Assembly (NCBI RefSeq): GCF_044324875.1
Contig: NZ_CP172185.1
Length of the DNA: 64,000 bases
Origin: Escherichia coli
GTDB lineage: Bacteria > Pseudomonadota > Gammaproteobacteria > Enterobacterales > Enterobacteriaceae
Reading direction: 5' to 3' (one strand)
Shown: positions 1 through 64,000 of the stretch, one piece after another
Layout: every line of letters begins with the position of its first letter
Position numbering within the stretch: position 1 is the first letter of the stretch
The notes under the pieces: generated by a model
The model's database searches: none
What the model was told of the DNA's origin: nothing
Seen by the model: the letters and a program-made list of their open reading frames with translations, nothing else
Made by a program: the position numbers and the translations under genes

Positions 1-1932
1 ACCGATACCGCGCCCCAGAGAAAGCAGAGCACCGCCCGGGGAAGTGAACGCAGCCAGCAGACCACCACGCAGCGTACCGAGTAGTCCGCGCACGCCACGA
101 AGCCGGACCGCAAGCCGTCCCGCACCGGTATCAAGACCGGCAAACAGCACACGCCAGCCGCCAATACCACTCATCGACCCACCGAGTACGCCGCGCAGCT
201 GCGTCAGTAACGGCAGCGCACGACCGAGGCCGGATGTGCCGGTCAGCAGGGAAAAGCCAAGACGCAGTTTTGCCAGCGGCCCCAGCAACACGCCGGTAGC
301 CAGTGACAGCGCCCCCGTGGCCGCAACCGCAGCCAGCAGTGCACCACCGGCAATCAGCAGTTGTTTTGTCAGTTCAGGGTGCGCCTGGGCCAGCGCGGTG
401 ACTTTCGCAATAACCCGGGTGAACGACTGCGTGACAGAACGCAGCGGCCCGTCAACGAGGTCAGCGACACGGATACGCAGCCCTTCCCATGCGCTGTTCA
501 GTGATTTCAGGTCGCCGTCCAGGTTGTCCGCCATGATTCTGGCGTTTTCTTCCAGTTCGCCGTTCGCTGCCTGAATCTCACGCGTCAGGCGCGGCAGGTT
601 TTTTTCGCCTGCCTGTTCAACCAGGCTCATCAGGGAGACATACGCCTCCTGCCCGGCAATATCTGAAAAGAACGAGACTTTTGCCGCGTTACCGTATTTA
701 CGGGTGGCCTGATACAGCTCATACAGGATATCTTCCATCGGGCGCATGTTCCCGTAAGCATCCTGCGTTTCCACGCCCAGCTGTTTCAGCGCCTTTGCTG
801 CCGCTTTAGGCGGGTTCACAAGGCGGGACAGACTGGAGCGCAGCGCCGTACCAGCATCACTGCCACGTATCCCCATCGACCCAAGCAACCCGGTCATGGC
901 TGCGGTCTGTTCAAGAGACAGACCGAGTGAGGCGGCGACCGGTCCCGTATATTTCATCGTCTCACCAAGCCCGCGCAGGTCGGTATTGGTGCGGGTGAAC
1001 GTTGCGGCCAGCGTGTCACCCACGCGGTTCATCTGGTCGGCAGACAACCCGAACTGCGTAAGGATATTTGAGCTGATATCGGCCGTCTGACCGAGGTCCA
1101 TGCCGCTGGCCGTTGCCAGATTCAGCACGCCGGGAAGAGCCGCCTGTATCGCCTGCGGCGTGAACCCCGCCATGGCAAGGAACGCCTGACCGCTGGCAGC
1201 ATCACCTGCGGTAAACTGCGTTTCGGAGCCGAGTTTAAGCGCCTGTTCGCGCAGCGCCTTAAACTGCGGACTGTTTTTGTCAATACGGGTCAGCGCCTGG
1301 ACGCGCGACATCTCCTTACCAAAACTGACCGCCGGTTGCAGGAAACGCCCGGCCGCATAGCCACCTGCCGCTGCCGTGCCGACTGCCGTAAATCCACCCG
1401 CTTTCAGTTTTCCCGCCATCTCCTGAGCGCGGAAATATTGCTGGCGTGCCTGCGTGACGCGTGCCAGAGTCTGCCGTTCACGTTCCAGCTGTTCGTTGTA
1501 TTGCTGTGTTCGCCGTATGGCCTGTTGAATGGTGTTGTCACTGCCGGAAAGCGCAATACCGTGACGCCGCAGCTCACCACCCAGTTCGCGCATTCGCTGA
1601 ACTTCACGCGCACGGACCTCATTGAGACGCTCAAGTTTGAGGCTCAAATCGTTCATCAGCTTTTTCTGTTTGTCAGACAGCACGGTTCCGGCGCGCTGAA
1701 TTTGCTGAAGTGCGCTTAACTGGCGTTGTGCCCGGGCAATGCCGTTTCCGGCCTTGTTTGCAGCCTCGCGGGCGCGATCAAATGAACGGGCGTGGCGTTC
1801 CAGGTTTTTGATCGCACCCTGCGTTCTCTGTATGGAGTCGCCAAGCTGGCCCATCATGCGACGGGCGTTTTCGGTGGGACGGGTCAGCCTGTCAACAGCG
1901 CTGAAGGCGACCCGTATATCAAGCGTTTTCAT
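1..1932 (-). CDS. P2-like phage tail tape measure protein (gpT-like), 3' end runs off the window
   Basis: ATG at 1932-1930 on the minus strand. Hand translation of 1621-1932 gives an uninterrupted, coiled-coil-like sequence (MKTLDIRVAFSAVDRLTRPTENARRMMGQLGDSIQ...). Position after E/E' matches P2 F-operon order. The plus-strand ORFs in the track here are antisense artefacts. Confidence 0.75.
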   Translation of the reverse strand, partial: MKTLDIRVAFSAVDRLTRPTENARRMMGQLGDSIQRTQGAIKNLERHARSFDRAREAANKAGNGIARAQRQLSALQQIQRAGTVLSDKQKKLMNDLSLKLERLNEVRAREVQRMRELGGELRRHGIALSGSDNTIQQAIRRTQQYNEQLERERQTLARVTQARQQYFRAQEMAGKLKAGGFTAVGTAAAGGYAAGRFLQPAVSFGKEMSRVQALTRIDKNSPQFKALREQALKLGSETQFTAGDAASGQAFLAMAGFTPQAIQAALPGVLNLATASGMDLGQTADISSNILTQFGLSADQMNRVGDTLAATFTRTNTDLRGLGETMKYTGPVAASLGLSLEQTAAMTGLLGSMGIRGSDAGTALRSSLSRLVNPPKAAAKALKQLGVETQDAYGNMRPMEDILYELYQATRKYGNAAKVSFFSDIAGQEAYVSLMSLVEQAGEKNLPRLTREIQAANGELEENARIMADNLDGDLKSLNSAWEGLRIRVADLVDGPLRSVTQSFTRVIAKVTALAQAHPELTKQLLIAGGALLAAVAATGALSLATGVLLGPLAKLRLGFSLLTGTSGLGRALPLLTQLRGVLGGSMSGIGGWRVLFAGLDTGAGRLAVRLRGVRGLLGTLRGGLLAAFTSPGGALLSLGRGIG

Positions 1933-2082
1933 GCTCTGCGTTCCCGCTGCGAAGGGCCGCCCGCTCACGCCAGGCGACCACCTCGCCGGGATCCATCAGG
2001 AAGATTTCAGCGGGAGACCAGTTGAAAATAACGGCGATATCCGCCACAAAGTCTTCAATATGCTCAAAGGGCACGACGGTTA

Positions 2083-2445
2083 TCAGCCTGCCGTCGCCGC
2101 CACGCTCTTCCCGCCAGAGTCCTGACCGGCCAAAAAATTAACCGCCACCCCGCACAGCTGAATAAAATCAGCGGACCCCATGCGCTTAAGCATAACCTCG
2201 TCCAGTCGCGGCGAAGTGACGCGCGGGAGTAACTCAAACATCGCGTCCGTTTTCATGTTCAGCACGTCAAGCAGTGACAGCCCGCGCAGTGAACCGGCCT
2301 GCTGTACAGCAGGCGTGATTTCCACATACGTGATTTTTTTGTTACCGAGCACAAGGGGTGTTTTCAGTGTCACGCCGCGCTCACTGGTCACGTCAGCCAC
2401 ATCAGCACCGTCAGTAACAGGGGCAACAACCGGATTTTCTTTCAT
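2083..2445 (-). CDS. P2-like tail assembly chaperone gpE; slippery TTTTTTG near the 3' end implies an E+E' frameshift product
   Basis: 120-aa ORF with GAGG ribosome-binding site before ATG 2445. Lies between the tube gene and the tape-measure gene. Heptamer TTTTTTG (minus-strand sense of 2131-2137) is 16 codons before the stop. Confidence 0.7.
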   Translation of the reverse strand: MKENPVVAPVTDGADVADVTSERGVTLKTPLVLGNKKITYVEITPAVQQAGSLRGLSLLDVLNMKTDAMFELLPRVTSPRLDEVMLKRMGSADFIQLCGVAVNFLAGQDSGGKSVAATAG

Positions 2446-2494
2446 GAATAAAACCTCAAATCAGGGGCGACGCCACGCGCCGCCGTGGAAAACA

Positions 2495-3013
2495 TTAACC
2501 ACCAAGACCAATCGCCGAGCGCACGCGGTCCGGGAAGACGCTTTTGCCGTCCTTGCGTTCGATGTGGTTCAGTAAATCAATCTCCAGCACCGGACGGTCG
2601 TTAATGCTGAGTTTGTAGTAGGTACTTTTGACCGCATAGGTGTGAGACGTGACCTCACCCTGTTTGGCCTCCCCGGTATCAATTTCCGTCACGCGACCGC
2701 GAAGCTCAATCTCGTACAGGTCACTCTGTTCTTCATCGTTGTAGTACTCACCGACAAAGCGCAGCAGCGTACCGTCAATCGTGCCGCCGTACTTGAGGAA
2801 CAGTTCGCGGGTCGGCCCGCCCATGGTGAAACTCGCATCCAGCGCGCCGTCATCCAGGCCAAGGTCGATATTTACTGCACCGGCCATACCACCACCGCGA
2901 TAGGCTTCCGTTTTACGGGTCAGTTTGGGGGGCGTGAAGCCGGTCACCCTGCCAATCTGGTTCACCCCGTCAGTAAACAGCGTGAACACCCTGAGATTTT
3001 TTGGTACGGCCAT
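2495..3013 (-). CDS. P2-like tail tube protein (gpFII-like)
   Basis: 172-aa ORF immediately downstream of the sheath gene; its ATG overlaps the sheath stop (TAATG). Size and position fit gpFII. Confidence 0.8.
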   Translation of the reverse strand: MAVPKNLRVFTLFTDGVNQIGRVTGFTPPKLTRKTEAYRGGGMAGAVNIDLGLDDGALDASFTMGGPTRELFLKYGGTIDGTLLRFVGEYYNDEEQSDLYEIELRGRVTEIDTGEAKQGEVTSHTYAVKSTYYKLSINDRPVLEIDLLNHIERKDGKSVFPDRVRSAIGLGG

Positions 3014-4296
3014 TAAGCACCTCCAAGCGTCGCAAATGCAGGACCAAAGAATTCATCAGTAAACGTCTGGTAAAGTTCCATATCCTCAAGCGGCGGAACG
3101 GGCGTGTACTTGTAGCGGATACGCACGCGTCCCTGACGAAGTTCCGTGGTGCTGTTATCCACCACGTCATACCAGCACTCCGCACCAACGAGACGTCCTG
3201 ACGTAACCAGCGCATCCAGTTTTGCGCGAATTGCGCTTAACACGTCTTTCACATTAGCAGGGGTCAGCGGGGCATCAATCGTTTCAAACTGCGCTTCCGC
3301 AACAGAATCAGCCAGCACCTGAGCGGTTCGCGTGTACACCTCAAAGATATACGCCTTCGTTTCCGGCGTACGGTTGCCCCAGAAGCGGAAACCGTTACGG
3401 CGAATGATGGTGGTGATTTCCTTGTTGTTGAGATTGTTGGCATCGCTGTCTTCGGACTGAAGGGACCAGAACACCCGGCTGGAAATACCCAGCACATTTC
3501 TTACCGGCACGTTGGACAGCGATTTATGCCAGCCCTGTTCGTGGTCAATACGTGCACGTAAACCGCAGGCGTACGCCGCAGCCGGGAAGACCTCATTAGC
3601 GCCGGATTTCGGGTTATAGGCGATGAAGTCAGGCCAGAGCAGCATAAGTTCGCGCTCGTTAAATCTGGCGCGGTAGCTGATTGCATCAGCGGGCTTCTTG
3701 CAGTTGTGACAGCCCGCGTAGACAAATGCGCGAAGTTTTTCTGCAATTACACACAGGGATTTTGTGACAGCTTCAGTATCCAGTCCGGGAGCTGCGATGA
3801 TGCGCGGACGGTAACCGATGGCATCATCCTGTTCAGCTATCAGAAGTGCATACATACCGGTATAATTACCGTCGCCATCCGTGCCACCAATGACATACTG
3901 GTCCTGCGTTTTGTGTGGGTATACAGGATGTGCATCTTCAGACTCATCAATACCAAAAAATGCCCTGTCTTCAGGATCCAGATGACCGAATGATGTAACT
4001 CCTGTATCCGGGGCGCCCTGAGAACTGGCATCAGGAACGCGCACCACAATCACCTTCGTGCTCACCTGGTCGGCGACAGCCTTAAGCGATTTGTAAAGCG
4101 TCCCCTTTGTGCCGGCCTTACCCAGCACATCACTGACGCGGGTCAGCAGTGTGGGTTTGTTCAGCGGGAACAGAGTTTCATCCGCGTCATCTGCCGTAGC
4201 CACAATACCAATAACACTGGAATCCACATCATTAATGGCGGTGGCAAGGCCGGTACTTTCCCTTACGCGCGCACCATGAAAGCGTGTTTCACTCAT
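3013..4296 (-). CDS. P2-like contractile tail sheath protein (gpFI-like)
   Basis: Track ORF 3013..4443; the likely true start is ATG 4296 (MSETRFHGARV...), preceded by AGGGTG. 427 aa with conserved sheath motifs (GFRFWGNRT, YTPVPPLE). Confidence 0.8.
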   Translation of the reverse strand: MSETRFHGARVRESTGLATAINDVDSSVIGIVATADDADETLFPLNKPTLLTRVSDVLGKAGTKGTLYKSLKAVADQVSTKVIVVRVPDASSQGAPDTGVTSFGHLDPEDRAFFGIDESEDAHPVYPHKTQDQYVIGGTDGDGNYTGMYALLIAEQDDAIGYRPRIIAAPGLDTEAVTKSLCVIAEKLRAFVYAGCHNCKKPADAISYRARFNERELMLLWPDFIAYNPKSGANEVFPAAAYACGLRARIDHEQGWHKSLSNVPVRNVLGISSRVFWSLQSEDSDANNLNNKEITTIIRRNGFRFWGNRTPETKAYIFEVYTRTAQVLADSVAEAQFETIDAPLTPANVKDVLSAIRAKLDALVTSGRLVGAECWYDVVDNSTTELRQGRVRIRYKYTPVPPLEDMELYQTFTDEFFGPAFATLGGA

Positions 4297-4369
4297 ATGT
4301 TTCACCCTTGTCTGGCTGGTTGATTTTGCGTAATCATTACCCACACACGCGGTAATCTCACCCCTTTGA

Positions 4370-4393
4370 TGTTGTCTCCTGACAGCGACAACA
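4370..4393. promoter_or_regulatory. Ogr/Delta-type late-promoter activator site (TGTTGTC-N10-GACAACA, containing TGT-N12-ACA)
   Basis: Perfect 7-bp inverted repeat with the P2 late-promoter TGT-N12-ACA geometry. Centred about 85 bp upstream of the FI ATG and about 77 bp upstream of the D ATG. Confidence 0.55.
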
Positions 4394-4457
4394 AAACAGC
4401 CATTCAACGCCGCTACGGTGCATGAAACCATTACAGAACGCACCAGGAGAGAACACC

Positions 4458-5549
4458 ATGAAAGAGCTGTCAGTTACCGTTCCGTCACCGGATATCGACA
4501 TCACCATCAACAACAACACACTGGCAAACCTCACAGAGCGACTCATGACGCTGACCCTGACGGATAACCGGGCCTTTGAGGCAGACCGCGTCACCCTCAC
4601 CCTTGACGATACGGACGGGCAGTTACAGTTGCCACCACGTGGCGCACGCCTGAGAGTGATGATTGGCTGGCGCGGGGAGGCGCTGGTTAACAAGGGTGTC
4701 TACATCGTTGATGAAGTGACGTGGGAAGGCCCGCCGGACAAACTGACCATCACCGCCAGCAGCGCCGATTTTCGCGAAGAGTTCAACGTGAAGCGTGAAG
4801 TCTCCTGGCACGACGTGACGGTAAAACAGGTTGTGTCAGCCATCGCGCACCGCTACGGCCTGAAAGCACAGATAAGCGATATCCTCATGGATATCGAAAT
4901 TGACCACGCAGACCAGACCGAAGAGAGTGATATATCCTTCCTGACCCGCATGGCTGAAATGCTGGGTGCGATTGCCACCGTAAAAAACGGCAGCCTGTTA
5001 TTCATTCTGCCGGGTGGCGGAACCGGGCCGGACGGAAAAGCCCTGCCTTCGTTCGCCATTACCCGCAGCAGCGGCGACAGTCACCGCTTTCGCATTGCTG
5101 ACCGTGATGCGTATACGGGGGTCCGGGCGCACTGGCTCGATCTGAAGTTCGGGCAAAAGAAAAAAGTGAACGTGAAGCGACGCAGGGAAGCCGGGAAACA
5201 GAAACAGGAGAAGAGCAGCAGCCGGGAAGGTGATTACATGGAAGGCGCGGAAGGTAACGTCTACGTTCTGCGCAGGACTTACCAGAATGAAGAAACCGCA
5301 CGACGTGCAGCAGCTGCAAAGTGGCAGGAACTACAGCGGGGCGCGGCATCATTCTCCATCACGCTGGCGCGCGGTCGTGCCGACCTGTACCCTGAAATGC
5401 ACGGCAGGGTAACAGGTTTTAAAAGCGAGGTGGACAATCAGGACTGGATTATTGCCAGGGTGGAGCACAGCATAGATGAAAGCGGCTTCACCACACAACT
5501 GGAGCTGGAAGCGAAAATCCCCGAATGGATAGCAGATTCAGGCGGATAA
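4458..5549 (+). CDS. P2-like tail protein D (gpD-like)
   Basis: Track ORF 4422..5549; the ATG at 4458 has an AGGAGA ribosome-binding site. Translation is gpD-like along its length (conserved SWHD, FLTR, DRxAYTGV, AKWxxLQRG, GFTTxLELE). Confidence 0.8.
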   Translation: MKELSVTVPSPDIDITINNNTLANLTERLMTLTLTDNRAFEADRVTLTLDDTDGQLQLPPRGARLRVMIGWRGEALVNKGVYIVDEVTWEGPPDKLTITASSADFREEFNVKREVSWHDVTVKQVVSAIAHRYGLKAQISDILMDIEIDHADQTEESDISFLTRMAEMLGAIATVKNGSLLFILPGGGTGPDGKALPSFAITRSSGDSHRFRIADRDAYTGVRAHWLDLKFGQKKKVNVKRRREAGKQKQEKSSSREGDYMEGAEGNVYVLRRTYQNEETARRAAAAKWQELQRGAASFSITLARGRADLYPEMHGRVTGFKSEVDNQDWIIARVEHSIDESGFTTQLELEAKIPEWIADSGG

Positions 5550-5592
5550 AATTAAAATGAGCCATCTCCACTCAGCCAGATAAGGAGAAGCC

Positions 5593-5844
5593 ATGTTCCG
5601 TTGTCCCCTGTGCGGTGCATCCGCACGTATCCGCACCAGTCGCAATGAAAATGATTCAGGCACAGTTCGCCTGAAGTACTACCAGTGCAATAACCTCGAA
5701 TGCGGGATCGGCTTTACCACACTGGAGGGTTTTAACAAATTCACATCAAAACGCGCCCCGTCGCCGCAGGGTACAGAGCGGATACCGTGGGAAGATTTTC
5801 CGGGATCTCACAGGGGGAATGCTCAGATGAATCTTGATATTTAA
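5593..5844 (+). CDS. ogr: Ogr-family zinc-finger late-gene transcription activator
   Basis: 83 aa. Begins MFRCPLCGASARIRTSRNE with CPLC...C(N)NLEC zinc-finger spacing. AAGGAGA ribosome-binding site. Confidence 0.85.
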   Translation: MFRCPLCGASARIRTSRNENDSGTVRLKYYQCNNLECGIGFTTLEGFNKFTSKRAPSPQGTERIPWEDFPGSHRGNAQMNLDI

Positions 5845-5990
5845 GAACAATAATCAGGTTGAGAGGACATCATAAGGCAAGTAGATTAACGGCAGATACT
5901 TTCCCGCAACCACGGGCAAGTATTTAATTATCCATGATGAAATATGACCTAAATTGTTTTTTGCCCGCCGGAAAGCGGGCATTTTTTTAT
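5845..5990 (+). repeat. Repeat unit A: sequence downstream of ogr ending in an intrinsic terminator (candidate phage right arm plus att core)
   Basis: Shares the core ggttgag...agtagattaac...ttatccatgat...gcccgcc-N-gcgggc-T7 with units B and C. Confidence 0.6.
5963..5988 (+). terminator. Intrinsic terminator, copy 1 (gcccgccggaaagcgggc + T7)
   Basis: GC stem-loop followed by a T-run on the plus strand. Confidence 0.75.
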
Positions 5991-6202
5991 TCTTTTGTGG
6001 TTATGGGGTCATCAGGAACCACGTGCAGATTATATTTTTGTTTTTTTGGCGTTCCTCCGGCAGCAACGAGTTCATCAATAAGACACTGACACGCCTGAAC
6101 ATCCCGGGCATGTCTTAGTTTCACCTTTATTGATTTAACCTTATCCTCACCGGAGGAGAAATGCAGTTCAATCTCAATATCGTTTCTTCGGAACAATCTC
6201 AT
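5987..6202 (-). CDS. Hypothetical small protein (71 aa) in an AT-rich islet
   Basis: ATG at 6202 preceded by a GGGGGG ribosome-binding site. AT-rich promoter-like sequence upstream, with TATAAT-like hexamers. No family recognised by eye. Confidence 0.45.
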   Translation of the reverse strand: MRLFRRNDIEIELHFSSGEDKVKSIKVKLRHARDVQACQCLIDELVAAGGTPKKQKYNLHVVPDDPITTKE

Positions 6203-6429
6203 ACGCCCCCCTGAATATATCAGAAATGCTAGTATCGAAAAATGAGAAAACAGTTAGACAGGAGAAACATATTAACACAAATCATTTATACCTATAGATG
6301 AAATTATAATTTCATTCATGAATATGATAGATAACTATATTGTGAACAAAATGAAAAATGGCTAAATTAAAAATGGGCATGGAGGAATGCCTCGTAATCA
6401 GTAATACATGATCCATACTTCCTTGTTTT

Positions 6430-6455
6430 GCCCGCCGGAAAGCGGGCATTTTTTT
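6430..6455 (+). terminator. Intrinsic terminator, copy 2 (hairpin identical to copy 1)
   Basis: gcccgccggaaagcgggc + T7. Together with copy 1 it forms a near-identical ~30-bp direct repeat flanking the AT-rich islet. Confidence 0.75.
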
Positions 6456-6657
6456 GGCGGTTACCATCGCCTCACCTTCCTGGTTCACACAAAGCAACCC
6501 TGATTTTCCATGAAAACTTCAGGGTTGAGCCAAAAGCACAAAGACAGTAGATTAACCAAGGGTACCCGCCACCTGCCAACAGGAACGGTATCCAGTACGT
6601 ATTAATGACTGACAATTCACATTGCTGTTTTGCCCGCCAGAAGGTGGGCATTTTTTT
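6456..6657 (+). repeat. Repeat unit B: paralogue of units A and C, ending in terminator copy 3
   Basis: Aligns by eye with unit C over about 200 bp. Contains a degenerate ogr 3'-end-like segment (ttcaca...gattttcc). Confidence 0.6.
6632..6657 (+). terminator. Intrinsic terminator, copy 3 (gcccgccagaaggtgggc + T7)
   Basis: GC stem-loop followed by a T-run. Confidence 0.7.
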
Positions 6658-6861
6658 GGCAGTTATCATGGACGCACCTTCATGACACATATTAAGCAGA
6701 CCTGATTTTTCCATGAAAAATTCATGGTTGAGACAAAAGCACAAAAACAGTAGATTAACCACGGGTGCCTGCCACCTGACAACAGGAAGGGGTGTCCATT
6801 ATCCATGATATACAAACGAAAAGTCTTGTCTTTTGCCCGCCGTTGCGCGGGCTTTTTTTTT
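6658..6861 (+). repeat. Repeat unit C: paralogue of units A and B, ending in terminator copy 4
   Basis: Same architecture as unit B. Confidence 0.6.
6835..6861 (+). terminator. Intrinsic terminator, copy 4 (gcccgccgttgcgcgggc + T9)
   Basis: GC stem-loop followed by a T-run. Confidence 0.7.
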
Positions 6862-6890
6862 GCCACCCTCACCAGTGAGGGTACCATCAT

Positions 6891-7112
6891 TCAGAGGCGC
6901 GTAAGCCACCCGGCGTTAACATCCTGCCCGTCAACCCTGACCGCAGAGTCTGAACGGCAGGCACCGGAAGCAGTACCAAAAACACCTCTGACAAGTTCCG
7001 CCACCTTCCCGATATCATCAGGCGCCACATTCCTCACCTCGACAGTGATCCGTGGCGTACCATCATCGTTAACAAGCGTGGCTTTAAGGCTGGTACGACG
7101 GGCAAATAACAT
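6891..7112 (-). CDS. Hypothetical small protein (73 aa)
   Basis: ATG at 7112 with an AGGGAGG ribosome-binding site about 9 nt upstream. GC-rich, between repeat unit C and the copA promoter. No family recognised. Confidence 0.45.
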   Translation of the reverse strand: MLFARRTSLKATLVNDDGTPRITVEVRNVAPDDIGKVAELVRGVFGTASGACRSDSAVRVDGQDVNAGWLTRL

Positions 7113-7172
7113 CAACACCCCCTCCCTTCGGTTCGTTGCACTGGCAGCACGATACCACCAGGAAAAAGAAAA

Positions 7173-7203
7173 GCCCACAACGTCAGGATTGCGGGCTTTT
7201 TTT
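7173..7203 (+). terminator. Intrinsic terminator, copy 5 (gcccacaacgtcaggattgcgggc + T7), related to copies 1-4
   Basis: Stem-loop followed by a T-run, directly upstream of the copA promoter. Confidence 0.65.
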
Positions 7204-7269
7204 CTTCAAAAATGGACACTACGTGGACACTGATTAAATAATCCTTTCTTAATCAGACTGTTAAAATGC

Positions 7270-7300
7270 TTGACCTTCCCCTTGCTGGAAGGTTTAACCT
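7270..7300 (+). promoter_or_regulatory. copA promoter with CueR (MerR-type) operator
   Basis: -35 TTGACC followed by the dyad CCTTCC-N7-GGAAGG within a long spacer, the known PcopA/CueR architecture. Confidence 0.8.
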
Positions 7301-7340
7301 TTATCACAGCCAGTCAAAACTGTCTTAAAAGGAGTGTTTT

Positions 7341-9845
7341 ATGTCACAAACTATCGACCTGACCCTGGACGGCCTGTCCTGCGGTCACTGCGTTAAACGC
7401 GTGAAAGAAAGTCTCGAACAGCGCCCGGATGTTGAGCAGGCGGATGTGTCTGTCACTGAAGCGCACGTTACCGGGACTGCCAGTGCAGAACAGCTGATCG
7501 AAACCATCAAACAAGCGGGTTATGACGCATCTGTAAGCCACCCAAAGGCTAAACCGCTGGCGGAGTCATCAATCCCGTCGGAAGCACTGACAGCGGTTTC
7601 TGAGGCGCTTCCGGCAGCGACCGCCGATGACGATGACAGCCAGCAGTTGCTGCTGAGCGGCATGAGCTGCGCCAGCTGTGTCACCCGCGTACAAAATGCG
7701 TTGCAAAGCGTACCGGGCGTCACTCAGGCACGGGTAAACCTGGCGGAGCGTACTGCGCTGGTGATGGGCAGTGCCTCCCCACAAGATTTAGTGCAGGCGG
7801 TGGAAAAAGCGGGCTACGGCGCGGAAGCGATTGAAGATGACGCTAAACGCCGCGAGCGCCAGCAGGAAACCGCCGTCGCTACGATGAAGCGCTTCCGCTG
7901 GCAGGCAATTGTCGCACTGGCGGTGGGTATCCCGGTGATGGTCTGGGGGATGATCGGCGATAACATGATGGTCACCGCTGACAACCGCAGCTTGTGGTTA
8001 GTTATCGGCCTGATAACCCTGGCAGTGATGGTTTTCGCCGGCGGCCATTTTTACCGTAGTGCATGGAAAAGCCTGCTGAACGGTGCAGCGACGATGGATA
8101 CGCTGGTGGCGCTGGGTACTGGCGTGGCGTGGCTCTATTCGATGAGCGTCAACCTGTGGCCGCAGTGGTTCCCGATGGAAGCGCGACATCTTTATTACGA
8201 AGCCAGCGCGATGATTATCGGTCTGATCAATCTCGGTCATATGCTGGAAGCGCGCGCACGTCAGCGTTCTTCAAAGGCGCTGGAGAAATTACTCGATTTA
8301 ACCCCACCGACGGCGCGCCTGGTCACCGACGAAGGTGAAAAAAGCGTGCCGCTGGCGGAAGTGCAGCCAGGTATGTTGCTGCGCCTGACGACCGGCGATC
8401 GCGTGCCGGTAGATGGCGAGATTACCCAGGGCGAAGCATGGCTGGATGAAGCGATGCTGACGGGCGAACCAATCCCGCAGCAAAAAGGCGAAGGCGATAG
8501 CGTCCATGCCGGGACAGTGGTACAGGACGGCAGTGTGCTGTTTCGTGCCAGTGCGGTCGGCAGCCATACTACGCTGTCACGAATCATTCGCATGGTGCGC
8601 CAGGCCCAGAGCAGCAAGCCTGAAATCGGCCAACTGGCGGATAAAATCTCCGCTGTGTTTGTGCCGGTGGTGGTAGTCATTGCGCTGATCAGTGCGGCAA
8701 TCTGGTATTTCTTTGGTCCGGCACCGCAGATTGTCTATACCCTGGTGATTGCCACCACGGTGCTGATTATCGCCTGTCCGTGTGCGCTGGGACTGGCGAC
8801 GCCGATGTCGATTATTTCGGGCGTCGGGCGGGCGGCTGAGTTTGGTGTGCTGGTGCGGGACGCCGACGCGCTGCAACGCGCCAGTACGCTCGACACCGTG
8901 GTGTTCGATAAAACCGGGACGCTGACCGAAGGGAAGCCGCAGGTTGTCGCAGTAAAAACATTTGCTGATGTTGATGAAGCGCAAGCATTGCGTCTGGCGG
9001 CGGCGCTGGAGCAAGGTTCCAGCCACCCGCTGGCACGGGCGATCCTCGATAAAGCAGGTGATATGCAGCTACCGCAGGTCAACGGTTTCCGCACATTGCG
9101 CGGGCTGGGTGTGAGCGGTGAAGCTGAAGGTCATGCGGTATTGCTGGGCAATCAGGCGCTGTTAAATGACCAGCAAGTTGATACTAAAGCGATTGAGGCA
9201 GATATTTCAGCTCAGGCATCGCAAGGTGCAACGCCTGTGCTGCTGGCGGTTGACGGGAAAGCGGTAGCCCTGCTGGCTGTACGCGATCCGTTGCGTAGTG
9301 ATAGCGTGGCGGCGCTGCAACGCCTGCATAAAGCGGGATATCGTCTGGTGATGTTGACCGGGGATAACCCAACCACCGCCAATGCGATCGCCAAAGAAGC
9401 AGGGATTGATGAGGTGATAGCCGGCGTGCTGCCGGACGGTAAAGCCGAAGCGATCAAACGTCTTCAAAGTGAAGGACGTCAGGTGGCAATGGTGGGCGAC
9501 GGCATTAACGATGCGCCAGCGCTGGCTCAGGCGGATGTCGGTATTGCGATGGGTGGCGGCAGTGATGTTGCCATTGAAACCGCGGCGATTACCCTGATGC
9601 GCCATAGCCTGATGGGTGTTGCAGATGCGCTCGCGATTTCCCGCGCAACGCTGCGCAATATGAAGCAGAACCTGCTCGGTGCGTTTATCTACAACAGCAT
9701 TGGTATTCCGGTCGCCGCCGGTATTTTGTGGCCGTTCACTGGAACACTGCTTAACCCGGTGGTTGCCGGAGCGGCAATGGCGCTCTCGTCGATTACCGTA
9801 GTGAGTAACGCCAACCGGTTACTGCGGTTTAAACCGAAAGAGTGA
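7341..9845 (+). CDS. copA: Cu(I)-translocating P-type ATPase
   Basis: 834 aa. Two N-terminal CxxC metal-binding domains, CPC motif, DKTGT phosphorylation site. Confidence 0.97.
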
Positions 9846-10273
9846 TTGGTATTTACTTAATGCGTTTGTGAGATCCAGTTCTTGTTGCGCTCCTTTTATG
9901 AGTCATGCCATATAAAGTGACTGGCGCAGGGAGCGCGCAGGGGGCGGCCAATCGCCGCCGCCCCCTGCCCCCCCGGGCTCTGGCGAACAAAATCGCCGCT
10001 GCGCGGTACCCTCAGCTTATCCCTTGCGGCTACCGGGTCGGGCGCGAGGTAACATCCCTGTAAAACGCGCCCTCAGCCCACATCCATGTGGGCTGCCCCG
10101 GCCTTCAGGGAACGCCTCGGCGATTTTGACGCCACCAACACCGGTGCAGTCTTTCGTTTCAAAGCAAAAACAATTTTTCGATCATATTTAAGCTACCACT
10201 GAACAAGCCTCATAACTCCATTTGCGCCATCCCTCCCCGCGCGCTAGCATGATATTTCACAAAGGGAGGTCGT

Positions 10274-11068
10274 ATGGATCTGTTGTACCGGGTAAAAACG
10301 CTTTGGGCCGCGCTGCGCGGTAATCATTACACCTGGCCTGCTATCGATATCTCTCTTCCCGGCAATCGCCATTTTCATCTGATTGGCAGTATTCATATGG
10401 GTAGCCACGATATGGCTCCCCTGCCCACCCGTTTGCTCAAAAAGCTCAAAAACGCCGATGCGCTGATCGTCGAGGCGGATGTTTCCACCAGCGATACGCC
10501 TTTTGCTAATTTGCCTGCCTGCGAGGCGCTGGAAGAGCGCATTAGCGAGGAGCAACTCCAAAATCTGCAGCACATTAGCCAGGAGATGGGCATTTCTACC
10601 TCACTCTTTTCTACCCAACCGCTGTGGCAAATCGCGATGGTTCTTCAGGCGACGCAGGCACAAAAACTGGGGCTGCGGGCAGAATACGGTATCGATTACC
10701 AGCTATTGCAGGCGGCGAAGCAACAACATAAACCCGTGATTGAACTGGAAGGGGCTGAAAACCAGATTGCCATGTTGCTCCAGCTCCCTGACAAAGGACT
10801 GGCGCTGCTGGACGATACGCTGACCCACTGGCACACCAATGCACGGTTGCTGCAACAAATGATGAGCTGGTGGCTGAATGCGCCGCCGCAAAATAATGAA
10901 ATAACGCTGCGTAATACGTTCAGTCAATCGCTGTACGATGTGCTGATGCATCAGCGAAATCTCGCCTGGCGGGACAAATTATGCGCCATGCCGCCGGGGC
11001 GCTATGTGGTCGCAGTCGGTGCACTACACCTGTATGGAGAAGGGAATTTGCCGCAGATGTTGCGCTAA
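10274..11068 (+). CDS. ybaP: TraB-family protein YbaP
   Basis: 264-aa ORF matching E. coli YbaP from memory. Confidence 0.9.
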   Translation: MDLLYRVKTLWAALRGNHYTWPAIDISLPGNRHFHLIGSIHMGSHDMAPLPTRLLKKLKNADALIVEADVSTSDTPFANLPACEALEERISEEQLQNLQHISQEMGISTSLFSTQPLWQIAMVLQATQAQKLGLRAEYGIDYQLLQAAKQQHKPVIELEGAENQIAMLLQLPDKGLALLDDTLTHWHTNARLLQQMMSWWLNAPPQNNEITLRNTFSQSLYDVLMHQRNLAWRDKLCAMPPGRYVVAVGALHLYGEGNLPQMLR

Positions 11069-11150
11069 AAAAATGGCCAATATCGCTATTGGCCCGTCAA
11101 AGAGGAATTTCATATTTTTATTATTATGCCGTCACTTTAAGCGACGGTGT
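11067..11150 (-). ncRNA. chiX: ChiX (SroB/MicM) small RNA
   Basis: Reverse complement reads ACACCGTCGCTTAAAGTGACGGCATAATAATAAAAA...GGCCAATAGCGATATTGGCCATTTTTTT, in the ybaP-ybaK intergenic region. Confidence 0.9.
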
Positions 11151-11256
11151 AACTCGATTGTCGCTCAATCTCACCATCCTGCCAATACTCTTAGGCAAGA
11201 TGACTCTTTTTTTTGGACCGCCATCAGGCGTATGCTTGCTTCGTTTTTTTGTTTAA

Positions 11257-11751
<495 letters not shown>

Positions 11752-11787
11752 GCATTGTGCCGGATGCGAACATCCGGCACTTTCGGA

Positions 11788-13440
11788 TTACTGCCAGCTC
11801 ACCTCACCTTTCGGTTCATAGACACTCACATCCAGCGGCGAGCTCTTCTGGATATACGCTTTCAGCACTTCGGCATCAATAAAGCCGGTATTCACATAGC
11901 CCGGTTTGTTATCAAGGCGCGGATAGCCATCACCGCCGGTGGCATTGAAGTTTAATGTCGCCATACGGTAAGTTTTCGCTGGATCGACCGGTTCGCCTTT
12001 GATTTTAAGGTCGTTCAGTTTGCCGTCTTTCGCCACAAAGCTAACGTTGGCAAATTGCGGGTAGGCACCTGAATCTGGCTTCATTTGTGCGACGGCGGTC
12101 AGGTAATCAATCACCTCTTTACCGGTCATGTCGGCATACACCACCACATTGCCGAATGGCTGCACTTTCAGCACGTTTTTATAGCTGATATCGCCTGCTT
12201 CGATAGAATCACGAATTCCGCCTCCACTCATCACCGCAAAGTCAGCACCAGTGCGATCCATTTGTGCTGCCAGAATTAACCGCCCCATATTGGTCTGTAC
12301 AAAACGCACTTTGTCACGATCGCCTTCCAGACGACCATTGGTTTCGCCTATTTTCACGTCCAGCTGCGCTTTGCCTTTGTTCTGGAACGGCGATAACAGC
12401 GAGATCATTTGCTGGTTTTCAGCGATTTCAGGAGTGTAAAGCACGCGCTCGCTTTTCCCGTCTTCCCAGGTAACTTTCTTCTTCAGGTTCACCGGAATCA
12501 GCTGGTAGTTAACCATTTTCATTTCGCCATTACGAAACTCAAAATCAGCCCGTCCCACGTATTTGCCCCACTCATGCGCCTGCACAATCCAGATGCCGTT
12601 TTGTTGATCCGGTTTGCATGGCGTACCCGGCACGTAATCGACCTGTTTTTTGTTTTCTGCCGCCATGCAGACCGGATCTTGCGAGTGACCACCGACGATC
12701 ATCGCCAGCGATCCGGCAGGCAGCGCGCGCGCCATCTCCACATCGCCCGGTGCGTTAGAGCCGTGCTCACCATTGTCGTAATGCCCCATATGGGTCGCCG
12801 CGATAATAATGTCTGGCTTTTCTGTCTGTTGCAGCTCCTGAATCACCAGCTTCGCTTCATCGGCGGGCTTACGGAACTCAATATCGGTGAAGTTTTCTGG
12901 GTTGCCTAACTTCGCTGTGTCATCCGTCGTCAGGCCAATAACGGCAATTTTCAGATCCTGACGCTTAAACAGCGCCCATGGTTTAAACAGGCGCTCGCCG
13001 GTACTTTTCTGGTAGATATTGGCAGAAAGTAACGGGAACTTTGCCCACTTTTCCTGCTGGCGTAATACGGTGAGCGGGTTATCAAATTCATGATTACCGA
13101 TTGCCATCGCATCGTAACCCACCAGATTCATGCCGCGAAAATCAGGTTCGGCATCCTGTAAGTCAGACTCGGGCACGCCAGTGTTAATGTCGCCACCGGA
13201 AAGTAGCAGCACGCTACCGCCTTCAGCCGCAACCTCTTTGCGGATACCATCCACCAGCGTTTTTTGCGCCGCCAGACCATATTCGCCATATTCATTGCGC
13301 CAAAAATGCCCATGATGATCATTGGTGTGCAGAACTGTAATTTTGTAGGTTTTATCCTGCTCATACGCCAGAGCAGTTTCACTCGCCAGTGTAAATGTGG
13401 TTAACAGTGCTAACGCCACGCCCCGCTGCAATAATTTCAT
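11788..13440 (-). CDS. ushA: UDP-sugar hydrolase / 5'-nucleotidase
   Basis: 550 aa with signal peptide and metallophosphatase motifs. Confidence 0.95.
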   Translation of the reverse strand: MKLLQRGVALALLTTFTLASETALAYEQDKTYKITVLHTNDHHGHFWRNEYGEYGLAAQKTLVDGIRKEVAAEGGSVLLLSGGDINTGVPESDLQDAEPDFRGMNLVGYDAMAIGNHEFDNPLTVLRQQEKWAKFPLLSANIYQKSTGERLFKPWALFKRQDLKIAVIGLTTDDTAKLGNPENFTDIEFRKPADEAKLVIQELQQTEKPDIIIAATHMGHYDNGEHGSNAPGDVEMARALPAGSLAMIVGGHSQDPVCMAAENKKQVDYVPGTPCKPDQQNGIWIVQAHEWGKYVGRADFEFRNGEMKMVNYQLIPVNLKKKVTWEDGKSERVLYTPEIAENQQMISLLSPFQNKGKAQLDVKIGETNGRLEGDRDKVRFVQTNMGRLILAAQMDRTGADFAVMSGGGIRDSIEAGDISYKNVLKVQPFGNVVVYADMTGKEVIDYLTAVAQMKPDSGAYPQFANVSFVAKDGKLNDLKIKGEPVDPAKTYRMATLNFNATGGDGYPRLDNKPGYVNTGFIDAEVLKAYIQKSSPLDVSVYEPKGEVSWQ

Positions 13441-13657
13441 ACTTCTCTCCCTGACCTGATTTCAACGTGTTGAAAAATAGTATGACGCGACATCATAGAC
13501 AAGTCTGCGTCCGGTGAAGATAAATCTGCATCCAGATTAGAAATTCTGTATTCAGCGTTGAGACTTCCTTCAGGCGACGCATACAGGTATGTTAGTCGGG
13601 TAATAATCACAAATAAGATCATTCTTTACATCGCAACCCTGAAAAAGTGACTTTCCT

Positions 13658-14878
13658 ATGGCAATGAGTGAACAAACCCAGCCTGTGGCGGGCGCGGCTG
13701 CGTCAACGACCAAGGCCCGAACATCGTTTGGTATTTTAGGTGCTATCAGCCTCTCACATCTGCTGAACGACATGATCCAATCGCTGATTCTGGCGATTTA
13801 TCCGCTGCTTCAGTCAGAATTTTCTCTGACATTTATGCAGATTGGCATGATAACCCTCACCTTCCAGCTCGCCTCTTCGCTACTGCAACCAGTGGTCGGC
13901 TACTGGACCGATAAATATCCGATGCCGTGGTCGTTGCCAATTGGCATGTGCTTTACCTTAAGTGGTCTGGTGCTGCTGGCGCTGGCGGGCAGTTTTGGCG
14001 CAGTTCTGCTGGCGGCGGCGCTGGTCGGTACCGGTTCATCGGTCTTTCATCCGGAATCTTCTCGCGTAGCCCGTATGGCTTCCGGCGGGCGGCATGGCCT
14101 GGCGCAATCTATCTTCCAGGTCGGCGGCAACTTTGGCAGTTCCCTGGGACCCTTGCTGGCGGCGGTGATTATCGCGCCTTATGGCAAAGGCAACGTTGCC
14201 TGGTTTGTGCTTGCGGCACTGCTGGCGATCGTGGTGTTGGCGCAAATCAGCCGTTGGTACTCGGCACAGCACCGAATGAATAAAGGAAAACCCAAAGCGA
14301 CGATTATCAATCCGCTGCCGCGCAACAAAGTGGTACTGGCGGTCAGCATTCTGTTAATCCTCATTTTCTCGAAATATTTCTATATGGCGAGCATCAGCAG
14401 CTATTACACCTTTTATCTGATGCAAAAATTCGGATTATCTATCCAGAATGCTCAGCTTCATCTGTTTGCCTTCCTGTTTGCCGTTGCGGCAGGTACGGTG
14501 ATCGGCGGGCCTGTAGGGGATAAAATTGGGCGAAAATATGTGATTTGGGGCTCTATCCTCGGCGTTGCGCCGTTTACGCTGATTTTACCCTACGCCAGCC
14601 TGCACTGGACGGGGGTTTTAACGGTGATTATTGGATTTATCCTCGCTTCGGCATTCTCTGCCATTCTGGTCTACGCTCAGGAGCTACTTCCGGGACGTAT
14701 CGGTATGGTTTCTGGACTCTTTTTCGGTTTTGCTTTTGGCATGGGAGGTCTGGGAGCGGCAGTTCTGGGGCTTATCGCCGATCACACCAGCATCGAGTTA
14801 GTCTATAAAATCTGTGCTTTCCTGCCACTATTGGGGATGTTGACCATATTCCTGCCTGATAACCGGCATAAAGACTGA
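13658..14878 (+). CDS. fsr: Fosmidomycin-resistance MFS transporter
   Basis: 406-aa polytopic membrane protein matching Fsr. Confidence 0.93.
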   Translation: MAMSEQTQPVAGAAASTTKARTSFGILGAISLSHLLNDMIQSLILAIYPLLQSEFSLTFMQIGMITLTFQLASSLLQPVVGYWTDKYPMPWSLPIGMCFTLSGLVLLALAGSFGAVLLAAALVGTGSSVFHPESSRVARMASGGRHGLAQSIFQVGGNFGSSLGPLLAAVIIAPYGKGNVAWFVLAALLAIVVLAQISRWYSAQHRMNKGKPKATIINPLPRNKVVLAVSILLILIFSKYFYMASISSYYTFYLMQKFGLSIQNAQLHLFAFLFAVAAGTVIGGPVGDKIGRKYVIWGSILGVAPFTLILPYASLHWTGVLTVIIGFILASAFSAILVYAQELLPGRIGMVSGLFFGFAFGMGGLGAAVLGLIADHTSIELVYKICAFLPLLGMLTIFLPDNRHKD

Positions 14879-15115
14879 TTTCATTGCAGCCAAAGGCAAA
14901 CTTTGGCTGCATCATTTTACAGTCGCCATAAGCCTTTCCTCTGTTAAACCGCCTTCAGTTTTCCGATCCGTGCTTTTTTTGCAGCTAATTCCATTTTTCT
15001 GCAAAATTCAACAATTATTCATAAACATCATCAATGAAATTGTCATAAACTATTACCTGTAATTTTGGTTTTCCCGGCCAAAAATGGACAATAACCACCA
15101 GGAAAAGGAGACGGA

Positions 15116-16792
15116 ATGCATCACGCCACCCCGCTTATCACCACCATTGTTGGCGGCCTTGTGCTCGCCTTTATCCTCGGCATGCTGGCCAATAAACTAC
15201 GTATTTCTCCTCTGGTGGGATATCTGTTAGCGGGTGTGCTGGCAGGACCATTCACTCCGGGCTTTGTTGCCGATACCAAGCTTGCGCCGGAACTGGCTGA
15301 ACTGGGCGTCATTCTGTTGATGTTTGGCGTGGGTCTGCACTTTTCGCTGAAGGATTTGATGGCGGTAAAGGCCATCGCCATTCCCGGCGCGATCGCCCAG
15401 ATAGCCGTGGCGACGCTGCTGGGTATGGCGCTCTCCGCCGTGCTGGGCTGGTCGTTAATGACCGGTATCGTGTTCGGCTTATGCCTTTCCACCGCCAGTA
15501 CCGTGGTGTTACTGCGCGCACTTGAAGAACGGCAATTAATAGACAGTCAGCGTGGGCAAATCGCCATCGGTTGGTTGATTGTGGAAGACCTGGTAATGGT
15601 TCTGACGCTGGTGTTGCTGCCCGCAGTTGCAGGAATGATGGAACAAGGCGATGTGGGCTTTGCCACTCTTGCTGTCGATATGGGGATCACCATCGGCAAG
15701 GTGATCGCATTTATCGCCATTATGATGCTGGTAGGTCGCCGTCTGGTGCCGTGGATTATGGCACGCAGCGCAGCAACCGGTTCCCGTGAGCTGTTTACCC
15801 TGTCGGTGCTGGCGCTGGCGTTAGGGATTGCCTTTGGTGCGGTGGAGCTGTTTGATGTCTCCTTTGCACTCGGTGCGTTCTTTGCCGGGATGGTACTGAA
15901 CGAGTCTGAACTGAGTCACCGTGCCGCCCACGATACGCTGCCATTGCGCGATGCGTTTGCGGTGCTGTTTTTTGTCTCCGTCGGGATGTTGTTTGATCCG
16001 TTAATTCTGATTCAGCAACCGCTGGCAGTGCTGGCGACGCTGGCGATTATTCTGTTTGGTAAGTCGTTAGCCGCTTTTTTCCTGGTGCGACTGTTTGGTC
16101 ACTCCCAACGTACGGCATTAACTATCGCCGCCAGCCTGGCGCAAATTGGTGAGTTCGCGTTTATCCTGGCGGGACTGGGCATGGCGCTGGATCTGTTGCC
16201 GCAAGCCGGGCAGAACCTGGTACTGGCAGGGGCGATTTTGTCGATTATGCTCAACCCGGTCCTGTTTGCGCTGCTGGAGAAATATCTGGCGAAGACCGAA
16301 ACGCTGGAAGAGCAGACGCTGGAAGAGGCTATCGAAGAAGAGAAGCAGATCCCAGTGGATATTTGCAACCATGCGCTACTGGTAGGTTACGGTCGTGTAG
16401 GCAGCCTGCTGGGGGAGAAATTGCTCGCCTCTGATATTCCGCTGGTGGTGATTGAGACGTCACGAACCCGTGTTGATGAACTGCGAGAGCGCGGGGTCCG
16501 CGCAGTATTGGGCAATGCAGCGAACGAAGAAATTATGCAACTGGCGCATCTGGAATGTGCTAAATGGCTGATCCTGACGATTCCCAACGGTTATGAAGCG
16601 GGCGAGATTGTGGCATCTGCCCGCGCGAAAAATCCGGATATTGAGATTATCGCCCGCGCCCATTATGACGATGAAGTGGCGTATATCACCGAACGTGGCG
16701 CGAATCAGGTAGTGATGGGTGAGCGTGAAATTGCTCGTACTATGCTAGAACTGCTGGAAACACCACCGGCGGGTGAAGTGGTGACGGGGTAA
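15116..16792 (+). CDS. ybaL: Cation:proton antiporter (CPA2 family) with C-terminal RCK domain
   Basis: 558 aa; membrane domain followed by a Rossmann GxGxxG segment. Confidence 0.93.
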   Translation: MHHATPLITTIVGGLVLAFILGMLANKLRISPLVGYLLAGVLAGPFTPGFVADTKLAPELAELGVILLMFGVGLHFSLKDLMAVKAIAIPGAIAQIAVATLLGMALSAVLGWSLMTGIVFGLCLSTASTVVLLRALEERQLIDSQRGQIAIGWLIVEDLVMVLTLVLLPAVAGMMEQGDVGFATLAVDMGITIGKVIAFIAIMMLVGRRLVPWIMARSAATGSRELFTLSVLALALGIAFGAVELFDVSFALGAFFAGMVLNESELSHRAAHDTLPLRDAFAVLFFVSVGMLFDPLILIQQPLAVLATLAIILFGKSLAAFFLVRLFGHSQRTALTIAASLAQIGEFAFILAGLGMALDLLPQAGQNLVLAGAILSIMLNPVLFALLEKYLAKTETLEEQTLEEAIEEEKQIPVDICNHALLVGYGRVGSLLGEKLLASDIPLVVIETSRTRVDELRERGVRAVLGNAANEEIMQLAHLECAKWLILTIPNGYEAGEIVASARAKNPDIEIIARAHYDDEVAYITERGANQVVMGEREIARTMLELLETPPAGEVVTG

Positions 16793-16799
16793 ACGGTGG

Positions 16800-16920
16800 T
16801 TGCCGGATGTAAAATATGAAAAATATGTAGGCATGATAAGACGCGCCAGCGTCGCATCAGGCATTGAGAGCAAAATGCCAGATGCGGCGTGAACGCCTTA
16901 TCTGGCCTACGAACCGACGA
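16800..16920. repeat. REP/BIME palindromic elements
   Basis: GCCGGATG...GCATCAGGC and GCCTTATCTGGCCTACG-type REP sequences between convergent ybaL and gsk. Confidence 0.7.
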
Positions 16921-16924
16921 TAAC

Positions 16925-18229
16925 TTAACGATCCCAGTAAGACTCTTCCAGGCTGTCTTCACGCTCCGGCAAGCCGCGCGTTAAACGAGGTGAATGCTGG
17001 TTCAGTACCTGATAGCTCACACGGTTAGCATATTTACACACCTGCGCTAACGATGAATAAGTTAACCAGGTGAATTTATGTTTGCTGGAGTTTGGTACGT
17101 TGCTACGGTGGTAGCTGTTGGCGGTAATATCATGCAGCAACGCTGCCAATGCGCCATCCCCTGCTCCGTTAGTGTTCATGATTTTTTCCGGCCCGCCCAT
17201 GTACGGCGCAATGTGCGAATAGACACGCAGCGGATTCTGGCAATCCTTGTGGCGCATGGCGCGGCTAAACTCATACTGGTTAAATTCCGCTATAGCGCCC
17301 GGCAGCAGTGGATGCTGGGTTTTACGTTTCGCTTCGTCTTCAGTAAAGCCCGCCATATACAAGCCGATTGGCCCGGCGGTGCACAGCACCAGATCAACCC
17401 AGTCCAGCGCCTTGTCAGATGCCAACAACGGATCGCTTTCTCCGGTCAACGCTTCGGCCTCATCTTCGTTCATCGCAAGGATAGAGACGTGATCTTTGAG
17501 GAATTGCTGCCACCACTGCGGATTCTCGGCAATGACAAACTTGGTGCCCAGCGTCAGCACCACCGGTACGTTATATTTCTTCGCGTACTCAATGGCTTTC
17601 ATGGTTGCTTCCGGCATGGGTTCACCCGGCTTGCAACGCACCAGATAAGAAGTGAGAACCAGTGCCGAGGCTCCGGCAATCACATCTTCCGGAATACTTT
17701 CAGCCCGCAGCTGGTTCATGTGGCCAGGGCTGATAGCAAAGGTACGTTCCCCGGACTCGCCAATCAGCGTAAAGCAACGACCTATCGGGCCATCCACGCC
17801 TTGTAGATAGTTAAGATCGGTACGGCTGGAGGTGTTACACAGGTAACGATAGGCATAGCTGCCAATTTCAATATTGCTGCACATGACGCCCAGCAGCACC
17901 TAACGGTCGTCCGCGAGCACCGAGTAGTTGTGCATGGTGTTACCAATAGTGCCACCCGCAAACTGATGGGTAATCAGGTTTTTCTGTTTTAGTTCCTGAT
18001 AAAGCGCTTCGGCTACGTCATCCTCAATCACCAGTGAATGCCCGGCGCTTAATCCATAACGCTCAATGAATTCATCATCCACTTTCGCTTCAATATCGAC
18101 CAGCGTTTGATCGATACCCACTACCCAGGCGGCGCTGGTTTCGTTTTCTGGCTGGAACTGCTGAAGCAGCGGATCGCGTGCATTTACAGGGAAGTAATGT
18201 TTGGATTTACGTTTACCGGGAAATTTCAT
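16925..18229 (-). pseudogene. gsk: Inosine-guanosine kinase interrupted by an in-frame TAG at codon 110
   Basis: Track ORFs 17900..18229 and 16925..17899 are contiguous in one frame, separated only by TAG (plus-strand cta at 17900-17902). 109 + 1 + 324 = 434 codons, the length of Gsk. Confidence 0.85.
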
Positions 18230-18380
18230 GGTTGTTTTTACGGGTGGTTAACTGAGCGGCGAATGTTAACACAATCTGACGGGAGCGCGCGAGACGCAGC
18301 CAGTTTCAATATCAGCAGGCGGGATCGCATTTTCATGGCAGTGGTTCCTTACAATGACGTAATTTGAAAGGAGTTTTTGC

Positions 18381-19340
18381 ATGAAGCCGGAAAACCAATT
18401 ACCCGTTCTGGACCTTATTTCTGCTGAAATGAAGACCGTTGTGAATACTCTTCAGCCGGATTTACCGCCCTGGCCCGCTACGGGAACGATTGCTGAGCAA
18501 CGACTGTATTACGCGCTTGAGCGCCGATTCTGGAATGCGGGCGCTCCAGAAATGGCAACCAGAGCTTACATGGTTCCAACAAAATATGGGCAGGTGGAAA
18601 CACGTCTCTTTTGTCCGCAGCCAGATAGTCCGGCGACGCTATTTTATTTGCATGGCGGCGGTTTTATTCTCGGCAATCTCGATACCCACGATCGCATCAT
18701 GCGCCTGCTGGCAAGCTACAGCCAATGTACGGTGATTGGCATTGATTACACCCTTTCACCTGAAGCGCGTTTTCCGCAAGCAATAGAGGAAATTGTGGCT
18801 GCCTGTTGTTATTTCCACCAGCAGGCGGAAGATTATCAAATCAATATGTCCCGCATTGGCTTTGCCGGTGATTCCGCAGGTGCCATGTTGGCGCTCGCCA
18901 GTGCGTTGTGGTTGCGTGATAAACAGATCGATTGCGGTAAAGTTGCGGGCGTTTTGCTGTGGTATGGGCTTTACGGATTACGGGATTCCGTGACTCGTCG
19001 TCTGTTGGGCGGTGTCTGGGATGGCTTAACGCAACGGGATTTACAGATGTATGAAGAGGCGTATTTAAGCAACGACGCGGACCGCGAGTCGCCGTATTAC
19101 TGCCTGTTTAATAATGATCTCACTCGCGAAGTCCCGCCCTGTTTTATTGCCGGGGCGGAGTTCGATCCGCTGCTGGATGACAGCCGTCTGCTTTACCAGA
19201 CGTTAGCGGCGCATCAGCAGCCCTGTGAGTTCAAACTCTACCCAGGCACGCTGCACGCCTTTTTGCATTATTCACGGATGATGAAAACCGCCGACGAGGC
19301 TCTTCGCGACGGCGCTCAATTCTTTACCGCTCAGCTTTAG
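18381..19340 (+). CDS. aes: Acetyl esterase
   Basis: 319 aa with HGGG and GDSAG motifs. Ends with TAG and overlaps the hemH 3' end by 4 nt. Confidence 0.95.
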
Positions 19341-20299
19341 CGATACGCGGCAACAAGATTAGCCATCATTTCAATATGTTCCGGCGTGGCATTAAGCGCC
19401 GGAATATATTCGTATTTTTTCCCGCCCGCACCGAGGAAGACCTCACGGTTTTGCTCGGCAATCTCTTCCAGCGTCTCCAGACAATCCGCAGCAAAGCCCG
19501 GGCACATCACCTGAATATGACCTACGCCTTTTTCTCCGAGCATTTTCAGCGTTTCGTCGGTATAAGGCATCAGCCAGGGTTCCCGCCCAAAGCGCGACTG
19601 AAAGGTCATCATCACTTTTTCCGGTGCCATCCCCAGTGCGGAAGCCAGTTCGCGAGTCGTTGTGCGGCAACGCTGTGGGTAATCATCACCTTCATCTGCA
19701 TAACGTTGAGGAATGCCGTGATAAGAGAGCAGCAGCAGATCCGGCTCGCCATGTTTGGCAAAAGAAGCGCGTACGCTGTTCGCCAGTGCATTAATGTAAT
19801 CGTGGTTATCGGCGTAATCACGAATAAACGATATCCCCGGAATGCTACGTTTGCGCGCCAGAATGCGTGCCAGTTCATCCCATACCGCACCGACCGTTGA
19901 ACAGGAGTATTGCGGATAAAGCGGCAGCACCACAATATGATCTACATGCTCTGCCAGGAGTTCATCTACGGCGCTTTCCAGTGATGGCGAGCCGTAGCTC
20001 ATTCCCAGCGCTACGGGCGTCTCCGGTAAACGTTGTGCCAGCGCCTGCTGTTGCTGGCGGCTGTAAACCATCAGCGGCGAGCCACCTTCCATCCAGACAG
20101 AGGCATACAGCTTCGCCACACGCGGCGAGCGCAGCGGCAAAATCACGCCGCGCAGCAACGGCCACCATAACAACCGTGAGGTATCAACCACGCGTCTGTC
20201 GCTTAAAAATTGTTTCAGATAGCGTTTTACCGCTTCAGGTGTGGGGGCATCGGGCGTACCCAGGTTTGCCAGCAGGATACCGGTTTTAGTCTGACGCAT
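19337..20299 (-). CDS. hemH: Ferrochelatase
   Basis: 320-aa ORF matching HemH. Confidence 0.95.
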
Positions 20300-20430
20300 T
20301 ACCGCCTCTTATCGATTCAACTTGTTGATAATTGTAGCGGAAAAGTGAAGAAGAAGAACTAATTGCTGTGAGAGGTATTGCCTGAGGAGGATGAGCAGAC
20401 CTGCCCGAAAGCAGATCTGCTGCGGCTTGA

Positions 20431-21147
<717 letters not shown>

Positions 21148-21255
21148 TCAAGAAAGGCACCTGGGGCTGAAACGGTTAATGGCGAGATAATTTGCGGAAA
21201 GTGCAGATAATGAAAAGAAAAATGCCGGATGACACGAAGGTCATCCGGCATGACA

Positions 21256-23130
21256 TCAGGAAACCAGCAGCTGGTTCATACGACGAATAAACAGGTTCGG
21301 ATCTTCCAGCGTGCCGCGTTCTGCCAGCAGCGCCTGATCCAGCAGCAGTTCTACCCACTCGCTGAACTTCGCTTCATCTTCAGTATCTGCCGCACGTTTC
21401 ACCAGTACGTGATCCGGGTTCAGTTCGAAGATGTATTTCACTTCTGGCACTTTCTGGCCCGCCGCAGCGAACAGTTTCGCCATCTGAGTGCTCATTTCGT
21501 CCGCGTCGGTAGAGACAATCGCTGGCGTATCGGTCAGACGGTGAGTCAGACGGACATCTTTCACGCGCTCGCCGAGCAGGGCTTTCACACGGTCGATGAA
21601 CGGAGTCAGGGCTTTCTCCGCTTCTTTCGCGCTCTCATCAACTTCGTCAGCCAGTTTTTCCAGCGACTCGTCAACTTTAGACACAGACTGGAACGGTTTA
21701 CCGTCGAACTCAGTCAGATAGTTCATCATCCACTCATCGATGCGGTCGGAAAGCAGCAGAACTTCGATGCCTTTCTTACGCAGCAGTTCCAGGTGCGGGC
21801 TGCTCTTCGCTGCCGCATAGCTGTCTGCGGTGATGTAGTAAATTTTCTCCTGCCCTTCTTTCATGCGGGAAACGTAGTCTTCCAGAGACACGGTCTGCGC
21901 AGAAGAATCGGTATGAGTAGACGCAAAACGCAGCAGTTTGGCGATCGCTTCCTGGTTAGCGAAATCTTCCGCCGGACCTTCTTTCAGTACCAGGCCAAAC
22001 TGTTGCCAGAAGGTCTGGTATTTTTCCGCGTCGTCTTTCGCCAGTTTTTCCAGCATTTGCAGCACACGCTTGGTCAGCGCATTGCGCAGGTTACGCGTTA
22101 CCGTGCTGTCCTGGAGGATTTCACGGGAAACGTTCAGCGGCAGATCGCTGGAGTCAATCAGACCACGCACGAAGCGCAGATAGTTCGGCATGAACTGTTC
22201 TGCGTCGTCCATGATGAACACACGCTGGACGTACAGTTTCAGGCCATGTTTATGATCGCGGTTCCACATATCCCACGGAGCCTGGGACGGAATGTACAGC
22301 AGGCTGGTGTACTCCTGCTTACCTTCAACACGGTTGTGGCTCCAGGTCAGCGGATCGTTAAAGTCGTGGGCGATGTGTTTGTAGAACTCTTTGTACTCTT
22401 CATCGGTGATTTCCGACTTGTTACGGGTCCACAGCGCCTGCGCTTTGTTGATTTTCTCCCAGGAGATAACGGTTTCGCCGTCTTTCTCTTCGCGTTTTTC
22501 GATCTCTACCGGCAGCGCGATATGGTCGGAATATTTGCTGATGATGGAACGCACACGCCAGTCATCGAGGAACTCGTCTTCGCCTTCACGCAGATGCAGG
22601 GTGATTTCAGTACCACGATCTTCTTTAGTGATGTCGGCAACGGTGTATTCACCTTCGCCAGCCGATTCCCAGAAGACGCCGTTTTCTGGTTTTTCGCCTG
22701 CCGCGCGAGTACGCACGGTCACTTTGTCAGCCACGATAAAAGCAGAGTAGAAACCAACACCAAACTGACCGATCAGCTGGCTGTCTTTCGCCTGGTCAGA
22801 ACCCAGGGATTCGAGGAATGATTTGGTGCCGGATTTAGCGATAGTCCCCAGATGGTCAATCACTTCGTCGCGGGTCATCCCCACGCCGTTATCGGAGATG
22901 GTCAGCGTGCGCTTGTCTTTATCGAAAGAGACACGAACGCGCAGTTCGCCATCACCTTCGTACAGGTCCGGGTTAGAGAGCGCGCGGAAACGCAGCTTGT
23001 CCGCCGCATCGGAGGCGTTAGAGATAAGCTCACGCAGGAAGATTTCTTTATTGGAATAGAGAGAATGGATCATCAGGTGCAGAAGCTGTTTCACTTCTGA
23101 CTGAAAACCACGAGTTTCTTGTCCTTTCAT
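21256..23130 (-). CDS. htpG: Hsp90-family chaperone
   Basis: 624-aa ORF matching HtpG. Confidence 0.97.
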
Positions 23131-23239
23131 GTAGGTCTACCTCAATAATGCCATTTTAAGGTTAAAAACAGGATGTGGGAGAGATGGGGACAAGGGAGAA
23201 TAATTTCAAGCGAGAGCAGGTGATCCTGCTCTCGTTTGC

Positions 23240-23844
23240 TTAAAAACGAATCTTATGACGCCCGGCAAGGGAGTGTGACAGCGTGGTGCCATCGACCATT
23301 TCCAGCTCGCCGCCAACCGGTACGCCATGAGCGATTCGGCTGGCTTCCACGTCATATTGCGCGCAAAGCTCGGCAATGTAGTTAGCGGTAGCTTCACCTT
23401 CAACCGTGGGGTTGGTGGCGAGGATCACTTCAGTGATTTTTTCCTCTGCCAGACGCTGTTCCAGACGATCAAGCCCGATATCATCCGGACCGATGCCGTC
23501 CAGCGGTGACAGGTGTCCCATCAACACAAAATAACGGCCTGAAAACTGCCCCGTCTGCTCAATGGCGTAGATGTCCGCCGGACTCTCCACCACGCAGATT
23601 TGACCGTTTTCCTGACGACGCGGATTCGAACAGATGTTACAGACTTCCTGTTCGGTGAAGGTGCGGCAATCGGCGCAGTGGCCGATTTCCGACATCGCCC
23701 GGGTGAGCGCCTGCGCCAGACGCATCCCGCCGCTACGATCGCGCTGAAGCAGCGTGAACGCCATACGCTGCGCCGACTTCGGGCCAACGCCCGGCAGACA
23801 GCGCAGTGCTTCCATAAGCTGTGTTAACAGCGGGCTGGTTTGCA

Positions 23845-23845
<1 letters not shown>
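23240..23845 (-). CDS. recR: Recombination protein RecR
   Basis: 201 aa with zinc-finger and Toprim motifs. Confidence 0.96.
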
Positions 23846-24189
<344 letters not shown>

Positions 24190-24226
24190 TCACGTTAAGG
24201 ATGACGAACGTAAGCTGTGCTTACGA

Positions 24227-26158
24227 TCAAATGGGGCGGATACTTTCTTCATCCAGCTCCGCATCGAAGAATCGACGCAGGGTCTGAATATTATTATCCG
24301 CAATAATGGACTCGCGCGCCTGCGCAAGTTTTTCTTCGTATATCGCCTGACGCCATTCCAGCGGCGTACGCACCGCGGGATTATCATCTTCAACGATAGT
24401 CAGTTCAACCGTTGAACCTTTTAACGTGCTCAACGCTTCAGCCAGTTTTTGCTGTGCGCCGCGGTTGTTCAAATGCCGCTGAGAGGAGCGCAAATGCAGA
24501 CATACTGCGTTGTCGCTCTCCTCTTTCCAGGCATTTAACGCCACCTGTTCGACCAGTTTTGGTAGCGAAAGTTGACTCACCTGAGCCGCCCACGGGTCGC
24601 GCTCAATGGCTTCTGCCGCCAGCTTCGCCGCCAGTTCCGGCGTTTTTTCATGTTCCAGCGCTTTTTTTAGCGCCTTCGGCGTGGCGACCACTTCTTTTTG
24701 CTGCATCACTGGAGTGGTAGCCTTCCAGCGATACGCTTCTTTTTTGGCTGGCGCTTTTTCCAGCGCCGATGGCACCGGACGCGCCTGAACGCGATCGGTG
24801 ACCGAAGCCAGTCTTTCCAGCGCAGCGTTATTCACCGGCCGCGCGCGGGTAGCGGCTGCCGGTTCACTCTTTTTTGCTTTGGTTGCTCCCTGCACGCGCT
24901 GCAACTGCTGGCGCGCCGCCAGCACCTGGCTGGTGGTTTCCGGGAGCGGTACAGTCGGTGCCTGCTGCGGCGCTGATTGCGGTTGTGGCGGCACCTGGGT
25001 TGGCGTCATTACTGCCGTTGGCGCAACGAGCGCAAAGGACTGGCGTGGCACTTCTGGCTCAGGCAGAGGCATACGCGGATGGAACGCCAGCGCGCGCAGC
25101 AGCGTCATCTCAACACCCATACGGCGGTCTGGCGCATACGGTAATTCTTTGCGACCAATCAACAGCGTCTGATAGTAAAGCTGAATATCCGTCGGCGGTA
25201 TGGTGCGCGCCAGTTCACGCATCCGCAGCTCAATGGCGGCCATGTCGTTGCCAAGAGCAGCAGGCGAAAGTTGTACCATCGCAATACGATGCAACAGACC
25301 GAGCATTTCCACCAGCAACGCTTCCCACTCGATACCACGGGCAGCAGCTTCATTAATTAGCGCCATTACGCGCTCGCCGTTGGCCTCGACCATCGCTTCA
25401 ACCAGCGATAACGCCTGATCGTCGTCAAGCGTACCCAGCATCGCACTGACCGCCTGGGTTGAAACCTGGCCGTCACCGCTGGCAATCGCCTGGTCGGTCA
25501 GACTTAAGGCATCTCGCAGGCTGCCTTCAGCGGCGCGTGCCAACAATTGCAGCGCCCGCGGCTCGTGAGCGATATGTTCTTCGTTGAGGATGTGCTCAAG
25601 CTGATGGCGAATTTGCTCGACATCCAGCGCCTTGAGATGAAATTGCAGACAGCGTGACAAAATCGTCACCGGCAATTTCTGCGGATCGGTCGTCGCCAGC
25701 AAAAACTTAACGTGCTCTGGCGGCTCTTCAAGGGTTTTTAACAGTGCGTTAAAGCTGTGACGCGACAGCATATGCACTTCGTCGATGAGATAAACTTTGA
25801 AACGACCACGCGCCGGAGCGTACTGGACGTTATCCAGCAGGTCGCGAGTGTCTTCAACTTTAGTGCGCGAGGCGGCGTCGATTTCAATCAGATCGACAAA
25901 GCGCCCCTGCTCGATTTCACGACAATTATCGCACACGCCGCACGGCGTCGCGGTAATGCCGGTTTCGCAGTTTAGCCCCTTCGCCAGCAGTCGGGCGATA
26001 GAGGTTTTTCCGACGCCACGGGTACCGGAAAAAAGATAAGCATGATGAATACGCCCTAACGACAAGCCGTTCGCCAGTGCGGTCAGCACATGTTCCTGGC
26101 CGACGACGTCAGCAAAGGTTTGTGGGCGCCATTTTCGGGCTAAGACCTGATAACTCAT
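24227..26158 (-). CDS. dnaX: DNA polymerase III tau subunit; gamma arises by programmed -1 frameshift
   Basis: 643 aa. A AAA AAG slippery heptamer (plus-strand cttttttg, 24869-24876) at codons encoding AKKSE. Confidence 0.97.
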   Translation of the reverse strand: MSYQVLARKWRPQTFADVVGQEHVLTALANGLSLGRIHHAYLFSGTRGVGKTSIARLLAKGLNCETGITATPCGVCDNCREIEQGRFVDLIEIDAASRTKVEDTRDLLDNVQYAPARGRFKVYLIDEVHMLSRHSFNALLKTLEEPPEHVKFLLATTDPQKLPVTILSRCLQFHLKALDVEQIRHQLEHILNEEHIAHEPRALQLLARAAEGSLRDALSLTDQAIASGDGQVSTQAVSAMLGTLDDDQALSLVEAMVEANGERVMALINEAAARGIEWEALLVEMLGLLHRIAMVQLSPAALGNDMAAIELRMRELARTIPPTDIQLYYQTLLIGRKELPYAPDRRMGVEMTLLRALAFHPRMPLPEPEVPRQSFALVAPTAVMTPTQVPPQPQSAPQQAPTVPLPETTSQVLAARQQLQRVQGATKAKKSEPAAATRARPVNNAALERLASVTDRVQARPVPSALEKAPAKKEAYRWKATTPVMQQKEVVATPKALKKALEHEKTPELAAKLAAEAIERDPWAAQVSQLSLPKLVEQVALNAWKEESDNAVCLHLRSSQRHLNNRGAQQKLAEALSTLKGSTVELTIVEDDNPAVRTPLEWRQAIYEEKLAQARESIIADNNIQTLRRFFDAELDEESIRPI

Positions 26159-26286
26159 TGGCAGGCTCTGAAACGCTGGAAGGTGGATTCACGAAGGGGT
26201 AATGCTAACACAGCCCCGTCAGAACGGCGAGGCTGAATGCACATCTTGTGCTGTCCGTAGCGTGGGCAGCACAAGACTGGCGATAA

Positions 26287-26838
26287 TTAATGGCCCGGGA
26301 ACGGGACAAGGCTGTAGCTGGTAATGCCCTGTTTTTCGAGACGCTGTTCGCCGCCGAGATCGAACAGGTTGATAATGAACGCAGCGTCAGCCACTTCACC
26401 ACCCAGACGACGGATCAGTTTAACGGTCGCTTCGATAGTGCCGCCGGTTGCCAGCAGATCGTCCACCACCAGAACTTTGTCGCCCGGTTTGATGGCATCA
26501 ACGTGGATTTCCAGCTGATCGGTGCCGTATTCCAGATCGTAAGTTTCACTGATGGTCTCACGCGGCAGTTTGCCCGGTTTACGGACCGGTACAAAGCCAA
26601 CGCCCAGACCCAGAGCTACCGGAGCGCCAAACAAGAAGCCACGCGCTTCGGTGCCGACAACTTTGGTAATGCCCGCATTTTTGTAACGCTCAACCAGCAA
26701 GTCGATGCTGAGAGCGTAAGCTTTCGGGTCTTCCAGTAAGCTGGTGACATCACGGAAAAGAATGCCGGGTTTTGGGTAGTCCTGAATGCTTTTGATGCTA
26801 TTTTTGAGATACTCAAGCTGCTGTGCAGTCGCGGTCAT
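26287..26838 (-). CDS. apt: Adenine phosphoribosyltransferase
   Basis: 183 aa from [12 protein letters not shown]. Confidence 0.96.
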
Positions 26839-26990
26839 AAGTGTATGCCTGCTTGTTACGGTGGTACTCACGGCGCGTTTTAAACGTATCAAAAGTAACA
26901 GTTGTTTAACCTTTGACCGCCTGCGCCTGTGCTCGAAAACGCCAGAATGTACTGGCTGTACGCAATAATTGCAACTGCGATTGTTGTGCT

Positions 26991-27368
26991 TCAGTGCTTT
27001 TCTTGCTTTTCATCAATCACCGGAATTCGCCACATATAAAAAAGCAAACAGGCGAGAATTACCAGCAACATGATGCGCACCCATGGCATCTGGACGAACC
27101 ACAGAGAAATTGCAAACGTGAGCAAAATAAGCAAAATCGCCCGCGGTTTGACGCCGCGCGGCATCGCATGATGTTTCTGCCAGAAACGTAGATAGCTGCC
27201 AAACCATGAGCGGTACAGCAACCAGGCGTGAAAGCGCGGGGAAGAACGGGCAAAGCACCAGGCCGCCAGCAGGATAAACGGCGTCGTCGGTAATACCGGT
27301 AATACCACGCCCAGCGTACCCAGCACTACCGCCAGCCAGCCAATGATGATTAAAATGATTCGTTGCAT
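26991..27368 (-). CDS. ybaN: DUF454 inner-membrane protein
   Basis: 125-aa ORF matching YbaN. Confidence 0.9.
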
Positions 27369-27437
27369 ATTGAGTGTTGTCAGCTTACAGAGTGGCTACC
27401 TTAGCATAACAATTATCATTTTCATTGAGGTCTTATC

Positions 27438-27965
27438 GTGAAAACCGCCCTGCTGCTGGAAAAACTGGAAGGACAGCTCGCCACGCTGCGCCAGCGTTGT
27501 GCCCCGGTAGCGCAATTTGCCACGCTAAGTGCGCGTTTTGACAGGCACCTTTTTCAAACCCGTGCGACAACACTACAGGCTTGTCTCGATGAGACGGGCG
27601 ATAATCTGGCTGCGCTTCGTCATGCCGTTGAGCAACAGCAACTGCCGCAAGTCGCCTGGCTGGCAGAACATCTGGCGGCGCAACTGGAAGCCATCGCGCG
27701 TGAAGCCACAGCCTGGTCGCTACGCGAGTGGGACAGCGCGCCACCAAAAATTGCCCGCTGGCAGCGTAAACGTATTCAGCATCAGGATTTTGAGCGGCGG
27801 CTACGTGAGATGGTAACCGAACGTCGAGCCCGCCTGGCGCGGGTGACCGATCTCGTGGAACAGCAAACGCTGCATCGTGAAGTGGAAGCCTATGAAGCGC
27901 GCCTGGCACGCTGCCGCCATGCGCTGGAAAAAATCGAAAACAGGTTAGCGCGTTTAACCCGCTAG
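27438..27965 (+). CDS. priC: Primosomal replication protein N''
   Basis: 175-aa ORF matching PriC. Confidence 0.93.
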
Positions 27966-27978
27966 CAATGGAGAGAGT

Positions 27979-28140
27979 ATGTCACTGGAAAATGCCCCTG
28001 ACGATGTCAAACTGGCTGTCGATTTGATTGTGCTGCTGGAAGAAAATCAGATCCCAGCGCGCACCGTGCTGCGCGCGCTGGATATTGTAAAACGCGATTA
28101 TGAAAAGAAATTAACGCGCGATGATGAGGCGGAAAAGTGA
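27979..28140 (+). CDS. ybaM: Small protein YbaM (DUF2496), 53 aa
   Basis: Below the track's size cutoff; atgtcactggaaaatgcccct... encodes [53 protein letters not shown]. Confidence 0.8.
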
Positions 28141-28184
28141 AAAATAAATGGGGCCGCTAAATGTCCCCTAAGATTGCGGGCAAA

Positions 28185-28295
28185 CGCAAAACTGCCTGAT
28201 GCGCTACGCTTATCAGGCCTACACCGCTCCTGCAATATATTGAATTCTTGCGGTTTCGTAGGCCGGATAAGGCGGTCACGCCGCATCCGGCATGA
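28185..28295. repeat. REP/BIME palindromic elements
   Basis: gcctgatgcgctacgcttatcaggcctac...gccggataaggcggtcacgccgcatccggc. Confidence 0.75.
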
Positions 28296-28351
28296 ACAAC
28301 GCGCACTTTGTCAGTAATCTCGGGGCAACTAAATGTCGCCCCCTTTGGTTA

Positions 28352-31300
28352 TTACCCAACCGCTGGTGTCGGATCGTCGCCTTTGTAGTCGCGTTTTACT
28401 TCCGTCACCTCATCGCCCTTCTCGTTGTGCAGATGCACTTCAAGCTGGTTAAAGGCAATGTTGATGTCGTTTTCACGGCACAGCTGATCGATAGTACGGT
28501 TCAGCTCATCGACAGTACGACTACGGTCACGCAGTTCACGCACATACAGACGCAGCTCATGATCCAACGTGCTGGCACCAAACGCCGTAAAGAAGACTTC
28601 CGGCATTGGTTCGTGCATCACCCTTGGGTGCTCAGTCGCCGCCTTCAGTAACACTTTACGCACTTTTTCCAGATCGGAGCCATAGGCCACGCCGAGACGG
28701 ATCACCAGACGCGTAGTTGTGTCAGTCAACGACCAGTTGATCAGACGCTCGGTAACAAACGCTTTATTCGGGATGATCACTTCTTTGCGATCGAAATCGG
28801 TAATCGTTGTCGCACGAATACGGATCTTACTTACCGTCCCCGAGAAGCTACCAATGGTTACCGTATCACCAATGCGTACCGGACGTTCGAACAGAATGAT
28901 CAAACCGGAGACGAAGTTACCGAAGATCTCTTGTAAACCAAAACCAAGACCTACGGATAATGCTGCCGCCAGCCACTGGAGTTTATCCCACGAGACGCCC
29001 AGCGATCCGAACACCGTCATCGCACCAACGGCAATAATGATGTAGTTAAGGATGGTAGTAATGGCATACGACGCGCCCTGGCGCATGTTCAGGCGCGAGA
29101 GCACCAACACTTCCAGCAAACCAGGCAGGTTGCGAATCAACGCCCAGGCTACCATTGAGGCGATAATCGCAAACAACAGACTGCCCATGGTGACGTTTTT
29201 CACCACCGCAGCGCCAGCTTCAGTGCCGTTGTAATGCCAGAGCGTGATGCTGTCGAGATAGCTGAACACGGTGATCAAATCGGACCAAATTGCCCAGAAC
29301 ATGACACCGAACAGCGCAAACATCAGCAACATGGTAATACGCAGCGTCTGCTGGTTAACCTGCTCCAGTGCAATGGTGGGTTCTTCCGGCGGTTCAGCAC
29401 CTTCCGCGCCCTCTTTCACCAGATTCTGCCGACGCGCCAGCGCACGACGCCAGGCGATACGCCGCGCCGCTACGCTTAAGCCACGCAGTACTGTCTGGTA
29501 CAGCAGGTTCCAGATGATCACCAAATAAACGGTTTCAATCCAACGCCCGGAGAGACGCAGCGTGGTGTAGAAATAACCCGTGGCGGTCAGCACCATCAAC
29601 GCAATCGGGATAATCGACAGCACGGTAATGGTGACCAGTCGCATGGTGTGCGACTCTTTATCACGCCAGCTTTCGCGGCACATCGGCCATACCAGGAAGG
29701 CAATCAGCAGCAGGTTGAAGAAAATCATCGCCTGCCCCAGCACATCATCCATCAGATGCAGCGGGGAAAGTTCTGCCACCACAGACCAGAAATGGATAGG
29801 CAGCAACGCGAGACTGATGCGGACAATTTGCCGACGCCAGTGGCTGGTCTGCTGTTCCGGCATACCAAAGTGACGCACGGCAACGCCGTTTTTCTCCAGT
29901 ACCTTCCAGCACAGGCCAAACACCAGCCAGAAAATCGCCAGTTTTTTACTGAACGACCATAGCAGTTCGCTGATGTTGAGCTGCATGGTCAACAGAATCA
30001 GGCCAACCGCGAGAATAATCAGGCACACCGGCAGCGCACGGATCAGGTCGATAAGGATCGCTTTTGGTGTGTTGAGCTGGCTGTCGTTACGCAGGGAACC
30101 CACAGCGGAAGCCAGTTTTTGTTGATACGCTTTCAGCCAGCCCAGACGCCAGTGGATCAGCCCGGCAATCAACAGCAGCGGCAAACCGGCGAGGAAAGCG
30201 ATAAAAACGGCAGGCCAGGCTTTTTCCCAGTTCACCGTGATTTTCATCGACTTAAATTCATCTTTCAGGCTTTGCGGGAACGCTTTGATCCAGTCCCAGT
30301 CCATTGGACGGTTACTGTTCACCCAAAAGATTTGCTGAGTCAGGATGGATTTCAGGTTTTTCGACACACTCATTAACTGCTGCTGGTTGATTTGCAGGTT
30401 AATGGCCATCATCAGCTGGTTACCCAACTGTTTGTTAAGCTGATCCAGCAATTCGCGACGCATATCAACTACTTGCAATAACGCATCGTGAACTTCGCTG
30501 TTGACTTCGTTGGTGTGACCTTCTTCCAGTTTGTTGACGAACGCATCGCTCTGGAAGAGTGCATCACGCTGCTGGTTAACTTCAAACTGTTCGAGACGCA
30601 AATCCGCGATGCGGTTGGTCATGTTTTCCAGTTCATCCGCCGAGGGCAGCGTTTGTTGTTGCTGGTAAAGGATACGAGACAACAGCAGGCTGCCCTTCAG
30701 GACGGCAATCTGCTCTTTAATATTGCGTTCCGATTGCAGCGCCCGCTCCAGCCAGTTTTTGACTTTAATGTTTTGCTGCATCAACTGATTACCGTTTTCA
30801 GTCGCGGTAATCAGACGCTGACTTAACTGCTGGTTAATTTCCAGTTCCTGCTTCACCAGCGGATTAGCCTGAATACGCGCGGCTTCATCCGGGGAGACGG
30901 CCTCCTGCGCCGTTTTTTCGGTTAAAGTCAGGCGCTTGCTGTTTACCGCTTCTTGCAACAGCTGCAACTGGTGCTCCAGACGGGCGCTGTTCGCCGTCAC
31001 GTAATCCCGTTGCTTTTGCAAGGTATCCTGTAAGACTGTGTTCCCTTCCAGGCTTTTACGCTGCTGGTCAATCTCCGCATTCAGCAACGCCTGCTGGGCC
31101 TGCATTAACACTTTCTGGCTGGGACGTAAGGCAGTCTCGCCGACATCAGTCCCATCCAGACGACTGCGAATTTGTTGCAGCTGCTGCGAAGCGTTATACA
31201 TCGCATTTTGCACGCGTTCGGGCTGCGTCTGTAACGAAACCAGCTGGCTGTTATAAGACGCCAGATCGTTTTGTGCGTTTTGCAAATCGTCCAGCGCCTG

Positions 31301-31714
31301 GGCAACGCGAGTTTCCAGCTGGCGCAACGAAAGTGTGCTCAGAATTTTGCGCGTTTCTTCGTCATTATCGACATCGCTAAGTGCAGTTAACGCCGCGGTC
31401 GCCTGGCGCATTTTTTCCGGCGCTTCAGCGACTTTTTGCCGTAGCTGAACTGTCTCTTCTTTTACGCGATCGATTTTATCGAGGGTAGCTAATGTATCTG
31501 TCAGATCCTGCTGCACCAGTTTGTCCTGAGCAGAAAGATCTTTTTGTTTATTCAGTGAGTCAAGTTGTGCCTGCAGGTCCGCTTTTGTCGGCAGATCACC
31601 ATTCGATGACGCCCGCGCAAACGCCGTGTTCTGGCATAACAAGACAAAAACAAAAGCAATAAATGCTGAAAAAACAAAATGCCGTGATCGTTTGTAATAC
31701 TGGAACATAGTCAT
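28352..31714 (-). CDS. mscK: Potassium-dependent mechanosensitive channel
   Basis: 1120 aa: signal peptide, long coiled-coil periplasmic domain, C-terminal MscS-like channel domain. Confidence 0.96.
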   Translation of the reverse strand: MTMFQYYKRSRHFVFSAFIAFVFVLLCQNTAFARASSNGDLPTKADLQAQLDSLNKQKDLSAQDKLVQQDLTDTLATLDKIDRVKEETVQLRQKVAEAPEKMRQATAALTALSDVDNDEETRKILSTLSLRQLETRVAQALDDLQNAQNDLASYNSQLVSLQTQPERVQNAMYNASQQLQQIRSRLDGTDVGETALRPSQKVLMQAQQALLNAEIDQQRKSLEGNTVLQDTLQKQRDYVTANSARLEHQLQLLQEAVNSKRLTLTEKTAQEAVSPDEAARIQANPLVKQELEINQQLSQRLITATENGNQLMQQNIKVKNWLERALQSERNIKEQIAVLKGSLLLSRILYQQQQTLPSADELENMTNRIADLRLEQFEVNQQRDALFQSDAFVNKLEEGHTNEVNSEVHDALLQVVDMRRELLDQLNKQLGNQLMMAINLQINQQQLMSVSKNLKSILTQQIFWVNSNRPMDWDWIKAFPQSLKDEFKSMKITVNWEKAWPAVFIAFLAGLPLLLIAGLIHWRLGWLKAYQQKLASAVGSLRNDSQLNTPKAILIDLIRALPVCLIILAVGLILLTMQLNISELLWSFSKKLAIFWLVFGLCWKVLEKNGVAVRHFGMPEQQTSHWRRQIVRISLALLPIHFWSVVAELSPLHLMDDVLGQAMIFFNLLLIAFLVWPMCRESWRDKESHTMRLVTITVLSIIPIALMVLTATGYFYTTLRLSGRWIETVYLVIIWNLLYQTVLRGLSVAARRIAWRRALARRQNLVKEGAEGAEPPEEPTIALEQVNQQTLRITMLLMFALFGVMFWAIWSDLITVFSYLDSITLWHYNGTEAGAAVVKNVTMGSLLFAIIASMVAWALIRNLPGLLEVLVLSRLNMRQGASYAITTILNYIIIAVGAMTVFGSLGVSWDKLQWLAAALSVGLGFGLQEIFGNFVSGLIILFERPVRIGDTVTIGSFSGTVSKIRIRATTITDFDRKEVIIPNKAFVTERLINWSLTDTTTRLVIRLGVAYGSDLEKVRKVLLKAATEHPRVMHEPMPEVFFTAFGASTLDHELRLYVRELRDRSRTVDELNRTIDQLCRENDINIAFNQLEVHLHNEKGDEVTEVKRDYKGDDPTPAVG

Positions 31715-31841
31715 GATGAATGAAGGTTTCTGAACCTGAAGAACGACCTGAAAAAGTCAAACCGCAAGAATATCACGACGCAGTGAACCAGAATAGCAAC
31801 GACGAAAATGTCCAGGAAAAATCCTGGAGTCAGATTCAGGG

Positions 31842-32489
31842 TTATTCGGTAATGGCAGGGTTACGAAGCGTGGGACATAGGAGATACATCTCCAGTAAGA
31901 TGGCGACGTAATCGCGGGCTTCTTTTTTAAGATCAAAAGATTGCGGGGCAAAGAGCCAGTTTTCCATCAGGCCGGAAATATAGCCGCGCATAATAATTGC
32001 TGCCCGACGCGTCATTAAATCCGCAGGCAACATTTTCGCTTCAATACAATGTTTTAACGTTTGTTCTATACGGTCATAACTTTCCAGACAGAGATTACGT
32101 TGTGCCTGTTGCACAACAGCCATTTCTCCGACAAATTCGCATTTGTGGAATATAATCTCCATCAATAATCGACGCCGTTCTTCTGTCACCGTGGATTCAA
32201 GAACATGAATTAATATCTCTCTTAATACTGAGAGTGGATCGCCAGGGAATTTTGCCTGATACTCAAGCTCTAGTTCACCAATATTGGATTCTGACAGTTC
32301 CCAGATCTCACTGAACAAATCCGACTTGTCTTTAAAATGCCAGTAGATTGCACCGCGCGTAACGCCAGCTGCTTTTGCAATCTCGCCCAGCGAGGTGGAT
32401 GATACCCCCTGCTGTGAGAAAAGACGTAGAGCCACATCGAGGATGTGTTGGCGCGTTTCTTGCGCTTCTTGTTTGGTTTTTCGTGCCAT
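31842..32489 (-). CDS. acrR: TetR-family repressor of acrAB
   Basis: 215-aa ORF, divergent from acrA. Confidence 0.96.
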
Positions 32490-32517
32490 ATGTTCGTGAA
32501 TTTACAGGCGTTAGATT

Positions 32518-32541
32518 TACATACATTTGTGAATGTATGTA
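32518..32541. promoter_or_regulatory. AcrR operator palindrome (TACATACATTTGTGAATGTATGTA)
   Basis: Perfect 24-bp inverted repeat in the acrR-acrA divergent region. Confidence 0.85.
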
Positions 32542-32630
32542 CCATAGCACGACGATAATATAAACGCAGCAATGGGTTTATTAACTTTTGACCATTGACC
32601 AATTTGAAATCGGACACTCGAGGTTTACAT

Positions 32631-33824
32631 ATGAACAAAAACAGAGGGTTTACGCCTCTGGCGGTCGTTCTGATGCTCTCAGGCAGCTTAGCCCTAACAG
32701 GATGTGACGACAAACAGGCCCAACAAGGTGGCCAGCAGATGCCCGCCGTTGGCGTAGTAACAGTCAAAACTGAACCTCTGCAGATCACAACCGAGCTTCC
32801 GGGTCGCACCAGTGCCTACCGGATCGCAGAAGTTCGTCCTCAAGTTAGCGGGATTATCCTGAAGCGTAATTTCAAAGAAGGTAGCGACATCGAAGCAGGT
32901 GTCTCTCTCTATCAGATTGATCCTGCGACCTATCAGGCGGCATACGACAGCGCGAAAGGCGATCTGGCGAAAGCCCAGGCTGCAGCCAATATCGCGCAAT
33001 TGACGGTGAATCGTTATCAGAAATTGCTCGGTACTCAGTACATCAGTAAGCAAGAGTACGATCAGGCTCTGGCTGATGCGCAACAGGCGAATGCTGCGGT
33101 CACTGCGGCGAAAGCTGCCGTTGAAACTGCGCGGATCAATCTGGCTTACACCAAAGTCACCTCTCCGATTAGCGGTCGCATTGGTAAGTCGAACGTGACA
33201 GAAGGCGCATTGGTACAGAACGGTCAGGCGACTGCGCTGGCAACCGTGCAGCAACTTGATCCGATCTACGTTGATGTGACCCAGTCCAGCAACGACTTCC
33301 TGCGCCTGAAACAGGAACTGGCAAATGGCACGCTGAAACAAGAGAACGGCAAAGCCAAAGTGTCGCTGATCACCAGTGACGGCATTAAGTTCCCGCAGGA
33401 CGGTACGCTGGAATTCTCTGACGTTACCGTTGATCAGACCACCGGGTCTATCACTCTACGCGCTATCTTCCCGAACCCGGATCACACTCTGCTGCCGGGT
33501 ATGTTCGTACGTGCACGTCTGGAAGAAGGGCTTAATCCAAACGCTATTTTAGTCCCGCAACAGGGCGTAACCCGTACGCCGCGTGGCGATGCCACCGTAC
33601 TGGTGGTTGGCGCGGATGACAAAGTGGAAACCCGTCCGATCGTTGCAAGCCAGGCTATCGGCGATAAGTGGCTGGTGACAGAAGGTCTGAAAGCAGGCGA
33701 TCGCGTAGTAATAAGTGGGCTGCAGAAAGTGCGTCCTGGTGTCCAGGTAAAAGCACAAGAAGTTACCGCTGATAATAACCAGCAAGCCGCAAGCGGTGCT
33801 CAGCCTGAACAGTCCAAGTCTTAA
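32631..33824 (+). CDS. acrA: Multidrug efflux periplasmic adaptor (lipoprotein)
   Basis: 397 aa from MNKNRGFTPLAVVLMLSGSLALTGC with a lipobox. Confidence 0.97.
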   Translation: MNKNRGFTPLAVVLMLSGSLALTGCDDKQAQQGGQQMPAVGVVTVKTEPLQITTELPGRTSAYRIAEVRPQVSGIILKRNFKEGSDIEAGVSLYQIDPATYQAAYDSAKGDLAKAQAAANIAQLTVNRYQKLLGTQYISKQEYDQALADAQQANAAVTAAKAAVETARINLAYTKVTSPISGRIGKSNVTEGALVQNGQATALATVQQLDPIYVDVTQSSNDFLRLKQELANGTLKQENGKAKVSLITSDGIKFPQDGTLEFSDVTVDQTTGSITLRAIFPNPDHTLLPGMFVRARLEEGLNPNAILVPQQGVTRTPRGDATVLVVGADDKVETRPIVASQAIGDKWLVTEGLKAGDRVVISGLQKVRPGVQVKAQEVTADNNQQAASGAQPEQSKS

Positions 33825-33843
33825 CTTAAACAGGAGCCGTTAA

Positions 33844-36996
<3,153 letters not shown>

Positions 36997-37014
36997 TACA
37001 ACGTGTAATCACTA

Positions 37015-37038
37015 AGGCCGCGCAAGCGGCCTTTTTTA
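37015..37038 (+). terminator. Intrinsic terminator after acrB
   Basis: aaggccgcgcaagcggcc + T6. Confidence 0.7.
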
Positions 37039-37541
37039 TGCATAACCGACGAACATTAAGGAGTCATTGAACCACCAACTCAGGATCTCATACGAAAACC
37101 AGTATTAACCTCGCATAAAATTCATAAAAAATACTGATTGTTAGTTAATTTATATTAAGTAGCGCTAATAGATTTAATAATCCATAATCATTTAGAGGCT
37201 ATTCTTAATTATTTGCGGTAATTCTTTATTCATTCCTCGGTTATTACGTCATATTCAGAGCAATCCTGGTATTAGTGTCACCAATTTCATCTGGCGATAA
37301 TCCTGAAATGTTATGAATAGTTCGAGCAGACTGCTTTTACCTGCTGCGGGTTAGTGCTAGTATGAAAAAATGAGTCCTGTCCCGCTTCCTTCCTAATTGT
37401 AATTTTTCGTAATAATGCGATGAAAACCTGCAAAGAGTGGCTTATAGTTAAGCTAACAAACGAGAGGGCAAGTCCAGGTCAGTAAGTTTTTTCCATCCCG
37501 AAAGGTGTCCGTTAGTTCAACCACTAAGAAGGGGACGCGTT

Positions 37542-37916
37542 ATGGATGAATACTCACCCAAAAGACATGATATCGCACAGCTTAAGTTTCTCTGTGAAAC
37601 CCTGTATCATGACTGTCTTGCAAACCTTGAAGAAAGCAATCATGGCTGGGTTAACGACCCAACCTCGGCGATCAACCTCCAGTTGAATGAACTGATTGAG
37701 CATATTGCGACCTTCGCACTTAATTACAAAATTAAGTATAATGAAGACAATAAGCTCATTGAGCAGATCGACGAATATCTGGATGACACCTTTATGTTGT
37801 TCAGCAGTTATGGTATTAATATGCAGGATCTTCAGAAATGGCGGAAGTCAGGTAATCGACTATTCCGTTGTTTTGTCAATGCGACGAAAGAGAATCCTGC
37901 GAGTTTATCTTGTTAG
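37542..37916 (+). CDS. tomB: Hha toxicity modulator TomB
   Basis: 124 aa, immediately upstream of hha. Confidence 0.93.
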
Positions 37917-37941
37917 AATTATTACAACCATGGGTAGAAGT

Positions 37942-38160
37942 ATGTCCGAAAAACCTTTAACAAAAACCGATTATTTAATGCGTTTACGTCGTTGCCAGAC
38001 AATTGACACGCTGGAGCGTGTTATCGAGAAAAATAAATACGAATTATCAGATAATGAACTGGCGGTATTTTACTCAGCCGCAGATCACCGCCTCGCCGAA
38101 TTGACCATGAATAAACTGTACGACAAGATCCCTTCCTCAGTATGGAAATTTATTCGCTAA
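37942..38160 (+). CDS. hha: Haemolysin expression modulator Hha (H-NS co-regulator)
   Basis: 72 aa, [27 protein letters not shown]... Confidence 0.95.
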
Positions 38161-38331
38161 TAAATAATTCGCCTTCGGAGCTATAACCGGCTGTTTATTA
38201 AGAATTTTATACTTTTTCGCCATGAAGACATACCCTATGTGATCTTTATCACACAGATGTAATGGGAACGTTCTCTTCACTGACTTTTCGTCTTACTGTG
38301 TTGCCGCATTTTCAGCAACCGGAGGTCAGTA

Positions 38332-38883
38332 ATGAGCACAGAAAAAGAAAAGATGATTGCTGGTGAGTTGTATCGCTCGGCAGATGAGACGTTATCTCGC
38401 GATCGCCTGCGCGCTCGTCAGCTTATTCTCCGATACAATCATTCCCTGGCGGAAGAGCACACATTACGCCAGCAAATTCTCACTGATTTATTCGGTCAGG
38501 TGACAGAGGCTTATATTGAGCCAACGTTTCGCTGTGATTATGGCTATAACATTTTTCTCGGCAATAATTTTTTCGCCAACTTCGATTGCGTGATGCTTGA
38601 TGTCTGCCCTATTCGCATCGGTGATAACTGTATGTTGGCACCAGGCGTTCATATCTACACGGCAACACATCCCATCGACCCTGTAGCACGTAATAGCGGT
38701 GCTGAACTGGGGAAACCCGTCACCATCGGTAATAACGTCTGGATTGGCGGACGCGCGGTCATTAACCCTGGTGTGACCATTGGTGATAACGTCGTGGTAG
38801 CCTCAGGTGCAGTTGTCACAAAAGATGTCCCGGACAACGTTGTCGTGGGCGGTAATCCAGCCAGAATAATTAAAAAATTGTAA
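38332..38883 (+). CDS. maa: Maltose O-acetyltransferase
   Basis: 183 aa with hexapeptide-repeat acetyltransferase signature. Confidence 0.95.
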
Positions 38884-38999
38884 TCGGTTTTTTCGCAACT
38901 GTTATGCAAAATTGTGGCAAATCTGTTACTTCCCCTCTACTATTCCCACGTTAAAATAGGGTGTTCCCTGGAAAGTTGCAGATACCACGAAGGCAAACG

Positions 39000-39470
39000 A
39001 TGACCGAAATACAACGCCTGCTGACCGAAACAATTGAGTCTCTAAATACCCGCGAAAAACGCGACAACAAACCCCGCTTTAGTATCAGTTTTATCCGTAA
39101 ACATCCGGGGCTGTTTATCGGTATGTACGTTGCTTTTTTTGCCACCCTGGCAGTGATGTTGCAGTCCGAAACGCTGTCAGGCTCTGTCTGGCTACTGGTT
39201 GTATTATTTATCCTGCTTAATGGTTTCTTCTTTTTCGATGTCTACCCACGCTACCGCTATGAAGATATCGACGTGCTGGATTTCCGCGTTTGCTATAACG
39301 GCGAATGGTACAACACGCGCTTTGTACCTGCCGCGCTGGTTGAAGCCATCTTGAACTCTCCGCGTGTCGCGGATGTTCATAAAGAACAACTGCAAAAAAT
39401 GATCGTCCGTAAAGGTGAACTGTCTTTTTACGATATTTTTACCCTCGCTCGCGCCGAATCAACATCTTAA
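39000..39470 (+). CDS. ylaC: Inner-membrane protein YlaC
   Basis: 156 aa from MTEIQRLL. Confidence 0.88.
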
Positions 39471-39627
39471 GTTAGGGTTACATACCAGGCGTAAAGCTCT
39501 GCGCCTGGTCAAATGACAACGTTCGTTTCCACCCATCCCTTCATGAAATCCCGGCTCTACCTCCTTATCTCCTGCCAGCCTTTTTCCACAATCGGATATA
39601 CTTTCTCTACACTGTGTTAATAAGGAT

Positions 39628-41184
39628 ATGCTGGTGAGAACACGACATCTGGTCGGCCTTATTTCGGGAGTGCTGATTCTTTCAGTATTGCTGCCTGTCG
39701 GCTTAAGCATCTGGCTGGCCCATCAGCAGGTAGAAACATCATTTATTGAAGAGCTGAATACGTATTCCTCCCGCGTCGCTATTCGGGCCAATAAGGTGGC
39801 GACACAAGGGAAAGATGCGCTGCAAGAGCTGGAAAGATGGCAAGGCGCTGCCTGTAGCGAAGCCCATCTCATGGAAATGCGTCGGGTATCTTACAGTTAT
39901 CGCTATATTCAGGAAGTGGTTTATATCGATAACAACGTTCCCCAGTGTTCGTCTCTGGAGCATGAAAGCCCGCCCGATACCTTCCCCGAGCCAGGTAAAA
40001 TTTCGAAAGATGGTTATCGTGTCTGGTTAACATCGCATAACGATTTAGGCATTATCCGTTACATGGTTGCCATGGGAATGGCACATTATGTCGTCATGAT
40101 CGACCCCGCTTCCTTTATTGATGTCATTCCCTATAGCTCATGGCAAATTGATGCCGCCATTATTGGTAATGCCCATAACGTTGTGATAACCAGCAGCGAT
40201 GAAATTGCTCAGGGAATTATTACCAGACTACAAAAAACACCCGGTGAGCATATCGAAAATAATGGAATCATTTACGATATCCTGCCCTTCCCGGAAATGA
40301 ATATTTCGATCATCACCTGGGCTTCAACGAAAATGTTGCAGAAAGGCTGGCATCGGCAAGTCTTTATTTGGTTACCGCTCGGGTTGGTGATTGGCCTACT
40401 GGCAGCAATGTTTGTGCTGCGTATTTTGCGCCGTATCCAGTCACCGCATCATCGGCTGCAGGATGCTATTGAAAATCGTGATATTTGCGTGCACTATCAG
40501 CCGATTGTCTCCTTAGCCAATGGCAAAATTGTCGGTGCTGAGGCACTGGCGCGCTGGCCGCAGACAGACGGTAGTTGGTTATCACCAGATAGTTTTATTC
40601 CGCTGGCACAGCAAACGAGCCTTTCTGAGCCATTGACGCTACTGATTATAAGAAGCGTCTTTGAAGATATGGGCGACTGGCTGCGTCAGCATCCGCAGCA
40701 GCATATTTCGATCAATCTTGAATCCACCGTGCTCACCTCGGAAAAAATCCCGCAATTGCTGCGTGAAATGATCAATCACTATCAGGTTAATCCCAGACAG
40801 ATCGCGCTTGAACTCACTGAACGCGAGTTTGCCGATCCGAAAACCAGCGCCCCGATAATTTCTCGCTACCGGGAGGCGGGCCATGAAATTTATCTTGATG
40901 ATTTTGGTACGGGGTATTCAAGTTTAAGTTATTTACAGGATCTGGATGTCGACATTCTGAAGATCGATAAATCTTTCGTTGATGCGCTGGAATATAAAAA
41001 TGTCACGCCGCATATCATCGAAATGGCAAAAACACTGAAACTGAAAATGGTAGCGGAGGGAATCGAAACCAGTAAGCAAGAAGAGTGGTTACGCCAGCAT
41101 GGCGTGCACTACGGTCAGGGCTGGCTCTACAGCAAGGCATTACCGAAAGAAGATTTCTTACGCTGGGCCGAGCAACATTTGTGA
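39628..41184 (+). CDS. pdeB: c-di-GMP phosphodiesterase (CSS-motif sensor plus EAL domain)
   Basis: About 518 aa; EAL-domain motifs in the C-terminal half. The start may be a few codons downstream. Confidence 0.9.
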   Translation: MLVRTRHLVGLISGVLILSVLLPVGLSIWLAHQQVETSFIEELNTYSSRVAIRANKVATQGKDALQELERWQGAACSEAHLMEMRRVSYSYRYIQEVVYIDNNVPQCSSLEHESPPDTFPEPGKISKDGYRVWLTSHNDLGIIRYMVAMGMAHYVVMIDPASFIDVIPYSSWQIDAAIIGNAHNVVITSSDEIAQGIITRLQKTPGEHIENNGIIYDILPFPEMNISIITWASTKMLQKGWHRQVFIWLPLGLVIGLLAAMFVLRILRRIQSPHHRLQDAIENRDICVHYQPIVSLANGKIVGAEALARWPQTDGSWLSPDSFIPLAQQTSLSEPLTLLIIRSVFEDMGDWLRQHPQQHISINLESTVLTSEKIPQLLREMINHYQVNPRQIALELTEREFADPKTSAPIISRYREAGHEIYLDDFGTGYSSLSYLQDLDVDILKIDKSFVDALEYKNVTPHIIEMAKTLKLKMVAEGIETSKQEEWLRQHGVHYGQGWLYSKALPKEDFLRWAEQHL

Positions 41185-41225
41185 ATTGTAGGGCTGACGG
41201 CACGCCGCACAGCCCGTCACGCTAC

Positions 41226-41579
41226 CTATTCGTCGATGATTGACTCGAATCCGCCATAAATCATTCGCTTACCATCAAACGGCATGGACTCGCCGAACTC
41301 TTTCATCCGTGGGTCCGACATCATCTTTTGATTAGCAGCGTCGCGGACCTCTTTTGAGGGGTATTCAATCCAGCTAAAGACAACCTCTTCATTCTCTTCA
41401 GCTTTTACCGCCATACGAAAATCGGTCACTTTGCCATCAGGTACATCGCTGGCCCAGCATTCGACAATACGAAGCGCGCCAAACTCTTTAAACAATGGCG
41501 CAGCCTTAGCAGCCATTTCCCGATAGGCATCCTTTTTATCGGCAGGAACGGCAACCACAAAACCATCAACATACTTCAT
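41226..41579 (-). CDS. ybaA: DUF1428 protein YbaA
   Basis: 117-aa ORF matching YbaA. Confidence 0.9.
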   Translation of the reverse strand: MKYVDGFVVAVPADKKDAYREMAAKAAPLFKEFGALRIVECWASDVPDGKVTDFRMAVKAEENEEVVFSWIEYPSKEVRDAANQKMMSDPRMKEFGESMPFDGKRMIYGGFESIIDE

Positions 41580-41689
41580 CAGACATACCTCCGAAGCGTA
41601 CTGCGCAGCCAGACAATTCTTGCGACGTCAGTTGTGGTTAAAGTTTAGCCATATTGGGATTTTTTGACGAAACGGGGGGAGGCAGAAAT

Positions 41690-41803
41690 GGGTGGGGGCC
41701 CTGCCAGCTACATCCCGGCACACGCGTCATCTGCCTTGGCTGCTTCCTTCCGGACCTGACCTGGTAAACAGAGTAGCGTTGCGGGAGAACCAACAGAGCC
41801 CCC
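41690..41803 (-). ncRNA. ffs: 4.5S RNA (SRP RNA)
   Basis: Reverse complement reads GGGGGCTCTGTTGGTTCTCCCGCAACGCTACTCTGTTTACCAGGTCAGGTCCGGAAGGAAGCAGCC...GGGCCCCCACC. Ends are accurate to about 1 nt. Confidence 0.95.
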
Positions 41804-41879
41804 ATTGAGAGCGTTGAGAACCAACGCGCAGGCGCATTATCACTGCTGCCCCGGCTAATTGCAACCCATTGCGTGCCGG

Positions 41880-42269
41880 ATGCTGGTTTCTTGCGCAATG
41901 CGACTTCACTCGGGCGTTTTTCCAGATTATGCTGAAAAATTACCTCAGGAAGAAAAGATGGAAAAAGAAGATTCATTTCCCCAACGCGTCTGGCAAATCG
42001 TCGCCGCTATTCCCGAAGGCTATGTCACCACTTACGGTGATGTGGCGAAACTGGCAGGATCGCCCCGCGCCGCGCGCCAGGTGGGCGGTGTGTTAAAGCG
42101 TCTCCCTGAAGGCAGCACCTTGCCCTGGCACCGGGTGGTTAATCGCCACGGCACAATTTCGCTAACCGGACCGGATTTACAGCGTCAACGACAGGCATTA
42201 CTGGCAGAAGGTGTGATGGTATCGGGAAGCGGGCAAATCGACTTGCAGCGTTATCGCTGGAACTACTAA
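41880..42269 (+). CDS. atl: Alkyltransferase-like DNA-binding protein
   Basis: 129 aa from ATG 41880; the track ORF begins 7 codons earlier. Confidence 0.9.
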   Translation: MLVSCAMRLHSGVFPDYAEKLPQEEKMEKEDSFPQRVWQIVAAIPEGYVTTYGDVAKLAGSPRAARQVGGVLKRLPEGSTLPWHRVVNRHGTISLTGPDLQRQRQALLAEGVMVSGSGQIDLQRYRWNY

Positions 42270-42291
42270 CCCTCTCCGGGCGGAGAGGGTT
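42268..42291. terminator. Bidirectional terminator hairpin between atl and ybaY
   Basis: aaccctctccgggcggagagggtt, a perfect palindrome between convergent genes. Confidence 0.6.
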
Positions 42292-42299
42292 AACTGCGC

Positions 42300-42872
42300 T
42301 TAATATTGCGTAGGAGCTGGAACTGCCGAAGACGGATTCACCTGAGTTGGTGAAGTTGAAGGTACGGTAGTCGTTGCGCCACCGCTGGCCTGAACCGGCA
42401 CGGCGGTTTGCTGCACCGGCACCAATGTCAGGTCGGCTTTAGTTCCGCCCTTGTTGATAACCGGCTGAACGGTATCGGTAATAAATACCAGTTTGTCATT
42501 CACGGTAATCGCCGCACTCAACAGAATACGCGCGTTCGGCTGAACATCTGCCGGGTTAAATGGCAGAACAAAGCTAAATGGTGACTGTTTACCTTCGGTA
42601 CGCACCGCTTTCTGCGCCAGCACTTTTGACGGTGCATCGGCTAACGACGCGTCAGAAAGTGTCACGGTCAGCACAGCATCAGGCGGCAGTGCGACTTTCT
42701 GACGGATCCAGACGGTACCGGAGACATTCGGTTGCTGGATAGCAGGTTGTTGTGTTGCTGAAATAGACGTATTTGCAGCCGGTGCTGGCGTCTGAATATC
42801 CGCGCTTTTATCTGCGCAAGCCGCCAACGCAATCGCAACCGCTAAACCACTGGCCATGTGCACGAGTTTCAT
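42300..42872 (-). CDS. ybaY: Lipoprotein YbaY
   Basis: 190 aa; signal peptide with lipobox (LAAC). Confidence 0.92.
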   Translation of the reverse strand: MKLVHMASGLAVAIALAACADKSADIQTPAPAANTSISATQQPAIQQPNVSGTVWIRQKVALPPDAVLTVTLSDASLADAPSKVLAQKAVRTEGKQSPFSFVLPFNPADVQPNARILLSAAITVNDKLVFITDTVQPVINKGGTKADLTLVPVQQTAVPVQASGGATTTVPSTSPTQVNPSSAVPAPTQY

Positions 42873-43088
42873 TCACTTCTCCTTATTATCAATGCACCAG
42901 CGGGCTAACTTTCCTCGCCGGAGAGTGGTTAACAAAATAGTAACGTCAACAAGTGTGGCACACATCACGCATTTCTGCCTGTAATTAGCCCGTAATTCAG
43001 ACCATTGCACCCATCGGACCAGTGGCAAATTTGCGTTATACTCAACTCACTTTGGCTTGCTGCGGCAGCTTTGTTACTGGAGAGTTAT

Positions 43089-43949
43089 ATGAGTCAGGCG
43101 CTAAAAAATTTACTGACATTGTTAAATCTGGAAAAAATTGAGGAAGGACTCTTTCGCGGCCAGAGTGAAGATTTAGGTTTACGCCAGGTGTTTGGCGGCC
43201 AGGTCGTGGGTCAGGCCTTGTATGCTGCAAAAGAGACCGTCCCTGAAGAGCGGCTGGTACATTCGTTTCACAGCTACTTTCTTCGCCCAGGCGATAGTAA
43301 GAAACCGATTATTTATGATGTCGAAACGCTGCGTGACGGTAACAGCTTCAGCGCCCGCCGGGTTGCTGCTATTCAAAACGGCAAACCGATTTTTTATATG
43401 ACTGCCTCTTTCCAGGCACCAGAAGCGGGTTTCGAACATCAAAAAACAATGCCGTCCGCGCCAGCGCCTGATGGCCTGCCTTCGGAAACGCAAATCGCCC
43501 AATCGCTGGCGCACCTGCTGCCGCCAGTGCTGAAAGATAAATTCATCTGCGATCGTCCGCTTGAAGTCCGTCCGGTGGAGTTTCATAACCCACTGAAAGG
43601 GCACGTCGCAGAACCGCATCGTCAGGTGTGGATCCGCGCAAATGGTAGCGTGCCGGATGATCTGCGCGTTCATCAGTATCTGCTCGGTTACGCTTCTGAT
43701 CTTAACTTCCTGCCGGTAGCTCTACAGCCGCACGGCATCGGTTTTCTCGAACCGGGGATTCAGATTGCCACCATTGACCATTCCATGTGGTTCCATCGCC
43801 CGTTTAATTTGAATGAATGGCTGCTGTATAGCGTGGAGAGCACCTCGGCGTCCAGCGCACGCGGCTTTGTGCGCGGTGAGTTTTATACCCAGGACGGCGT
43901 GCTGGTTGCCTCGACCGTTCAGGAAGGGGTGATGCGTAATCACAATTAA
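43089..43949 (+). CDS. tesB: Acyl-CoA thioesterase II
   Basis: 286 aa from [24 protein letters not shown]. Confidence 0.96.
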
Positions 43950-43988
43950 AAAAATAGCCGGAGGTGAAAACCGTCCGGCTGTTTTTTG
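43950..43988. terminator. Terminator hairpin between tesB and amtB
   Basis: agccggaggtgaaaaccgtccggct followed by gttttttg, preceded by an A-run. Confidence 0.65.
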
Positions 43989-43997
43989 CAGTGCTTG

Positions 43998-45284
43998 TTA
44001 CGCGTTATAGGCATTCTCGCCGTGGCTGTTGACGTCCAGCCCTTCTCGCTCTTGTTCTTCCGGCACACGCAGGCCAACCGTCAGATCCGCCAGTTTGTAG
44101 CCAATAAATGCCACCACACCGGACCAGACGATCGTAATGGCGATGCTTTCCAGCTGTACCAGCAACTGATGGCCCATCGTCACACCTTCAGCTAAGCCCA
44201 CGCCACCCAGCGAACTGGCGGCAAAAATCCCGGTCATGATACAGCCGACAATGCCACAAACGCCGTGCACACCGAAGACATCGCAGGGATCATCCACCCG
44301 CAGCAAGCGTTTGAGCATGGTAACGCCCCACAAGCCCGCTAGACCCGCTACCACGCCGATAATCAACGCGCCGCCAACCCCAATGTAGCCACAGGCTGGC
44401 GTCACGCCGACCAGACCGGCAATCGCGCCTGAACACGCTCCCAGCAGTGAAGGCTTACCACGCAGCGCCCATTCACCGAAGATCCAGCCAAGAATTGCCG
44501 CCGCCGTTGCGACCACAGTATTCACAAATGCCAGTGCTGCGATTTCATTCGCCGTGCCCGCTGACCCGGCGTTAAAGCCAAACCAACCGATATAGAGAAT
44601 GGCAGTCCCGGTGAAGACCATCGGCAGGTTGTGCGGTTTAAACGCCTCTTTGCCGAAGCCCACGCGTTTGCCTATCAGATATGCGCCCACCAGACCGGCG
44701 ATTGCGGCGTTAATGTGCACCACGGTGCCACCCGCGAAATCCAGTGCACCGTGAGAAGCCAGCAAACCGCCGCCCCAGACCATATGCGCAATCGGAATGT
44801 AAGAGAGCGTCAGCCATACCACCACGAAAATCAACACAGCTGAGAAGCGGATTCGTTCCGCCAGCGCCCCAACTATCAAGCCTACGGTAATGCAGGCAAA
44901 CGATCCCTGAAACGCTACGTGGATATACTGATAAATGCTGCCCATCACCGCCGTCAGTTCGATGTTTTTCAGCATCAACCAGTTAATGTTGCCGAAGAAG
45001 TTGTTTCCCTCACCAAACGCCAGCGAGTAACCGTAAACCACCCAGAGAATACAGACCAGTGCAAACGTCACCGTCACCTGCGTCAGCATCGACAGCACGT
45101 TTTTGCCGCGAATCAACCCACCGTAAAACAGGGCAATCCCCGGAATAGTCATAAACAGCACCAGCGCAGTACAAATCATCATAAACGCATTGTCGGCTTT
45201 ATCGGCCACCGCAGGTGCAGCCATTACCAGTCCCGGCAGCATCGCCAGTGAAGCAAGCCCAGTTTTTATCGTCGCTATCTTCAT
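43998..45284 (-). CDS. amtB: Ammonium transporter
   Basis: 428-aa ORF matching AmtB. Confidence 0.97.
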   Translation of the reverse strand: MKIATIKTGLASLAMLPGLVMAAPAVADKADNAFMMICTALVLFMTIPGIALFYGGLIRGKNVLSMLTQVTVTFALVCILWVVYGYSLAFGEGNNFFGNINWLMLKNIELTAVMGSIYQYIHVAFQGSFACITVGLIVGALAERIRFSAVLIFVVVWLTLSYIPIAHMVWGGGLLASHGALDFAGGTVVHINAAIAGLVGAYLIGKRVGFGKEAFKPHNLPMVFTGTAILYIGWFGFNAGSAGTANEIAALAFVNTVVATAAAILGWIFGEWALRGKPSLLGACSGAIAGLVGVTPACGYIGVGGALIIGVVAGLAGLWGVTMLKRLLRVDDPCDVFGVHGVCGIVGCIMTGIFAASSLGGVGLAEGVTMGHQLLVQLESIAITIVWSGVVAFIGYKLADLTVGLRVPEEQEREGLDVNSHGENAYNA

Positions 45285-45313
45285 TTTTCGTTCCTGTTGC
45301 TGTGTGCCAGAGA

Positions 45314-45652
45314 TTACAGCGCCGCTTCGTCGGCTTCGCCGGTACGAATACGAATGACGCGTTGCAATTCAGCGACGAAGATTTTGCCGTCGCCAATTTT
45401 TCCGGTGTAAGCCGCCTTACTGACGATATCGATCACTTCATCGAGTTGGTCATCAGCAATCGCCACATCAATTTTTACTTTTGGCAGGAAATTGACGCTG
45501 TATTCCGCCCCCCGGTACAGCTCGGCATGTCCTTTCTGACGCCCGAAACCTTTCACTTCGGTGACGGTCAGGCCCTGAATACCAATGGAAGATAACGCTT
45601 CACGAACGTCTTCCAGCTTGAATGGTTTGATTATCACGGTCACCAGCTTCAT
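45314..45652 (-). CDS. glnK: PII nitrogen regulatory protein GlnK
   Basis: 112 aa from MKLVTVIIKPFKLEDVREAL; co-operonic with amtB. Confidence 0.97.
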   Translation of the reverse strand: MKLVTVIIKPFKLEDVREALSSIGIQGLTVTEVKGFGRQKGHAELYRGAEYSVNFLPKVKIDVAIADDQLDEVIDIVSKAAYTGKIGDGKIFVAELQRVIRIRTGEADEAAL

Positions 45653-45832
45653 AGATCCCCTCCGGTCAGAATTCGGTAATGGTTCTGCTACACGAAGAAG
45701 GTATTGCAAGCGGTGTGCCAGAAATGAAAAACGAGAAAGAGAGCAGGAAGTTAAGAAGATTGAAAATGAAAACGCACTATGACAGTGCACAGTGCGTTAC
45801 ATTTTTGCACCAACGATGAAATATTGCGCTAT

Positions 45833-49379
<3,547 letters not shown>

Positions 49380-49408
49380 GCGTTGTGTCCTGACTTGATT
49401 CTGGATAT

Positions 49409-49867
49409 TTATTCGATGGGTAAAGAAGTGGTGTATTTAATCTGTTCCATCGCGAAGCTGGAAGTGACGTCCGACAGCCCCGGCACGCTGTTTACCAGAC
49501 GCTTATAAAACTCGTCGTAGCGTTTCATGTCGGCAACCTGGACGCGCATCAGATAATCGTATTCACCAGCCATGCGCCAGAACCCCAGCACTTCTGGCAT
49601 TTCGGTAACCACCGTGACAAAGCGGCAATACCATTCGCTGCTGTGATGTTGCGTTTTTATCAGCACAAAGGCGGTCAGGCCGAGGCCTATTTTTTCCGGA
49701 TCCAGCAGGGCGACTTTGCCGATAAGGATACCGTCGTCCTCCAGCCGTTTCAGACGCTTCCAGCACGGGGTGGTTGTCAGATTAACGGCTTCAGCCAGTG
49801 CCTGCAAAGAGAGGGTGCAATCCTGCTGTAGTAAGGCCAGCAGCTTACGGTCAATTTTATCTAACAT
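49409..49867 (-). CDS. decR: Lrp/AsnC-family transcriptional regulator
   Basis: 152 aa from [16 protein letters not shown]; the track ORF carries a long spurious 5' extension. Confidence 0.92.
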
Positions 49868-50019
49868 AGCCCTTCCACAGAGAATTTTTTTCTCTTTTAA
49901 TTCTATTTTAAAGGTGAAATCGCGACAATTTATTCTGTGCGGTTTAAACACCACGGCACAAAATGACAAATTCAACGCAAAAAAAACCGGGCAATTGCCC
50001 GGTGCTGGAAGGGATCTCG

Positions 50020-50838
50020 TTATTCGGGGGAATAAGGTAGATGTGGATAGTCCAGCCAGTGCGTCAAATAGTGAGAGACAGCCTGATTTCGGCAATGTCC
50101 AATCACCGGTAAATGCGGGAGTTCCGCGCGCAGTTGCGGCATCGCATTGCCCATAATAAAGCCGCTACCGACGCTGCCTAACATTTCGCGATCGTTCATC
50201 GCATCACCAAAGGCCATGCAATCGCGCAACGATAAACCTAAATGTTGGGTCAGCACCGTCAATGCAGCGCCTTTATTGCAGCCCACCGGCAGCACTTCGA
50301 GGCAATCCGTGGCGGAAAAACACAAATGTGCACGCTCGCCTAATGCTTCGTGTAGCTGGATCTGCAAGCGTGTAAGATCGTCGTGATCGCCACAGAAGCA
50401 GATCTTGGTGACGCTGCCGAGTGGCATTTTTTTGACATCGATTATCTGATAACGAAAACCGCTATAGACAAATGCCTGCAACAACGCAGGGTTCTCTTTC
50501 CCGGTAAACCAACCATCGTCATTGAAGATATGCATGCTGGCTCGGGTATCCCATTGCTGATACAGCACCAGCTCCGCGACATCCGCAGGTAAATCATCAC
50601 GATGTAAAAGTTCACCTTCCAGAGAATGCACGCGCGTTCCGTTGCCAGTAATCAAATATGCATCCAGCGATAGCGCCCCGAGAATATGCTGCATCTCCAG
50701 CGCATGACGCCCCGTGGCAAAAGTGAGGGTAATGTCGCGTTCACGCAGTCGCGCCAAAGTAGAGAGGGTTTTCTCACCTAAATGATGGTCAGGCATCAAT
50801 AAAGTGCCATCCATATCAAATGCTGCCAGACGAGCCAT
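50020..50838 (-). CDS. cof: HMP-PP phosphatase (HAD family)
   Basis: 272 aa from [14 protein letters not shown]. Confidence 0.94.
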
Positions 50839-50937
50839 TTCTTTCTCCACTCTGTGACACGGTTAATGGTGATTGAGTATCACCTGATATATACGGAAGT
50901 AATAGTGAATAGTTAAATAATATTGTTCCGGGTTTAT

Positions 50938-52638
50938 ATGCGACTGCTCAACCGTCTTAACCAGTATCAACGTCTGTGGCAACCTTCCGCCGGAAAGCCG
51001 CAAACCGTCACCGTCAGCGAACTGGCCGAACGCTGTTTTTGCAGCGAACGCCATGTTCGTACGCTGTTGCGTCAGGCACAGGAGGCGGGATGGCTGGAGT
51101 GGCAGGCGCAGTCAGGACGCGGAAAGCGCGGACAATTACGCTTTCTGGTCACGCCAGAATCGCTACGCAATGCGATGATGGAACAGGCGCTGGAAACCGG
51201 AAAGCAGCAAGATGTGCTGGAGCTGGCGCAACTGGCCCCAGGTGAGCTGCGCACTCTGTTACAGCCGTTTATGGGCGGACAATGGCAAAACGATACGCCC
51301 ACGTTGCGTATTCCCTACTATCGCCCGCTCGAACCGCTACAACCGGGCTTTTTGCCCGGCCGTGCCGAGCAGCATCTCGCCGGACAGATATTTTCCGGCC
51401 TGACCCGCTTCGATAATAATACCCAGCGCCCGATTGGCGATTTAGCGCATCACTGGGAAACCTCTACTGACGGGTTACGCTGGGACTTTTATCTTCGTTC
51501 AACCCTACACTGGCATAACGGCGATGCAGTAAAAGCCTCACACTTACACCAGCGATTATTGATGCTGTTACAACTGCCAGCACTGGATCAATTATTTATT
51601 AGCGTGAAGCGTATTGAAGTCACCCATCCGCAGTGTCTGACCTTCTTTTTACATCGCCCCGATTACTGGCTTGCGCACCGGCTGGCGAGCTATTGCAGCC
51701 ATCTGGCGCATCCGCAATTCCCCCTGATCGGCACTGGTCCTTTTCGCTTAACACAATTCACAGCGGAACTGGTGCGCCTGGAGAGTCATGATTATTACCA
51801 TTTACGTCATCCGCTGCTTAAAGCGGTTGAGTACTGGATAACTCCGCCGCTTTTCGAAAAAGATTTGGGAACCAGTTGTCGGCATCCCGTGCAAATCACT
51901 ATCGGCAAACCGGAGGAGCTGCAACGGGTCAGCCAGGTCAGTAGTGGCATCAGTTTAGGTTTTTGCTATTTAACGTTGCGCAAAAGTCCCCGACTGTCCC
52001 TCTGGCAGGCGCGAAAAGTGATCTCCATTATTCATCAATCCGGTTTATTACAAACGTTAGAAGTCGGAGAAAACCTGATCACCGCCAGTCATGCATTACT
52101 GCCAGGCTGGACTATTCCGCAATGGCAAGTACCGGATGAGGTCAAACTACCGAAAACCTTGACACTGGTTTATCACCTACCGATAGAACTTCATACCATG
52201 GCAGAACGTCTACAGGCGACACTGGCAGCGGAAGGCTGTGAACTCACAATTATTTTTCATAACGCAAAAAACTGGGACGACACGACCCTACTGGCACACG
52301 CAGACCTCATGATGGGCGACAGATTAATTGGCGAAGCACCGGAATATACCCTGGAGCAATGGCTGCGTTGCGATCCACTATGGCCACATGTTTTCGACGC
52401 TCCAGCATATGCACATTTGCAATCGACACTGGACGCGGTGCAAGTAATGCCTGATGAGGAAAACCGATTTAATGCCCTGAAAGCGGTTTTTAGCCAGTTA
52501 ATGGCAGACGCGACGCTGACGCCGCTATTCAACTATCACTATCGCATTAGTGCCCCTCCCGGCGTGAACGGTGTGCGACTGACACCGCGCGGCTGGTTTG
52601 AATTTACCGAAGCCTGGCTTCCCGCGTCGTCGCAATGA
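50938..52638 (+). CDS. ybaE: Solute-binding-protein-like protein YbaE
   Basis: 566 aa from MRLLNRLNQYQRLW. Confidence 0.9.
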   Translation: MRLLNRLNQYQRLWQPSAGKPQTVTVSELAERCFCSERHVRTLLRQAQEAGWLEWQAQSGRGKRGQLRFLVTPESLRNAMMEQALETGKQQDVLELAQLAPGELRTLLQPFMGGQWQNDTPTLRIPYYRPLEPLQPGFLPGRAEQHLAGQIFSGLTRFDNNTQRPIGDLAHHWETSTDGLRWDFYLRSTLHWHNGDAVKASHLHQRLLMLLQLPALDQLFISVKRIEVTHPQCLTFFLHRPDYWLAHRLASYCSHLAHPQFPLIGTGPFRLTQFTAELVRLESHDYYHLRHPLLKAVEYWITPPLFEKDLGTSCRHPVQITIGKPEELQRVSQVSSGISLGFCYLTLRKSPRLSLWQARKVISIIHQSGLLQTLEVGENLITASHALLPGWTIPQWQVPDEVKLPKTLTLVYHLPIELHTMAERLQATLAAEGCELTIIFHNAKNWDDTTLLAHADLMMGDRLIGEAPEYTLEQWLRCDPLWPHVFDAPAYAHLQSTLDAVQVMPDEENRFNALKAVFSQLMADATLTPLFNYHYRISAPPGVNGVRLTPRGWFEFTEAWLPASSQ

Positions 52639-52702
52639 ATAGCTGGTCCGGGTTAATCGCAGGCGTTACCATAACGCTTTTATTGTTCAAGCAGGATTAT
52701 CT

Positions 52703-53398
52703 ATGAAACGTGCTGTCGTTGTGTTCAGTGGAGGCCAGGATTCCACCACCTGTCTGGTGCAGGCATTACAACAATATGATGAAGTCCATTGCGTGACGTT
52801 CGATTACGGTCAGCGACATCGCGCAGAAATCGACGTGGCACGCGAACTGGCGCTGAAACTGGGGGCACGCGCGCATAAGGTTCTTGATGTAACGCTGCTC
52901 AACGAGCTGGCGGTCAGCAGCCTGACGCGTGACAGCATTCCGGTGCCTGATTATGAACCTGAAGCTGATGGCATCCCGAATACGTTTGTCCCAGGGCGTA
53001 ATATTTTGTTCCTGACACTGGCGGCAATATATGCGTATCAGGTAAAAGCAGAAGCCGTAATTACTGGCGTCTGCGAAACGGATTTCTCCGGCTACCCGGA
53101 TTGCCGCGATGAGTTTGTGAAAGCACTAAACCATGCCGTCAGTTTGGGCATGGCGAAAGATATTCGTTTTGAAACGCCGCTGATGTGGATTGATAAAGCG
53201 GAAACCTGGGCGCTGGCAGATTATTACGGCAAACTGGATTTAGTCCGTAACGAAACGTTGACCTGCTATAACGGCATTAAAGGCGACGGTTGCGGTCATT
53301 GTGCGGCATGTAATTTACGCGCCAACGGTTTGAATCATTATCTGGTCGATAAACCGACGGTGATGGCAGCGATGAAGCAGAAAACCGGGTTGAGGTAA
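52703..53398 (+). CDS. queC: 7-cyano-7-deazaguanine synthase
   Basis: 231 aa with [11 protein letters not shown]-loop and a C-terminal zinc cysteine cluster. Confidence 0.96.
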
Positions 53399-53449
53399 TT
53401 ATTCCGGGTGTCGCCGGATGCGGCTTGAGCATCCGGCACCACAAAACGT
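53399..53449. repeat. REP-like palindrome between queC and fadM
   Basis: gccggatgcggcttgagcatccggca. Confidence 0.6.
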
Positions 53450-53848
53450 TTACTTAACCATCTGCTCGAGCTTTTCGCGCAATTCCCCTTCCAGAGCTAA
53501 TGCTTTCTGCGTTTTAAGATCAATACAAACAAACGTAATAAGCGCATCCGCTACCACCTGCCCTTCCGGCTCCAGTGTAATGACCTGGCTTAAGATGCCG
53601 CTTTTACCGTTTAATTGCTGCAACTGACTGGTAATGGTTAACAGGTCGCTTAATACCGCCGGGCGACGATAGTTAATATTGATATTGACCACGACGAAGG
53701 CGATGTTATGGGCCGTCATCCACTGAAAACTGTCGCTATTTTCCAACCCATCCCAGCGGGCTTCTTCGAGAAACTCCAGATAGCGGGCGTTATTAACGTG
53801 CTGGTAAACATCGAGATGATATCCACGAACTTTGATTTGTGTTTGCAT
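53450..53848 (-). CDS. fadM: Long-chain acyl-CoA thioesterase III
   Basis: 132-aa ORF matching FadM. Confidence 0.94.
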   Translation of the reverse strand: MQTQIKVRGYHLDVYQHVNNARYLEFLEEARWDGLENSDSFQWMTAHNIAFVVVNININYRRPAVLSDLLTITSQLQQLNGKSGILSQVITLEPEGQVVADALITFVCIDLKTQKALALEGELREKLEQMVK

Positions 53849-54092
53849 AGCGCAATAACCTTACGTTGTTTTTATAAAAACTGTTATAAGTGCAAAATGG
53901 CATCTGAATCGATCGCAGTTTGGCATTCGAATCGATCATGATTTGGCATCCATCTCCGATCACAGTTTGGCATCACAATCGATCACGATTTGGCATGCTT
54001 CCGATCATTGATTGGCATCCTGCCAGTCACTCCGGGAATTAACTCTTTTCACCACAGTCTCCATTGCCGTGTTTAAACCAGTGGAGACGTCA

Positions 54093-55658
54093 ATGTCCAG
54101 AAAGAGAAAATCCAGGAGCACTATGGAAACCTGTTTTAAGATCCTTCAGCTCAAGTTCGACAAGAAGCTGACTAACCGTTGTATCGGACTGACGTTACAC
54201 ATCAGCGCCTCAACCGTTTTTGAGGTTCTTGCCCGCTTCAAAGCCTCTTCTCTGTCATGGCCATTACCTGCTGATATATCCCATGACACGCTGGAGAAAC
54301 TCATTTTTCCGCCCAAAGACACCTTTGCATCAGAGCTTGTAATGCCTGACATGTTGTACTTCGATACGGAAATGAGAAAACCAGGTGTGACGCGGCAACT
54401 GTTGTGGATGGAATACAAGGCACAGGCGGGTAACAAAGCGATGGGATACTCGCACTTCTGCCGTTGCTACCGGGAGTGGAAAAAAACGCGACGTCTCTCC
54501 ATGCGCCAGGAGCATCGTGCCGGCGAAAAGCTTTTTATCGACTTCTGTGGTCCTACGGTTCCTGTTATTAATCCGGACACCGGTGAGATACGCCGCGTGG
54601 CAATCTTCGTGGCCGTAATGGGGGCGTCCAACTATACCTACGTTGAAGCGTGCGAAGGTCAGGACATGATGTCATGGTTAAATGCCCACAGCCGTTGCCT
54701 GACCTTCCTGGGCGGCGTACCGAAGCTGCTCATCCCCGATAACCTCAGAAGCGCAGTGAAAAAGGCCGATCGATATGAGCCTGTCATCAACGACAGTTAT
54801 CAGGCACTGGCTGAGCACTATGGCACGGTTATCATCCCGGCCCGACCACGCAAACCTAAAGATAAACCAAAAGCAGAAAACGGCGTCCTCATCGTTGAAC
54901 GATGGCTTCTTGCCCGCATCCGTAATGAAACCTTCCACACGCTCAGGGCGCTGAATGCGCGCCTTAGGGAGTTACTGACAGACATGAATAACCGGCCAAT
55001 GAAGGGGTACGGCAATCAAACCCGTGCAGAACGCTTCCGCATACTGGATGCGCCAGCACTCTCTCCGCTGCCTCTGGCACCTTATGAATACACGGAATAC
55101 AAAGCTGTGAAGGTTGGCCCTGACTACCACGTTGAATATGCCCGTCACTGGTACTCCGTTCCACACGAACTGGTCGGTCAGCGTCTGTCACTGAAGGCGG
55201 GGCAGTCGGTGGTACAGCTCTGGCACAAGGGGCAGTGTGTGGCGCAACATCCGCGCAGCACACATGAATATAAACACACAACCAATCCGCTTCACATGCC
55301 AGAGCGCCACCGGCAGCACGGGACATGGACACCGGAACGCCTGATCGAGCAGGGAAAACGTACGGGCCCGTCCACAGGCCGGGTGGTTGAATCCATGCTG
55401 AAGGCAAAACCCCATCCGGAACTGGCTTATCGTGCAGTTCTGGGGCTGCTGGCACTTCAGAAAAAATACGGCCCGGAACGGCTGGAAAAGGCCTGTTACG
55501 TTGCCCTGCACTATAACGCCCCTGACAGACGCTTTATCGACAATCTGCTGCGTCACCATCGGGAGAACCTGGAGCTTCCATTATCCCGCCAGGGCGAACA
55601 ACATCCGGCATATGCTTCAGAGCATGAAAACCTGCGTGGTCCGGGCTACTACCACTGA
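54093..55658 (+). CDS. istA: IS21-family transposase IstA
   Basis: About 521 aa from ATG 54093. N-terminal HTH followed by an integrase-like catalytic core. Confidence 0.85.
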   Translation: MSRKRKSRSTMETCFKILQLKFDKKLTNRCIGLTLHISASTVFEVLARFKASSLSWPLPADISHDTLEKLIFPPKDTFASELVMPDMLYFDTEMRKPGVTRQLLWMEYKAQAGNKAMGYSHFCRCYREWKKTRRLSMRQEHRAGEKLFIDFCGPTVPVINPDTGEIRRVAIFVAVMGASNYTYVEACEGQDMMSWLNAHSRCLTFLGGVPKLLIPDNLRSAVKKADRYEPVINDSYQALAEHYGTVIIPARPRKPKDKPKAENGVLIVERWLLARIRNETFHTLRALNARLRELLTDMNNRPMKGYGNQTRAERFRILDAPALSPLPLAPYEYTEYKAVKVGPDYHVEYARHWYSVPHELVGQRLSLKAGQSVVQLWHKGQCVAQHPRSTHEYKHTTNPLHMPERHRQHGTWTPERLIEQGKRTGPSTGRVVESMLKAKPHPELAYRAVLGLLALQKKYGPERLEKACYVALHYNAPDRRFIDNLLRHHRENLELPLSRQGEQHPAYASEHENLRGPGYYH

Positions 55659-55674
55659 CAGAAGGAACAACAGT

Positions 55675-56430
55675 ATGAGTGATAACCTGTTAAACAAACT
55701 GACCCAACTGAAACTCCCGGCGATGGCCGGGAGCCTGATACGGCAGCGGGAAACGCCTCAGACCTACGACGAACTGTCGTTCGAGGAAAGGCTGACGCTG
55801 CTGGTTGATGACGAGCTTCTGAGCAGGGAAAACAGCCGTGTGGCACGGTTGAGAAAAAATGCCGGCCTGAAATACCAGGCAACACCGGAAGGGCTGCGCT
55901 ATCCGGCCTCAAGAGGTCTGCGGGCTGAACAGATGAGAGAACTGCTGAACGGCCACTACATAACCCACAGGAAAAACCTGCTGATAACCGGTCCGACAGG
56001 ATGTGGCAAGAGCTGGATAGCCAATGCGCTGGGCGAACAGGCATGTCGACAGAAACACAGCGTCCGGTACTGTAGAACCGGGCGATTACTGGAACAACTG
56101 GCTCAGGGACGTGTTGATGGCAGCTGGCTGAAATATCTGAAACAGTTGCAAAAAATACAGGTTCTAATCCTGGACGATCTGGGGCTGGAACAGTTAAGTA
56201 ACGCCCAGTGTAATGACCTTCTGGAGCTCATAGAGGATCGTTACGGACAAAGCAGCACGATAGTGGTAAGCCAGTTCCCGGTAGATAAATGGCATGGTCT
56301 GATGGAGAACCCAACAACAGCAGATGCCATCCTGGACAGACTGGTACATAACTCACACCGAGTGGTCCTTCAGGGAGAGTCACTGAGGAAAAATCCCCCG
56401 GTAGTGGAAAGCAGCGAAAAAACGCGTTAA
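55675..56430 (+). CDS. istB: IS21-family ATP-binding helper protein IstB
   Basis: 251 aa from MSDNLLNKLTQLKLP. Walker A (GPTGCGKS) and Walker B (ILDDLG). Starts 17 nt after the istA stop. Confidence 0.88.
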   Translation: MSDNLLNKLTQLKLPAMAGSLIRQRETPQTYDELSFEERLTLLVDDELLSRENSRVARLRKNAGLKYQATPEGLRYPASRGLRAEQMRELLNGHYITHRKNLLITGPTGCGKSWIANALGEQACRQKHSVRYCRTGRLLEQLAQGRVDGSWLKYLKQLQKIQVLILDDLGLEQLSNAQCNDLLELIEDRYGQSSTIVVSQFPVDKWHGLMENPTTADAILDRLVHNSHRVVLQGESLRKNPPVVESSEKTR

Positions 56431-56545
56431 AAAGCGGTAGAAAAAGTTAAGTTCCCGGTTGATCGAATGGATGCGAATCGCTGATCGGACTTCGATGCCA
56501 ATCCGTGATCGAATAGAGCGGAATACGCAATAAGTACAGAGGTCA

Positions 56546-58991
<2,446 letters not shown>

Positions 58992-59182
58992 GGTGTAACA
59001 ACACTCCGCTGTAGATGACTGTGTACCTCACGCAACGTATCGATGCGCGCAAAGGCCTATTGTGACAAGAAACGGGGGCAATTGTCAGCCCACAAGACGC
59101 AGAAAGTCACCGAATACAAATAAAAAAGGCACATCAGTAGATGCGCCCTTGAACTTCGTCACATCCCCACTGGGGACAACGC

Positions 59183-59455
59183 TTAGTTTACCGCGTCTTT
59201 CAGTGCTTTACCTGCACGGAAGCTCGGTACTTTAGCGGCAGCGATGGTGATCTCTTTACCGGTCTGCGGGTTGCGGCCAGTACGGGCAGCACGCTCTTTA
59301 ACGGCAAAAGTACCAAAACCTACCAGTGCTACATCATCCCCTTCTTTCAGAGATTCAGTTACGGAAGCAATAATAGCATCTAACGCACGGCCAGCCGCAG
59401 CTTTAGAGATATCAGCCCCTGCAGCAATCTTGTCGATCAATTGAGATTTATTCAC
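59183..59455 (-). CDS. hupB: DNA-binding protein HU-beta
   Basis: 90 aa, [27 protein letters not shown]... Confidence 0.98.
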
Positions 59456-59663
59456 TCTTCTCTTCCTCTTTATAATTTATATCGCACTTGAATCCTTCAA
59501 GGTACGAACGCGCAGCAGTTATATCAGGCCAGCCATCCCCTTACAACACCCCTTAATAAGGGCAAGCCCGATCCGCCATCTAACTTAGCGAGACAAAAAA
59601 AGGCTGGCAAGCCCGAATTAGCCTGCCAGCCCTGTTTTTATTAGTGCATTTTGCGCGAGGTCA

Positions 59664-62018
59664 CTATTTTGCAGTCACAACCTGCATGCCAGACGGTTCA
59701 TTTTGCAGCGCCAGAGTCAGAACTTCCTCAATGCGCTTCACAGGATGAATGTCCAGATCGGCAATTACGTTGTCAGGAATCTCTTCCAGATCGCGTTTAT
59801 TTTCGAACGGAATTAGCACTGTTTTAATCCCGCCGCGATGCGCTGCCAGTAGTTTTTCTTTCAAACCACCGATCGGCAGTACCTGACCACGCAGAGTGAT
59901 CTCACCGGTCATTGCCACATCGGCACGAACCGGGTTACCGGTCAGGCAAGAAACCAGCGCGGTGCACATAGCAATACCGGCACTCGGACCATCTTTCGGC
60001 GTCGCACCTTCCGGTACGTGGACGTGGATGTCGCGTTTTTCGTAAAAATCAGGGTTGATCCCCAGTTTTTCCGCACGCGCACGAACCACCGTTAACGCCG
60101 CCTGAATGGACTCCTGCATCACTTCGCCAAGCGATCCGGTATAGGTCAGTTTGCCTTTCCCCGGAACACATGCGGTTTCAATGGTCAGCAAGTCACCGCC
60201 CACTTCCGTCCACGCCAGACCAGTTACCTGACCGACACGGTTTTCGTTATCAGCGCGTCCATAGTCGAAACGCTGAACACCGAGGTAGTCATGCAGGTTA
60301 TCACCGTTAATTTCGATATGTTTTAATGACTTATCGAGCAGTAACTGCTTAACCGCTTTGCGACACAGTTTGGAGATTTCACGCTCCAGACCACGCACGC
60401 CCGCCTCACGGGTGTAATAACGAATAATGCCGATAATGGCGCTATCGTCGACGGTCAGCTCACCTTTTTTCAGTGCATTACGTTCAATCTGCTTCGGCAG
60501 CAGGTGACGTTTGGCGATGTTCAGTTTTTCATCTTCGGTATAACCGGAGAGGCGAATCACTTCCATACGATCCAGCAGCGGTGCCGGAATGTTCATGGAG
60601 TTCGACGTCGCGACAAACATCACGTCGCTGAGATCGTAATCCACTTCCAGGTAGTGGTCGCTGAACGCTACGTTCTGCTCTGGATCCAGCACTTCAAGCA
60701 GTGCGGAGGCCGGATCGCCACGCATGTCAGAAGACATTTTGTCGATCTCATCGAGCAGGAACAGCGGGTTTTTCACGCCCACTTTCGCCATTTTCTGGAT
60801 CAGTTTACCCGGCATAGAACCGATGTAAGTACGGCGGTGACCACGGATTTCCGCTTCATCACGCACGCCGCCCAGCGCCATACGGACATATTTACGCCCG
60901 GTGGCTTTGGCGATGGACTGACCAAGAGAGGTTTTACCTACCCCCGGCGGCCCTACCAGGCAGAGGATCGGTCCTTTGATTTTGTTGACACGGCTTTGAA
61001 CCGCAAGATACTCAAGGATACGATCTTTCACGCGCTCCAGACCATAATGGTCGGTATCAAGGATTTCCTGCGCCTGACGCAGGTCTTTTTTGACCTTGCT
61101 GCGCGCATTCCACGGCACCTGTACCATCCAGTCGATATAACCACGCACTACGGTCGCTTCTGCCGACATCGGAGACATCATTTTCAGCTTCTGCAACTCT
61201 GCTTCCGCTTTCTCTTTTGCCTCTTTCGGCATTTTCGCCGCGTCAATTTTGCGCTTCAGGGCTTCGTTTTCGTCCGGCGCGTCGTCCATTTCACCGAGTT
61301 CTTTCTGAATAGCTTTCATTTGCTCGTTCAGATAGTACTCACGCTGGGATTTCTCCATCTGCTTTTTAACGCGGTTGCGAATGCGTTTCTCAACCTGCAG
61401 CAGATCGATTTCCGATTCCATCATTGCCATCAGATATTCCAGACGTTCGTTAACGTCGGACATCTCCAGAACGGACTGTTTGTCAGCCAGTTTCAGCGGC
61501 ATATGTGCAGCAATGGTATCCGCCAGACGCGCCGGGTCGTCGATGCTATTCAGCGACGTCAGCACTTCTGGTGGGATTTTTTTGTTCAGCTTGATGTAGC
61601 CTTCGAACTGGCTGATTGCAGTACGCACCAGCACTTCCTGTTCCCGCTCATCAATGGTCGGCGACTCCAGATACTCCGCCTTCGCAGAAAAGTGTTCGCC
61701 ATTGTCAGAGAGCGCAGAAATACGCGCGCGCTGTAACCCCTCGACCAGCACTTTGACGGTGCCGTCAGGCAGTTTCAGCATCTGCAATATAGAGGCCACG
61801 GTCCCGACGGTGAAAAGATCGTTTACACCCGGCTCATCCGTTGAAGCTTCTTTCTGCGCGACCAGCATAATTTTTTTATCATGGTCCATCGCCGCTTCCA
61901 GACAACGGATAGATTTTTCCCGCCCGACAAATAAGGGGATGACCATGTGCGGATAAACCACCACATCGCGCAGCGGCAATACGGGGATTTCAATGCGTTC
62001 AGAACGCTCAGGATTCAT
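59664..62018 (-). CDS. lon: ATP-dependent Lon protease
   Basis: 784 aa from [18 protein letters not shown]; the track ORF has a 15-codon 5' extension. Confidence 0.98.
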
Positions 62019-62205
62019 AGAGCTCTCTCTTAGTTTAATTTCCGCCAGGTAATCAGATGACACGACTGTGCTTCACGCCATCTATTAACATGTACGTCAG
62101 TATATGGGGATGTTTCCCCCACATTCAACGCCGAGAATAGAGGAAAAATTAAAGGGGAGATAAAATCCCCCCTTTTTGGTTAACTAATTGTATGGGAATG
62201 GTTAA

Positions 62206-63480
62206 TTATTCACCAGATGCCTGTTGCGCTTCCGGCTTGCCATAAATCAGCAACGGCTTGCTTTGACCATCAATTACCGATTCGTCGATAACCACTTTTT
62301 CGACGTCTTCCATGGACGGCAGATCGTACATGGTATCGAGCAGTGCGGCTTCTACGATGGAACGCAGGCCACGGGCACCGGTTTTACGCGCCATCGCTTT
62401 CTTAGCGATAGCATCCAGCGCCTCGTCACGGAATTCCAGATCCACGCCTTCCAGATTAAACAGCGCCTGATACTGCTTGGTCAGGGCGTTTTTCGGCTCT
62501 TTGAGGATCTGAATCAGAGCTTCTTCGCTCAGTTCATTCAACGTTGCTACAACCGGCAGACGACCAATGAACTCAGGGATCAGACCAAACTTGATCAGAT
62601 CTTCCGGTTCAACCTGCGCCAGCAGCTCGCCTTCGCTTGCTTTGTCGGACTTCGCTTTTACCGTCGCGCCAAAACCAATGCCGGAGCCGGTTTCTACACG
62701 ATGGGAAATGACTTTATCCAGACCAGCGAACGCACCACCACAAATAAACAGGATCTTAGAGGTATCTACCTGCAAGAACTCTTGCTGCGGGTGTTTACGC
62801 CCGCCCTGCGGTGGAACGGCGGCAACCGTACCTTCAATCAGTTTCAACAGTGCCTGCTGTACGCCTTCACCGGAAACGTCTCGGGTAATGGACGGGTTGT
62901 CTGACTTACGAGAAATCTTGTCGATTTCATCGATGTAGACAATCCCGCGCTGCGCTTTCTGTACGTCGTAATCGCACTTTTGCAACAGCTTCTGAATGAT
63001 GTTTTCAACGTCTTCGCCCACATAACCGGCTTCGGTCAGCGTGGTTGCGTCGGCCATGGTGAACGGGACGTCCAGCAGGCGCGCCAGCGTTTCAGCCAGC
63101 AGCGTTTTACCGGAACCGGTCGGACCGATCAGCAGAATGTTACTTTTGCCCAACTCGACACCATTGCTGGTATCGCCGTTGCGCAGACGTTTGTAATGGT
63201 TGTATACCGCGACCGCCAGCACTTTTTTCGCCTGTTCCTGGCCGATAACGTAATCGTCCAGGTGGTTACGAATTTCATGCGGCGTCGGTAGCGCACTGCG
63301 TTCACGATGCGGTGCAACTTCTTTAATCTCTTCGCGAATGATGTCGTTACATAAATCAACACATTCGTCGCAGATATACACGGATGGACCGGCAATCAGC
63401 TTGCGCACTTCATGCTGGCTTTTGCCGCAAAAAGAGCAATACAGCAATTTGCCTGAGCCATCTTTGCGTTTATCTGTCAT
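62206..63480 (-). CDS. clpX: ATP-dependent Clp protease ATP-binding subunit ClpX
   Basis: 424 aa with N-terminal zinc finger (CSFCGKS...CDEC) and AAA+ module. Confidence 0.98.
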
Positions 63481-63605
63481 GGGTCAAAACCTCTTCTTTG
63501 TTCTTTGTGCCGCACACGACGACGCAAATGCCATTCTCAGGCGCAAGCCGCTTACAGCGTTGTGCCGCCCTGGATAAGTATAGCGGCACAGTTGCGCCTC
63601 TGGCA

Positions 63606-64000
63606 TCAATTACGATGGGTCAGAATCGAATCGACCAGACCGTATTCCACCGCTTCAGGGGCGGAAAGGAAGCGATCGCGCTCGGTATCACGTTCAATCT
63701 GTTCTAATGATTGACCCGTATGAAGCGCCATAAGTTCATTCATGCGCCCTTTAACTTTCAGAATTTCACGGGCATGAATTTCGATATCGGTCGCCTGGCC
63801 CTGGTAGCCGCCCAACGGCTGGTGAATCATCACGCGCGAATTCGGCAGGCAGAAACGTTTACCTTTTGCCCCTGCAGTCAGCAAGAAAGCGCCCATCGAA
63901 GCCGCCTGGCCCATACAGATGGTGCTGACATCAGGCTTGATAAACTGCATGGTGTCATAGATAGACATCCCGGCAGTGATCACCCCGCCAGGGGAGTTAA
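63606..64000 (-). CDS. clpP: ClpP protease subunit, 3' portion only (5' end beyond the window)
   Basis: C-terminal ClpP sequence (...[74 protein letters not shown]); the reading frame continues past position 64000. Confidence 0.95.

Follow-up and report, generated by a model that had tools for sequence, protein, structure and literature searches.

The window analysed here, a 64-kb stretch of Escherichia coli DNA, opens with a run of phage tail genes called from an open reading frame listing and family scans (PHROG, TIGR, and Pfam). The minus strand carries T, E, FII, and FI and the plus strand D and ogr, the two groups diverging from a 161-bp spacer between FI and D (4297-4457), as an earlier sequence-only reading had described. 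The features of this region are as follows.

1..1932, minus strand: first 644 codons (N-terminal part) of tape measure gene T, uninterrupted by a stop; the gene continues past the left window edge (PHROG 28 tail length tape measure, E=3e-158; TIGR01760)
1919..2137, minus strand: E′ frameshift extension (~1919-2074) and slippery TTTTTTG (2131-2137), read from the sequence
2083..2445, minus strand: E, tail assembly chaperone, 120 aa (PHROG 103 tail protein, E=2e-31)
2495..3013, minus strand: FII, major tail tube, 172 aa (TIGR01611 tail_tube, over the curated cut-off; PHROG 55)
3013..4296, minus strand: FI, tail sheath, 427 aa (PHROG 23, E=1e-118; Pfam Gp18_domIII_N, Phage_sheath_1, and Phage_sheath_1C)
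3913..4011, minus strand: 33-aa sheath insertion, FI residues 96-128, from alignment with P88, P2, and two further relatives (L007 and L049)
4333..4338, minus strand: predicted FI late-promoter -10 hexamer AATGAT, centred 46 bp from the dyad centre; predicted start ~4326
4370..4393, no strand: Ogr-type activator dyad TGTTGTC-N10-GACAACA (predicted site), centre 4381.5; TGT-N12-ACA core at 4373-4390
4423..4431, plus strand: predicted D late-promoter extended -10 TGaAACCAT, hexamer centred 47 bp from the dyad centre; predicted start ~4437-4438
4458..5549, plus strand: D, baseplate hub / late control D protein, 363 aa (PHROG 52, E=8e-153; Pfam Phage_GPD)
5593..5844, plus strand: ogr, Ogr/Delta zinc-finger late activator, 83 aa (Pfam Ogr_Delta, PF04606, E=8e-14; RefSeq name)
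5845..7288, no strand: prophage right arm, running to the attR core CTTGACCTTCCCCTTGCTGG (7269-7288) in the copA promoter

The PHROG, TIGR, and Pfam matches agree with the P2-family assignment that had been made from the letters alone, and every gene visible in the window is intact, frameshift site included. The slippery heptamer near the end of E is of the P2 type, and the same -1 frameshift in E/E′ is marked in the record of P2. The window thus holds a P2-type contractile tail module (FI, FII, E/E′ with its -1 frameshift, T, and D) together with the Ogr/Delta zinc-finger activator of Peduoviridae (PF04606), whose translation carries four cysteines spaced C-X2-C-X24-C-X4-C. In many relatives D and ogr are set apart by 1-4 kb of cargo, so the two do not necessarily form one transcription unit.

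No head, lysis, replication, or integrase gene occurs within the 64-kb window, as had been noted before, because the window begins inside T. The rest of the phage can be seen in E. coli strain LH50-c, where a locus (L001/L090) 99.4% identical to the window and sharing its copA junction contains a whole ~35 kb P2-like prophage, integrase through ogr, bounded by glsA and copA. This prophage carries integrase, repressor, replication endonuclease (gene A), portal, terminase, scaffold, capsid, and lysis genes, the P2-type head and packaging set (Q, P, O, N, M, L), and the baseplate and fibre genes V-W-J-I-H-G, followed after G by U-T-E′-E-FII-FI on the minus strand and then D-ogr on the plus strand. 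The part of T in the window is 100% identical to its intact ORF of 1173-1185 aa, and RefSeq names a GpE family phage tail protein at the position matching E′. The 20-bp att core recurs as a direct repeat on the attL side of the near-identical genome, adjoining the integrase, and most E. coli genomes match the window only from 7269 onward, a pattern consistent with a prophage that integrated in the copA promoter region. The same junction is present in five genomes at 97.7-99.4% identity, and the one examined has full modules and intact att repeats. To judge from these relatives, the window very probably captures the right end of a complete P2-family prophage of E. coli.

The sequence-only reading had spoken of a remnant, a tail-only cluster, or a fusion of two remnants, and in favour of a tail-only P2-like remnant or R-type tailocin cluster, tail genes, D, and ogr alone are visible inside the window. 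R-type pyocins and P2-derived tailocins also share the sheath, tube, tape measure, and hub gene families. Tailocins such as the PA0614-PA0628 cluster, however, are not known to carry genes for head, replication, or integration, and their FI...U-D order is generally collinear. The full prophage to the left in the 99.4%-identical genome, with its head, lysis, replication, and integration genes, the position of the window edge inside T, and the intact state of all visible genes make such a cluster very improbable. Still less can be said for a recent local inversion, a misassembly, or a segment actively flipped by a phage invertase. Directly beside U, phage P88 does carry a gene for a DNA invertase and a fibre segment that can invert, but in the phage type of the window neither an invertase gene between G and U nor such a segment is present, no inverted repeats that could mark an inversion or an invertase site flank the FI-to-U block, and isolated phages of four genera, 28 E. 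coli genomes, and 80 of 80 related viral loci from IMG/VR (D 73-97% identical) all show the block in a single orientation. We regard this explanation as close to excluded. The sequence-only reading had held that its interpretation would fall if a complete, collinear genome showed the tail genes sharing the strand of D; the nearest genome is complete and is not collinear, and the non-collinear order is the normal state of that genome.

The inversion of the FI-to-U block relative to P2, which the sequence-only reading had recognized, characterizes a clade and is very unlikely to be a local event. FI-to-U opposite to D-ogr across a short divergent FI/D spacer, as in P88-type architecture, is found in P88, 520873, phiT5282H, Kp4851-1, and Kp4860-2, and in phages of four Peduoviridae genera (Xuanwuvirus, Novemvirus, Reipivirus, and Reginaelenavirus). 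P2, SopEphi, and 4LV2017 are collinear, and their D proteins are ~47-51% identical to that of the window by tblastn. The inverted block is the normal, conserved gene order of P88 and its relatives, a large known phage group, to which the prophage belongs. The order is not mentioned in the P88 paper, a 2026 paper on P2-like diversity, or a C. rodentium prophage paper, and our search of literature on Xuanwuvirus and on Ogr with a dyad returned nothing about it.

P88 and other Xuanwuvirus phages have a gene order identical to that of the phage type in the window, with H-G and, further on, D and ogr on the plus strand and U-T-E′-E-FII-FI between them on the minus strand. The annotated FI-D spacer of P88 is 157 bp, compared with 161 bp in the window, with an equally placed dyad, and a second dyad lies in the P88 terminase/scaffold spacer. 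P88 is inducible and lytic, and phiSM is spontaneously active (PMC5285337, PMC6456863). The tail proteins of P88 are 62-80% identical to those of the window, its sheath lacks 33 aa, the left half of its dyad reads GTTCTC where that of the window type is perfect, and its attachment site is different. An ICTV genus requires at least ~70% whole-genome nucleotide identity to a member. The near-identical complete prophage aligns with P88 over ~57% of its length at 74% identity, which amounts to ~43% intergenomic similarity, and megablast of window positions 1-5900 covers 60% at 75%, so the phage falls below the 70% threshold for Xuanwuvirus. Novemvirus phiT5282H, Reipivirus Kp4851-1, and Reginaelenavirus Kp4860-2, from Enterobacter and Klebsiella hosts, share the inverted order and the conserved dyad (GTTGTG-N10-CACAAC in Kp4860-2), although their proteins are more distant (FI 61-67%, D 68-74% identical).

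In the FI/D spacer, the perfect TGTTGTC-N10-GACAACA dyad reported by the sequence-only reading is exact, and it is one of two matches with at most two mismatches in the 64-kb window, where 0.27 would be expected. At Ogr-dependent late promoters of P2, transcription needs both the activator and the alpha subunit of RNA polymerase. The FI/D spacer has the sequence features of such promoters, with TGT-N12-ACA ~55 bp upstream of the predicted starts, no -35 element, and weak -10 elements; sigma-70 consensus promoters are absent from the spacer, as expected for activator-dependent promoters. TGT-N12-ACA is also the published consensus of P2 late promoters, and in Smp131 one element is reported to serve both PP′ and PO′ (PMC3931495). 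When the spacers of relatives are compared, the half-sites ACAAC and G-T-x-T form the most conserved block while the 10-bp centre varies. Among 10 diverse relatives the A and T positions of the FI-side hexamer are invariant, at the distance seen in P2 pF, pO, and pP, as are the T, G, A, and T of the D-side extended -10. Hexamers of the form nAnnnT occur 45-48 bp from the dyad centre on 11 of 11 promoter sides in the window, the LH50-c locus, P88, and P2, although these -10-like hexamers are weak and a single such match within a 4-bp range arises by chance about one time in five. The left half-sites of the P88 type (GTTCTC) lack the canonical TGT, so the rules of Ogr recognition here may differ from those of P2 Ogr.

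A precedent for the geometry is found in P2 itself, in whose record a single activator site (3057-3087) is annotated for the divergent promoters pP and pO, which start at 3016 and 3127. The dyad centre is 55-56 bp away from each of those starts and 46-47 bp away from the -10 hexamers, so that one dyad sits midway between divergent late operons, the same layout that is predicted for FI/D. P2 uses this design for its packaging and head operons, and its tail genes FI...D are transcribed one way, as a single operon from pF; in the phage of the window the design appears to be used for tail genes as well. The terminase and scaffold genes of the complete relative also diverge, and a one-mismatch copy of the dyad sits halfway between them. 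That copy and the FI/D dyad are the only two such sites in its prophage, the same two recur in P88, and no third, pV-like dyad was detected in the complete relative (TGT/ACA core, up to four mismatches).

Spacer conservation and the pP/pO geometry support the suggestion, already made in the sequence-only reading, that this credible Ogr-type site is placed to serve both FI and D. The competing view is that the dyad is an inherited pF site that activates the FI operon only, with D transcribed from an independent promoter that is constitutive or otherwise regulated. The ancestral site in P2 served one direction only, the D-side hexamer AACCAT is weak, and neither side of the spacer shows a sigma-70 consensus promoter. 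Yet the D-side TG-n-nAnnnT is invariant among the 10 relatives and lies 47 bp from the dyad centre, the distance seen at mapped P2 late promoters. In addition, the dyad is almost midway between the FI and D start codons (85.5 and 76.5 bp), and D is an essential late tail gene for which the spacer offers no other candidate promoter. We consider an FI-only site unlikely, and a single Ogr site driving both FI and D appears well supported by comparison.

Our main reading, to which we give a probability of about 85%, is that positions 1-7288 represent the right end of a ~35 kb P2-family (Peduoviridae) prophage with the P88-type divergent layout, in which a single Ogr dyad would serve two promoters. 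We infer a single ancient inversion, in which the ancestral F operon (FI-FII-E-E′-T-U-D) would have been broken between U and D, with FI-to-U and its late promoter becoming fixed in the opposite orientation and creating a divergent control region. Ogr would bind one symmetric dyad ~55 bp upstream of two activator-dependent promoters with the predicted starts given above, the FI-side promoter transcribing FI-FII-E/E′-T-U and the other D. We lean somewhat towards the broader hypothesis that after this inversion the symmetric activator site of pF came to work in both directions, such that the late regulon of the whole clade would run from two bidirectional Ogr sites (terminase/scaffold and FI/D). 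If so, this would be a natural case of a one-way activator-dependent promoter turned two-way by the dyad symmetry of the activator site alone. The second shared Ogr site, as comparative evidence suggests it, would be a small, testable addition to the model of P2 late regulation, and the literature searched yielded no discussion of it. The finding is real but ordinary, and understanding of these phages is unchanged. For annotation, an FI-to-U block that diverges from D-ogr should be taken as the usual arrangement in a widespread enterobacterial branch of Peduoviridae, and not as a tailocin or as a P2 remnant that has decayed or been rearranged.

Two smaller observations concern the tail block. 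In the LH50-c locus, where G and U converge, a simple scan revealed no terminator between them. The FI sheath is longer than that of P2 (396 aa), as the sequence-only reading proposed, but its extra segment is narrower than the stretch of about residues 90-150 first proposed: residues 96-128 are absent from P88 (394 aa), P2, and the two other relatives aligned. The insertion falls between the Gp18_domIII_N and subtilisin-like domains and, on this alignment, appears to be specific to the lineage.

The right end of the prophage carries the FI-to-U block on the strand opposite D and ogr. ORF listing and family scans upheld the gene calls of the sequence-only reading, and both its 161-bp FI/D spacer and the perfect Ogr-type dyad within it stand as described. 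The features are:

1-1932, minus strand: T, tape measure, 644 codons without a stop, continuing past the left edge
about 1919-2074, minus strand: E' extension (sequence and RefSeq annotation)
2083-2445, minus strand: E (ORF listing and family scans)
2131-2137, minus strand: P2-type slippery heptamer TTTTTTG for E' (sequence)
2495-3013, minus strand: FII, tube (ORF listing and family scans)
3013-4296, minus strand: FI, sheath, 427 aa (ORF listing and family scans)
4297-4457, divergent: FI/D spacer, 161 bp
4333-4338, minus strand: predicted FI-side hexamer AATGAT (distance from dyad centre and alignment)
4370-4393: dyad TGTTGTC-N10-GACAACA (exact match, sequence read)
4423-4431, plus strand: predicted D-side element TGaAACCAT (distance from dyad centre and alignment)
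4458-5549, plus strand: D (ORF listing and family scans)
5593-5844, plus strand: ogr (Pfam Ogr_Delta, E=8e-14)

The order of these genes is indeed inverted relative to P2, but a local event is not supported, since the arrangement is shared by all of the closer relatives surveyed. The nearest isolated phages are P88 (NC_026014) and other Xuanwuvirus (60% of window 1-5900 aligns, at ~75% nucleotide identity); in the P88 record the genes from U to FI are read from the minus strand and D from the plus strand. The block of U, T, E, FII, and FI lies opposite D and ogr in 80 of 80 IMG/VR loci that encode D relatives 73-97% identical, and also in Escherichia phage 520873 (Xuanwuvirus), Enterobacter phage phiT5282H (Novemvirus), and the Klebsiella phages Kp4851-1 (Reipivirus) and Kp4860-2 (Reginaelenavirus). 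Active switching, a recent inversion event, and an assembly error are all disfavored, because no inverted repeats were found bordering the FI-to-U block and the opposite orientation was seen in none of the relatives examined. We read the inverted order as belonging to the clade as a whole rather than as a local event. In contrast, P2, SopEphi (Felsduovirus), and 4LV2017 (Elveevirus), whose D proteins are ~47-51% identical (tblastn), retain the collinear FI...U-D-ogr order. Because these more distant phages are collinear, the inverted order would most simply derive from one old inversion, presumably with one breakpoint upstream of pF and the other between U and D. The arrangement is compatible with a working phage, since P88 can be induced and is lytic, and spontaneous activity is described for phiSM (PMC5285337, PMC6456863).

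The window had been read as holding a P2-like remnant with a tail-only cluster, a view made improbable by a near-identical locus. Twenty-eight complete E. coli genomes match 80% or more of window 1-7340, most closely strain LH50-c (99.4%, sharing the copA junction). To the left of its matched region lies a complete P2-like prophage, in which U and the baseplate, fiber, head, and lysis genes are all present:

integrase (adjoining glsA), then repressor and replication endonuclease
minus strand: portal, terminase
plus strand: scaffold, capsid, small terminase, head completion, lysis, R, S, V, W, J, I, H, G
minus strand: U, T, E', E, FII, FI
plus strand, after FI: D, ogr

A 20-bp direct repeat, CTTGACCTTCCCCTTGCTGG, occurs beside the integrase (7671-7690 of the LH50-c locus L090, attL core) and at window 7269-7288 (attR core), where the match to most E. 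coli genomes begins; the element is therefore ~35.2 kb with intact att sites. Only tail genes are visible in the window because it starts within T, and the window element is probably not a remnant, its completeness being taken from relatives 97.7-99.4% identical. The whole T ORF, as read in LH50-c (L001 18410-21967, minus strand), is unbroken and of unusual length (1173-1185 aa vs. 815 aa in P2), with a repetitive, Pro/Val-rich C-terminal third; PGAP labels it a partial pseudogene. Between this complete prophage and P88, 57% of the length aligns at 74% identity (~43% overall), below the usual genus threshold, and by this comparison we assign it as an additional P88-type member of the Peduoviridae outside Xuanwuvirus sensu stricto. 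Phage genomes that have been deposited and classified already show the inverted order, and we found no papers discussing it or the shared FI/D dyad. The locus is an ordinary prophage end, correctly observed at first reading and overinterpreted.

The dyad contains TGT-N12-ACA, the core reported for the late promoters of P2 (PMC3931495). Among ten diverse relatives no part of the FI/D spacer is better conserved than its half-sites (left G-T-x-T, right invariant ACAAC) around a freely variable 10-bp center, the pattern expected for a protein-binding dyad, here a predicted site. The sole other strong copy in the complete relative (TGTTGTC-N10-TACAACA, one mismatch) is at the midpoint between terminase and scaffold, which are also divergent, and both sites recur in P88. 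In the GenBank record of P2 there is one annotated 'activator binding site; pO, pP promoters' (3057-3087), with mapped starts at 3016 and 3127, 55-56 bp to each side of its center. When all promoter regions were measured in one register, an nAnnnT hexamer was found 45-48 bp from the dyad center on every side examined (window FI and D; complete relative P and O; P88 FI, D, P, and O; P2 P, O, F, and V). Among the ten aligned FI/D sequences, neither the A and T of the hexamers nor the D-side TG varies. From the conserved dyad, the pP/pO geometry, and this spacing, we propose, with a probability of roughly 65-70%, that a single Ogr site between the FI operon and D would fire both, copying the P2 design of one activator site for two divergent promoters. 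The main rival is that the dyad serves FI only. Transcription is predicted to start near 4326 (FI side) and near 4437-4438 (D side). Allowing up to two mismatches, the dyad pattern has two matches in the 64-kb window, where 0.27 would be expected; the second match (TGTTCTG-N10-GACAACA, 49234-49257, two mismatches) is far from the prophage and probably due to chance.

In P88-type relatives, the gap between D and ogr is a hotspot for cargo. Many of the fetched IMG/VR loci (L008, L011, L014, and many others) hold 1-4 kb there, including a SIR2 and HerA defense pair on the opposite strand (L042 7062-11107); the window gap is 43 bp and empty. By analogy with the P2 record, ogr probably keeps its own promoter. 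The P88 RefSeq annotation (L002) lacks ogr, and tblastn places a 72% identical homolog in the unannotated gap after D (34476-34724, plus strand).

As first noted, the sheath is longer than P2 FI, with an extra segment in its first third. It aligns end to end with the sheaths of P88 (394 aa) and P2 (396 aa) except for one acidic 33-aa insertion (residues 96-128), which follows the Gp18_domIII_N segment (28-87) and precedes the subtilisin-like domain (159-310), a position at which larger sheaths carry extra surface domains. Shared with the closest IMG/VR relatives (L005 and L006, FI aligning full length at 98-99%), it is a minor lineage-specific feature. In phage 520873 (L087 5613-7774), the FII match and a partial FI match lie ~2.1 kb apart, which suggests that its sheath gene carries an insertion or is disrupted.

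Between ogr and the prophage end are three paralogous units (5857-6860), each with a sigma-70-like promoter (TTGAG[A/C]-N17-TAGATT) and a ~95-nt body that has a hairpin at its 5' end and is A/U-rich in the middle, ending at terminators:

5959-5988, 6628-6657, and 6831-6860, plus strand: strong rho-independent terminators of the three units
6426-6455: fourth terminator copy

These look like small-RNA genes, a prediction from their layout; they gave no match above noise in Rfam and none in the phage collection, and among fetched loci are confined to the closest relatives. The att core lies within the copA promoter and spans its -35 element (TTGACC) together with the left half-site of the dyad CCTTCC...GGAAGG, the CueR operator. 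DNA upstream of the attR core is phage DNA throughout; the core is duplicated, so the copA promoter is intact at attR. A literature search found nothing on a copA-promoter attachment site. A minus-strand ORF of 95 aa (6891-7205) had no NCBIfam match, and RefSeq has a shorter hypothetical protein at this position. This ORF and a terminator-like hairpin at ~7166-7200 (sub-threshold Thr_leader, 26.9 bits vs. a gathering score of 55) lie in the att-proximal arm, which is variable among relatives integrated elsewhere.

What the first reader, a model, noticed from the sequence alone, without database searches (positions are those of the whole stretch)
2083..2445. Conserved E/E' -1 frameshift signal retained in the remnant
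The minus-strand sense carries TTTTTTG (plus-strand caaaaaa at 2131-2137) 16 codons before the E stop, the slippery heptamer used by P2-like phages to make the E+E' tail-assembly chaperone. The roughly 150 bp between the E stop and the T start would encode the E' extension. Keeping this signal, and intact FI, FII, T and D frames, suggests the tail module is under selection rather than decaying.
Basis: partly seen in the sequence, partly recalled or inferred. Interest (0 to 1): 0.3.

Follow-up and report, generated by a model that had tools for sequence, protein, structure and literature searches.

The report
P2-type tail-chaperone frameshift site in prophage
This is the ordinary, well-known ribosomal frameshift site that P2-like phages use to make two versions of a tail-assembly helper protein, and it probably sits in a complete P88-like prophage cut by the window edge, not in a decaying remnant.

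Summary
On the minus strand, TTTTTTG (2137..2131) lies in the phase T_TTT_TTG inside the 120-codon E gene (2445..2083), with 15 sense codons between TTG and the stop. The -1 frame is closed by a TAA directly before the heptamer. It then stays open for 72 codons to a TGA at 1921..1919, which overlaps the T start codon (1932..1930) by 14 nt. The -1 product matches Pfam Phage_P2_GpE (E 3.5e-12). The predicted 175-aa fusion aligns collinearly with P2 E+E' across the slip site (E 1e-27). In 81 of 83 related loci E' is in the -1 frame. Between the heptamer and the E stop, the -1 frame is the constrained one (dN/dS 0.15-0.49, against 1.3-4.0 for the zero frame).

The "remnant" reading is not supported. 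The window starts inside T. In the closest E. coli genome (99.4% identical) the same DNA is the right end of a complete ~35-kb prophage between glsA and copA. The closest phages are P88-like (Xuanwuvirus), and P88 has the same layout with D divergent from FI.

This is a new member of a known kind. Interest is low. One minor new point: relatives use A_AAT_TTT or C_CCT_TTC at the same spot.

The parts
2131..2137 (-). Slippery heptamer T_TTT_TTG. It spans the last base of the Asn103 codon, Phe104 and Leu105 of E.
   Evidence: P2 has the same heptamer in the same phase (GG[T TTT TTG]). It lies at the aligned F-L column.
2138..2140 (-). TAA stop in the -1 frame directly 5' of the heptamer. E' can only be entered at or after the heptamer.
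   Evidence: Specific to this lineage: P88 has AAA here.
2083..2445 (-). Gene E, the zero-frame product (120 aa), a tail assembly chaperone.
   Evidence: phrog_103, E 1.8e-31. BLASTP against P2 gpE: 36% identity, E 1e-14.
1919..2131 (-). E' reading frame (-1 relative to E): 70 codons plus a TGA stop. The predicted fusion E+E' is 175 aa.
   Evidence: Pfam PF06528 Phage_P2_GpE, E 3.5e-12. phrog_1756, E 8.7e-34. dN/dS 0.15-0.22 in this frame only.
2083..2130 (-). Dual-coding overlap zone (15 E codons and the start of E'). It contains the -1 frame motif W-x-x-E-R-x-G-D-G.
   Evidence: -1 frame dN/dS 0.15-0.49, against 1.3-4.0 for the zero frame. Motif conserved across relatives.
1..1932 (-). Gene T (tape measure), first 644 codons. 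It is cut by the window edge, not by a mutation.
   Evidence: Pfam PhageMin_Tail, E 1.2e-58. Full ORFs of 1103-1180 aa in five close relatives.
2495..3013 (-). Gene FII (tail tube), 172 aa.
   Evidence: Pfam Phage_tube, E 1.7e-44.
3013..4296 (-). Gene FI (tail sheath), 427 aa.
   Evidence: Pfam Phage_sheath_1 and related domains. Start as annotated by PGAP in LH50-c.
4373..4390 (.). TGT-N12-ACA dyad between the divergent FI and D genes. Candidate Ogr-type activator site of the late promoter (inferred).
   Evidence: Its centre is 85 nt upstream of the FI ATG, against 83 nt for the annotated P2 PF activator site.
4458..5549 (+). Gene D (late control / baseplate hub), 363 aa.
   Evidence: Pfam Phage_GPD, E 3.6e-17. 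Start from PGAP.
5593..5844 (+). ogr-like late activator, 83 aa.
   Evidence: Pfam Ogr_Delta, E 4.9e-14.
7269..7288 (+). Right end of the prophage: a 20-bp att core, CTTGACCTTCCCCTTGCTGG.
   Evidence: Homology to prophage-free E. coli begins at 7269. The same 20-mer lies beside int in LH50-c. Sequence.

Best explanation
This is the programmed -1 ribosomal frameshift site of the tail-assembly chaperone gene pair E/E' of a P2-like, P88/Xuanwuvirus-type prophage.

Proposed mechanism:
- Most ribosomes translating E read through AAT TTT TTG and stop 15 codons later, giving the 120-aa protein E.
- A minority slip back one base on U_UUU_UUG. The P-site and A-site tRNAs re-pair on UUU UUU.
- These ribosomes continue in the -1 frame for 70 more codons, giving a 175-aa protein E+E'. 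Its stop overlaps the start of the tape-measure gene T.
- By analogy with P2 gpE/gpE+E' and lambda gpG/gpGT, the shared E part binds the tape measure. The E' part recruits the tube protein. A fixed low ratio of the two is needed to build the tail.

Shown here: the anatomy, the homology and the frame-specific constraint. Inferred from P2 and lambda: that slippage actually occurs, its rate, and the chaperone role.

The gene pair probably sits in an intact prophage whose left part lies outside the window.
For: - The heptamer is in the X_XXY_YYZ phase, and the -1 frame is open for 72 codons.
- The pair sits between the tube gene FII and the tape-measure gene T.
- E' matches PF06528 and phrog_1756.
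- The fusion aligns collinearly with the annotated P2 E+E' across the slip site (E 1e-27; P2 annotation).
- P2 has the same heptamer in the same phase at the aligned column.
- 81 of 83 related loci keep E' in the -1 frame, with an in-phase slippery heptamer at the same or the adjacent codon.
- Right after the heptamer the -1 frame is under purifying selection and the zero frame is not.
- A -1 frame motif is conserved upstream of any possible separate start codon.
- Literature: P2 shifts at TTTTTTG to give E (91 aa) and E+E' (142 aa), with no downstream hairpin (PMC3091744, citing Christie 2002 and Xu 2004). Lambda G/GT mechanism: PMC5009743.
- A complete prophage is present in the nearest relative.
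Against: - There is no direct evidence of slippage in this phage.
- No significant downstream RNA structure was found (z 0.14 and -0.98). This is also true of P2.
- In E. coli reporter assays the U_UUG tetramer is a weak motif, and U_UUU_UUG is not among the most efficient heptamers listed for E. coli (PMC4066793). The shift rate may be low.
- Pfam and NCBIfam give no family for the E part alone.
- RefSeq annotates E' as a separate 51-aa CDS starting at a GTG.
- The comparators used for dN/dS are related to one another and the overlap zone is only 15 codons.
Confidence: 0.92

Rival explanations
1. E' is a separate small gene (51 aa) translated from its own GTG start at 2074, as RefSeq and PGAP annotate it. 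On this reading the heptamer is just the codons for Phe-Leu.
For: PGAP calls a 156-nt CDS 'GpE family phage tail protein' (WP_001115715.1) in all five related genomes. The P88 record also has two separate CDSs. The ORF listing finds the GTG ORF 1919..2074.
Against: - The -1 frame is conserved and under purifying selection for the 19 codons upstream of that GTG.
- The GTG is replaced by GCG in the Klebsiella-type relatives, where the -1 frame reads V-A-F rather than V-V-P-F.
- Only a weak Shine-Dalgarno-like AGG lies upstream.
- The homologous P2 product is annotated as a joined -1 frameshift fusion and described as such in PMC3091744.
- AAT-TTT-TTG is an unlikely codon choice for Asn-Phe-Leu, yet T_TTT_TTG is kept in lineages as far apart as P2, L064 and P88.
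Confidence: 0.04
2. The signal is a relic in a defective prophage or a domesticated tail module (tailocin-like). Frames are kept by host-level selection, or simply have not yet decayed.
For: Only FI, FII, E, T, D and ogr are visible in the window. The source genome left of position 1 cannot be seen.
Against: - The nearest relative (99.4% identical) carries the whole prophage, including int, a replication endonuclease, portal, terminase, capsid, lysis, baseplate and fibre genes.
- Four other close copies have an intact T ORF, U and fibre genes on their left flank.
- The TUM9803 copy, at another chromosomal site, is 100% identical to the window over FII-E-E'-T. That fits recent mobility of a live phage.
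- Phage P88 has the same gene order.
Confidence: 0.1
3. Access to the -1 frame comes from RNA polymerase slippage on the T6 run (one extra U in the mRNA), not from ribosomal slippage.
For: A homopolymer run of six T is present. Transcriptional slippage is a known alternative route to frame change (PMC5009743).
Against: From my own knowledge: six bases is short for efficient transcriptional slippage in E. coli. Relatives reach the same E' frame with A_AAT_TTT followed by ATG (a run of four T) or with C_CCT_TTC (runs of three). These are classic tandem-tRNA slippage heptamers but poor polymerase slippage sites.
Confidence: 0.03

Closest known systems
Bacteriophage P2 gpE / gpE+E' programmed -1 frameshift (Christie et al. 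2002, as cited in PMC3091744; annotated in NC_001895)
   Same: - The heptamer T_TTT_TTG is in the same phase, at the aligned Phe-Leu of a V-x-F-L motif.
- Same position between FII and T.
- The E' stop overlaps the T start.
- No downstream hairpin.
- E is 36% identical, and the fusion aligns collinearly at E 1e-27.
   Different: - E is 120 aa here, against 91 aa in P2, because of an N-terminal extension.
- There are 15 codons between the slip site and the E stop, against 6 in P2. E' has about 10 extra residues (G-R-S-G-L-W-R-E-E-R) right after the shift.
- The fusion is 175 aa, against 142 aa.
- A TAA closes the -1 frame directly before the heptamer.
- The operon is divergent from D and ogr instead of co-linear with them.
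Escherichia phage P88 and other Xuanwuvirus (Peduoviridae) E/E' pairs
   Same: These are the closest phage relatives (about 68-70% amino-acid identity over the fusion). P88 has the same layout, with FI-FII-E-E'-T-U divergent from D. It has the same 15-codon overlap and the same AAT TTT TTG codons.
   Different: P88-type phages have GTA AAT TTT TTG, so a second heptamer, A_AAT_TTT, overlaps the first. The window has GTT AAT, which removes that option. T is about 1173 aa in the window's close relatives, against 935 aa in P88. None of these records annotates the frameshift.
Lambda gpG / gpGT and the conserved tail-chaperone frameshift of long-tailed phages (Xu, Hendrix and Duda 2004; PMC5009743)
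   Same: The logic is the same: two proteins made from one start by a low-level -1 shift near the end of the gene that lies between the major tail protein gene and the tape-measure gene.
   Different: I detected no sequence similarity to lambda G or T. Lambda has a non-contractile tail and a different heptamer. The functional analogy is inferred, not tested.

Membership tests
P2-type E/E+E' tail-chaperone -1 frameshift | Gene pair located between the tail tube gene and the tape-measure gene. | tested here: met
   FII (Phage_tube) is at 2495-3013, E at 2083-2445, and T (PhageMin_Tail) runs from 1932 downwards.
P2-type E/E+E' tail-chaperone -1 frameshift | The second ORF is in the -1 frame and overlaps the 3' end of the first. 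| tested here: met
   The -1 frame is open for 72 codons from 2137 to 1919 and overlaps the last 17 E codons. The same holds in 81 of 83 related loci.
P2-type E/E+E' tail-chaperone -1 frameshift | An in-phase X_XXY_YYZ slippery heptamer inside the overlap. | tested here: met
   T_TTT_TTG at 2137..2131, phase checked. The site is identical in P2. From reading the zone, it is the only such heptamer there.
P2-type E/E+E' tail-chaperone -1 frameshift | The -1 extension is homologous to P2 E' (Pfam Phage_P2_GpE). | tested here: met
   PF06528: E 3.5e-12, 46.1 bits against a cutoff of 23.
P2-type E/E+E' tail-chaperone -1 frameshift | The zero-frame part is homologous to P2 gpE. | tested here: met
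   BLASTP: 36% identity, E 1e-14. phrog_103: E 1.8e-31. Pfam and NCBIfam gave no family for this part.
P2-type E/E+E' tail-chaperone -1 frameshift | Evolutionary constraint on the -1 frame starts at the slip site, not at a later start codon. | tested here: met
   In the overlap zone, -1 frame dN/dS is 0.15-0.49 and zero-frame dN/dS is 1.3-4.0. The W-x-x-E-R-x-G-D-G motif is conserved. The sample is small and the comparators are related.
P2-type E/E+E' tail-chaperone -1 frameshift | Two proteins are actually made from one start, and both are needed for tail assembly. | not testable with these tools
   This needs protein detection and genetics in an induced lysogen.
P88-like (Xuanwuvirus) temperate phage, intact prophage | A full complement of P2-like genes from int to ogr, flanked by att repeats. 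| tested here: inconclusive
   Met in the nearest relative, LH50-c, with a 20-bp repeat at both ends. The window's own genome left of position 1 cannot be seen.
P88-like (Xuanwuvirus) temperate phage, intact prophage | Genome-wide nucleotide identity to P88 at genus level. | not tested
   Only protein identities were obtained for the tail genes: 62-78% against P88.
Defective prophage remnant / tailocin | Tail genes kept while head, replication and integration genes are absent. | tested here: not met
   In the nearest relative all of these genes are present next to the tail genes. The four other close copies show T, U and tail fibre genes on their left flank. Tested in relatives, not in the window's own genome.

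The most novel reading that the evidence does not exclude
The slip site is conserved in position but not in sequence. At the same or the adjacent codon, relatives use one of the following:
- T_TTT_TTG alone: the window, P2 and L064.
- A_AAT_TTT overlapping T_TTT_TTG: the P88 type.
- A_AAT_TTT alone, after TTG changed to ATG: about 25 IMG/VR loci.
- C_CCT_TTC: the Klebsiella type.

In E. coli reporter assays the H_HH.U_UU.Y heptamers are among the most efficient, the U_UUG tetramer is weak, and U_UU.U_UU.G is not among the best E. coli heptamers (PMC4066793).

The most novel reading not excluded is that these swaps tune the E:E+E' ratio between lineages. On that reading, the window's lineage gave up the stronger motif through a GTA to GTT change and now runs on the weaker P2-type motif alone.
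Probability: 0.4. Interest if true: 0.3.

Novelty: new member of a known kind. Interest (0 to 1): 0.12.

Why it matters
Mainly for annotation. RefSeq/PGAP and the P88 record split this recoded gene into 'phage tail protein' plus a 51-aa 'GpE family' CDS, so the 175-aa E+E' product is missing from protein databases. PGAP also flags the intact tape-measure gene as a pseudogene. Correcting the 'remnant' reading matters for any inference about prophage domestication. This looks like a whole, probably inducible P2-like prophage inserted at the -35 element of the copA promoter. The frameshift itself adds nothing new to a mechanism established for P2 and lambda.

Tried and rejected
- **Downstream stimulatory RNA structure.** I folded 98 nt starting at the heptamer and the 56 nt directly after it. 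The energies are no better than shuffles (z 0.14 and -0.98). This matches reports for P2 and Burkholderia phages.
- **Upstream Shine-Dalgarno-like stimulator.** A G-rich stretch (GGGGTGG) lies upstream in the window but is absent in P88. Rejected as not conserved.
- **Rfam scan of 1-7400.** No relevant family, only a sub-threshold Thr_leader hit.
- **Significance from the pattern alone.** Rejected: heptamer counts, shuffles and a window-wide scan show that similar bare configurations arise by chance.
- **First dN/dS attempt for E'.** It used the wrong frame ('E'' rows are invalid). Redone correctly.
- **First motif-based locus parsing.** It was too strict and missed many loci. Replaced by tblastn anchoring.
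- **Christie et al. 2002 (PMC135442).** Not held in the library. P2 facts are taken from the NC_001895 annotation and from PMC3091744.
- **Inversion or rearrangement as the cause of D being divergent from FI.** Rejected, because P88 has the same layout.

Full report
**1. What is in the sequence**

Read on the minus strand, the left end of the window carries a P2-like tail gene block:
- FI, tail sheath: 4296..3013, 427 aa.
- FII, tail tube: 3013..2495, Pfam Phage_tube E 1.7e-44.
- A 120-codon ORF, E: 2445..2083.
- The tape-measure gene T: ATG at 1932..1930, Pfam PhageMin_Tail E 1.2e-58. It is open for all 644 codons down to window position 1.

On the plus strand, divergent from FI, lie D (4458..5549, Phage_GPD) and an ogr/delta zinc-finger gene (5593..5844).

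- In the E frame the codons are GTT AAT TTT TTG GCC, so the heptamer is in the phase T_TTT_TTG required for tandem tRNA slippage.
- Fifteen sense codons follow TTG before the TGA at 2085..2083.
- The -1 frame has a TAA at 2140..2138, directly before the heptamer. It then stays open for 72 codons to a TGA at 1921..1919.
- The E stop and the T ATG are exactly 150 nt apart.
- E' does not stop before the T ATG. It overlaps it by 14 nt (ATGAAAACGCTTGA). P2 has a similar 8-nt overlap.
- The predicted products are E (120 aa) and E+E' (175 aa).

**2. Is it more than chance?**

The pattern alone is not.
- TTTTTTG occurs 35 times in the window (17.8 expected).
- 8% of mononucleotide shuffles of the region keep the -1 frame open.
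- I scanned every stop-to-stop open frame of at least 80 codons. This found 31 in-phase X_XXY_YYZ heptamers within 30 codons of a stop. Six of them have a -1 frame open for at least 50 codons.
- I checked the longest of these, at 32336. It is an artefact of the real acrR gene lying in the other frame.

The case rests on homology and conservation.
- The -1 translation hits Pfam PF06528 Phage_P2_GpE (E 3.5e-12, 46 bits against a cutoff of 23) and phrog_1756 (E 8.7e-34).
- The zero-frame part hits phrog_103 (E 1.8e-31). It aligns to P2 gpE at 36% identity (E 1e-14).
- The conceptual fusion aligns collinearly with the annotated P2 E+E' protein across the shift point (E 1e-27).
- In P2 the annotated frameshift site is GG[T TTT TTG] TCG, with the same heptamer in the same phase. 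The Phe-Leu residues it encodes fall in invariant columns of the three-way alignment.

**3. Comparative evidence**

A tblastn search of the fusion against 50,697 phage records found 401 records. In all 40 rows listed, the match came in two pieces, as expected for two reading frames. The best hits are P88, PhiR44_2, Chuche, 500465-2 and other Xuanwuvirus phages, at about 68-70% amino-acid identity.

A scan of IMG/VR returned 80 loci. I anchored E and E' by tblastn in these loci plus P2, P88 and the window.
- E' is in the -1 frame in 81 of 83.
- The two exceptions (L006, L008) have indels inside the body of E, not at the slip site.

The aligned slip region shows four states at the same place:
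- GTT AAT TTT TTG: the window type, identical in the Ch1 and TUM9803 copies.
- GTA AAT TTT TTG: the P88 type, in which A_AAT_TTT and T_TTT_TTG overlap.
- GTA AAT TTT ATG: only A_AAT_TTT is left.
- GTC CCT TTC TTG: the Klebsiella type, C_CCT_TTC.

One other locus, L064, has GTG CCT TTT TTG.

So a slippery heptamer in the right phase is always present, but its identity changes.

I compared the window with six diverged relatives.
- In the 15-codon zone between the heptamer and the E stop, -1 frame dN/dS is 0.15-0.49 (amino-acid identity 0.57-0.79). Zero-frame dN/dS is 1.3-4.0 (identity 0.27-0.53).
- In the E'-only zone, -1 frame dN/dS is 0.15-0.22. The other two frames contain stops.

A motif, W-x-x-E-R-x-G-D-G, is conserved in the -1 frame inside the overlap. 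It lies upstream of the GTG (2074) that PGAP uses as the start of a separate 51-aa 'GpE family' CDS. That GTG is not conserved in the Klebsiella-type relatives. These results place the start of E' translation at the heptamer, not at an internal start codon. The caveats are that the comparators are related to one another and the overlap zone is short.

**4. Mechanism**

The best-supported explanation is the P2 mechanism. It was described experimentally for P2 (Christie et al. 2002, as summarised in PMC3091744) and for the analogous lambda G/GT pair (PMC5009743). A minority of ribosomes slip -1 on U_UUU_UUG and make E+E', while the majority make E. The two share the part that binds the tape measure, and the extension engages the tube protein.

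I found no stimulatory structure downstream (z 0.14 and -0.98). None is reported for P2 or for the Burkholderia P2-like phages either. In E. coli reporter assays the U_UUG tetramer is weak, and U_UU.U_UU.G is not among the most efficient E. coli heptamers. H_HH.U_UU.Y, which includes A_AAU_UUU and C_CCU_UUC, is (PMC4066793). A low shift rate is therefore likely here, which fits a chaperone needed in small amounts. Slippage itself, its rate and the chaperone function are inferred, not shown.

**5. The 'remnant' interpretation**

Megablast of 1-7340 against 5,426 complete E. coli genomes found 28 genomes that hold most of the region.

The best match is strain LH50-c (99.4% identical). There the DNA to the left of the window start continues with the rest of T (an intact 1173-aa ORF), U, tail fibre and fibre assembly genes, baseplate, lysis, head, terminase and portal genes, a replication endonuclease, a repressor-like gene and an integrase next to glsA. 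This is a complete ~35-kb prophage between glsA and copA.

Four further close copies show the following:
- Each has an intact T ORF (1103-1180 aa), U, the tail fibre assembly gene and part of a tail fibre gene on its left flank.
- Two sit at other chromosomal sites, ytfP/yidD and serS.
- The TUM9803 copy is 100% identical to the window over FII, E, E' and the first 644 codons of T.

PGAP's 'pseudogene, missing C-terminus' flag on T is an annotation artefact, because the ORF is uninterrupted.

The layout with D and ogr divergent from FI-FII-E-E'-T-U is also the layout of phage P88, so it is not a rearrangement. A TGT-N12-ACA dyad lies at 4373..4390, with its centre 85 nt upstream of the FI ATG. 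In P2 the annotated activator site of the F promoter is centred 83 nt upstream. Together with an intact ogr, this suggests the late promoter is also in place, though that is an inference.

Pairwise dN/dS among close copies is below 1 wherever there are enough differences to measure it. Examples are FII 0.04-0.16, T 0.07-0.18 and D 0.10-0.31. That is what a circulating phage would show.

The 'remnant' is therefore most likely an effect of the window edge. No special selection on an isolated tail module needs to be invoked. The source genome itself could not be inspected left of position 1.

**6. Comparison with what is known, and novelty**

The element meets every testable defining feature of the P2-type E/E+E' frameshift: position, -1 overlap, an in-phase heptamer, homology of both parts, and constraint beginning at the slip site.

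It differs from P2 in five ways:
- A longer E (120 aa against 91 aa).
- A longer overlap (15 codons against 6).
- About 10 extra residues at the start of E'.
- A -1 frame stop directly before the heptamer.
- The divergent operon layout.

It differs from P88 in lacking the overlapping A_AAT_TTT option, because it has GTT instead of GTA.

It is a new member of a known kind. The mechanism is textbook, and the specific site is simply not annotated as recoding in RefSeq or in the P88 record. Interest is low. The only mildly new point is the turnover of heptamers at a fixed position among Xuanwuvirus-like phages.

**7. Side observations**

Homology to prophage-free E. coli starts exactly at 7269. 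The 20-mer CTTGACCTTCCCCTTGCTGG (7269..7288) is repeated beside int at the other end of the LH50-c prophage. From my own knowledge of the copA promoter, this 20-mer contains its -35 hexamer and part of the CueR operator. If so, the phage integrates at the promoter and phage DNA abuts the -35 element. Only 5 of 5,426 genomes hold at least 80% of the 6600-7500 junction query.

Between ogr and this core lies an array of four ~100-nt units. Each ends in a strong terminator hairpin, and two are preceded by a scanned promoter-like site. None has an Rfam match.

Noticed in passing
window 7269-7288 (and L085 5671-5690): The prophage att core is a 20-mer, CTTGACCTTCCCCTTGCTGG. From my own knowledge of the copA promoter, it covers the -35 hexamer and part of the CueR operator, so phage DNA directly abuts the -35 element of PcopA. 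Homology to prophage-free E. coli starts exactly at 7269. Only 5 of 5,426 complete E. coli genomes hold at least 80% of the junction query (6600-7500). I did not examine any effect on copper regulation.
   Followed up: partly
window 5845-7268: Between ogr and the att core there are four ~100-nt units. Each ends in a strong plus-strand terminator hairpin (TGCCCGCC-loop-GGCGGGCA followed by T7-T9) at 5962, 6429, 6631 and 6835. The last three are spaced 202-203 bp apart. The scan found a promoter-like TTGAGA-17-TAGATT before two of them (5859 and 6728), and a diverged repeat copy of that region lies at 6523-6556. The unit bodies have diverged, with a 5' stem-loop that shows some compensatory changes. 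There is no Rfam match. More copies are present in strain DG341. This may be an array of phage-borne small RNA genes.
   Followed up: partly
L005-L084 (IMG/VR relatives), aligned to window 2128-2141: The slip site changes sequence but not position: T_TTT_TTG, the overlapping pair A_AAT_TTT / T_TTT_TTG, A_AAT_TTT alone (after TTG changed to ATG), or C_CCT_TTC. Two P88-background loci (L030, L038) differ from their neighbours by the single TTG to ATG change.
   Followed up: yes
L001 18410-21931 and the equivalent in L086-L089 (continuation of window 1-1932): PGAP flags the tape-measure gene as an incomplete pseudogene in all five related genomes. The ORF is nevertheless uninterrupted (1103-1180 aa) and is followed 12 nt later by U. 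T is much longer than in P88 (935 aa), and its length varies between copies.
   Followed up: partly
L006 and L008 (IMG/VR contigs): Two of the 83 related loci have indels inside the body of E: a 1-nt frame change in L006 and a 5-nt deletion in L008. The slip region is left intact. This is either real decay or a sequencing error on short contigs.
   Followed up: partly
window about 26000-28000, minus strand: By position relative to the LH50-c annotation, dnaX and its annotated 'DnaX frameshifting element' should lie here, about 24 kb from the phage site. That would be a second, cellular -1 frameshift signal in the same window. I did not inspect it in the window.
   Followed up: no
window 4373-4390: An extended dyad, TGTTGTC-N10-GACAACA (TGT-N12-ACA), sits midway between the divergent FI and D genes, 85 nt from the FI ATG and 77 nt from the D ATG. 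A single Ogr-type activator site may serve both late promoters.
   Followed up: partly

What the first reader, a model, noticed from the sequence alone, without database searches (positions are those of the whole stretch)
5845..7215. Array of paralogous terminator-bearing units between ogr and the copA promoter: stacked prophage attR scars or an sRNA gene family
Three units (A 5845-5990, B 6456-6657, C 6658-6861) share a core (ggttgag...gcacaaa...agtagattaac...ttatccatgat...) and each ends in a related hairpin plus T-run (gcccgcc-N5/6-gcgggc + T7-9). A further copy of the hairpin lies at 6430-6455 and a related one at 7173-7203. All five face the same way as ogr. Units B and C also carry a degenerate ogr 3'-end-like stretch (ttcacacaaagcaac...gattttcc; compare ogr ...aaattcacatcaaaacgc...gaagattttcc). 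That suggests each unit is the fossil right end (ogr tail, right arm, att core) of an earlier P2-like integration at the same terminator-type att site. P2 itself integrates at the terminator of the cyaR sRNA, so there is precedent. The alternative is a tandem family of plus-strand sRNA genes that P2-like phages target. The 31-codon ORFs in B and C (MKTSGLSQKHK... and MKNSWLRQKHK...) differ at first and second codon positions as often as third, which argues against coding.
Basis: partly seen in the sequence, partly recalled or inferred. Interest (0 to 1): 0.75.

Follow-up and report, generated by a model that had tools for sequence, protein, structure and literature searches.

The report
Tandem small-RNA-like genes in a prophage
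The repeats are not scars of old phage insertions: they are four short promoter-to-terminator units, probably small regulatory RNA genes, carried as cargo by an intact P2-like prophage inserted in the copA promoter.

Summary
Four near-identical intrinsic terminators (5962-5988, 6429-6455, 6631-6657, 6835-6861) each close a short plus-strand unit.

The main interpretation, stacked attR scars, does not hold.
- The prophage's real attachment core is CTTGACCTTCCCCTTGCTGG, inside the copA promoter. It is duplicated at attL and at window 7269-7288, so 5845-7268 lies inside the prophage.
- The identical array travels with a related prophage that has a 44%-identical integrase and sits at the ihfA terminator.
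- The array is found in only about 30 of 5,426 complete E. coli genomes. In every locus I inspected it follows this lineage's ogr.
- No unit contains a core-like sequence or integrase arm repeats. The 'ogr-tail-like' stretch is at chance level.

Each unit is a sigma-70-like promoter (TTGNGA-N17-TA[G/A]ATT) followed by a predicted 80-99 nt non-coding transcript. That transcript has a 5' stem-loop, about 35 nt of AU-rich single strand, a U tract, a GC hairpin and a U7-9 tail. The promoter hexamers and the 17-nt spacing are conserved between paralogues whose spacers have diverged.

Best reading: a phage-borne family of Hfq-type sRNA genes expressed in the lysogen, targets unknown. There is no Rfam match, no compensatory covariation and no expression data. 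One unconfirmed lead is that unit C is complementary to the sid gene of satellite phage P4.

The parts
5593..5844 (+). ogr (late-gene activator), the last late gene of the P2-like prophage. The array begins 15 nt after its stop codon.
   Evidence: ORF; PHROG 603 transcriptional regulator, E = 4e-14; annotated Ogr/Delta-like zinc finger protein in the identical record.
5859..5887 (+). Unit A promoter-like site: TTGAGA, 17 nt, TAGATT.
5894..5988 (+). Predicted RNA A, about 95 nt. It has a 5' stem-loop at 5894-5925, a single-stranded AU-rich stretch that includes ATTATCCATGAT, a U6 tract, a hairpin at 5962-5981 and a U7 tail. The 5' end is inferred from the -10 position.
   Evidence: Fold -27.7 kcal/mol, z = -3.4; terminator.
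5987..6202 (-). ORF71, an orphan 71-aa protein convergent with unit A. Its stop codon overlaps the T run of A's terminator.
   Evidence: WP_001236182.1. Homologues only in E. coli. PHROG 14142, E = 5e-12. No Pfam, NCBIfam or PADLOC match. AlphaFold2 pLDDT 76, no PDB fold match.
6298..6315 (.). Perfect 18-bp palindrome ATGAAATTATAATTTCAT between ORF71 and unit A'. The half-sites ATGAAA/TTTCAT are kept in two of three variant upstream sequences while the centre changes, which looks like an operator.
   Evidence: Sequence; variants (u8 and u14 read ATGAAATTGCAGTTTCAT; the right half-site is degraded in u10).
6340..6368 (+). Unit A' promoter-like site: TTGTGA, 17 nt, TAAATT.
6375..6455 (+). Predicted RNA A', about 81 nt. 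It has a 5' hairpin GGGCATGGAGGAATGCC(T), a single strand ending ...CATGATCCATACTTCCTTGTTTT, a hairpin at 6429-6448 and a U7 tail.
6525..6553 (+). Unit B promoter-like site: TTGAGC, 17 nt, TAGATT.
6560..6657 (+). Predicted RNA B, about 98 nt. It has a 5' stem-loop at 6560-6593, a single strand containing TTCACATTGCTG, a hairpin at 6631-6650 and a U7 tail.
6728..6756 (+). Unit C promoter-like site: TTGAGA, 17 nt, TAGATT. The -10 hexamer and the first 9 transcribed bases (GGGTGCCT) resemble the hok mRNA promoter of related phages.
   Evidence: Alignment to hok loci scores 26-29 against 18 +/- 2.5, reached by 0-3 of 200 shuffles.
6763..6861 (+). Predicted RNA C, about 99 nt. It has a 5' stem-loop at 6763-6797, a single strand containing ATTATCCATGAT, a hairpin at 6835-6852 and a U9 tail. 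In relatives a hok locus lies between this unit and the sequence that follows here (GCCACCCTCACCAGTGAGGG), so hok appears to have been lost by recombination between terminators.
   Evidence: comparison with L002.
6891..7112 (-). ORF73, an orphan 73-aa protein. It belongs to the att-proximal module that this prophage shares, at 88% identity, with the prophages next to serS and zapB.
   Evidence: (WP_029490443.1); no family match.
7169..7203 (.). Bidirectional GC hairpin flanked by an A run and a T run, between the cargo and the att arm. It is not a member of the unit-terminator family.
   Evidence: (I1).
7212..7230 (+). Two direct repeats, ATGGACAC and GTGGACAC, 11 bp apart. They are probably integrase arm-type binding sites of the P arm. 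A matching pair lies next to attL.
   Evidence: The function is inferred from my recollection of the P2 Int arm sites.
7269..7288 (+). attR core CTTGACCTTCCCCTTGCTGG, which is the -35 hexamer and the left half of the CueR operator of the copA promoter. This is the true right boundary of the prophage.
   Evidence: Duplicated at attL (L004 5379-5398), single in the empty site of strain SE11, and unique in the window at up to 3 mismatches.

Best explanation
Window 5845-7268 is the accessory ('moron') segment between ogr and attR of an intact P2-like prophage. The prophage is integrated into the copA promoter, between glsA and copA.

The segment carries four self-contained plus-strand transcription units, A, A', B and C. 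Each has:
- a sigma-70-type promoter, TTGNGA-17 nt-TA[G/A]ATT;
- an untranslated transcript of about 80-99 nt, made of a 5' stem-loop and about 35 nt of AU-rich single strand;
- an Hfq-type 3' module: a U-rich tract, a GC hairpin and a tail of 7-9 U.

The promoters carry no Ogr-type late-promoter motif, so the RNAs are most likely made in the lysogen. They probably act as trans-acting base-pairing sRNAs on host or competitor-phage mRNAs through their different single-stranded 'seed' stretches.

Related phages carry different assortments of the same promoter, 5'-hairpin, seed and terminator modules. This suggests the family diversifies by recombination at the conserved promoter and terminator sequences.

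Shown: the prophage boundaries, the mobility of the array, the unit architecture, the conservation of the promoter and terminator, and the absence of coding signal. Inferred: transcription, the exact 5' ends, Hfq dependence, the trans-acting mechanism and the targets.
For: Location and mobility
- The 20-bp core is duplicated at attL and attR and is single in the empty site.
- The identical array is in a prophage at the ihfA terminator whose integrase is 44% identical.
- Arrays also lie in prophages next to serS and zapB.
- Unit A is found in 30 of 5,426 complete E. coli genomes at E <= 10 and in no others.

Unit architecture
- In 12 loci (window, genomes, viral and metagenome contigs), every promoter-like site within the array is followed by a terminator whose start is 86-105 nt after the promoter's start. 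The two strictly alternate.
- TTGNGN-N17-TA[AG]ATT occurs only four times on both strands of the whole 64-kb window, all four in the array.
- Between deep paralogues the hexamers match 9-12 of 12, the spacer only 4-11 of 17, and the spacing is always 17.
- The terminator stem is kept while the loop varies: GGAAA, AGAAG, GTTGC, GAAGC, AAAGC, GGAGA.
- Predicted folds give a 5' hairpin, an open stretch and a terminator. z is -2.3 to -3.4 for A, A' and B.
- One-sided changes in the B/C hairpin keep it paired, A-U to G-U.
- There is no TGT-N12-ACA late-promoter motif in the array. One sits upstream of gene D at 4373-4390.
- The plus-strand ORFs are not conserved.
- Unit C's -10 hexamer and first transcribed bases align with the hok mRNA promoter and 5' end, which supports the inferred start site.

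Background knowledge
- From memory, a U-rich tract followed by a terminator hairpin and at least 7 U is the described Hfq-binding module (Otaka 2011; Ishikawa 2012).
- Prophage-encoded sRNAs are well documented in E. coli (PMC4104026, PMC5069750, PMC12803456).
Against: - There are no expression data.
- No Rfam family reaches its threshold. The best hits are RyhB at 24 bits against a gathering score of 55, and AgvB at 23 against 56.
- No pair shows compensatory (both-sided) change, because the known variants are too few and too similar.
- Unit C's fold is no better than shuffles (z = -0.7).
- No convincing target turned up in the prophage, the window or the sodB leader.
- The -35 and -10 hexamers match consensus only 4-5 of 6.
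- The lineage is rare and young, so conservation could partly reflect recent duplication and gene conversion rather than selection.
Confidence: 0.55

Rival explanations
1. The units are evolutionary debris. On this view they are internally deleted or recombined relics of hok/sok-type loci and similar cargo, which keep working promoters and terminators but make RNAs with no function.
For: - Unit C shares its -10 hexamer and first 9 transcribed bases with the hok mRNA promoter of L002 and phage P88.
- The hok terminator in L002 (TTGCCCGCCATTGAGAGGGCTTTTTT) belongs to the same terminator family.
- In the window hok appears to have been deleted between two such terminators.
- Relatives P88 and Chuche have hok directly after ogr.
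- The region is visibly mosaic.
Against: - Similarity to hok loci stops about 9 nt into the transcript. The 3' parts are not clearly alike: 6-52 of 300 shuffles reach unit C's score, and the B-type units are at chance.
- Units A and A' show no consistent hok similarity. One of their six comparisons stands out, A' against hok1 of L002 (score 25, reached by 0 of 200 shuffles).
- Four different bodies all keep an intact promoter, fixed spacing, a 5' hairpin and a strong terminator. Decay would not be expected to do this.
- The Rfam sok model hits nothing in the window.
Confidence: 0.2
2. Units A and C are cis-antisense partners of the convergent small genes ORF71 and ORF73. Neither gene has a terminator of its own, so their mRNAs would run into the units on the opposite strand and pair with the unit RNAs. 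This resembles the 3'-overlapping type I toxin-antitoxin pairs.
For: - ORF71's stop codon overlaps the T run of the unit that precedes it, both in the window and in the second copy in L002 and L003.
- On the minus strand the hairpin is not followed by a T run.
- ORF71 is always paired with a divergent A' unit across a conserved palindrome.
Against: - ORF71 and ORF73 are hydrophilic and match no toxin or defence family.
- In L002 and L003 a hok locus separates unit C from ORF73, so that pairing is not conserved.
- Units A' and B have no convergent partner.
Confidence: 0.1
3. One reading: each unit is the fossil right end (ogr tail, arm, att core) of an earlier P2-like integration at the same terminator-type att site.
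For: - Some relatives of this phage do use terminators as att cores. The ihfA terminator is a 25-bp core.
- L002 contains one internal fossil arm-repeat pair followed by a truncated second cargo copy, so right ends can stack.
Against: - The array lies between attL and attR of the current prophage.
- It moves unchanged to another att site with another integrase.
- The empty glsA-copA site holds none of it.
- There is no core-like sequence and no tandem arm repeat in the window's array.
- The ogr-tail similarity is at chance level.
- There is no similarity to the right end of any sequenced phage in 50,697 records.
Confidence: 0.03
4. One reading: a resident bacterial tandem sRNA family that P2-like phages use as an integration target.
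For: The units do look like sRNA genes.
Against: - Unit A is absent from 5,396 of 5,426 complete E. coli genomes even at E <= 10, and from the representative genomes of 100,044 species.
- It is always inside the prophage. The integration cores are the copA promoter or the ihfA terminator, not the units.
Confidence: 0.02

Closest known systems
Prophage-encoded Hfq-dependent sRNAs of E. coli: DicF (PMC5069750), the anti-sRNAs AgvB and AsxR (PMC4104026), the Pas sRNAs (bioRxiv 10.64898/2026.05.13.724894) and svsR (PMC12803456)
   Same: Short untranslated genes carried as prophage cargo. They have their own promoter and an intrinsic terminator with a poly-U tail, and are presumably expressed in the lysogen.
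   Different: - Those are on lambdoid or Stx-type prophages. This array is in the ogr-attR segment of a P2-like phage.
- There is no sequence or covariance-model similarity (AgvB 18-23 bits against a gathering score of 56).
- Pas copies are dispersed, not tandem.
- Here four paralogues sit head to tail within 1 kb.
- Expression and targets are untested here.
Tandem paralogous sRNA pairs such as OmrA/OmrB and PrrF1/PrrF2 (from memory; cited as such in the Pas preprint)
   Same: Adjacent, same-strand sRNA genes that arose by duplication. They share ends and differ in the middle.
   Different: Those are chromosomal and conserved across species, with known regulators and targets. These are phage-borne, restricted to about 0.5% of E. 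coli genomes, come in four copies, and share mainly promoter and terminator rather than seed.
hok/sok type I toxin-antitoxin loci in the ogr-att region of Xuanwuvirus phages (P88, Chuche) and of the L002 relative
   Same: The same genomic slot. Unit C shares the hok promoter's -10 hexamer and 5' GGGTGCCT, and the terminator is of the same family.
   Different: The window's units have no hok or mok ORF and no match to the sok model. The transcript is about 100 nt rather than about 400 nt.
P2 attR at the 3' end of the sRNA gene cyaR
   Same: A P2-family right end next to an sRNA-type terminator.
   Different: There the sRNA is a resident host gene that forms the att core. Here the sRNA-like units are phage DNA and the att core is a promoter element 400 bp further on.
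SIB/QUAD and LDR repeats (sib/ibs and ldr/rdl type I toxin-antitoxin repeats of E. coli; from memory)
   Same: Tandem repeats of about 150-500 bp that each encode a small RNA.
   Different: Those carry a hydrophobic toxin ORF on the opposite strand. Here the minus-strand frame has no conserved start codon (it is present in C, absent in B) and no clear membrane helix.

Membership tests
Stacked prophage attR scars | The units lie outside the boundaries of the current prophage, on the bacterial side of attR. | tested here: not met
   The att core is duplicated at L004 5379-5398 and at window 7269-7288. The array at 5845-6861 lies between them.
Stacked prophage attR scars | Each unit carries a copy of an att core, with integrase arm-type repeats next to it. 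| tested here: not met
   The core is unique in the window at up to 3 mismatches. Tandem [AG]TGG[AT]C[AT][CT] repeats occur only at 7212-7230.
Stacked prophage attR scars | Each unit keeps a recognisable piece of the ogr 3' end or right arm of a phage. | tested here: not met
   Alignment to the ogr 3' end is at chance level. No phage record matches beyond ogr itself.
Resident bacterial sRNA locus used as attB | Present at the same chromosomal site in strains that lack the prophage. | tested here: not met
   The empty glsA-copA site of SE11 has none of it. Unit A matches only 30 of 5,426 genomes at E <= 10, and ogr precedes it in each locus inspected.
Hfq-type base-pairing sRNA gene | An intrinsic terminator with a 3' tail of at least 7 U, preceded by a U-rich tract (the Hfq-binding module). 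| tested here: met
   All four units have TTTT(TT) before the hairpin and a T7-T9 run after it. The criterion itself is from memory of the literature.
Hfq-type base-pairing sRNA gene | Its own promoter and a short non-coding transcript. | tested here: met
   Met by sequence only, not by expression. A promoter-like site with conserved hexamers and fixed 17-nt spacing precedes every terminator. The ORFs are not conserved.
Hfq-type base-pairing sRNA gene | A conserved secondary structure supported by covariation. | tested here: inconclusive
   The structure is conserved and one-sided changes keep it paired, but 0 of 19 and 0 of 13 pairs show compensatory change.
Hfq-type base-pairing sRNA gene | The transcript is detected, binds Hfq and regulates targets by base pairing. 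| not testable with these tools
   No transcriptome or interaction data are available. In-silico target scans were not significant.
RyhB (RF00057) and AgvB (RF02702) | A covariance-model score at or above the family's gathering threshold. | tested here: not met
   The best RyhB hit is 24.4 bits against 55 and the best AgvB hit is 23.2 against 56. Both hits rest mainly on the terminator.
hok/sok type I toxin-antitoxin locus | A hok toxin ORF with a mok/sok leader (Rfam RF01794). | tested here: not met
   There is no sok-model hit in window 5400-7500 at E <= 1, whereas L002 gives two hits at E = 1e-8. There is no Hok-like ORF.

The most novel reading that the evidence does not exclude
The array may be a helper-phage counter-measure against its satellite.

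Predicted RNA C has two stretches that pair with adjacent positions on the sense strand of the P4 sid gene, which determines capsid size:
- window 6765-6777 pairs perfectly with P4 10226-10238 (13 nt);
- window 6797-6807 pairs 10 of 11 with the directly adjacent P4 10215-10225.

The site is unchanged in 49 of 53 P4-like sid genes. The motif ATCCATGAT, which forms the second block, is the only body motif shared by units A, A' and C.

If real, a P2-like phage would carry a shuffleable set of antisense sRNAs that silence satellite or competitor genes. On this reading the conserved promoter and terminator scaffolds would act as recombination points for exchanging seeds.
Probability: 0.1. Interest if true: 0.8.

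Novelty: new member of a known kind. Interest (0 to 1): 0.42.

Why it matters
If the units are transcribed, this is a compact family of four tandem sRNA genes riding in the ogr-att cargo slot of a P2-like phage. That slot is known for toxins and toxin-antitoxin loci, but I found no report of sRNA arrays there.

The family would add a P2-type example to the mostly lambdoid catalogue of prophage sRNAs. It would also offer a natural case of sRNA diversification by module exchange.

The array spreads with the phage to at least four chromosomal sites, mostly in poultry-associated E. coli.

Separately, the analysis corrects the map of this locus. The prophage ends inside the copA promoter, not at the terminators.

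Tried and rejected
- Rfam at permissive thresholds on the window and on the larger array of L002: only sub-threshold, terminator-driven hits. The exception was sok in L002's hok loci.
- RyhB mimicry. B-type variants share CTCACATTGCT and TCCAGTAT with RyhB. The covariance-model score is 24 against 55, and predicted pairing with the sodB leader is no better than shuffles (-15.4 against -12.7 +/- 3.1, 37 of 200). I treat it as chance.
- Targets inside the prophage or the window: no complement of 13 nt or more, and no start-region duplex beyond shuffled seeds.
- 'Mini-hok' origin of the whole unit: only the promoter and first transcribed bases (+1 region) are significantly alike, and the 3' parts are not clearly alike.
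- Ogr-dependent late promoters: there is no TGT-N12-ACA motif in the array.
- Coding potential of the 31-codon plus-strand ORFs and of the minus-strand frame: not conserved.
- ORF71 function: no Pfam, NCBIfam or PADLOC match, homologues only in E. coli, and a moderate AlphaFold2 model with no PDB fold match.
- ORF71 and ORF73 as paralogues: only a 21-residue match at E = 0.009 in a single comparison. Not convincing.
- Wider homologues: the scan of representative genomes gave five chance hits. Metagenome and viral-contig scans gave only the same unit variants.
- Literal sequence search of the literature: no paper holds the terminator sequence.
- A sliding RNAduplex scan of P4 did not discriminate, and its null run timed out.
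Full report
**What is in the sequence**

The window is E. coli DNA. P2-type tail genes, gene D (4422-5549) and ogr (5593-5844) are followed by about 1.4 kb without long ORFs, and then by copA (7341-9845).

- A 30-nt terminator family, TTTTGCCCGCCGGAAAGCGGGCATTTTTTT, occurs at 5959-5988, 6426-6455, 6628-6657 and 6831-6860, 83-100% identical. All four are called as plus-strand intrinsic terminators.
- Units B and C are 80-89% identical over their length.
- Unit A shares with B and C only GGTTGAG-N16-AGTAGATTAAC, the 12-mer ATTATCCATGAT (with C) and the terminator. Outside the hairpin this is weak but above chance, reached by 1 of 500 shuffles.
- The hairpin at 7169-7203 is a different, bidirectional structure.
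- The supposed ogr-tail remnant in B and C is at chance level.

**Where the prophage ends**

- Nearly all of 5,426 complete E. coli genomes share with this region only window 7269-7340, the copA promoter. Five carry the whole segment.
- In the identical record NZ_CP158311.1 the prophage runs from an integrase next to glsA to ogr.
- The 20-bp sequence CTTGACCTTCCCCTTGCTGG is present at the glsA-side junction and at window 7269-7288.
- The uninterrupted glsA-copA spacer of strain SE11 has it once, and it is unique in the window.
- This sequence is the -35 hexamer and the left half of the CueR operator of the copA promoter. That assignment is from my knowledge of PcopA. The promoter is rebuilt intact at attR.
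- Two direct repeats 11 bp apart (ATGGACAC and GTGGACAC, 7212-7230) have a counterpart beside attL. They look like integrase arm sites. No such pair lies inside the array.

Everything from 5845 to 7268 is therefore prophage DNA.

**The array moves with the phage**

- Window 5845-6860 is 100% identical in a prophage inserted between ihfA and btuC. There the duplicated core is the ihfA terminator (25 bp), hicAB lies between unit C and attR, and the integrase is only 44% identical.
- Related, longer arrays sit in prophages next to serS and zapB.
- Unit A is found in 30 of 5,426 genomes even at E <= 10, with ogr directly upstream in each locus inspected.
- No phage record matches beyond ogr, and no species-representative genome matches.
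- Metagenome and viral contigs hold only the same variants.

This excludes both in-situ scars and a resident bacterial sRNA locus.

One relative (L002) does contain an internal fossil arm-repeat pair followed by a truncated second cargo copy. Stacking of right ends happens in this lineage, but not in the window.

**Anatomy of a unit**

- In every locus the array is a strict alternation of a promoter-like site, TTGNGA-17 nt-TA[G/A]ATT, and a terminator whose start is 86-105 nt after the promoter's start.
- The promoter pattern occurs four times in the whole 64-kb window, all in the array.
- Between deep paralogues the hexamers match 9-12 of 12, the spacer 4-11 of 17, and the spacing is always 17.
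- The predicted transcripts are A 5894-5988, A' 6375-6455, B 6560-6657 and C 6763-6861. Each folds into a 5' stem-loop, about 35 nt of open AU-rich sequence, a U tract, the GC hairpin and U7-9.
- There is no Ogr-type TGT-N12-ACA motif in the array, so the promoters look constitutive rather than late.
- The 31-codon ORFs vary in length and change most at codon positions 1 and 2.
- Variants show module exchange: the same 5' hairpin occurs with two different seeds, and the same seed occurs with different promoter spacers or terminator loops.

**Limits of the evidence**

- No Rfam family reaches its threshold.
- Alignment folding finds conserved structure but no compensatory pair.
- Unit C's fold is no better than shuffles.
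- No target stands out in the prophage, the window or the sodB leader.
- Unit C's -10 hexamer and first nine transcribed bases match the hok mRNA promoter of relatives, and hok's terminator is of the same family.
- The units may therefore descend from hok-type cargo. The rest of the unit is not clearly hok-like.
- In the window a hok locus seems to have been lost between unit C's terminator and the hok terminator.

**Most likely function**

My best reading is a phage-borne family of Hfq-type small RNAs expressed in the lysogen (confidence about 0.55).

The main rival is that these are non-functional relics of recombining cargo (0.2). A cis-antisense role towards the convergent orphan genes ORF71 and ORF73 is possible for units A and C (0.1).

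**An unconfirmed lead**

RNA C is complementary to the sense strand of the P4 sid gene in two adjacent blocks, 13 of 13 and 10 of 11.
- A complement of 13 nt or more anywhere in P4 arises in 7 of 500 shuffles. The adjacent second block arises in 137 of 100,000.
- That gives roughly 1e-3 after allowing for everything I compared, but I noticed the second block post hoc.
- The site is unchanged in 49 of 53 P4-like sid genes.

Against it:
- the conserved 12-mer pairs with one mismatch;
- a C-type variant with a different 5' arm lacks the 13-mer;
- B-type units do not match.

**Comparison and verdict**

The closest known things are the prophage-encoded sRNAs of E. coli: DicF, AgvB/AsxR, the Pas sRNAs and svsR (PMC5069750, PMC4104026, bioRxiv 10.64898/2026.05.13.724894, PMC12803456). 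Tandem sRNA paralogues such as OmrA/B are also close.

This array differs in its phage type, its genomic slot, its four-fold tandem arrangement and its lack of any sequence relationship to those families. I class it as a new, still unverified, member of a known kind.

Noticed in passing
window 7269-7288; L004 5379-5398: The prophage integrates into the copA promoter itself. The 20-bp core is the -35 hexamer plus half of the CueR operator. The promoter is rebuilt at attR, but everything upstream of -35 is now phage DNA. A truncated promoter copy is left at attL, facing the 3' end of int.
   Followed up: yes
window 6298-6315: A perfect 18-bp palindrome, ATGAAATTATAATTTCAT, lies between ORF71 and unit A'. 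In two of three variant upstream sequences the half-sites are kept while the centre changes, which suggests an operator for a small regulator, perhaps ORF71 itself.
   Followed up: partly
window 6504-6530 and 6706-6733: A near-palindrome, CCCTGATTTTCCATGAAAACTTCAGGG, abuts the -35 hexamer of units B and C and is conserved in all B/C-type variants. It may be a regulator binding site.
   Followed up: no
window 6835-6880 compared with L002 7328-7375: The sequence after unit C's terminator (GCCACCCTCACCAGTGAGGG) follows the hok terminator in relatives. A hok/sok locus therefore seems to have been deleted here by recombination between two terminators of the same family.
   Followed up: partly
L002 5380-5520: The prophage next to serS has an internal hairpin and a tandem arm-repeat pair (GTGGTCAC and GTGGACAT), followed by a 5'-truncated ORF71 copy and a second cargo set. 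This is a real case of stacked right ends. It has two hok loci (Rfam sok model, E = 1e-8).
   Followed up: partly
window 4373-4390: TGTCTCCTGACAGCGACA (TGT-N12-ACA) lies 32 nt upstream of gene D. This is the expected Ogr-dependent late-promoter element, and it is the only such site in the prophage part of the window.
   Followed up: no
L001 7015-7615: In the prophage at ihfA, a hicAB toxin-antitoxin pair takes the place that ORF73 holds in the window. The att-proximal cargo therefore changes together with the integrase module, while the sRNA-like array stays the same.
   Followed up: partly
L002 5977-6030 (B-type variant); window 6611-6627: B-type units carry CTCACATTGCT (TTCACATTGCT in the window), identical to the core of RyhB, and also TCCAGTAT. 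The covariance-model score and the sodB pairing test do not support mimicry.
   Followed up: yes
(hosts of the genomes that carry the array): Most array-bearing genomes come from chickens or chicken meat, and several carry two such prophages at different sites.
   Followed up: no

Follow-up and report, generated by a model that had tools for sequence, protein, structure and literature searches.

P2-like phages carry accessory genes in slots such as tin/old between gpA and gpQ and Z/fun within the tail genes, and P4-like elements carry them in the psu-int hotspot. The cargo of these slots is small, AT-rich and foreign. AgvB and AsxR, the anti-sRNAs of EHEC lambdoid prophages, are prophage-encoded Hfq-type small RNAs, as are DicF and IpeX, and such RNAs occur as paralogous copies. 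Here we report on a 437-bp islet (positions 5989-6425) in a 64-kb stretch of an Escherichia coli genome, which is called the window throughout.

The islet is likewise small, AT-rich and foreign. As in the P2/P4 moron slots, it lies between core phage genes and att, is flanked by terminators and belongs to a region whose content varies among sibling phages; it differs from those slots in having no match to a known defence or anti-defence model. It is a further prophage moron cassette, fairly ordinary and of a kind already known. We consider it likely that it is a cargo ('moron'-type) cassette in the variable ogr-attP arm of a rare P2-like E. coli prophage located in the copA promoter. The ogr-attP slot is not among the P2/P4 hotspots named in the accessible part of the literature on them.

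Composition and position of the islet

The islet has a G + C content of 36.4%, and only 0.3% of the 437-bp windows across the 64 kb reach so low a value (mean 52.3%, sd 4.4), which bears out the first-pass annotation where it described the segment as far more AT-rich than its surroundings. Within the islet, the non-coding part (6203-6425) has 30.9% G + C and ORF71, the 71-aa gene that it carries, 41.7%. To the left, phage DNA (5000-5844) has 54.6%, and copA has 58.4%. With flanking phage genes at 54.6-56.5%, the islet has the foreign composition of a moron. The entire arm from ogr to attR (5845-7268) is itself low, at 44%.

The islet is located about 0.8 kb inside the end of a P2-like prophage of about 35 kb, with tail, gpD and ogr genes to its left (Table 1). 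The last core gene of the prophage is ogr, which is convergent with ORF71. The attR core lies inside the copA (copA/CueR) promoter, and core E. coli DNA starts there: 5422 of 5426 E. coli genomes match the window only from about position 7269 onward. ORF71 had been placed at a phage/att junction; its start is in fact about 1.07 kb from the attR core, with three more units and another ORF (ORFx) in between. The homologues of ORFx are confined to E. coli; as a candidate distant paralogue of ORF71 it was rejected (hhalign probability 0.1).

The position between ogr and attR is also that of a moron, in an arm of variable content. The arm recurs at three chromosomal sites, and the DNA beyond U3/Ua differs among them: ORFx follows here at copA, hok/sok lies inside the arm at serS, and hicBA adjoins the arm at ihfA. 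Homology with the sibling phages at the other sites stops at U3. Because hok/sok, a second islet in decay (L110 has the islet in duplicate) and possibly hicAB occur there in sibling phages, the ogr-attP arm can be regarded as a cargo slot. The earlier proposal of a moron-type cargo gene thus holds, given the foreign composition, the att-proximal arm of a P2-like prophage and the ORF71 homologues found in the same slot elsewhere. Its corollary, that small regulators, toxin-antitoxin parts or anti-phage factors often sit at such a site, was borne out for toxin-antitoxin parts by hok/sok within sibling arms and hicAB next to one; a PADLOC search with ORF71 returned no match.

Table 1. Features from ogr to the attR core (positions in the window)
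Feature	Position	Strand	Description
ogr/Delta-type zinc-finger late activator	5593-5844	+	ORF; identical E. coli loci carry the annotation ogr/Delta
Unit U1	5857-5988	+	promoter-like TTGAGA-17-TAGATT 5859-5887; putative RNA of ~96 nt, ~5893-5988; terminator 5962-5988
ORF71 (WP_001236182.1, 71 aa)	5987-6202	-	homologue of the C-terminal half of the ~128-aa PHROG 14142 family
G6 run	6206-6211	-	Shine-Dalgarno-like; 3 nt upstream of the ORF71 ATG
27-bp block	6279-6305		imperfect palindrome CATTTATA-CC-TATAGATG; 27/27 identical in islet variants
Unit Ui	6340-6455	+	promoter-like TTGTGA-17-TAAATT 6340-6368; putative RNA of ~81 nt, ~6375-6455; terminator 6429-6455
Unit U2	6456-6657	+	inverted repeat 6501-6521; TTGAGC-17-TAGATT 6525-6553; putative RNA of ~99 nt, ~6559-6657; terminator 6631-6657
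Unit U3	6658-6860	+	inverted repeat 6704-6724; TTGAGA-17-TAGATT 6728-6756; putative RNA of ~99 nt, ~6762-6860; terminator 6835-6860
ORFx (WP_029400554.1, 73 aa)	6891-7112	-	second small hypothetical gene of the arm
Terminator hairpin	7169-7200		bidirectional-looking; between ORFx and attR
attR core	7269-7288		CTTGACCTTCCCCTTGCTGG; 20-bp direct repeat, paired copy adjoining int in sibling genome

Terminator repeats and sRNA-like units

The islet is bracketed by two repeats (5959-5988 and 6426-6455; TTTTGCCCGCCGGAAAGCGGGCATTTTTTT) that are identical at 30 of 30 positions. Including a 'ttg' lead-in they extend over 5954-5988 and 6423-6455, with two T as the only difference; the near-identity reported earlier is confirmed, and the start then given for the right copy (6424) was one base off. 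Two additional copies of the element are located at 6628-6657 (90% identity) and 6831-6860 (83%). All four copies are plus-strand Rho-independent terminators (hairpin and T-run), periodic at a spacing of about 200 bp, and they close promoter-hairpin-terminator units of about 200 bp. The left repeat is the terminator of U1, which probably also ends the ogr transcript, and the right repeat terminates Ui, the fourth unit, which has diverged and lies at the islet's right end.

The arm is a string of paralogous units of about 100-200 bp; each runs from a sigma-70-like promoter through a 5' hairpin and an AU-rich single strand to a Rho-independent terminator. Seven units share unchanged -35/-10 hexamers (TTGAG-N17-TAGATT) and vary in spacer sequence and body, and the Ui promoter is conserved in variant islets as TTGTGA-17-TAGATT. 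Each putative unit RNA folds in the order 5' hairpin, single strand, terminator. The putative U1 RNA (5' hairpin and AU-rich single strand; -27.8 kcal/mol, z = -3.7) retains its hairpin despite an entirely different sequence; the fold of Ui has z = -2.1, and that of U3 does not stand out from shuffled sequence (z = -0.55). An inverted repeat is conserved upstream of U2 and U3. In silico, the units combine a promoter, a terminator with a long U-tail, 5' structure and a single-stranded seed, an anatomy that suggests an Hfq-type small RNA gene. As putative sRNA genes they resemble the prophage-encoded Hfq-type sRNAs: every short unit brings its own promoter, followed by a 5' hairpin, an AU-rich single strand and a terminator in which at least seven U follow one another, and the accessory DNA of the prophage contains several diverged paralogues. 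They differ in residing in a P2-like instead of a lambdoid phage and in lacking an Rfam match. If they are sRNA genes, their promoters would be the conserved part and their seed regions the variable part.

No unit matched an Rfam covariance model at the gathering threshold; the sub-threshold matches were driven by the terminator hairpins. The automatic alignment of the units contained one clear compensatory pair only, with the U1 hairpin misaligned, which weakens the covariation analysis. A search for targets of the unit RNAs by exact 11-mers and RNAduplex in the translation-initiation regions of the 48 annotated genes at the sibling-genome locus gave none above shuffled controls, and complementarity within the prophage and the window did not rise above background. 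The units turned up only in this phage lineage, which is present in 30 of 5426 E. coli genomes; the phage collection and a set of 100,044 species genomes yielded none. The unit-promoter pattern had 91 matches in the latter, all of them by chance and none aligned to the arm by blastn. By blastn, none of 50,697 phage records matched the arm, and a search of the literature for sRNAs near ogr was without relevant result.

ORF71, its control region and its family

The minus-strand ORF of 71 aa with its GGGGGG site was confirmed with the sequence first quoted. Its stop codon falls within the T-run of the U1 terminator. In variant islets, the G6 run is replaced by a canonical AGGAGG located 7 nt from the ATG. 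The AT-rich character of the presumed promoter region was also confirmed by the low G + C content of the non-coding part; the case for TATAAT-like hexamers is weak, and a consensus scan at its threshold found no minus-strand promoter in 6203-6340 and no minus-strand terminator after ORF71. ORF71 and Ui are divergent around this AT-rich region, which contains one strictly conserved palindrome. The 27-bp block that holds it is a candidate operator of a divergent control region because it is fully conserved amid non-coding DNA that is only 70-76% identical in islet variants. The palindrome is unique in the prophage and does not recur at the phage early operator region.

The ORF71 protein is identical in all 30 complete genomes, so purifying selection is not measurable. 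The body of the gene is about 100% identical to that of the variant, beside the diverged DNA upstream, and a recombination junction would fit this pattern as well as selection does. ORF71 is intact in every primary islet seen, and frameshifted or truncated in second islet copies.

Regarded in the first-pass annotation as an orphan without a recognisable family, ORF71 has a profile match to phrog_14142 (E = 4.9e-12; profile positions 72-127 of 128) and distant homologues of about 128 aa. A phmmer search of a library of 1.84 billion proteins matched P0009 (E = 2.8e-5), P0011 and P0010. Over the shared ~55 residues, identity with the family is 35-50%, and in the alignment the start of ORF71 coincides with the invariant Met72 of the family. 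By these sequence comparisons, ORF71 is an N-terminally shortened member of the uncharacterised ~128-aa family PHROG 14142. The full-length architecture (beta-alpha-beta-beta-alpha-beta-beta-alpha-beta) is reduced in ORF71, which lacks the N-terminal 71 residues (beta-alpha-beta-beta-alpha); stop codons in all three frames upstream leave no N-terminal extension. AlphaFold predicts one compact alpha/beta domain for the full-length protein (pLDDT 72, pTM 0.69) and gives a low-confidence model for ORF71 standing alone without the N-terminal half (pLDDT 64).

Members of the family in other P2-like prophages (P0009 of Salmonella, P0046 of Klebsiella/Raoultella, P0011) share the orientation and the att-proximal slot of ORF71. 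Homologues of 128-133 aa lie at the prophage end in convergent orientation to ogr, and further homologues are the last gene adjoining the host junction, with or without hok. ORF71 differs from them in its truncation, in a non-homologous 16-residue tail, and in its setting within the array of sRNA-like units, which is absent from the other phages. A separately shortened form of 57 aa (P0003) occurs in P4-like satellites between the primase gene and the contig end (at least 10 contigs). One report describes this satellite region as a minor defence hotspot (10.64898/2026.02.27.708500).

Sequence and structure comparison of the 71-aa protein, as proposed in the earlier annotation, therefore yielded a family and no functional clue: ORF71 and the family alignment had no match in Pfam, ORF71, P0009, P0010 and P0011 had none in PADLOC-DB at E <= 1, NCBIfam gave none, a profile search of PDB sequences returned only noise (E > 0.04), and fold searches were equally uninformative. 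A tblastn search of ORF71 against 50,697 phage records found no match.

Alternative readings and significance

The islet had been read as a small integrative element inserted into, and duplicating, an att core of about 30 bp, and two fully identical copies bracketing an AT-rich segment agree with this. We consider it very improbable: exactly two repeats should mark the ends of such an element, and here the same terminator hairpin with T-run occurs four times at regular spacing; the right-hand copy has another loop in variant islets (GAAGCA vs GGAAAG), the islet contains no recombinase ORF, and the real att core of the prophage is a different 20-mer. A comparison of related strains for the presence or absence of the segment as a unit went the same way, with no empty site or islet-less arm among 36 related loci (30 in E. 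coli genomes, 3 on contigs from IMG/VR and 3 on contigs from metagenomes). We likewise give almost no weight to a type I (or antisense-RNA) toxin-antitoxin system in which ORF71 would be the toxin and its antitoxin either the U1 RNA, which is convergent, or the Ui RNA, which is divergent. The U1 terminator does overlap the 3' end of the convergent ORF71, and sibling phages have a true type I module, hok/sok, in this arm, where it immediately follows a unit terminator; hok/sok also lies beside the 128-aa homologue in Salmonella prophages. However, a type I system pairs a small hydrophobic toxin active at the membrane with an overlapping antisense RNA, and ORF71, with a GRAVY of -0.58 and a best 15-aa hydropathy window of 1.1, is hydrophilic, has no membrane segment and does not resemble a Hok-like hydrophobic peptide. 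The mok/sok architecture is absent, the homologues, soluble alpha/beta proteins of 128 aa, are encoded singly between two terminators and have no unit in their vicinity, and no toxin-antitoxin model of PADLOC or NCBIfam was matched.

The remaining alternatives concern what, if anything, the cassette does. The units may not be RNA genes at all, but promoter/terminator relics of morons, or stacked terminators that shield host genes from ogr/late transcription, multiplied by recombination. Their absence from Rfam, their restriction to one lineage, the weak covariation, the lack of predicted targets and the poor fold of U3 all agree with this, and we see it as a real possibility that falls short of an even chance; the units are unlike neutral relics because the hexamers with their 17-nt spacing, the U1 hairpin and the upstream inverted repeats are conserved. 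It is also possible, if rather unlikely, that ORF71 is the dead remnant of a 128-aa gene that lost its 5' half, in which case selection on the islet would concern Ui, the palindrome or the terminators. The partial profile coverage, the upstream stops, the low-confidence stand-alone model and the variable, non-homologous 3' tail (P0003 ends at 57 aa) point to decay, as do the duplicated islets, where the ORF deteriorates (80% identity, 10 gap columns) and the Ui part remains at 91%. Against this, the frame begins exactly at the invariant Met72, a Shine-Dalgarno sequence is supplied by each of two different upstream contexts, every primary islet retains the intact ORF, and the independently shortened form persists in the P4-like contigs. 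A more far-reaching interpretation, that the ogr-attP arm encodes an undescribed tandem family of paralogous phage sRNAs, that the islet is a protein and sRNA module under one palindromic operator, and that ORF71 is a functional minimal P2/P4 accessory protein in inter-element conflict, is put forward tentatively and with considerable doubt.

As a moron-type cargo cassette, the islet would be transcribed independently in the lysogen. The terminator copies would insulate the modules from ogr/late read-through and from one another, and may provide the homology for recombination that shuffles or duplicates cargo (the ORF71 islet, hok/sok) between related phages; the identity of the terminators may itself have arisen by recombination. 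The probable product of ORF71 is a small soluble protein with a beta-hairpin-helix fold, which might bind a partner in phage-host or phage-phage/satellite conflict.

The main value of this analysis is corrective, as it places the true attR in the copA/CueR promoter, replaces two repeats by four terminators and turns an orphan into a shortened family member. To a modest extent it also brings out three features that are so far unannotated: a conserved, uncharacterised protein family which, across the Enterobacteriaceae, is found in P4-like satellites and at the outermost att-proximal position of P2-like prophages; the use of the ogr-attP arm as a slot for cargo, toxin-antitoxin modules included; and a series of sRNA-like units that Rfam does not contain. 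Should the units prove to be expressed, they would give a new case of regulatory RNAs carried by a P2-like phage, and if ORF71 or its full-length relatives act in exclusion or anti-defence, they would extend the repertoire of P2/P4 conflict by one family.

The AT-rich islet within the prophage

Nucleotides 1-7268 form the right-hand end of a P2-like prophage of ~35 kb, whose arm (the interval from ogr to attR) contains an AT-rich islet with the 71-aa gene ORF71 and several promoter-hairpin-terminator units. Almost all complete E. coli genomes (5422 of 5426) match the stretch 6861-7340 only from ~7269 onward. In the sibling genome NZ_CP100500.1 (locus L005), which has the identical junction, the 20-mer CTTGACCTTCCCCTTGCTGG occurs once beside integrase/glsA and again at the position that corresponds to window 7269-7288 (L005 8671-8690), and is the att core of the prophage. 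It lies inside the copA promoter, where it covers the -35 hexamer and one half of the CueR operator dyad; integration leaves a full promoter restored at attR, 50 bp ahead of the copA ATG. This insertion was found in 5 of the 5426 genomes. Since the att core lies beyond it, the islet is internal to the prophage and does not sit at the phage/att junction, where the first-pass annotation had placed it; the intervening DNA holds two more ~200-bp units, a second small ORF and a terminator. TGGACA(C/T) direct repeats near attR (7213-7230), present in the sibling genome near attL and int (L005 ~8780-8805), are plausibly arm-type integrase binding sites. RefSeq lists the prophage tape-measure gene, inside which the window begins, as incomplete with the C-terminus missing (L005 34949-38482), and ~1.7 kb of DNA beside it is unannotated; the prophage in NZ_CP100500.1 may therefore be defective.

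The islet (5989-6425) has a GC content of 36.4% (30.9% in its non-coding part, 6203-6425; 41.7% in ORF71) vs. 54.6% in the phage genes to its left and 58.4% in copA, and only 0.3% of equal-length windows within the 64 kb are as AT-rich. This agrees with the first-pass annotation, which had also correctly noted near-identical ~30-bp repeats on both sides and a minus-strand ORF behind a G-run: the two copies of TTTTGCCCGCCGGAAAGCGGGCATTTTTTT (5959-5988 and 6426-6455) are identical at 30/30 positions, and six G residues (6206-6211) lie 3 nt ahead of the ORF71 ATG. The repeats are not a duplicated att core, as had been proposed. Further copies, overlooked at first, are located at 6628-6657 (90%) and 6831-6860 (83%), all four are hairpin + T-run terminators on the + strand, and the true att core is a different 20-mer. 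The flanking pair are the terminators of units U1 and Ui, because Ui shares the unit anatomy, including the terminator. Their identity, which att duplication does not explain, is best explained by homology of the two terminators (gene conversion or recent recombination). The only other stretch as AT-rich as the islet (~37000-37500, 29-31% GC) is intergenic, after an acrB-like ORF (33847-36996) and before an ORF that we take to be TomB (37542-37916), and appears to be ordinary host DNA.

Features of the prophage right end (window coordinates)
Feature	Position	Strand	Remarks
Tail tube and sheath genes	left of islet, within 1-7268		prophage core
gpD	4422-5549		prophage core
ogr	5593-5844		prophage core
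U1	5857-5988	+	framework common to U2/U3
ORF71 (WP_001236182.1)	5987-6202	-	annotated as 'hypothetical protein' in all loci
Ui	promoter TTGTGA-17-TAAATT 6340-6368; terminator 6429-6455	+	diverged unit anatomy; ~81-nt putative RNA; right end of islet
U2	6456-6657	+	80-89% alike with U3
U3	6658-6860	+	80-89% alike with U2
ORFx (WP_029400554.1)	6891-7112	-	73 aa; alternative GTG start 7178

Promoter-hairpin-terminator units

Seven units, from the window and a sibling locus, share invariant hexamers TTGAG(A/C)-N17-TAGATT and differ in the spacer and transcribed body, and a consensus scan scores these pairs as sigma-70-like promoters. The Ui promoter is kept as TTGTGA-17-TAGATT in a variant islet. 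Putative unit RNAs, taken from ~7 nt past the -10 hexamer to the T-run, would be 96-99 nt long and are predicted to fold into a 5' hairpin followed by ~35 nt of AU-rich single strand and then the terminator hairpin (z-scores of -3.7 for U1, -2.4 for U2 and -0.55 for U3); the 5' hairpin of U1 is of similar size and unrelated in sequence. No unit matched an Rfam family, and a search for targets of the unit RNAs in the prophage found none. The Rfam candidates 'Thr_leader' (weak; 7085-7239, both strands) and 'Trp_leader' and 'Hrs1' (5888-5988, 6402-6455) were rejected, being far below the gathering thresholds and arising only from terminator hairpins. Anatomy and conservation pattern suggest that the units are RNA genes.

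A conserved inverted repeat, TGATTTTC-CAT-GAAAACTTCA, lies directly upstream of the -35 hexamers of U2 (6501-6521) and U3 (6704-6724); the units of sibling phages have it as well. It may serve as a regulator site, and does not fit the Ogr/Delta late-promoter motif TGT-N12-ACA.

Distribution and variants of the arm

The phage lineage is rare (30/5426 complete E. coli genomes, mostly from poultry); none of 50,697 phage records matched it, and 100,044 species genomes gave no true match. The ogr-U1-islet-unit arm was found at three chromosomal sites, with ORFx beyond the last unit at copA-glsA (the window), hicBA at ihfA and hok/sok at serS. At ihfA, hicBA adjoins the arm; at serS, hok/sok is inside it, because it lies between a unit and an ORFx-like module. 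The islet adjoins U1 wherever U1 occurs (30 genomes, 3 IMG/VR contigs and 3 metagenome contigs), and when presence or absence of the repeat-flanked segment as a unit was checked among these relatives, no empty site was found.

ORFx, between U3 and attR, has homologues in E. coli only and no significant PHROG match; kinship with the ORF71 family was rejected (hhalign probability 0.1). A homologous module closes the arm at serS. There (L003 4800-7700, NZ_CP100530.1), a 'graveyard' of a second related arm, nearly wholly unannotated in RefSeq, lies downstream of the resident phage arm. It comprises four further units, an ORF71 islet with a frameshift, another ORF71 that is truncated, an ORFx-like module, an intact hok gene and a decayed hok-like stretch. 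Metagenome contig L110 has this succession contiguous with ogr, which makes it an alternative intact arm layout.

Variant (a) of the islet has an ORF71 with R5H, a canonical AGGAGG-7nt-ATG, a right-hand terminator with a different loop and an upstream region that is only 70-76% identical. Variant (b), a second islet in one arm, carries 8-bp and 2-bp deletions in ORF71, with a Ui part that is 91% identical; in variant (c), from a prophage remnant at serS, the ORF71 copy is cut off after 24 codons. A 27-bp block (6279-6305) with the imperfect palindrome CATTTATA-CC-TATAGATG shows no differences between the window and variant (a), even though the non-coding DNA around it is just 70-76% identical; variant (b) departs from it at one base. 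The palindrome has no second occurrence in the prophage and, judged by its conservation, looks like a candidate operator for a dimeric regulator.

ORF71 and the nature of the cassette

ORF71 has no match in Pfam, PADLOC or NCBIfam. It had been reported to lack a recognisable family; it matches phrog_14142 (E=4.9e-12), over profile positions 72-127/128 only. When 1.84 billion representatives were searched exhaustively with phmmer, ORF71 aligned to residues 72-124 of 128-133-aa proteins (P0009, P0011), and a 57-aa short form (P0010) was also recovered. About 40 family members, all 'hypothetical', were retrieved by a word-indexed search with P0009; they come from Salmonella, Citrobacter, Enterobacter, Klebsiella, Yersinia, Pectobacterium and others. 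In the alignment, the ORF71 start coincides exactly with the invariant Met72 of the family (…IMGLLNRNDVEIEL…); beyond residue ~55 its tail is non-homologous. The sequence ahead of ORF71 has stops in all three frames, so it contains no N-terminal half. Upstream of the P0010 ORF, the same frame reads …TQTRKPMRSG, a relic of the family's …ATQARKLAGVI, so P0010 arose from the 128-aa family by an N-terminal truncation of its own. Met72 is invariant in 36/36 full-length members and has purine-rich stretches ahead of it; internal initiation at this codon in full-length genes is a possibility.

The family has a fixed genomic address at the att-proximal prophage end. In Klebsiella/Raoultella prophages and another P2-like phage, no further gene separates the 128-133-aa gene from the host junction, and in all of these it is convergent with ogr, exactly like ORF71. 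The family gene is also terminal in Salmonella and Citrobacter prophages, adjoining the host gene, with hok sometimes alongside. The 57-aa form follows the primase of P4-like satellites (L010 6001-6174; also L011). A recent survey describes the primase-att interval as a minor defence hotspot (10.64898/2026.02.27.708500); P2 has its classical hotspot at gpA-gpQ and P4 at psu-int (PMC9122126).

We rate it as less likely than not that ORF71 is a dead fragment. In favour of function, its start falls exactly at Met72, each of two different upstream contexts supplies a Shine-Dalgarno sequence, every primary islet seen has an intact ORF, and P4-like satellites retain another short form of independent origin. 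Against function, ORF71 lacks half of the fold, has a variable tail, has decayed in duplicated islets and shows no sequence variation for measuring selection. A type I toxin-antitoxin system is unlikely, because ORF71 is hydrophilic and its homologues have no RNA unit, each standing by itself between two terminators. The islet is best read as a cargo cassette within a modular prophage arm that undergoes recombination; the cassette would comprise ORF71 (-), the sRNA-like Ui (+) and a shared AT-rich control region, and the arm modules would be set apart by copies of one terminator-bearing unit. Of the initial interpretation, the cargo cassette in a prophage is thus retained and the att duplication is abandoned.

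The locus is a prophage accessory cassette whose gene is a shortened member of a P2/P4 family that is uncharacterised and conserved in synteny, and the unannotated array of sRNA-like units is its only element that could prove new.

Follow-up and report, generated by a model that had tools for sequence, protein, structure and literature searches.

Sequence context of ORF73

The window, that is, the whole 64,000-nucleotide stretch of Escherichia coli DNA analysed here (contig NZ_CP172185.1 of assembly GCF_044324875.1), carries a short minus-strand reading frame, ORF73, between an array of repeats and the copA promoter. ORF73 occupies 6891-7112 (222 bp, 73 aa), and the ORF list holds it inside a GTG-extended 95-aa form at 6891-7178. 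The initial annotation had described it as a GC-rich orphan with a strong AGGGAGG ribosome-binding site, enclosed by two plus-oriented terminators at a point where the glsA-ybaT-cueR side of the copA promoter would normally begin in K-12. Much of this description stood up: the frame is present with the quoted translation, the Shine-Dalgarno sequence AGGGAGG lies on the minus strand at 7121-7127, 8 nt 5' of the ATG, and the GC content of ORF73 is 55-58% against 37-50% in the flanks. The AGGGAGG-N8-ATG arrangement, with its ideal spacing and strong ribosome-binding site, is kept in both alleles of ORF73 described below. Synteny with K-12 is indeed lost, at 7268/7269, where K-12 runs on towards glsA. 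Regarding the terminators, the left one (6835-6861, plus strand) is as described, while the right one, at 7173-7203, is present but bidirectional.

This right-hand intrinsic terminator spans 7169-7203 as a whole, has a 13-bp stem with T-runs on both strands, and abuts attP. The terminator scan reported it on the minus strand, which places a strong terminator directly upstream of ORF73 on ORF73's own strand. On the same strand, a consensus scan, of the kind that real promoters can escape, found no promoter-like site 5' of the frame in 7112-7210, and no terminator was found 3' of it. A perfect 7-bp hairpin (CCCTCAC-CA-GTGAGGG, 6866-6881) can be read just past the ORF73 stop and is seen in the folds of both strands, but since the minus strand has no T-run after the stop, it is not a canonical terminator for ORF73.

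The array to the left fills the interval from the end of ogr (5844) to 6861 and consists, at 5857-6861, of units of approximately 200 bp, all on the plus strand. A unit comprises a promoter-like GGTTGAGA-N17-TAGATTAAC (TTGAGA-N17-TAGATT; 5859, ~6525 and 6728), then approximately 95 nt and the terminator TTTTGCCCGCCGGAAAGCGGGCATTTTTTT (5959, 6426, 6628 and 6831). The units look like paralogous small-RNA genes. The array has no Rfam match and no annotation, and it occurs in only approximately 30 of 5,426 genomes. The intrinsic terminator of its last unit, at 6835-6861, forms the left boundary of the segment that holds ORF73.

A P2-family prophage in the copA promoter

The stretch 6860-7240 was found in 28 of 5,426 complete E. 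coli genomes, in 5 of them at no less than 99% identity and in 23 at approximately 91%, and a more sensitive search with 6880-7180 returned the same 23 genomes at 92.6-92.9% and no extra copies. In the cases examined, the block always lies at the ogr/attR end of a P2-family prophage, after gpD, ogr and a gene for a 71-aa hypothetical protein. It is found at three chromosomal sites, one upstream of copA and the others downstream of serS and of zapB. A complete prophage is present in strain LH50-c, whose sequence here is identical to that of the window, in the order glsA / attL, int, repressor, replication gene, portal, terminase, capsid, tail, gpD, ogr ... attR / copA. The att core was mapped by a three-way alignment of the attR of the window, the empty site of K-12 and the attL of LH50-c. 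The 20-bp core, CTTGACCTTCCCCTTGCTGG, occurs once in K-12, while the prophage has a copy at each of its ends, attL and attR; the attR copy, at 7269-7288, is the end of the prophage. ORF73 ends 157 bp inside attR, and since it lies within the boundaries set by the duplicated cores, it is phage DNA and not a resident gene.

The initial annotation had left two options, namely a resident small protein or another cargo gene of an integration hotspot, and had proposed a synteny comparison upstream of copA across E. coli genomes. This comparison shows the block to be prophage-borne and rare. The K-12 interval between copA and glsA contains no such block, and no identical gene lies upstream of copA in prophage-free strains. 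The first option is contradicted by this absence from K-12, by the small number of genomes with the block, and by its additional occurrence at serS and zapB. The second was right in that the block is accessory DNA in a prophage slot, but the supposed hotspot is one prophage with the copA promoter as its attB. This disposes of a false lead, that of an overlooked small protein native to E. coli beside copA, although the result matters little alone.

The prophage entered the copA promoter via Int-mediated recombination at the 20-bp core, which coincides with the -35 box of the copA promoter and the left half of the CueR operator (operator dyad 7273-7293). A by-product of this work is the finding that the copA promoter/CueR operator serves the phage as attB and is rebuilt on integration. 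The attB is the promoter itself (-35 TTGACC and the left CueR half-operator); at attR the copA promoter is restored, but all that precedes its -35 box is now phage DNA, and attL retains a second copy of the -35/half-operator. On the attL side in LH50-c (locus L008 7548-9773, outside the window), int and the repressor gene point to glsA-ybaT on the same strand. A literature search on P2-like integration at copA found nothing relevant. Among the integration sites given in the text of PMC3448106, copA, serS and zapB are unmentioned, and CTTGACCTTCCCCTTGCTGG is new relative to the sites named there.

The related phages at the other sites were also inspected. The core of the serS/zapB type, AAAAGCGCCCGCAGG, is the left half of the serS terminator, that is, half of a host terminator, and it is rebuilt at attR (loci of this phage type: L002 8414-8430, L003 ~8414, L013 and L014). 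An integrase with 99.7% identity is also found at the zapB terminator, where the core match is imperfect, so that zapB looks like a secondary site. The tail tape measure gene, in the left part of the window, is labelled by RefSeq as an incomplete pseudogene with a 'missing C-terminus' in all three prophage types examined (L001 1297-3072, L002 1-786 and L003 293-2062), which suggests an annotation problem or an insertion rather than independent decay.

The anatomy of attP could be read in some detail. Direct repeats of TGGACAC, 11 bp apart on the plus strand (7213-7219 and 7224-7230), mark its outer edge. In the attP reconstructed for both phage types, the int-side arm carries another such pair, equally spaced, at +113/+124. 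The text of Nilsson et al. (PMC3448106) gives tgTGGaCa as the consensus of P2-type arm sites, which flank the core in two or more copies per side. From their position, number, spacing and agreement with this consensus, we predict that the TGGACAC repeats of 7213-7230 are integrase arm sites, and as far as the text of that paper describes the P2 attP, both repeat pairs match it in sequence, number and layout. The difference from the P2 attP is that ORF73 stands outside the attP structure, past the outermost arm site. An AT-rich palindrome, TGATTAA-N11-TTAATCA (7231-7255), lies between the arm sites and the core; it is possibly a site for an accessory protein (IHF or Cox), and the serS-type attP has a comparable AT-rich palindrome. 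We also considered ORF73 as a part of attP and rejected this, as it lies outside the last arm site, and the DNA there is missing from an element of strain 33-6 that uses the same arm.

An exchangeable cargo slot between ogr and attP

The copA-type and serS/zapB-type phages differ in their cores and have integrases that are just 50% identical, yet their ORF73 blocks are still approximately 91-93% identical, and the homology of the block between them stops just past the arm sites. In 4 genomes, the backbone is 100% identical to the last T of the terminator at 6835-6861 and then diverges completely; the slot of these genomes carries a hicB-hicA operon on the minus strand (WP_029490553.1 / WP_029490554.1), and the prophage adjoins ihfA. 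At the copA site of strain 33-6, what the element has in common with the window is limited to arm sites, palindrome and core, and the homology begins exactly at the arm sites 7213-7230. The same block with different integrases, other cargo at the same site, and hicAB on the same backbone together show that 6862-~7210 is a discrete cargo cassette. This GC-rich, unique cassette of approximately 350 bp (6862-7210) holds only ORF73, its ribosome-binding site, the hairpin and the bidirectional terminator. Searches of phage and plasmid collections and of 100,044 species-representative genomes gave no match to the block, and the single copy in IMG/VR is the window allele. At the junction of ogr and attP, this rare P2 lineage has a defined slot for exchangeable DNA, in which the ORF73 block sits as prophage cargo; the existence of this slot with alternative payloads (ORF73, hicAB and others) is a further by-product of the analysis.

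Other occupants of the slot were recorded as well. The ihfA-site prophages (locus L017 3359-3959; L018) represent a fourth attB for this phage group, with hicA-hicB in the cargo slot, and the 33-6 element (locus L016 1976-3296) carries hok, a serine acetyltransferase gene and, on the minus strand, a 93-aa Cys-rich ORF with a signal peptide to the left of its arm sites.

Cassettes are probably swapped by homologous recombination between the conserved flanks, that is, the array terminator on the left and the attP arm sites on the right. ORF73 is best explained as the sole payload of a small 'moron'-type cassette that was brought in with the phage. Phage P2 itself is not known to carry cargo between ogr and the attP arm. 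The block resembles phage morons in being oriented against the late genes, bounded by terminators, and unlike its flanks in composition. It also lies in a prophage, is present or absent in near-identical relatives and has sharp boundaries, as do morons including those of P2-like phages, which according to the text of PMC3448106 carry strain-specific, horizontally acquired genes. It differs from morons in that ORF73 has no recognisable promoter, no own-strand terminator and no signs of selection on its product. Compared with the hicAB cassette of the sister prophages, ORF73 occupies the same slot on the same strand, with a 100% identical left flank, but it is single and partnerless, has no similarity to HicA or HicB, and has no match in PADLOC or Pfam.

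On the circular phage, int is followed, on its own strand and directly past attP, by the bidirectional terminator at 7169-7203, which probably ends the C-int transcript there. In the lysogen, the terminator that would follow int has been moved to attR, and this makes phage read-through into glsA conceivable. At the chromosomal junction, the terminator probably insulates the boundary between phage and host, but insulation is not a general requirement, since no comparable terminator stands beside the arm sites of the sister phages that carry hicAB or other cargo. The arrangement recalls sib/tI of phage lambda, an RNA element across attP from int which acts only on transcripts of the circular phage. 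Here, too, the terminator, followed by ORF73, comes directly after int and attP on the strand of int, so that a transcript of int could run into them in the circular phage but not in the lysogen. The analogy is one of position only.

Coding status of ORF73

The product of ORF73 had no significant match in NCBIfam, Pfam, PHROGs, PADLOC or the PDB sequences. A word-indexed search of 5.8 billion proteins returned four clusters, of which two are the alleles of ORF73 and two are frameshifted versions (P0003 and P0004). The latter were rejected as true variants and regarded as frameshift artefacts, as their source assemblies have ftsK and serS broken up as well. Exhaustive HMMER searching of 1.84 billion representatives yielded no true homologue and added only large repeat proteins. 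The giant repeat proteins P0005 and P0006 (E values of 2e-30 and 5e-17) were rejected, as their scores sum 15-20 near-identical matches of approximately 27 bits with 10/28 identity each, and P0006 resembles a translated DNA repeat. At the DNA level, no more divergent copies past the two alleles were found in E. coli, phages, plasmids, the 100,044 species-representative genomes or IMG/VR. The ORF73 product is an orphan with two alleles, found in E. coli only. The orphan status given in the initial annotation was borne out by these searches, although RefSeq already lists the protein as 'hypothetical protein' (WP_029400554.1 and WP_029490443.1) wherever the window allele occurs, that is, in 5 genomes; the commoner allele, in 23 genomes, is uncalled by RefSeq. 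ORF73 is at most an orphan prophage cargo ORF whose protein is already in the databases.

The two major alleles are 86% identical in protein and differ at 15 of 222 nt without indels, with 6, 4 and 5 changes at codon positions 1, 2 and 3, respectively. Five of these changes are synonymous and ten non-synonymous, giving a dN/dS of 0.67, as compared with 0.55-1.93 in the five other frames. In the same pair of phages, the tail tube gene has 14 synonymous and 2 non-synonymous changes (dN/dS 0.04) and gpD has 34 and 12 (dN/dS 0.10), and ORF73 differs from these two genes (Fisher p = 0.0018). Within the low power of 15 substitutions, neutrality was not rejected for ORF73 (p = 0.33), whereas an omega of 0.2 or less was rejected (p < 0.02). 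The sequence evolution of ORF73 is indistinguishable from neutral, but because there are only 15 substitutions, a fast-evolving real protein with an omega of 0.5-1 remains compatible with the data. More than 1,500 contigs, comprising three common haplotypes and recombinants, have the frame open, and broken frames occur only in assemblies with other genes fragmented, apart from one truncated form. As to whether a reading frame is conserved among homologous sequences, a point raised in the initial annotation, the frame is open in both alleles, but conservation by selection is not demonstrable.

Shuffles of the 312-bp block yield an ATG-initiated ORF of at least 73 aa in 6.4% of cases, so that the length of ORF73 alone is insignificant. 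Its codon score falls at the 2nd percentile of the real genes of the window and at the 98th percentile of off-frame windows, and the product is non-hydrophobic (GRAVY -0.07). Structure prediction, which had been suggested as a check, gave a single-sequence AF2 model with a pLDDT of 64.7 and a pTM of 0.46, as compared with 37.9 and 0.18 for one composition-matched shuffle. In the model, residues 7-29 form a beta-hairpin and residues 31-49 a helix, and the tail is disordered; fold searches returned nothing specific. Codons 10-42, the best-predicted core, carry 3 synonymous and 2 conservative non-synonymous changes as compared with 2 and 8 in the tails, a difference that is not significant.

In our estimate, the chances are even or slightly better that ORF73 is an unconstrained reading frame, that is, a decaying or a very young, nascent gene, and not a protein maintained by selection. 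Despite its good ribosome-binding site, such a frame would be shut off from transcription by the terminators around it, and its expression would be low. What is functional in the cassette would then most plausibly be the terminators, which would block phage read-out into copA and host read-in and, in the circular phage, would end the C-int transcript. The earlier designation as a cargo gene is correct for the location, but the status of a functional gene is not established, given the neutral-like substitutions, the lack of homologues beyond the two alleles and the lack of a promoter.

That ORF73 is a functional, translated protein at all has, in our judgement, a probability slightly short of even. 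A more specific version, which we regard as a realistic but tentative possibility, is a translated, fast-evolving cytoplasmic protein of approximately 8 kDa, with a beta-hairpin, an amphipathic helix and a disordered tail. It would act as an accessory gene in lysogenic conversion, defence or anti-defence, and be expressed from an unrecognised promoter or, on the circular phage, by C-int read-through of the upstream terminator. The conservation of the strong Shine-Dalgarno sequence and the ATG in both alleles and the open frame in all good assemblies agree with this version. Moreover, ORF73 fills its cassette, shares slot and orientation with hicAB and the secreted ORF of 33-6, which are real minus-strand genes, and follows int on the same strand in the circular phage. 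The AF2 confidence relative to the shuffle and the lower variation of the predicted folded core than of the tails point in the same direction, and an omega of 0.5-1, which the data allow, is typical for conflict-driven small phage proteins. However, the dN/dS is inseparable from neutral and from that of the other frames, codon usage is borderline, and no homologue past the two alleles and no family, defence-model or specific fold match was found. In addition, no promoter was found, and the strong own-strand terminator lies directly upstream. If ORF73 is nevertheless translated and active, it would represent a new family of small phage accessory proteins without relatives.

The product of the cassette could also be RNA or the DNA itself, that is, a plus-strand regulatory or antisense RNA of approximately 310 nt, or an insulator or spacer that shields attP and copA from read-through, but we consider this improbable. 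A promoter-like TTGCCA-16-TACCAT at 6860-6887 on the plus strand was picked up by a consensus scan, and together with the strong terminator at 7173-7203 it makes such an RNA, antisense to ORF73, possible; the second allele has a hexamer pair like it. A promoter-like site and a strong terminator are thus both seen on the plus strand and neither on the ORF strand, the block follows an array of plus-strand units resembling small-RNA genes, and the terminator is bidirectional and abuts attP, all of which would fit an RNA or an insulator. Against an RNA, folding was no better than that of shuffles (z of -1.85 and -1.68 for the two strands), there was no Rfam match (the best score was 26.9 bits against a threshold of 55, driven by a terminator hairpin), the promoter is a mere 9/12 match to the consensus, and two alleles give no power to detect covariation.

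We assign a still smaller probability to ORF73 being a rapidly evolving effector that is interchangeable with hicAB, either as a soluble toxin held by an antisense RNA, in a type I-like system of addiction or abortive infection, or as a small protein made only from the circular phage, when transcription of int reads on through attP. Soluble type I toxins with antisense RNA antitoxins are known from prophages, such as RalR/RalA of rac and SymE/SymR, and ORF73 would resemble them as a small non-membrane prophage ORF with a possible, fully overlapping antisense transcript. It has no homology to them, and the antisense transcript of the window is hypothetical.

Finally, ORF73 might be the relic of a larger known gene, namely a P2-family capsid gene, a HicB antitoxin gene, a copy of the neighbouring 71-aa gene or one repeat of a giant adhesin-like protein, but this was effectively refuted by direct comparisons and we attach almost no weight to it. 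The weak matches to Phage_cap_P2 (PF05125; i-E 0.18) and to the major head protein phrog_70 (E 0.25) arise via QDVNAGWL; they extend over approximately 25-30 residues, have only this 8-mer in common with the phage's own capsid, and are lost in the extended frame and in allele 2. The E values of 2e-30 and 5e-17 to repeat proteins, which would suggest such a repeat, reflect sums of approximately 20 near-identical weak matches. The presence of hicB in the same slot of sister phages had suggested a diverged HicB, but BLASTP against the HicB of the sister cassette gave E = 21 without an alignment, and there was no Pfam HicB match. The N-termini of ORF73 and the 71-aa protein are alike (MLFARR / MRLFRR), but in shuffling tests the N-terminal similarity had p = 0.26, and the best local match (p ~ 0.01) was in another register.

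The 71-aa gene itself, which follows ogr at 5987-6202 on the minus strand (WP_001236182.1), is 100% identical between phages whose other genes are 1-4% apart. Its product matches only the C-terminal half (72-127 of 128) of phrog_14142, a family of unknown function, and may therefore be a truncated form. Copies of its 5' part also occur, three in number, in the longer array of the serS-site prophage of strain DG342-2 (locus L002 4690-8470). This serS/zapB-type array extends over approximately 3.7 kb with nine terminator copies, and contains an annotated hok and an 81%-identical repeat of the hok-containing segment, as well as internal GTGGACA and AT-rich stretches like those of attP arms. The repeated modules and the arm-like stretches suggest that the array grew by serial accretion of att-proximal modules.

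Follow-up and report, generated by a model that had tools for sequence, protein, structure and literature searches.

We report that the copA gene in a 64,000-nucleotide stretch of Escherichia coli DNA (contig NZ_CP172185.1; the whole stretch is called the window below) almost certainly carries the established E. coli -1 programmed ribosomal frameshift cassette in fully intact form, as judged from its sequence. Such a cassette has been described before and occurs in nearly all E. coli, and the one in this strain is ordinary. Its parts are a slippery heptamer, C_CCA_AAG, at positions 7541-7547 of the + strand, an almost immediate stop codon in the -1 frame and a downstream pseudoknot, all of them lying within the reading frame of the copper pump.

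The copA coding sequence (7341-9845, + strand) was called as an open reading frame of 834 aa whose zero-frame product is a Cu(I)-exporting P1B-type ATPase. It matches the equivalog model NCBIfam NF007952 ('copper-exporting P-type ATPase CopA') over residues 1-834 with 1747.7 bits (cut-off 1316), and its neighbourhood shows synteny with ybaP together with the K-12 promoter. The 500 nt around the heptamer are matched in 5,422 of 5,426 complete E. coli genomes at 96.6-100% identity, always under an annotated copA. Codons 67 to 71 read CAC (7539-41), CCA (7542-44), AAG (7545-47), GCT and AAA, encoding H-P-K-A-K, so the heptamer falls over His67-Pro68-Lys69 in the X_XXY_YYZ phase that tandem tRNA slippage needs. 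The 20 nt preceding 7541 show no Shine-Dalgarno-like motif.

Read in the -1 frame from 7541, the sequence continues CCC AAA GGC TAA, that is P-K-G-stop, with the TAA at 7550-7552 (+ strand). The resulting product, CopA(Z), would be 70 aa long, running from M1 to K69 and G70 and ending in HPKG. Its coding span, join(7341..7547, 7547..7552), covers 212 nt (7341-7552, + strand), like the joined coding sequence YP_009518752.1 annotated in K-12. CopA(Z) thus comprises metal-binding domain 1 plus Gly70, and it includes the CxxC copper-binding motif of that domain, Cys14-Gly-His-Cys17 (7380-7391, + strand). Over residues 5-65 it matches models of the CopZ/HMA group (NF047957 with 60.4 bits, NF033794 with 39.4 bits), and by sequence homology it matches HMA domains solved in the PDB, for example 2roe and 3fry. 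The CopZ families have cut-offs of 85-95 bits, and CopA(Z) stays below them, its best score being 60.4 bits where 85 would be needed; a domain of CopA is expected to score in this way.

The RefSeq record of K-12 MG1655 lists two copA products, the ATPase and the joined 212-nt coding sequence described as a 'soluble Cu(+) chaperone' (YP_009518752.1). By pairwise alignment, the window is identical to K-12 over 7453-7701, a stretch reaching from 88 nt before the heptamer to 154 nt after it, and whatever stimulatory structure K-12 has there must be intact here too. Apart from this stretch, the first 540 nt hold an extra A, two synonymous changes upstream, G for A at 7452 and a synonymous change near 7701. 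The extra A lies in the copA 5' UTR just upstream of the Shine-Dalgarno sequence (AAAA at 7327-7330, AAA in K-12). The substitution at 7452 puts Val38 in place of Ile38 in both CopA and CopA(Z); it is the sole residue by which CopA(Z) differs from its K-12 counterpart, and the nascent CopA chain is identical at the other 68 of 69 residues. Because the whole cassette is identical to that of K-12, its function probably transfers from there.

These results bear on a sequence-only reading of the same DNA, which had placed CCCAAAG at 7541-7547 within copA codons 67-69 (HPKAK) and had called the site intact. Position and phase confirm the placement, and the site is unchanged relative to K-12. That reading had also named two things to look for, an early end of the -1 frame and conservation of the downstream region: the TAA at 7550-7552 follows the heptamer after a single Gly codon, and identity to K-12 is 100% over 7453-7701.

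A heptamer of this composition could be a by-product of coding His-Pro-Lys, with no biologically meaningful frameshift. The bare CCCAAAG is indeed not over-represented, with 5 copies in the 64-kb window where shuffles lead one to expect 8.3, and the Pro-Lys pair is conserved in the protein. With no enrichment of the heptamer by itself, the argument has to come from its phase, the stop, the structure and the conservation. Among the five copies, the one at 7541-7547 alone combines slippery phase in a long open reading frame, a -1 stop three codons on and strong interleaved downstream stems, for which its score is 46 while the other four copies score 21-30.

Conservation was followed by scanning a collection of species-representative genomes with CopA residues 1-200, which returned 79 loci, 61 of them from Enterobacterales (L003-L063). 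All 61 have an in-frame CCCAAAG or CCCAAAA and, at a distance of exactly three codons, a TAA or TGA in the -1 frame, which is followed by CCGCUG or a covarying form of it. The cassette is absent from the non-Enterobacterales loci of the scan, which show 30-38% identity. All 61 Enterobacterales loci use CCA rather than CCN, and the -1 stop keeps its exact distance although zero-frame codons 70-71 change, encoding A-K, A-E, T-E, S-E, P-E, F-E and others; both observations speak against coding constraint as the origin of the heptamer. So does codon choice. Codons of 28 distinct Enterobacteriaceae sequences were aligned, and among pairs with the same amino acid we counted those using different codons; the fraction of synonymous differences was 0.46 over codons 1-66, 0.068 over codons 67-92 and 0.37-0.42 over codons 93-200. 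The block of suppressed synonymous variation, codons 66-92 (7536-7616, + strand), coincides with the span that begins at the heptamer and closes with the 3' arm of stem 2. Codons 66-73 in particular are almost without synonymous variation across the 28 species, against 0.37-0.46 in the flanks. Within E. coli, the 90-nt cassette at 7531-7620 is identical in 5,341 of 5,422 complete genomes, whereas identity over the 500 nt around it is 95-99% in most of them, and the 30-mer covering the heptamer, the stop and the stem-1 arm is found exactly in 5,412 of the 5,422. The sequence is moreover identical to that of K-12, in which frameshifting was shown and replicated (PMC9548414). With these data in hand, we regard an origin of the heptamer as a mere coding by-product as extremely improbable.

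The structural part of the cassette was derived independently from the sequence by enumerating stems over 7548-7625, and the pseudoknot described here is a prediction made independently of any published drawing. Stem 1 pairs AAACCGCUG at 7551-7559 (conserved core 7553/7554-7559) with CAGCGGUUU at 7591-7599 (conserved core 7591-7596/7597), and stem 2, identified by enumeration and covariation, pairs GUCGGAAGC at 7577-7585 with GCUUCCGGC at 7607-7615, all on the + strand. Interleaved, the two 9-bp helices make up an H-type pseudoknot that begins 3-6 nt after the heptamer; its loops measure 17, 5 and 7 nt. As isolated hairpins, stem 1 has a predicted energy of -12.1 kcal/mol and stem 2 of -14.2 kcal/mol. 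When interleaved stem pairs starting 3-9 nt after the heptamer are scored, none of 1,000 dinucleotide-preserving shuffles reaches the observed value of 46 (shuffle mean 19.9, maximum 45). A nested-only minimum free energy fold of the 93 nt downstream (7548-7640) gave no significant stability (z = -1.35) and is uninformative because such folds cannot represent pseudoknots. No Rfam family matched 7250-7750. An alternative stem, CUGGCGG at 7557-63 with CCGUCGG at 7575-81 (-9.4 kcal/mol), competes with stem 1.

Covariation was assessed in a structure-blind MAFFT alignment of 60 distinct Enterobacterales sequences, scored against both derived stems. Standard pairs form in 84.1% of cells, a share that drops to 19-51% once the partners are slid along by 1-3 columns; 11 of 18 pairs change on both sides, and none of 500 shuffles reaches the observed value on any measure, the counts being inflated by shared ancestry, which the slid controls have in the same degree while scoring far lower. 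All 60 sequences form the six core pairs of stem 1, with compensatory variants in Pantoea (CCGUUG/CAACGG), at locus L063 (CCGCCG/CGGCGG) and at locus L038 (ACGCUG/CAGCGU). For the outer six base pairs of stem 2 the paired fraction is 95.8%, with both partners varying in four of them. Conservation does not extend to the A-U pairs at 7551-7552, which places the start of the conserved structure at 7553/7554, 5-6 nt past the heptamer.

Loop 1 (7560-7576, codons 74-78) belongs to neither stem and nevertheless shows synonymous variation of only 0.08-0.2, against 0.37-0.46 in the flanks. This constraint, which the stems alone leave unexplained, would fit an RNA structure at 7551-7615 whose main task is a different one, for instance the formation or stabilisation of a short 5' transcript of copA, with stimulation of frameshifting as a secondary effect. 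The title of Drees 2017, which reportedly has 'differential transcript formation' and frameshifting acting together, pairs the two in the same sense. The distance of 5-6 nt between the heptamer and the conserved core is, on the other hand, typical of -1 stimulators. A search of the + strand for a terminator that might explain the short transcript of Drees 2017 found no intrinsic-terminator-like site near the element, which weakens the idea of a transcript-forming structure and neither supports nor excludes the transcript itself. Moreover, S1 and S2 variants of the copA pseudoknot shift frameshifting and ribosome stalling together (PMC6182138). We therefore consider it very improbable that frameshift stimulation is the secondary role of this structure; a contribution to transcript formation would in any case complement frameshifting instead of excluding it.

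The comparison across species also revealed CopA proteins with three metal-binding domains in Serratia, Pectobacterium, Brenneria, Dickeya, Yersinia, Photorhabdus, Xenorhabdus, Hafnia, Edwardsiella and Budvicia (loci L036, L041, L043-L047, L049-L052, L054, L055 and L060-L062), in which the heptamer lies about 400 nt past the copA start. There the cassette follows the second domain, giving a predicted product of 131-141 aa with two CxxC sites, while the predicted products of Rahnella and Mixta contain one domain. The cassette tracks the linker before the last metal-binding domain. We tentatively suggest, as a possibility we rate well below even, that it may belong to the linker before the last, pump-proximal domain rather than to 'domain 1', and that the constraint on loop 1 hints at a further stimulator element.

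Upstream of the gene lies what we take to be the copA promoter (7270-7300, + strand), a MerR-type arrangement of a TTGACC -35 box, a CueR dyad (ACCTTCC-N7-GGAAGGT) within a 19-bp spacer and a TAACCT -10 box. It is identical to K-12 from 7269 through the -10 box. A generic promoter scan cannot detect it because such a scan allows only spacers of 16-18 bp.

The window also contains, at 1-7268, the end of a P2-family prophage of about 35 kb inserted between glsA and copA, with the junction at 7268/7269. Late control gene D and ogr/Delta lie near its copA end, and its integrase lies by glsA at the far end, as seen in strain Ch1 (L082 158-35,8xx). The 20-bp att core CTTGACCTTCCCCTTGCTGG (7269-7288) coincides with the copA -35 box and the left arm of the CueR operator; a second copy sits at the far end of the prophage, and with the copy next to copA the promoter stays intact from the -35 box downstream. 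This prophage-copA junction is common to only 5 of 5,426 complete E. coli genomes (four from chicken, one from human). At the prophage end, 6424-6863 holds a tandem direct repeat of about 2.2 units of roughly 202 bp with 80-91% identity, each unit starting with a GC-rich, terminator-like hairpin and a run of T after it (GCCCGCCGGAAAGCGGGC-T7); a search of this repeat against Rfam gave no significant match, only sub-threshold terminator-like ones.

The cassette could be intact and its behaviour in this lineage still differ, if I38V, the extra A in the 5' UTR or the prophage at the -35 box altered the ratio of CopA to CopA(Z) or the inducibility by copper. All three are real differences from K-12, and the nascent chain is a reported stimulator of frameshifting (PMC7558416). 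I38V is, however, a conservative change, and its position 31 residues ahead of the P-site codon puts it at the distal end of the exit tunnel or past it. From the -35 box through the CueR dyad and the -10 box the promoter is unchanged, and over 7269-7740 many E. coli genomes match the window at 99-100% identity. We see only a small chance that the lineage departs from K-12 in this way, and return to an intact cassette with the activity described in K-12.

On that reading, most ribosomes would pass through the site and complete the 834-aa copper pump. By analogy with the general mechanism of -1 frameshifting, the others, with tRNAs on CCA-AAG (7542-7547), would be held by the downstream H-type pseudoknot while the tRNAs re-pair one base back on CCC-AAA. 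The shifted frame would then be read through GGC to the TAA at 7550-52, releasing the 70-aa CopA(Z), which as in K-12 would act as a soluble Cu(I) chaperone. With CopA and CopA(Z) made from one CueR-controlled mRNA, pump and chaperone would be induced together.

The -1 frameshift giving CopA(Z) from K-12 copA was reportedly described by Meydan et al. in 2017 (Mol Cell 65:207) and by Drees et al. in 2017 (Mol Microbiol 106:635). Efficient -1 frameshifting in E. coli copA yields the 70-aa CopA(Z) chaperone (PMC7558416, PMC9548414, PMC5009743, PMC6771820, PMC10861913), and three stimulators have been named for it: the slippery sequence, the pseudoknot and the nascent chain (PMC7558416). In K-12, CopA(Z) serves as a soluble Cu(I) chaperone and helps cells survive high copper (PMC7558416, PMC9548414), and ribosome-profiling density falls after the site (PMC7558416, PMC9548414, PMC5009743, PMC10861913). 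Frameshifting in copA was independently confirmed by Drees 2017, and the E. coli result was upheld; the extension of the original paper to ATP7B was refuted, and only that part (PMC9548414). In single-molecule experiments, the effects of the copA pseudoknot and its S1 and S2 variants on frameshifting went hand in hand with ribosome stalling (PMC6182138). This literature, together with the -1 stop and the K-12 coding sequence, supports the further proposal of the sequence-only reading that a programmed -1 frameshift gives a metallochaperone of about 70 aa from the first metal-binding domain.

The site matters mainly for annotation. In the closest genome, that of strain Ch1 (L002 3101-5605), the automated RefSeq annotation (PGAP) holds only the 834-aa copA coding sequence, whereas the curated K-12 record has both products; a 70-aa copper chaperone would stay unannotated here. 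The comparative data also give independent support to the published mechanism, through compensatory changes in both stems, a sharply delimited dip in synonymous variation and near-fixation in about 5,400 E. coli genomes.

The closest known system is copA/CopA(Z) of K-12 itself, with the same gene, the same heptamer, the same -1 stop, the same 70-aa product length and the same CueR promoter from the -35 box on; the window differs in that phage DNA upstream of the -35 box replaces the K-12 copA-glsA spacer. Stand-alone metallochaperones of the CopZ/Atx1 type resemble CopA(Z) in being HMA-type domains of about 70 aa with a CxxC Cu(I) site. They have a gene of their own, whereas CopA(Z) is encoded within the gene of the pump and released by recoding. 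Going by its sequence, CopA(Z) would work like CopZ yet stands outside the stand-alone families, in view of its location inside copA and its score below their cut-offs. Among frameshifted genes, dnaX is a chromosomal, non-mobile gene like copA, in which a -1 slip yields a truncated functional product beside the full-length one. It uses the heptamer A_AAA_AAG, flanked by a Shine-Dalgarno-like stimulator upstream and a stem-loop downstream, whereas copA has C_CCA_AAG, a pseudoknot and a nascent-chain effect. The dnaX system, which makes tau and gamma of DNA polymerase III, is likewise chromosomal, with an X_XXY_YYZ heptamer ending in AAG, a near-immediate stop and a functional truncated protein (PMC10861913).
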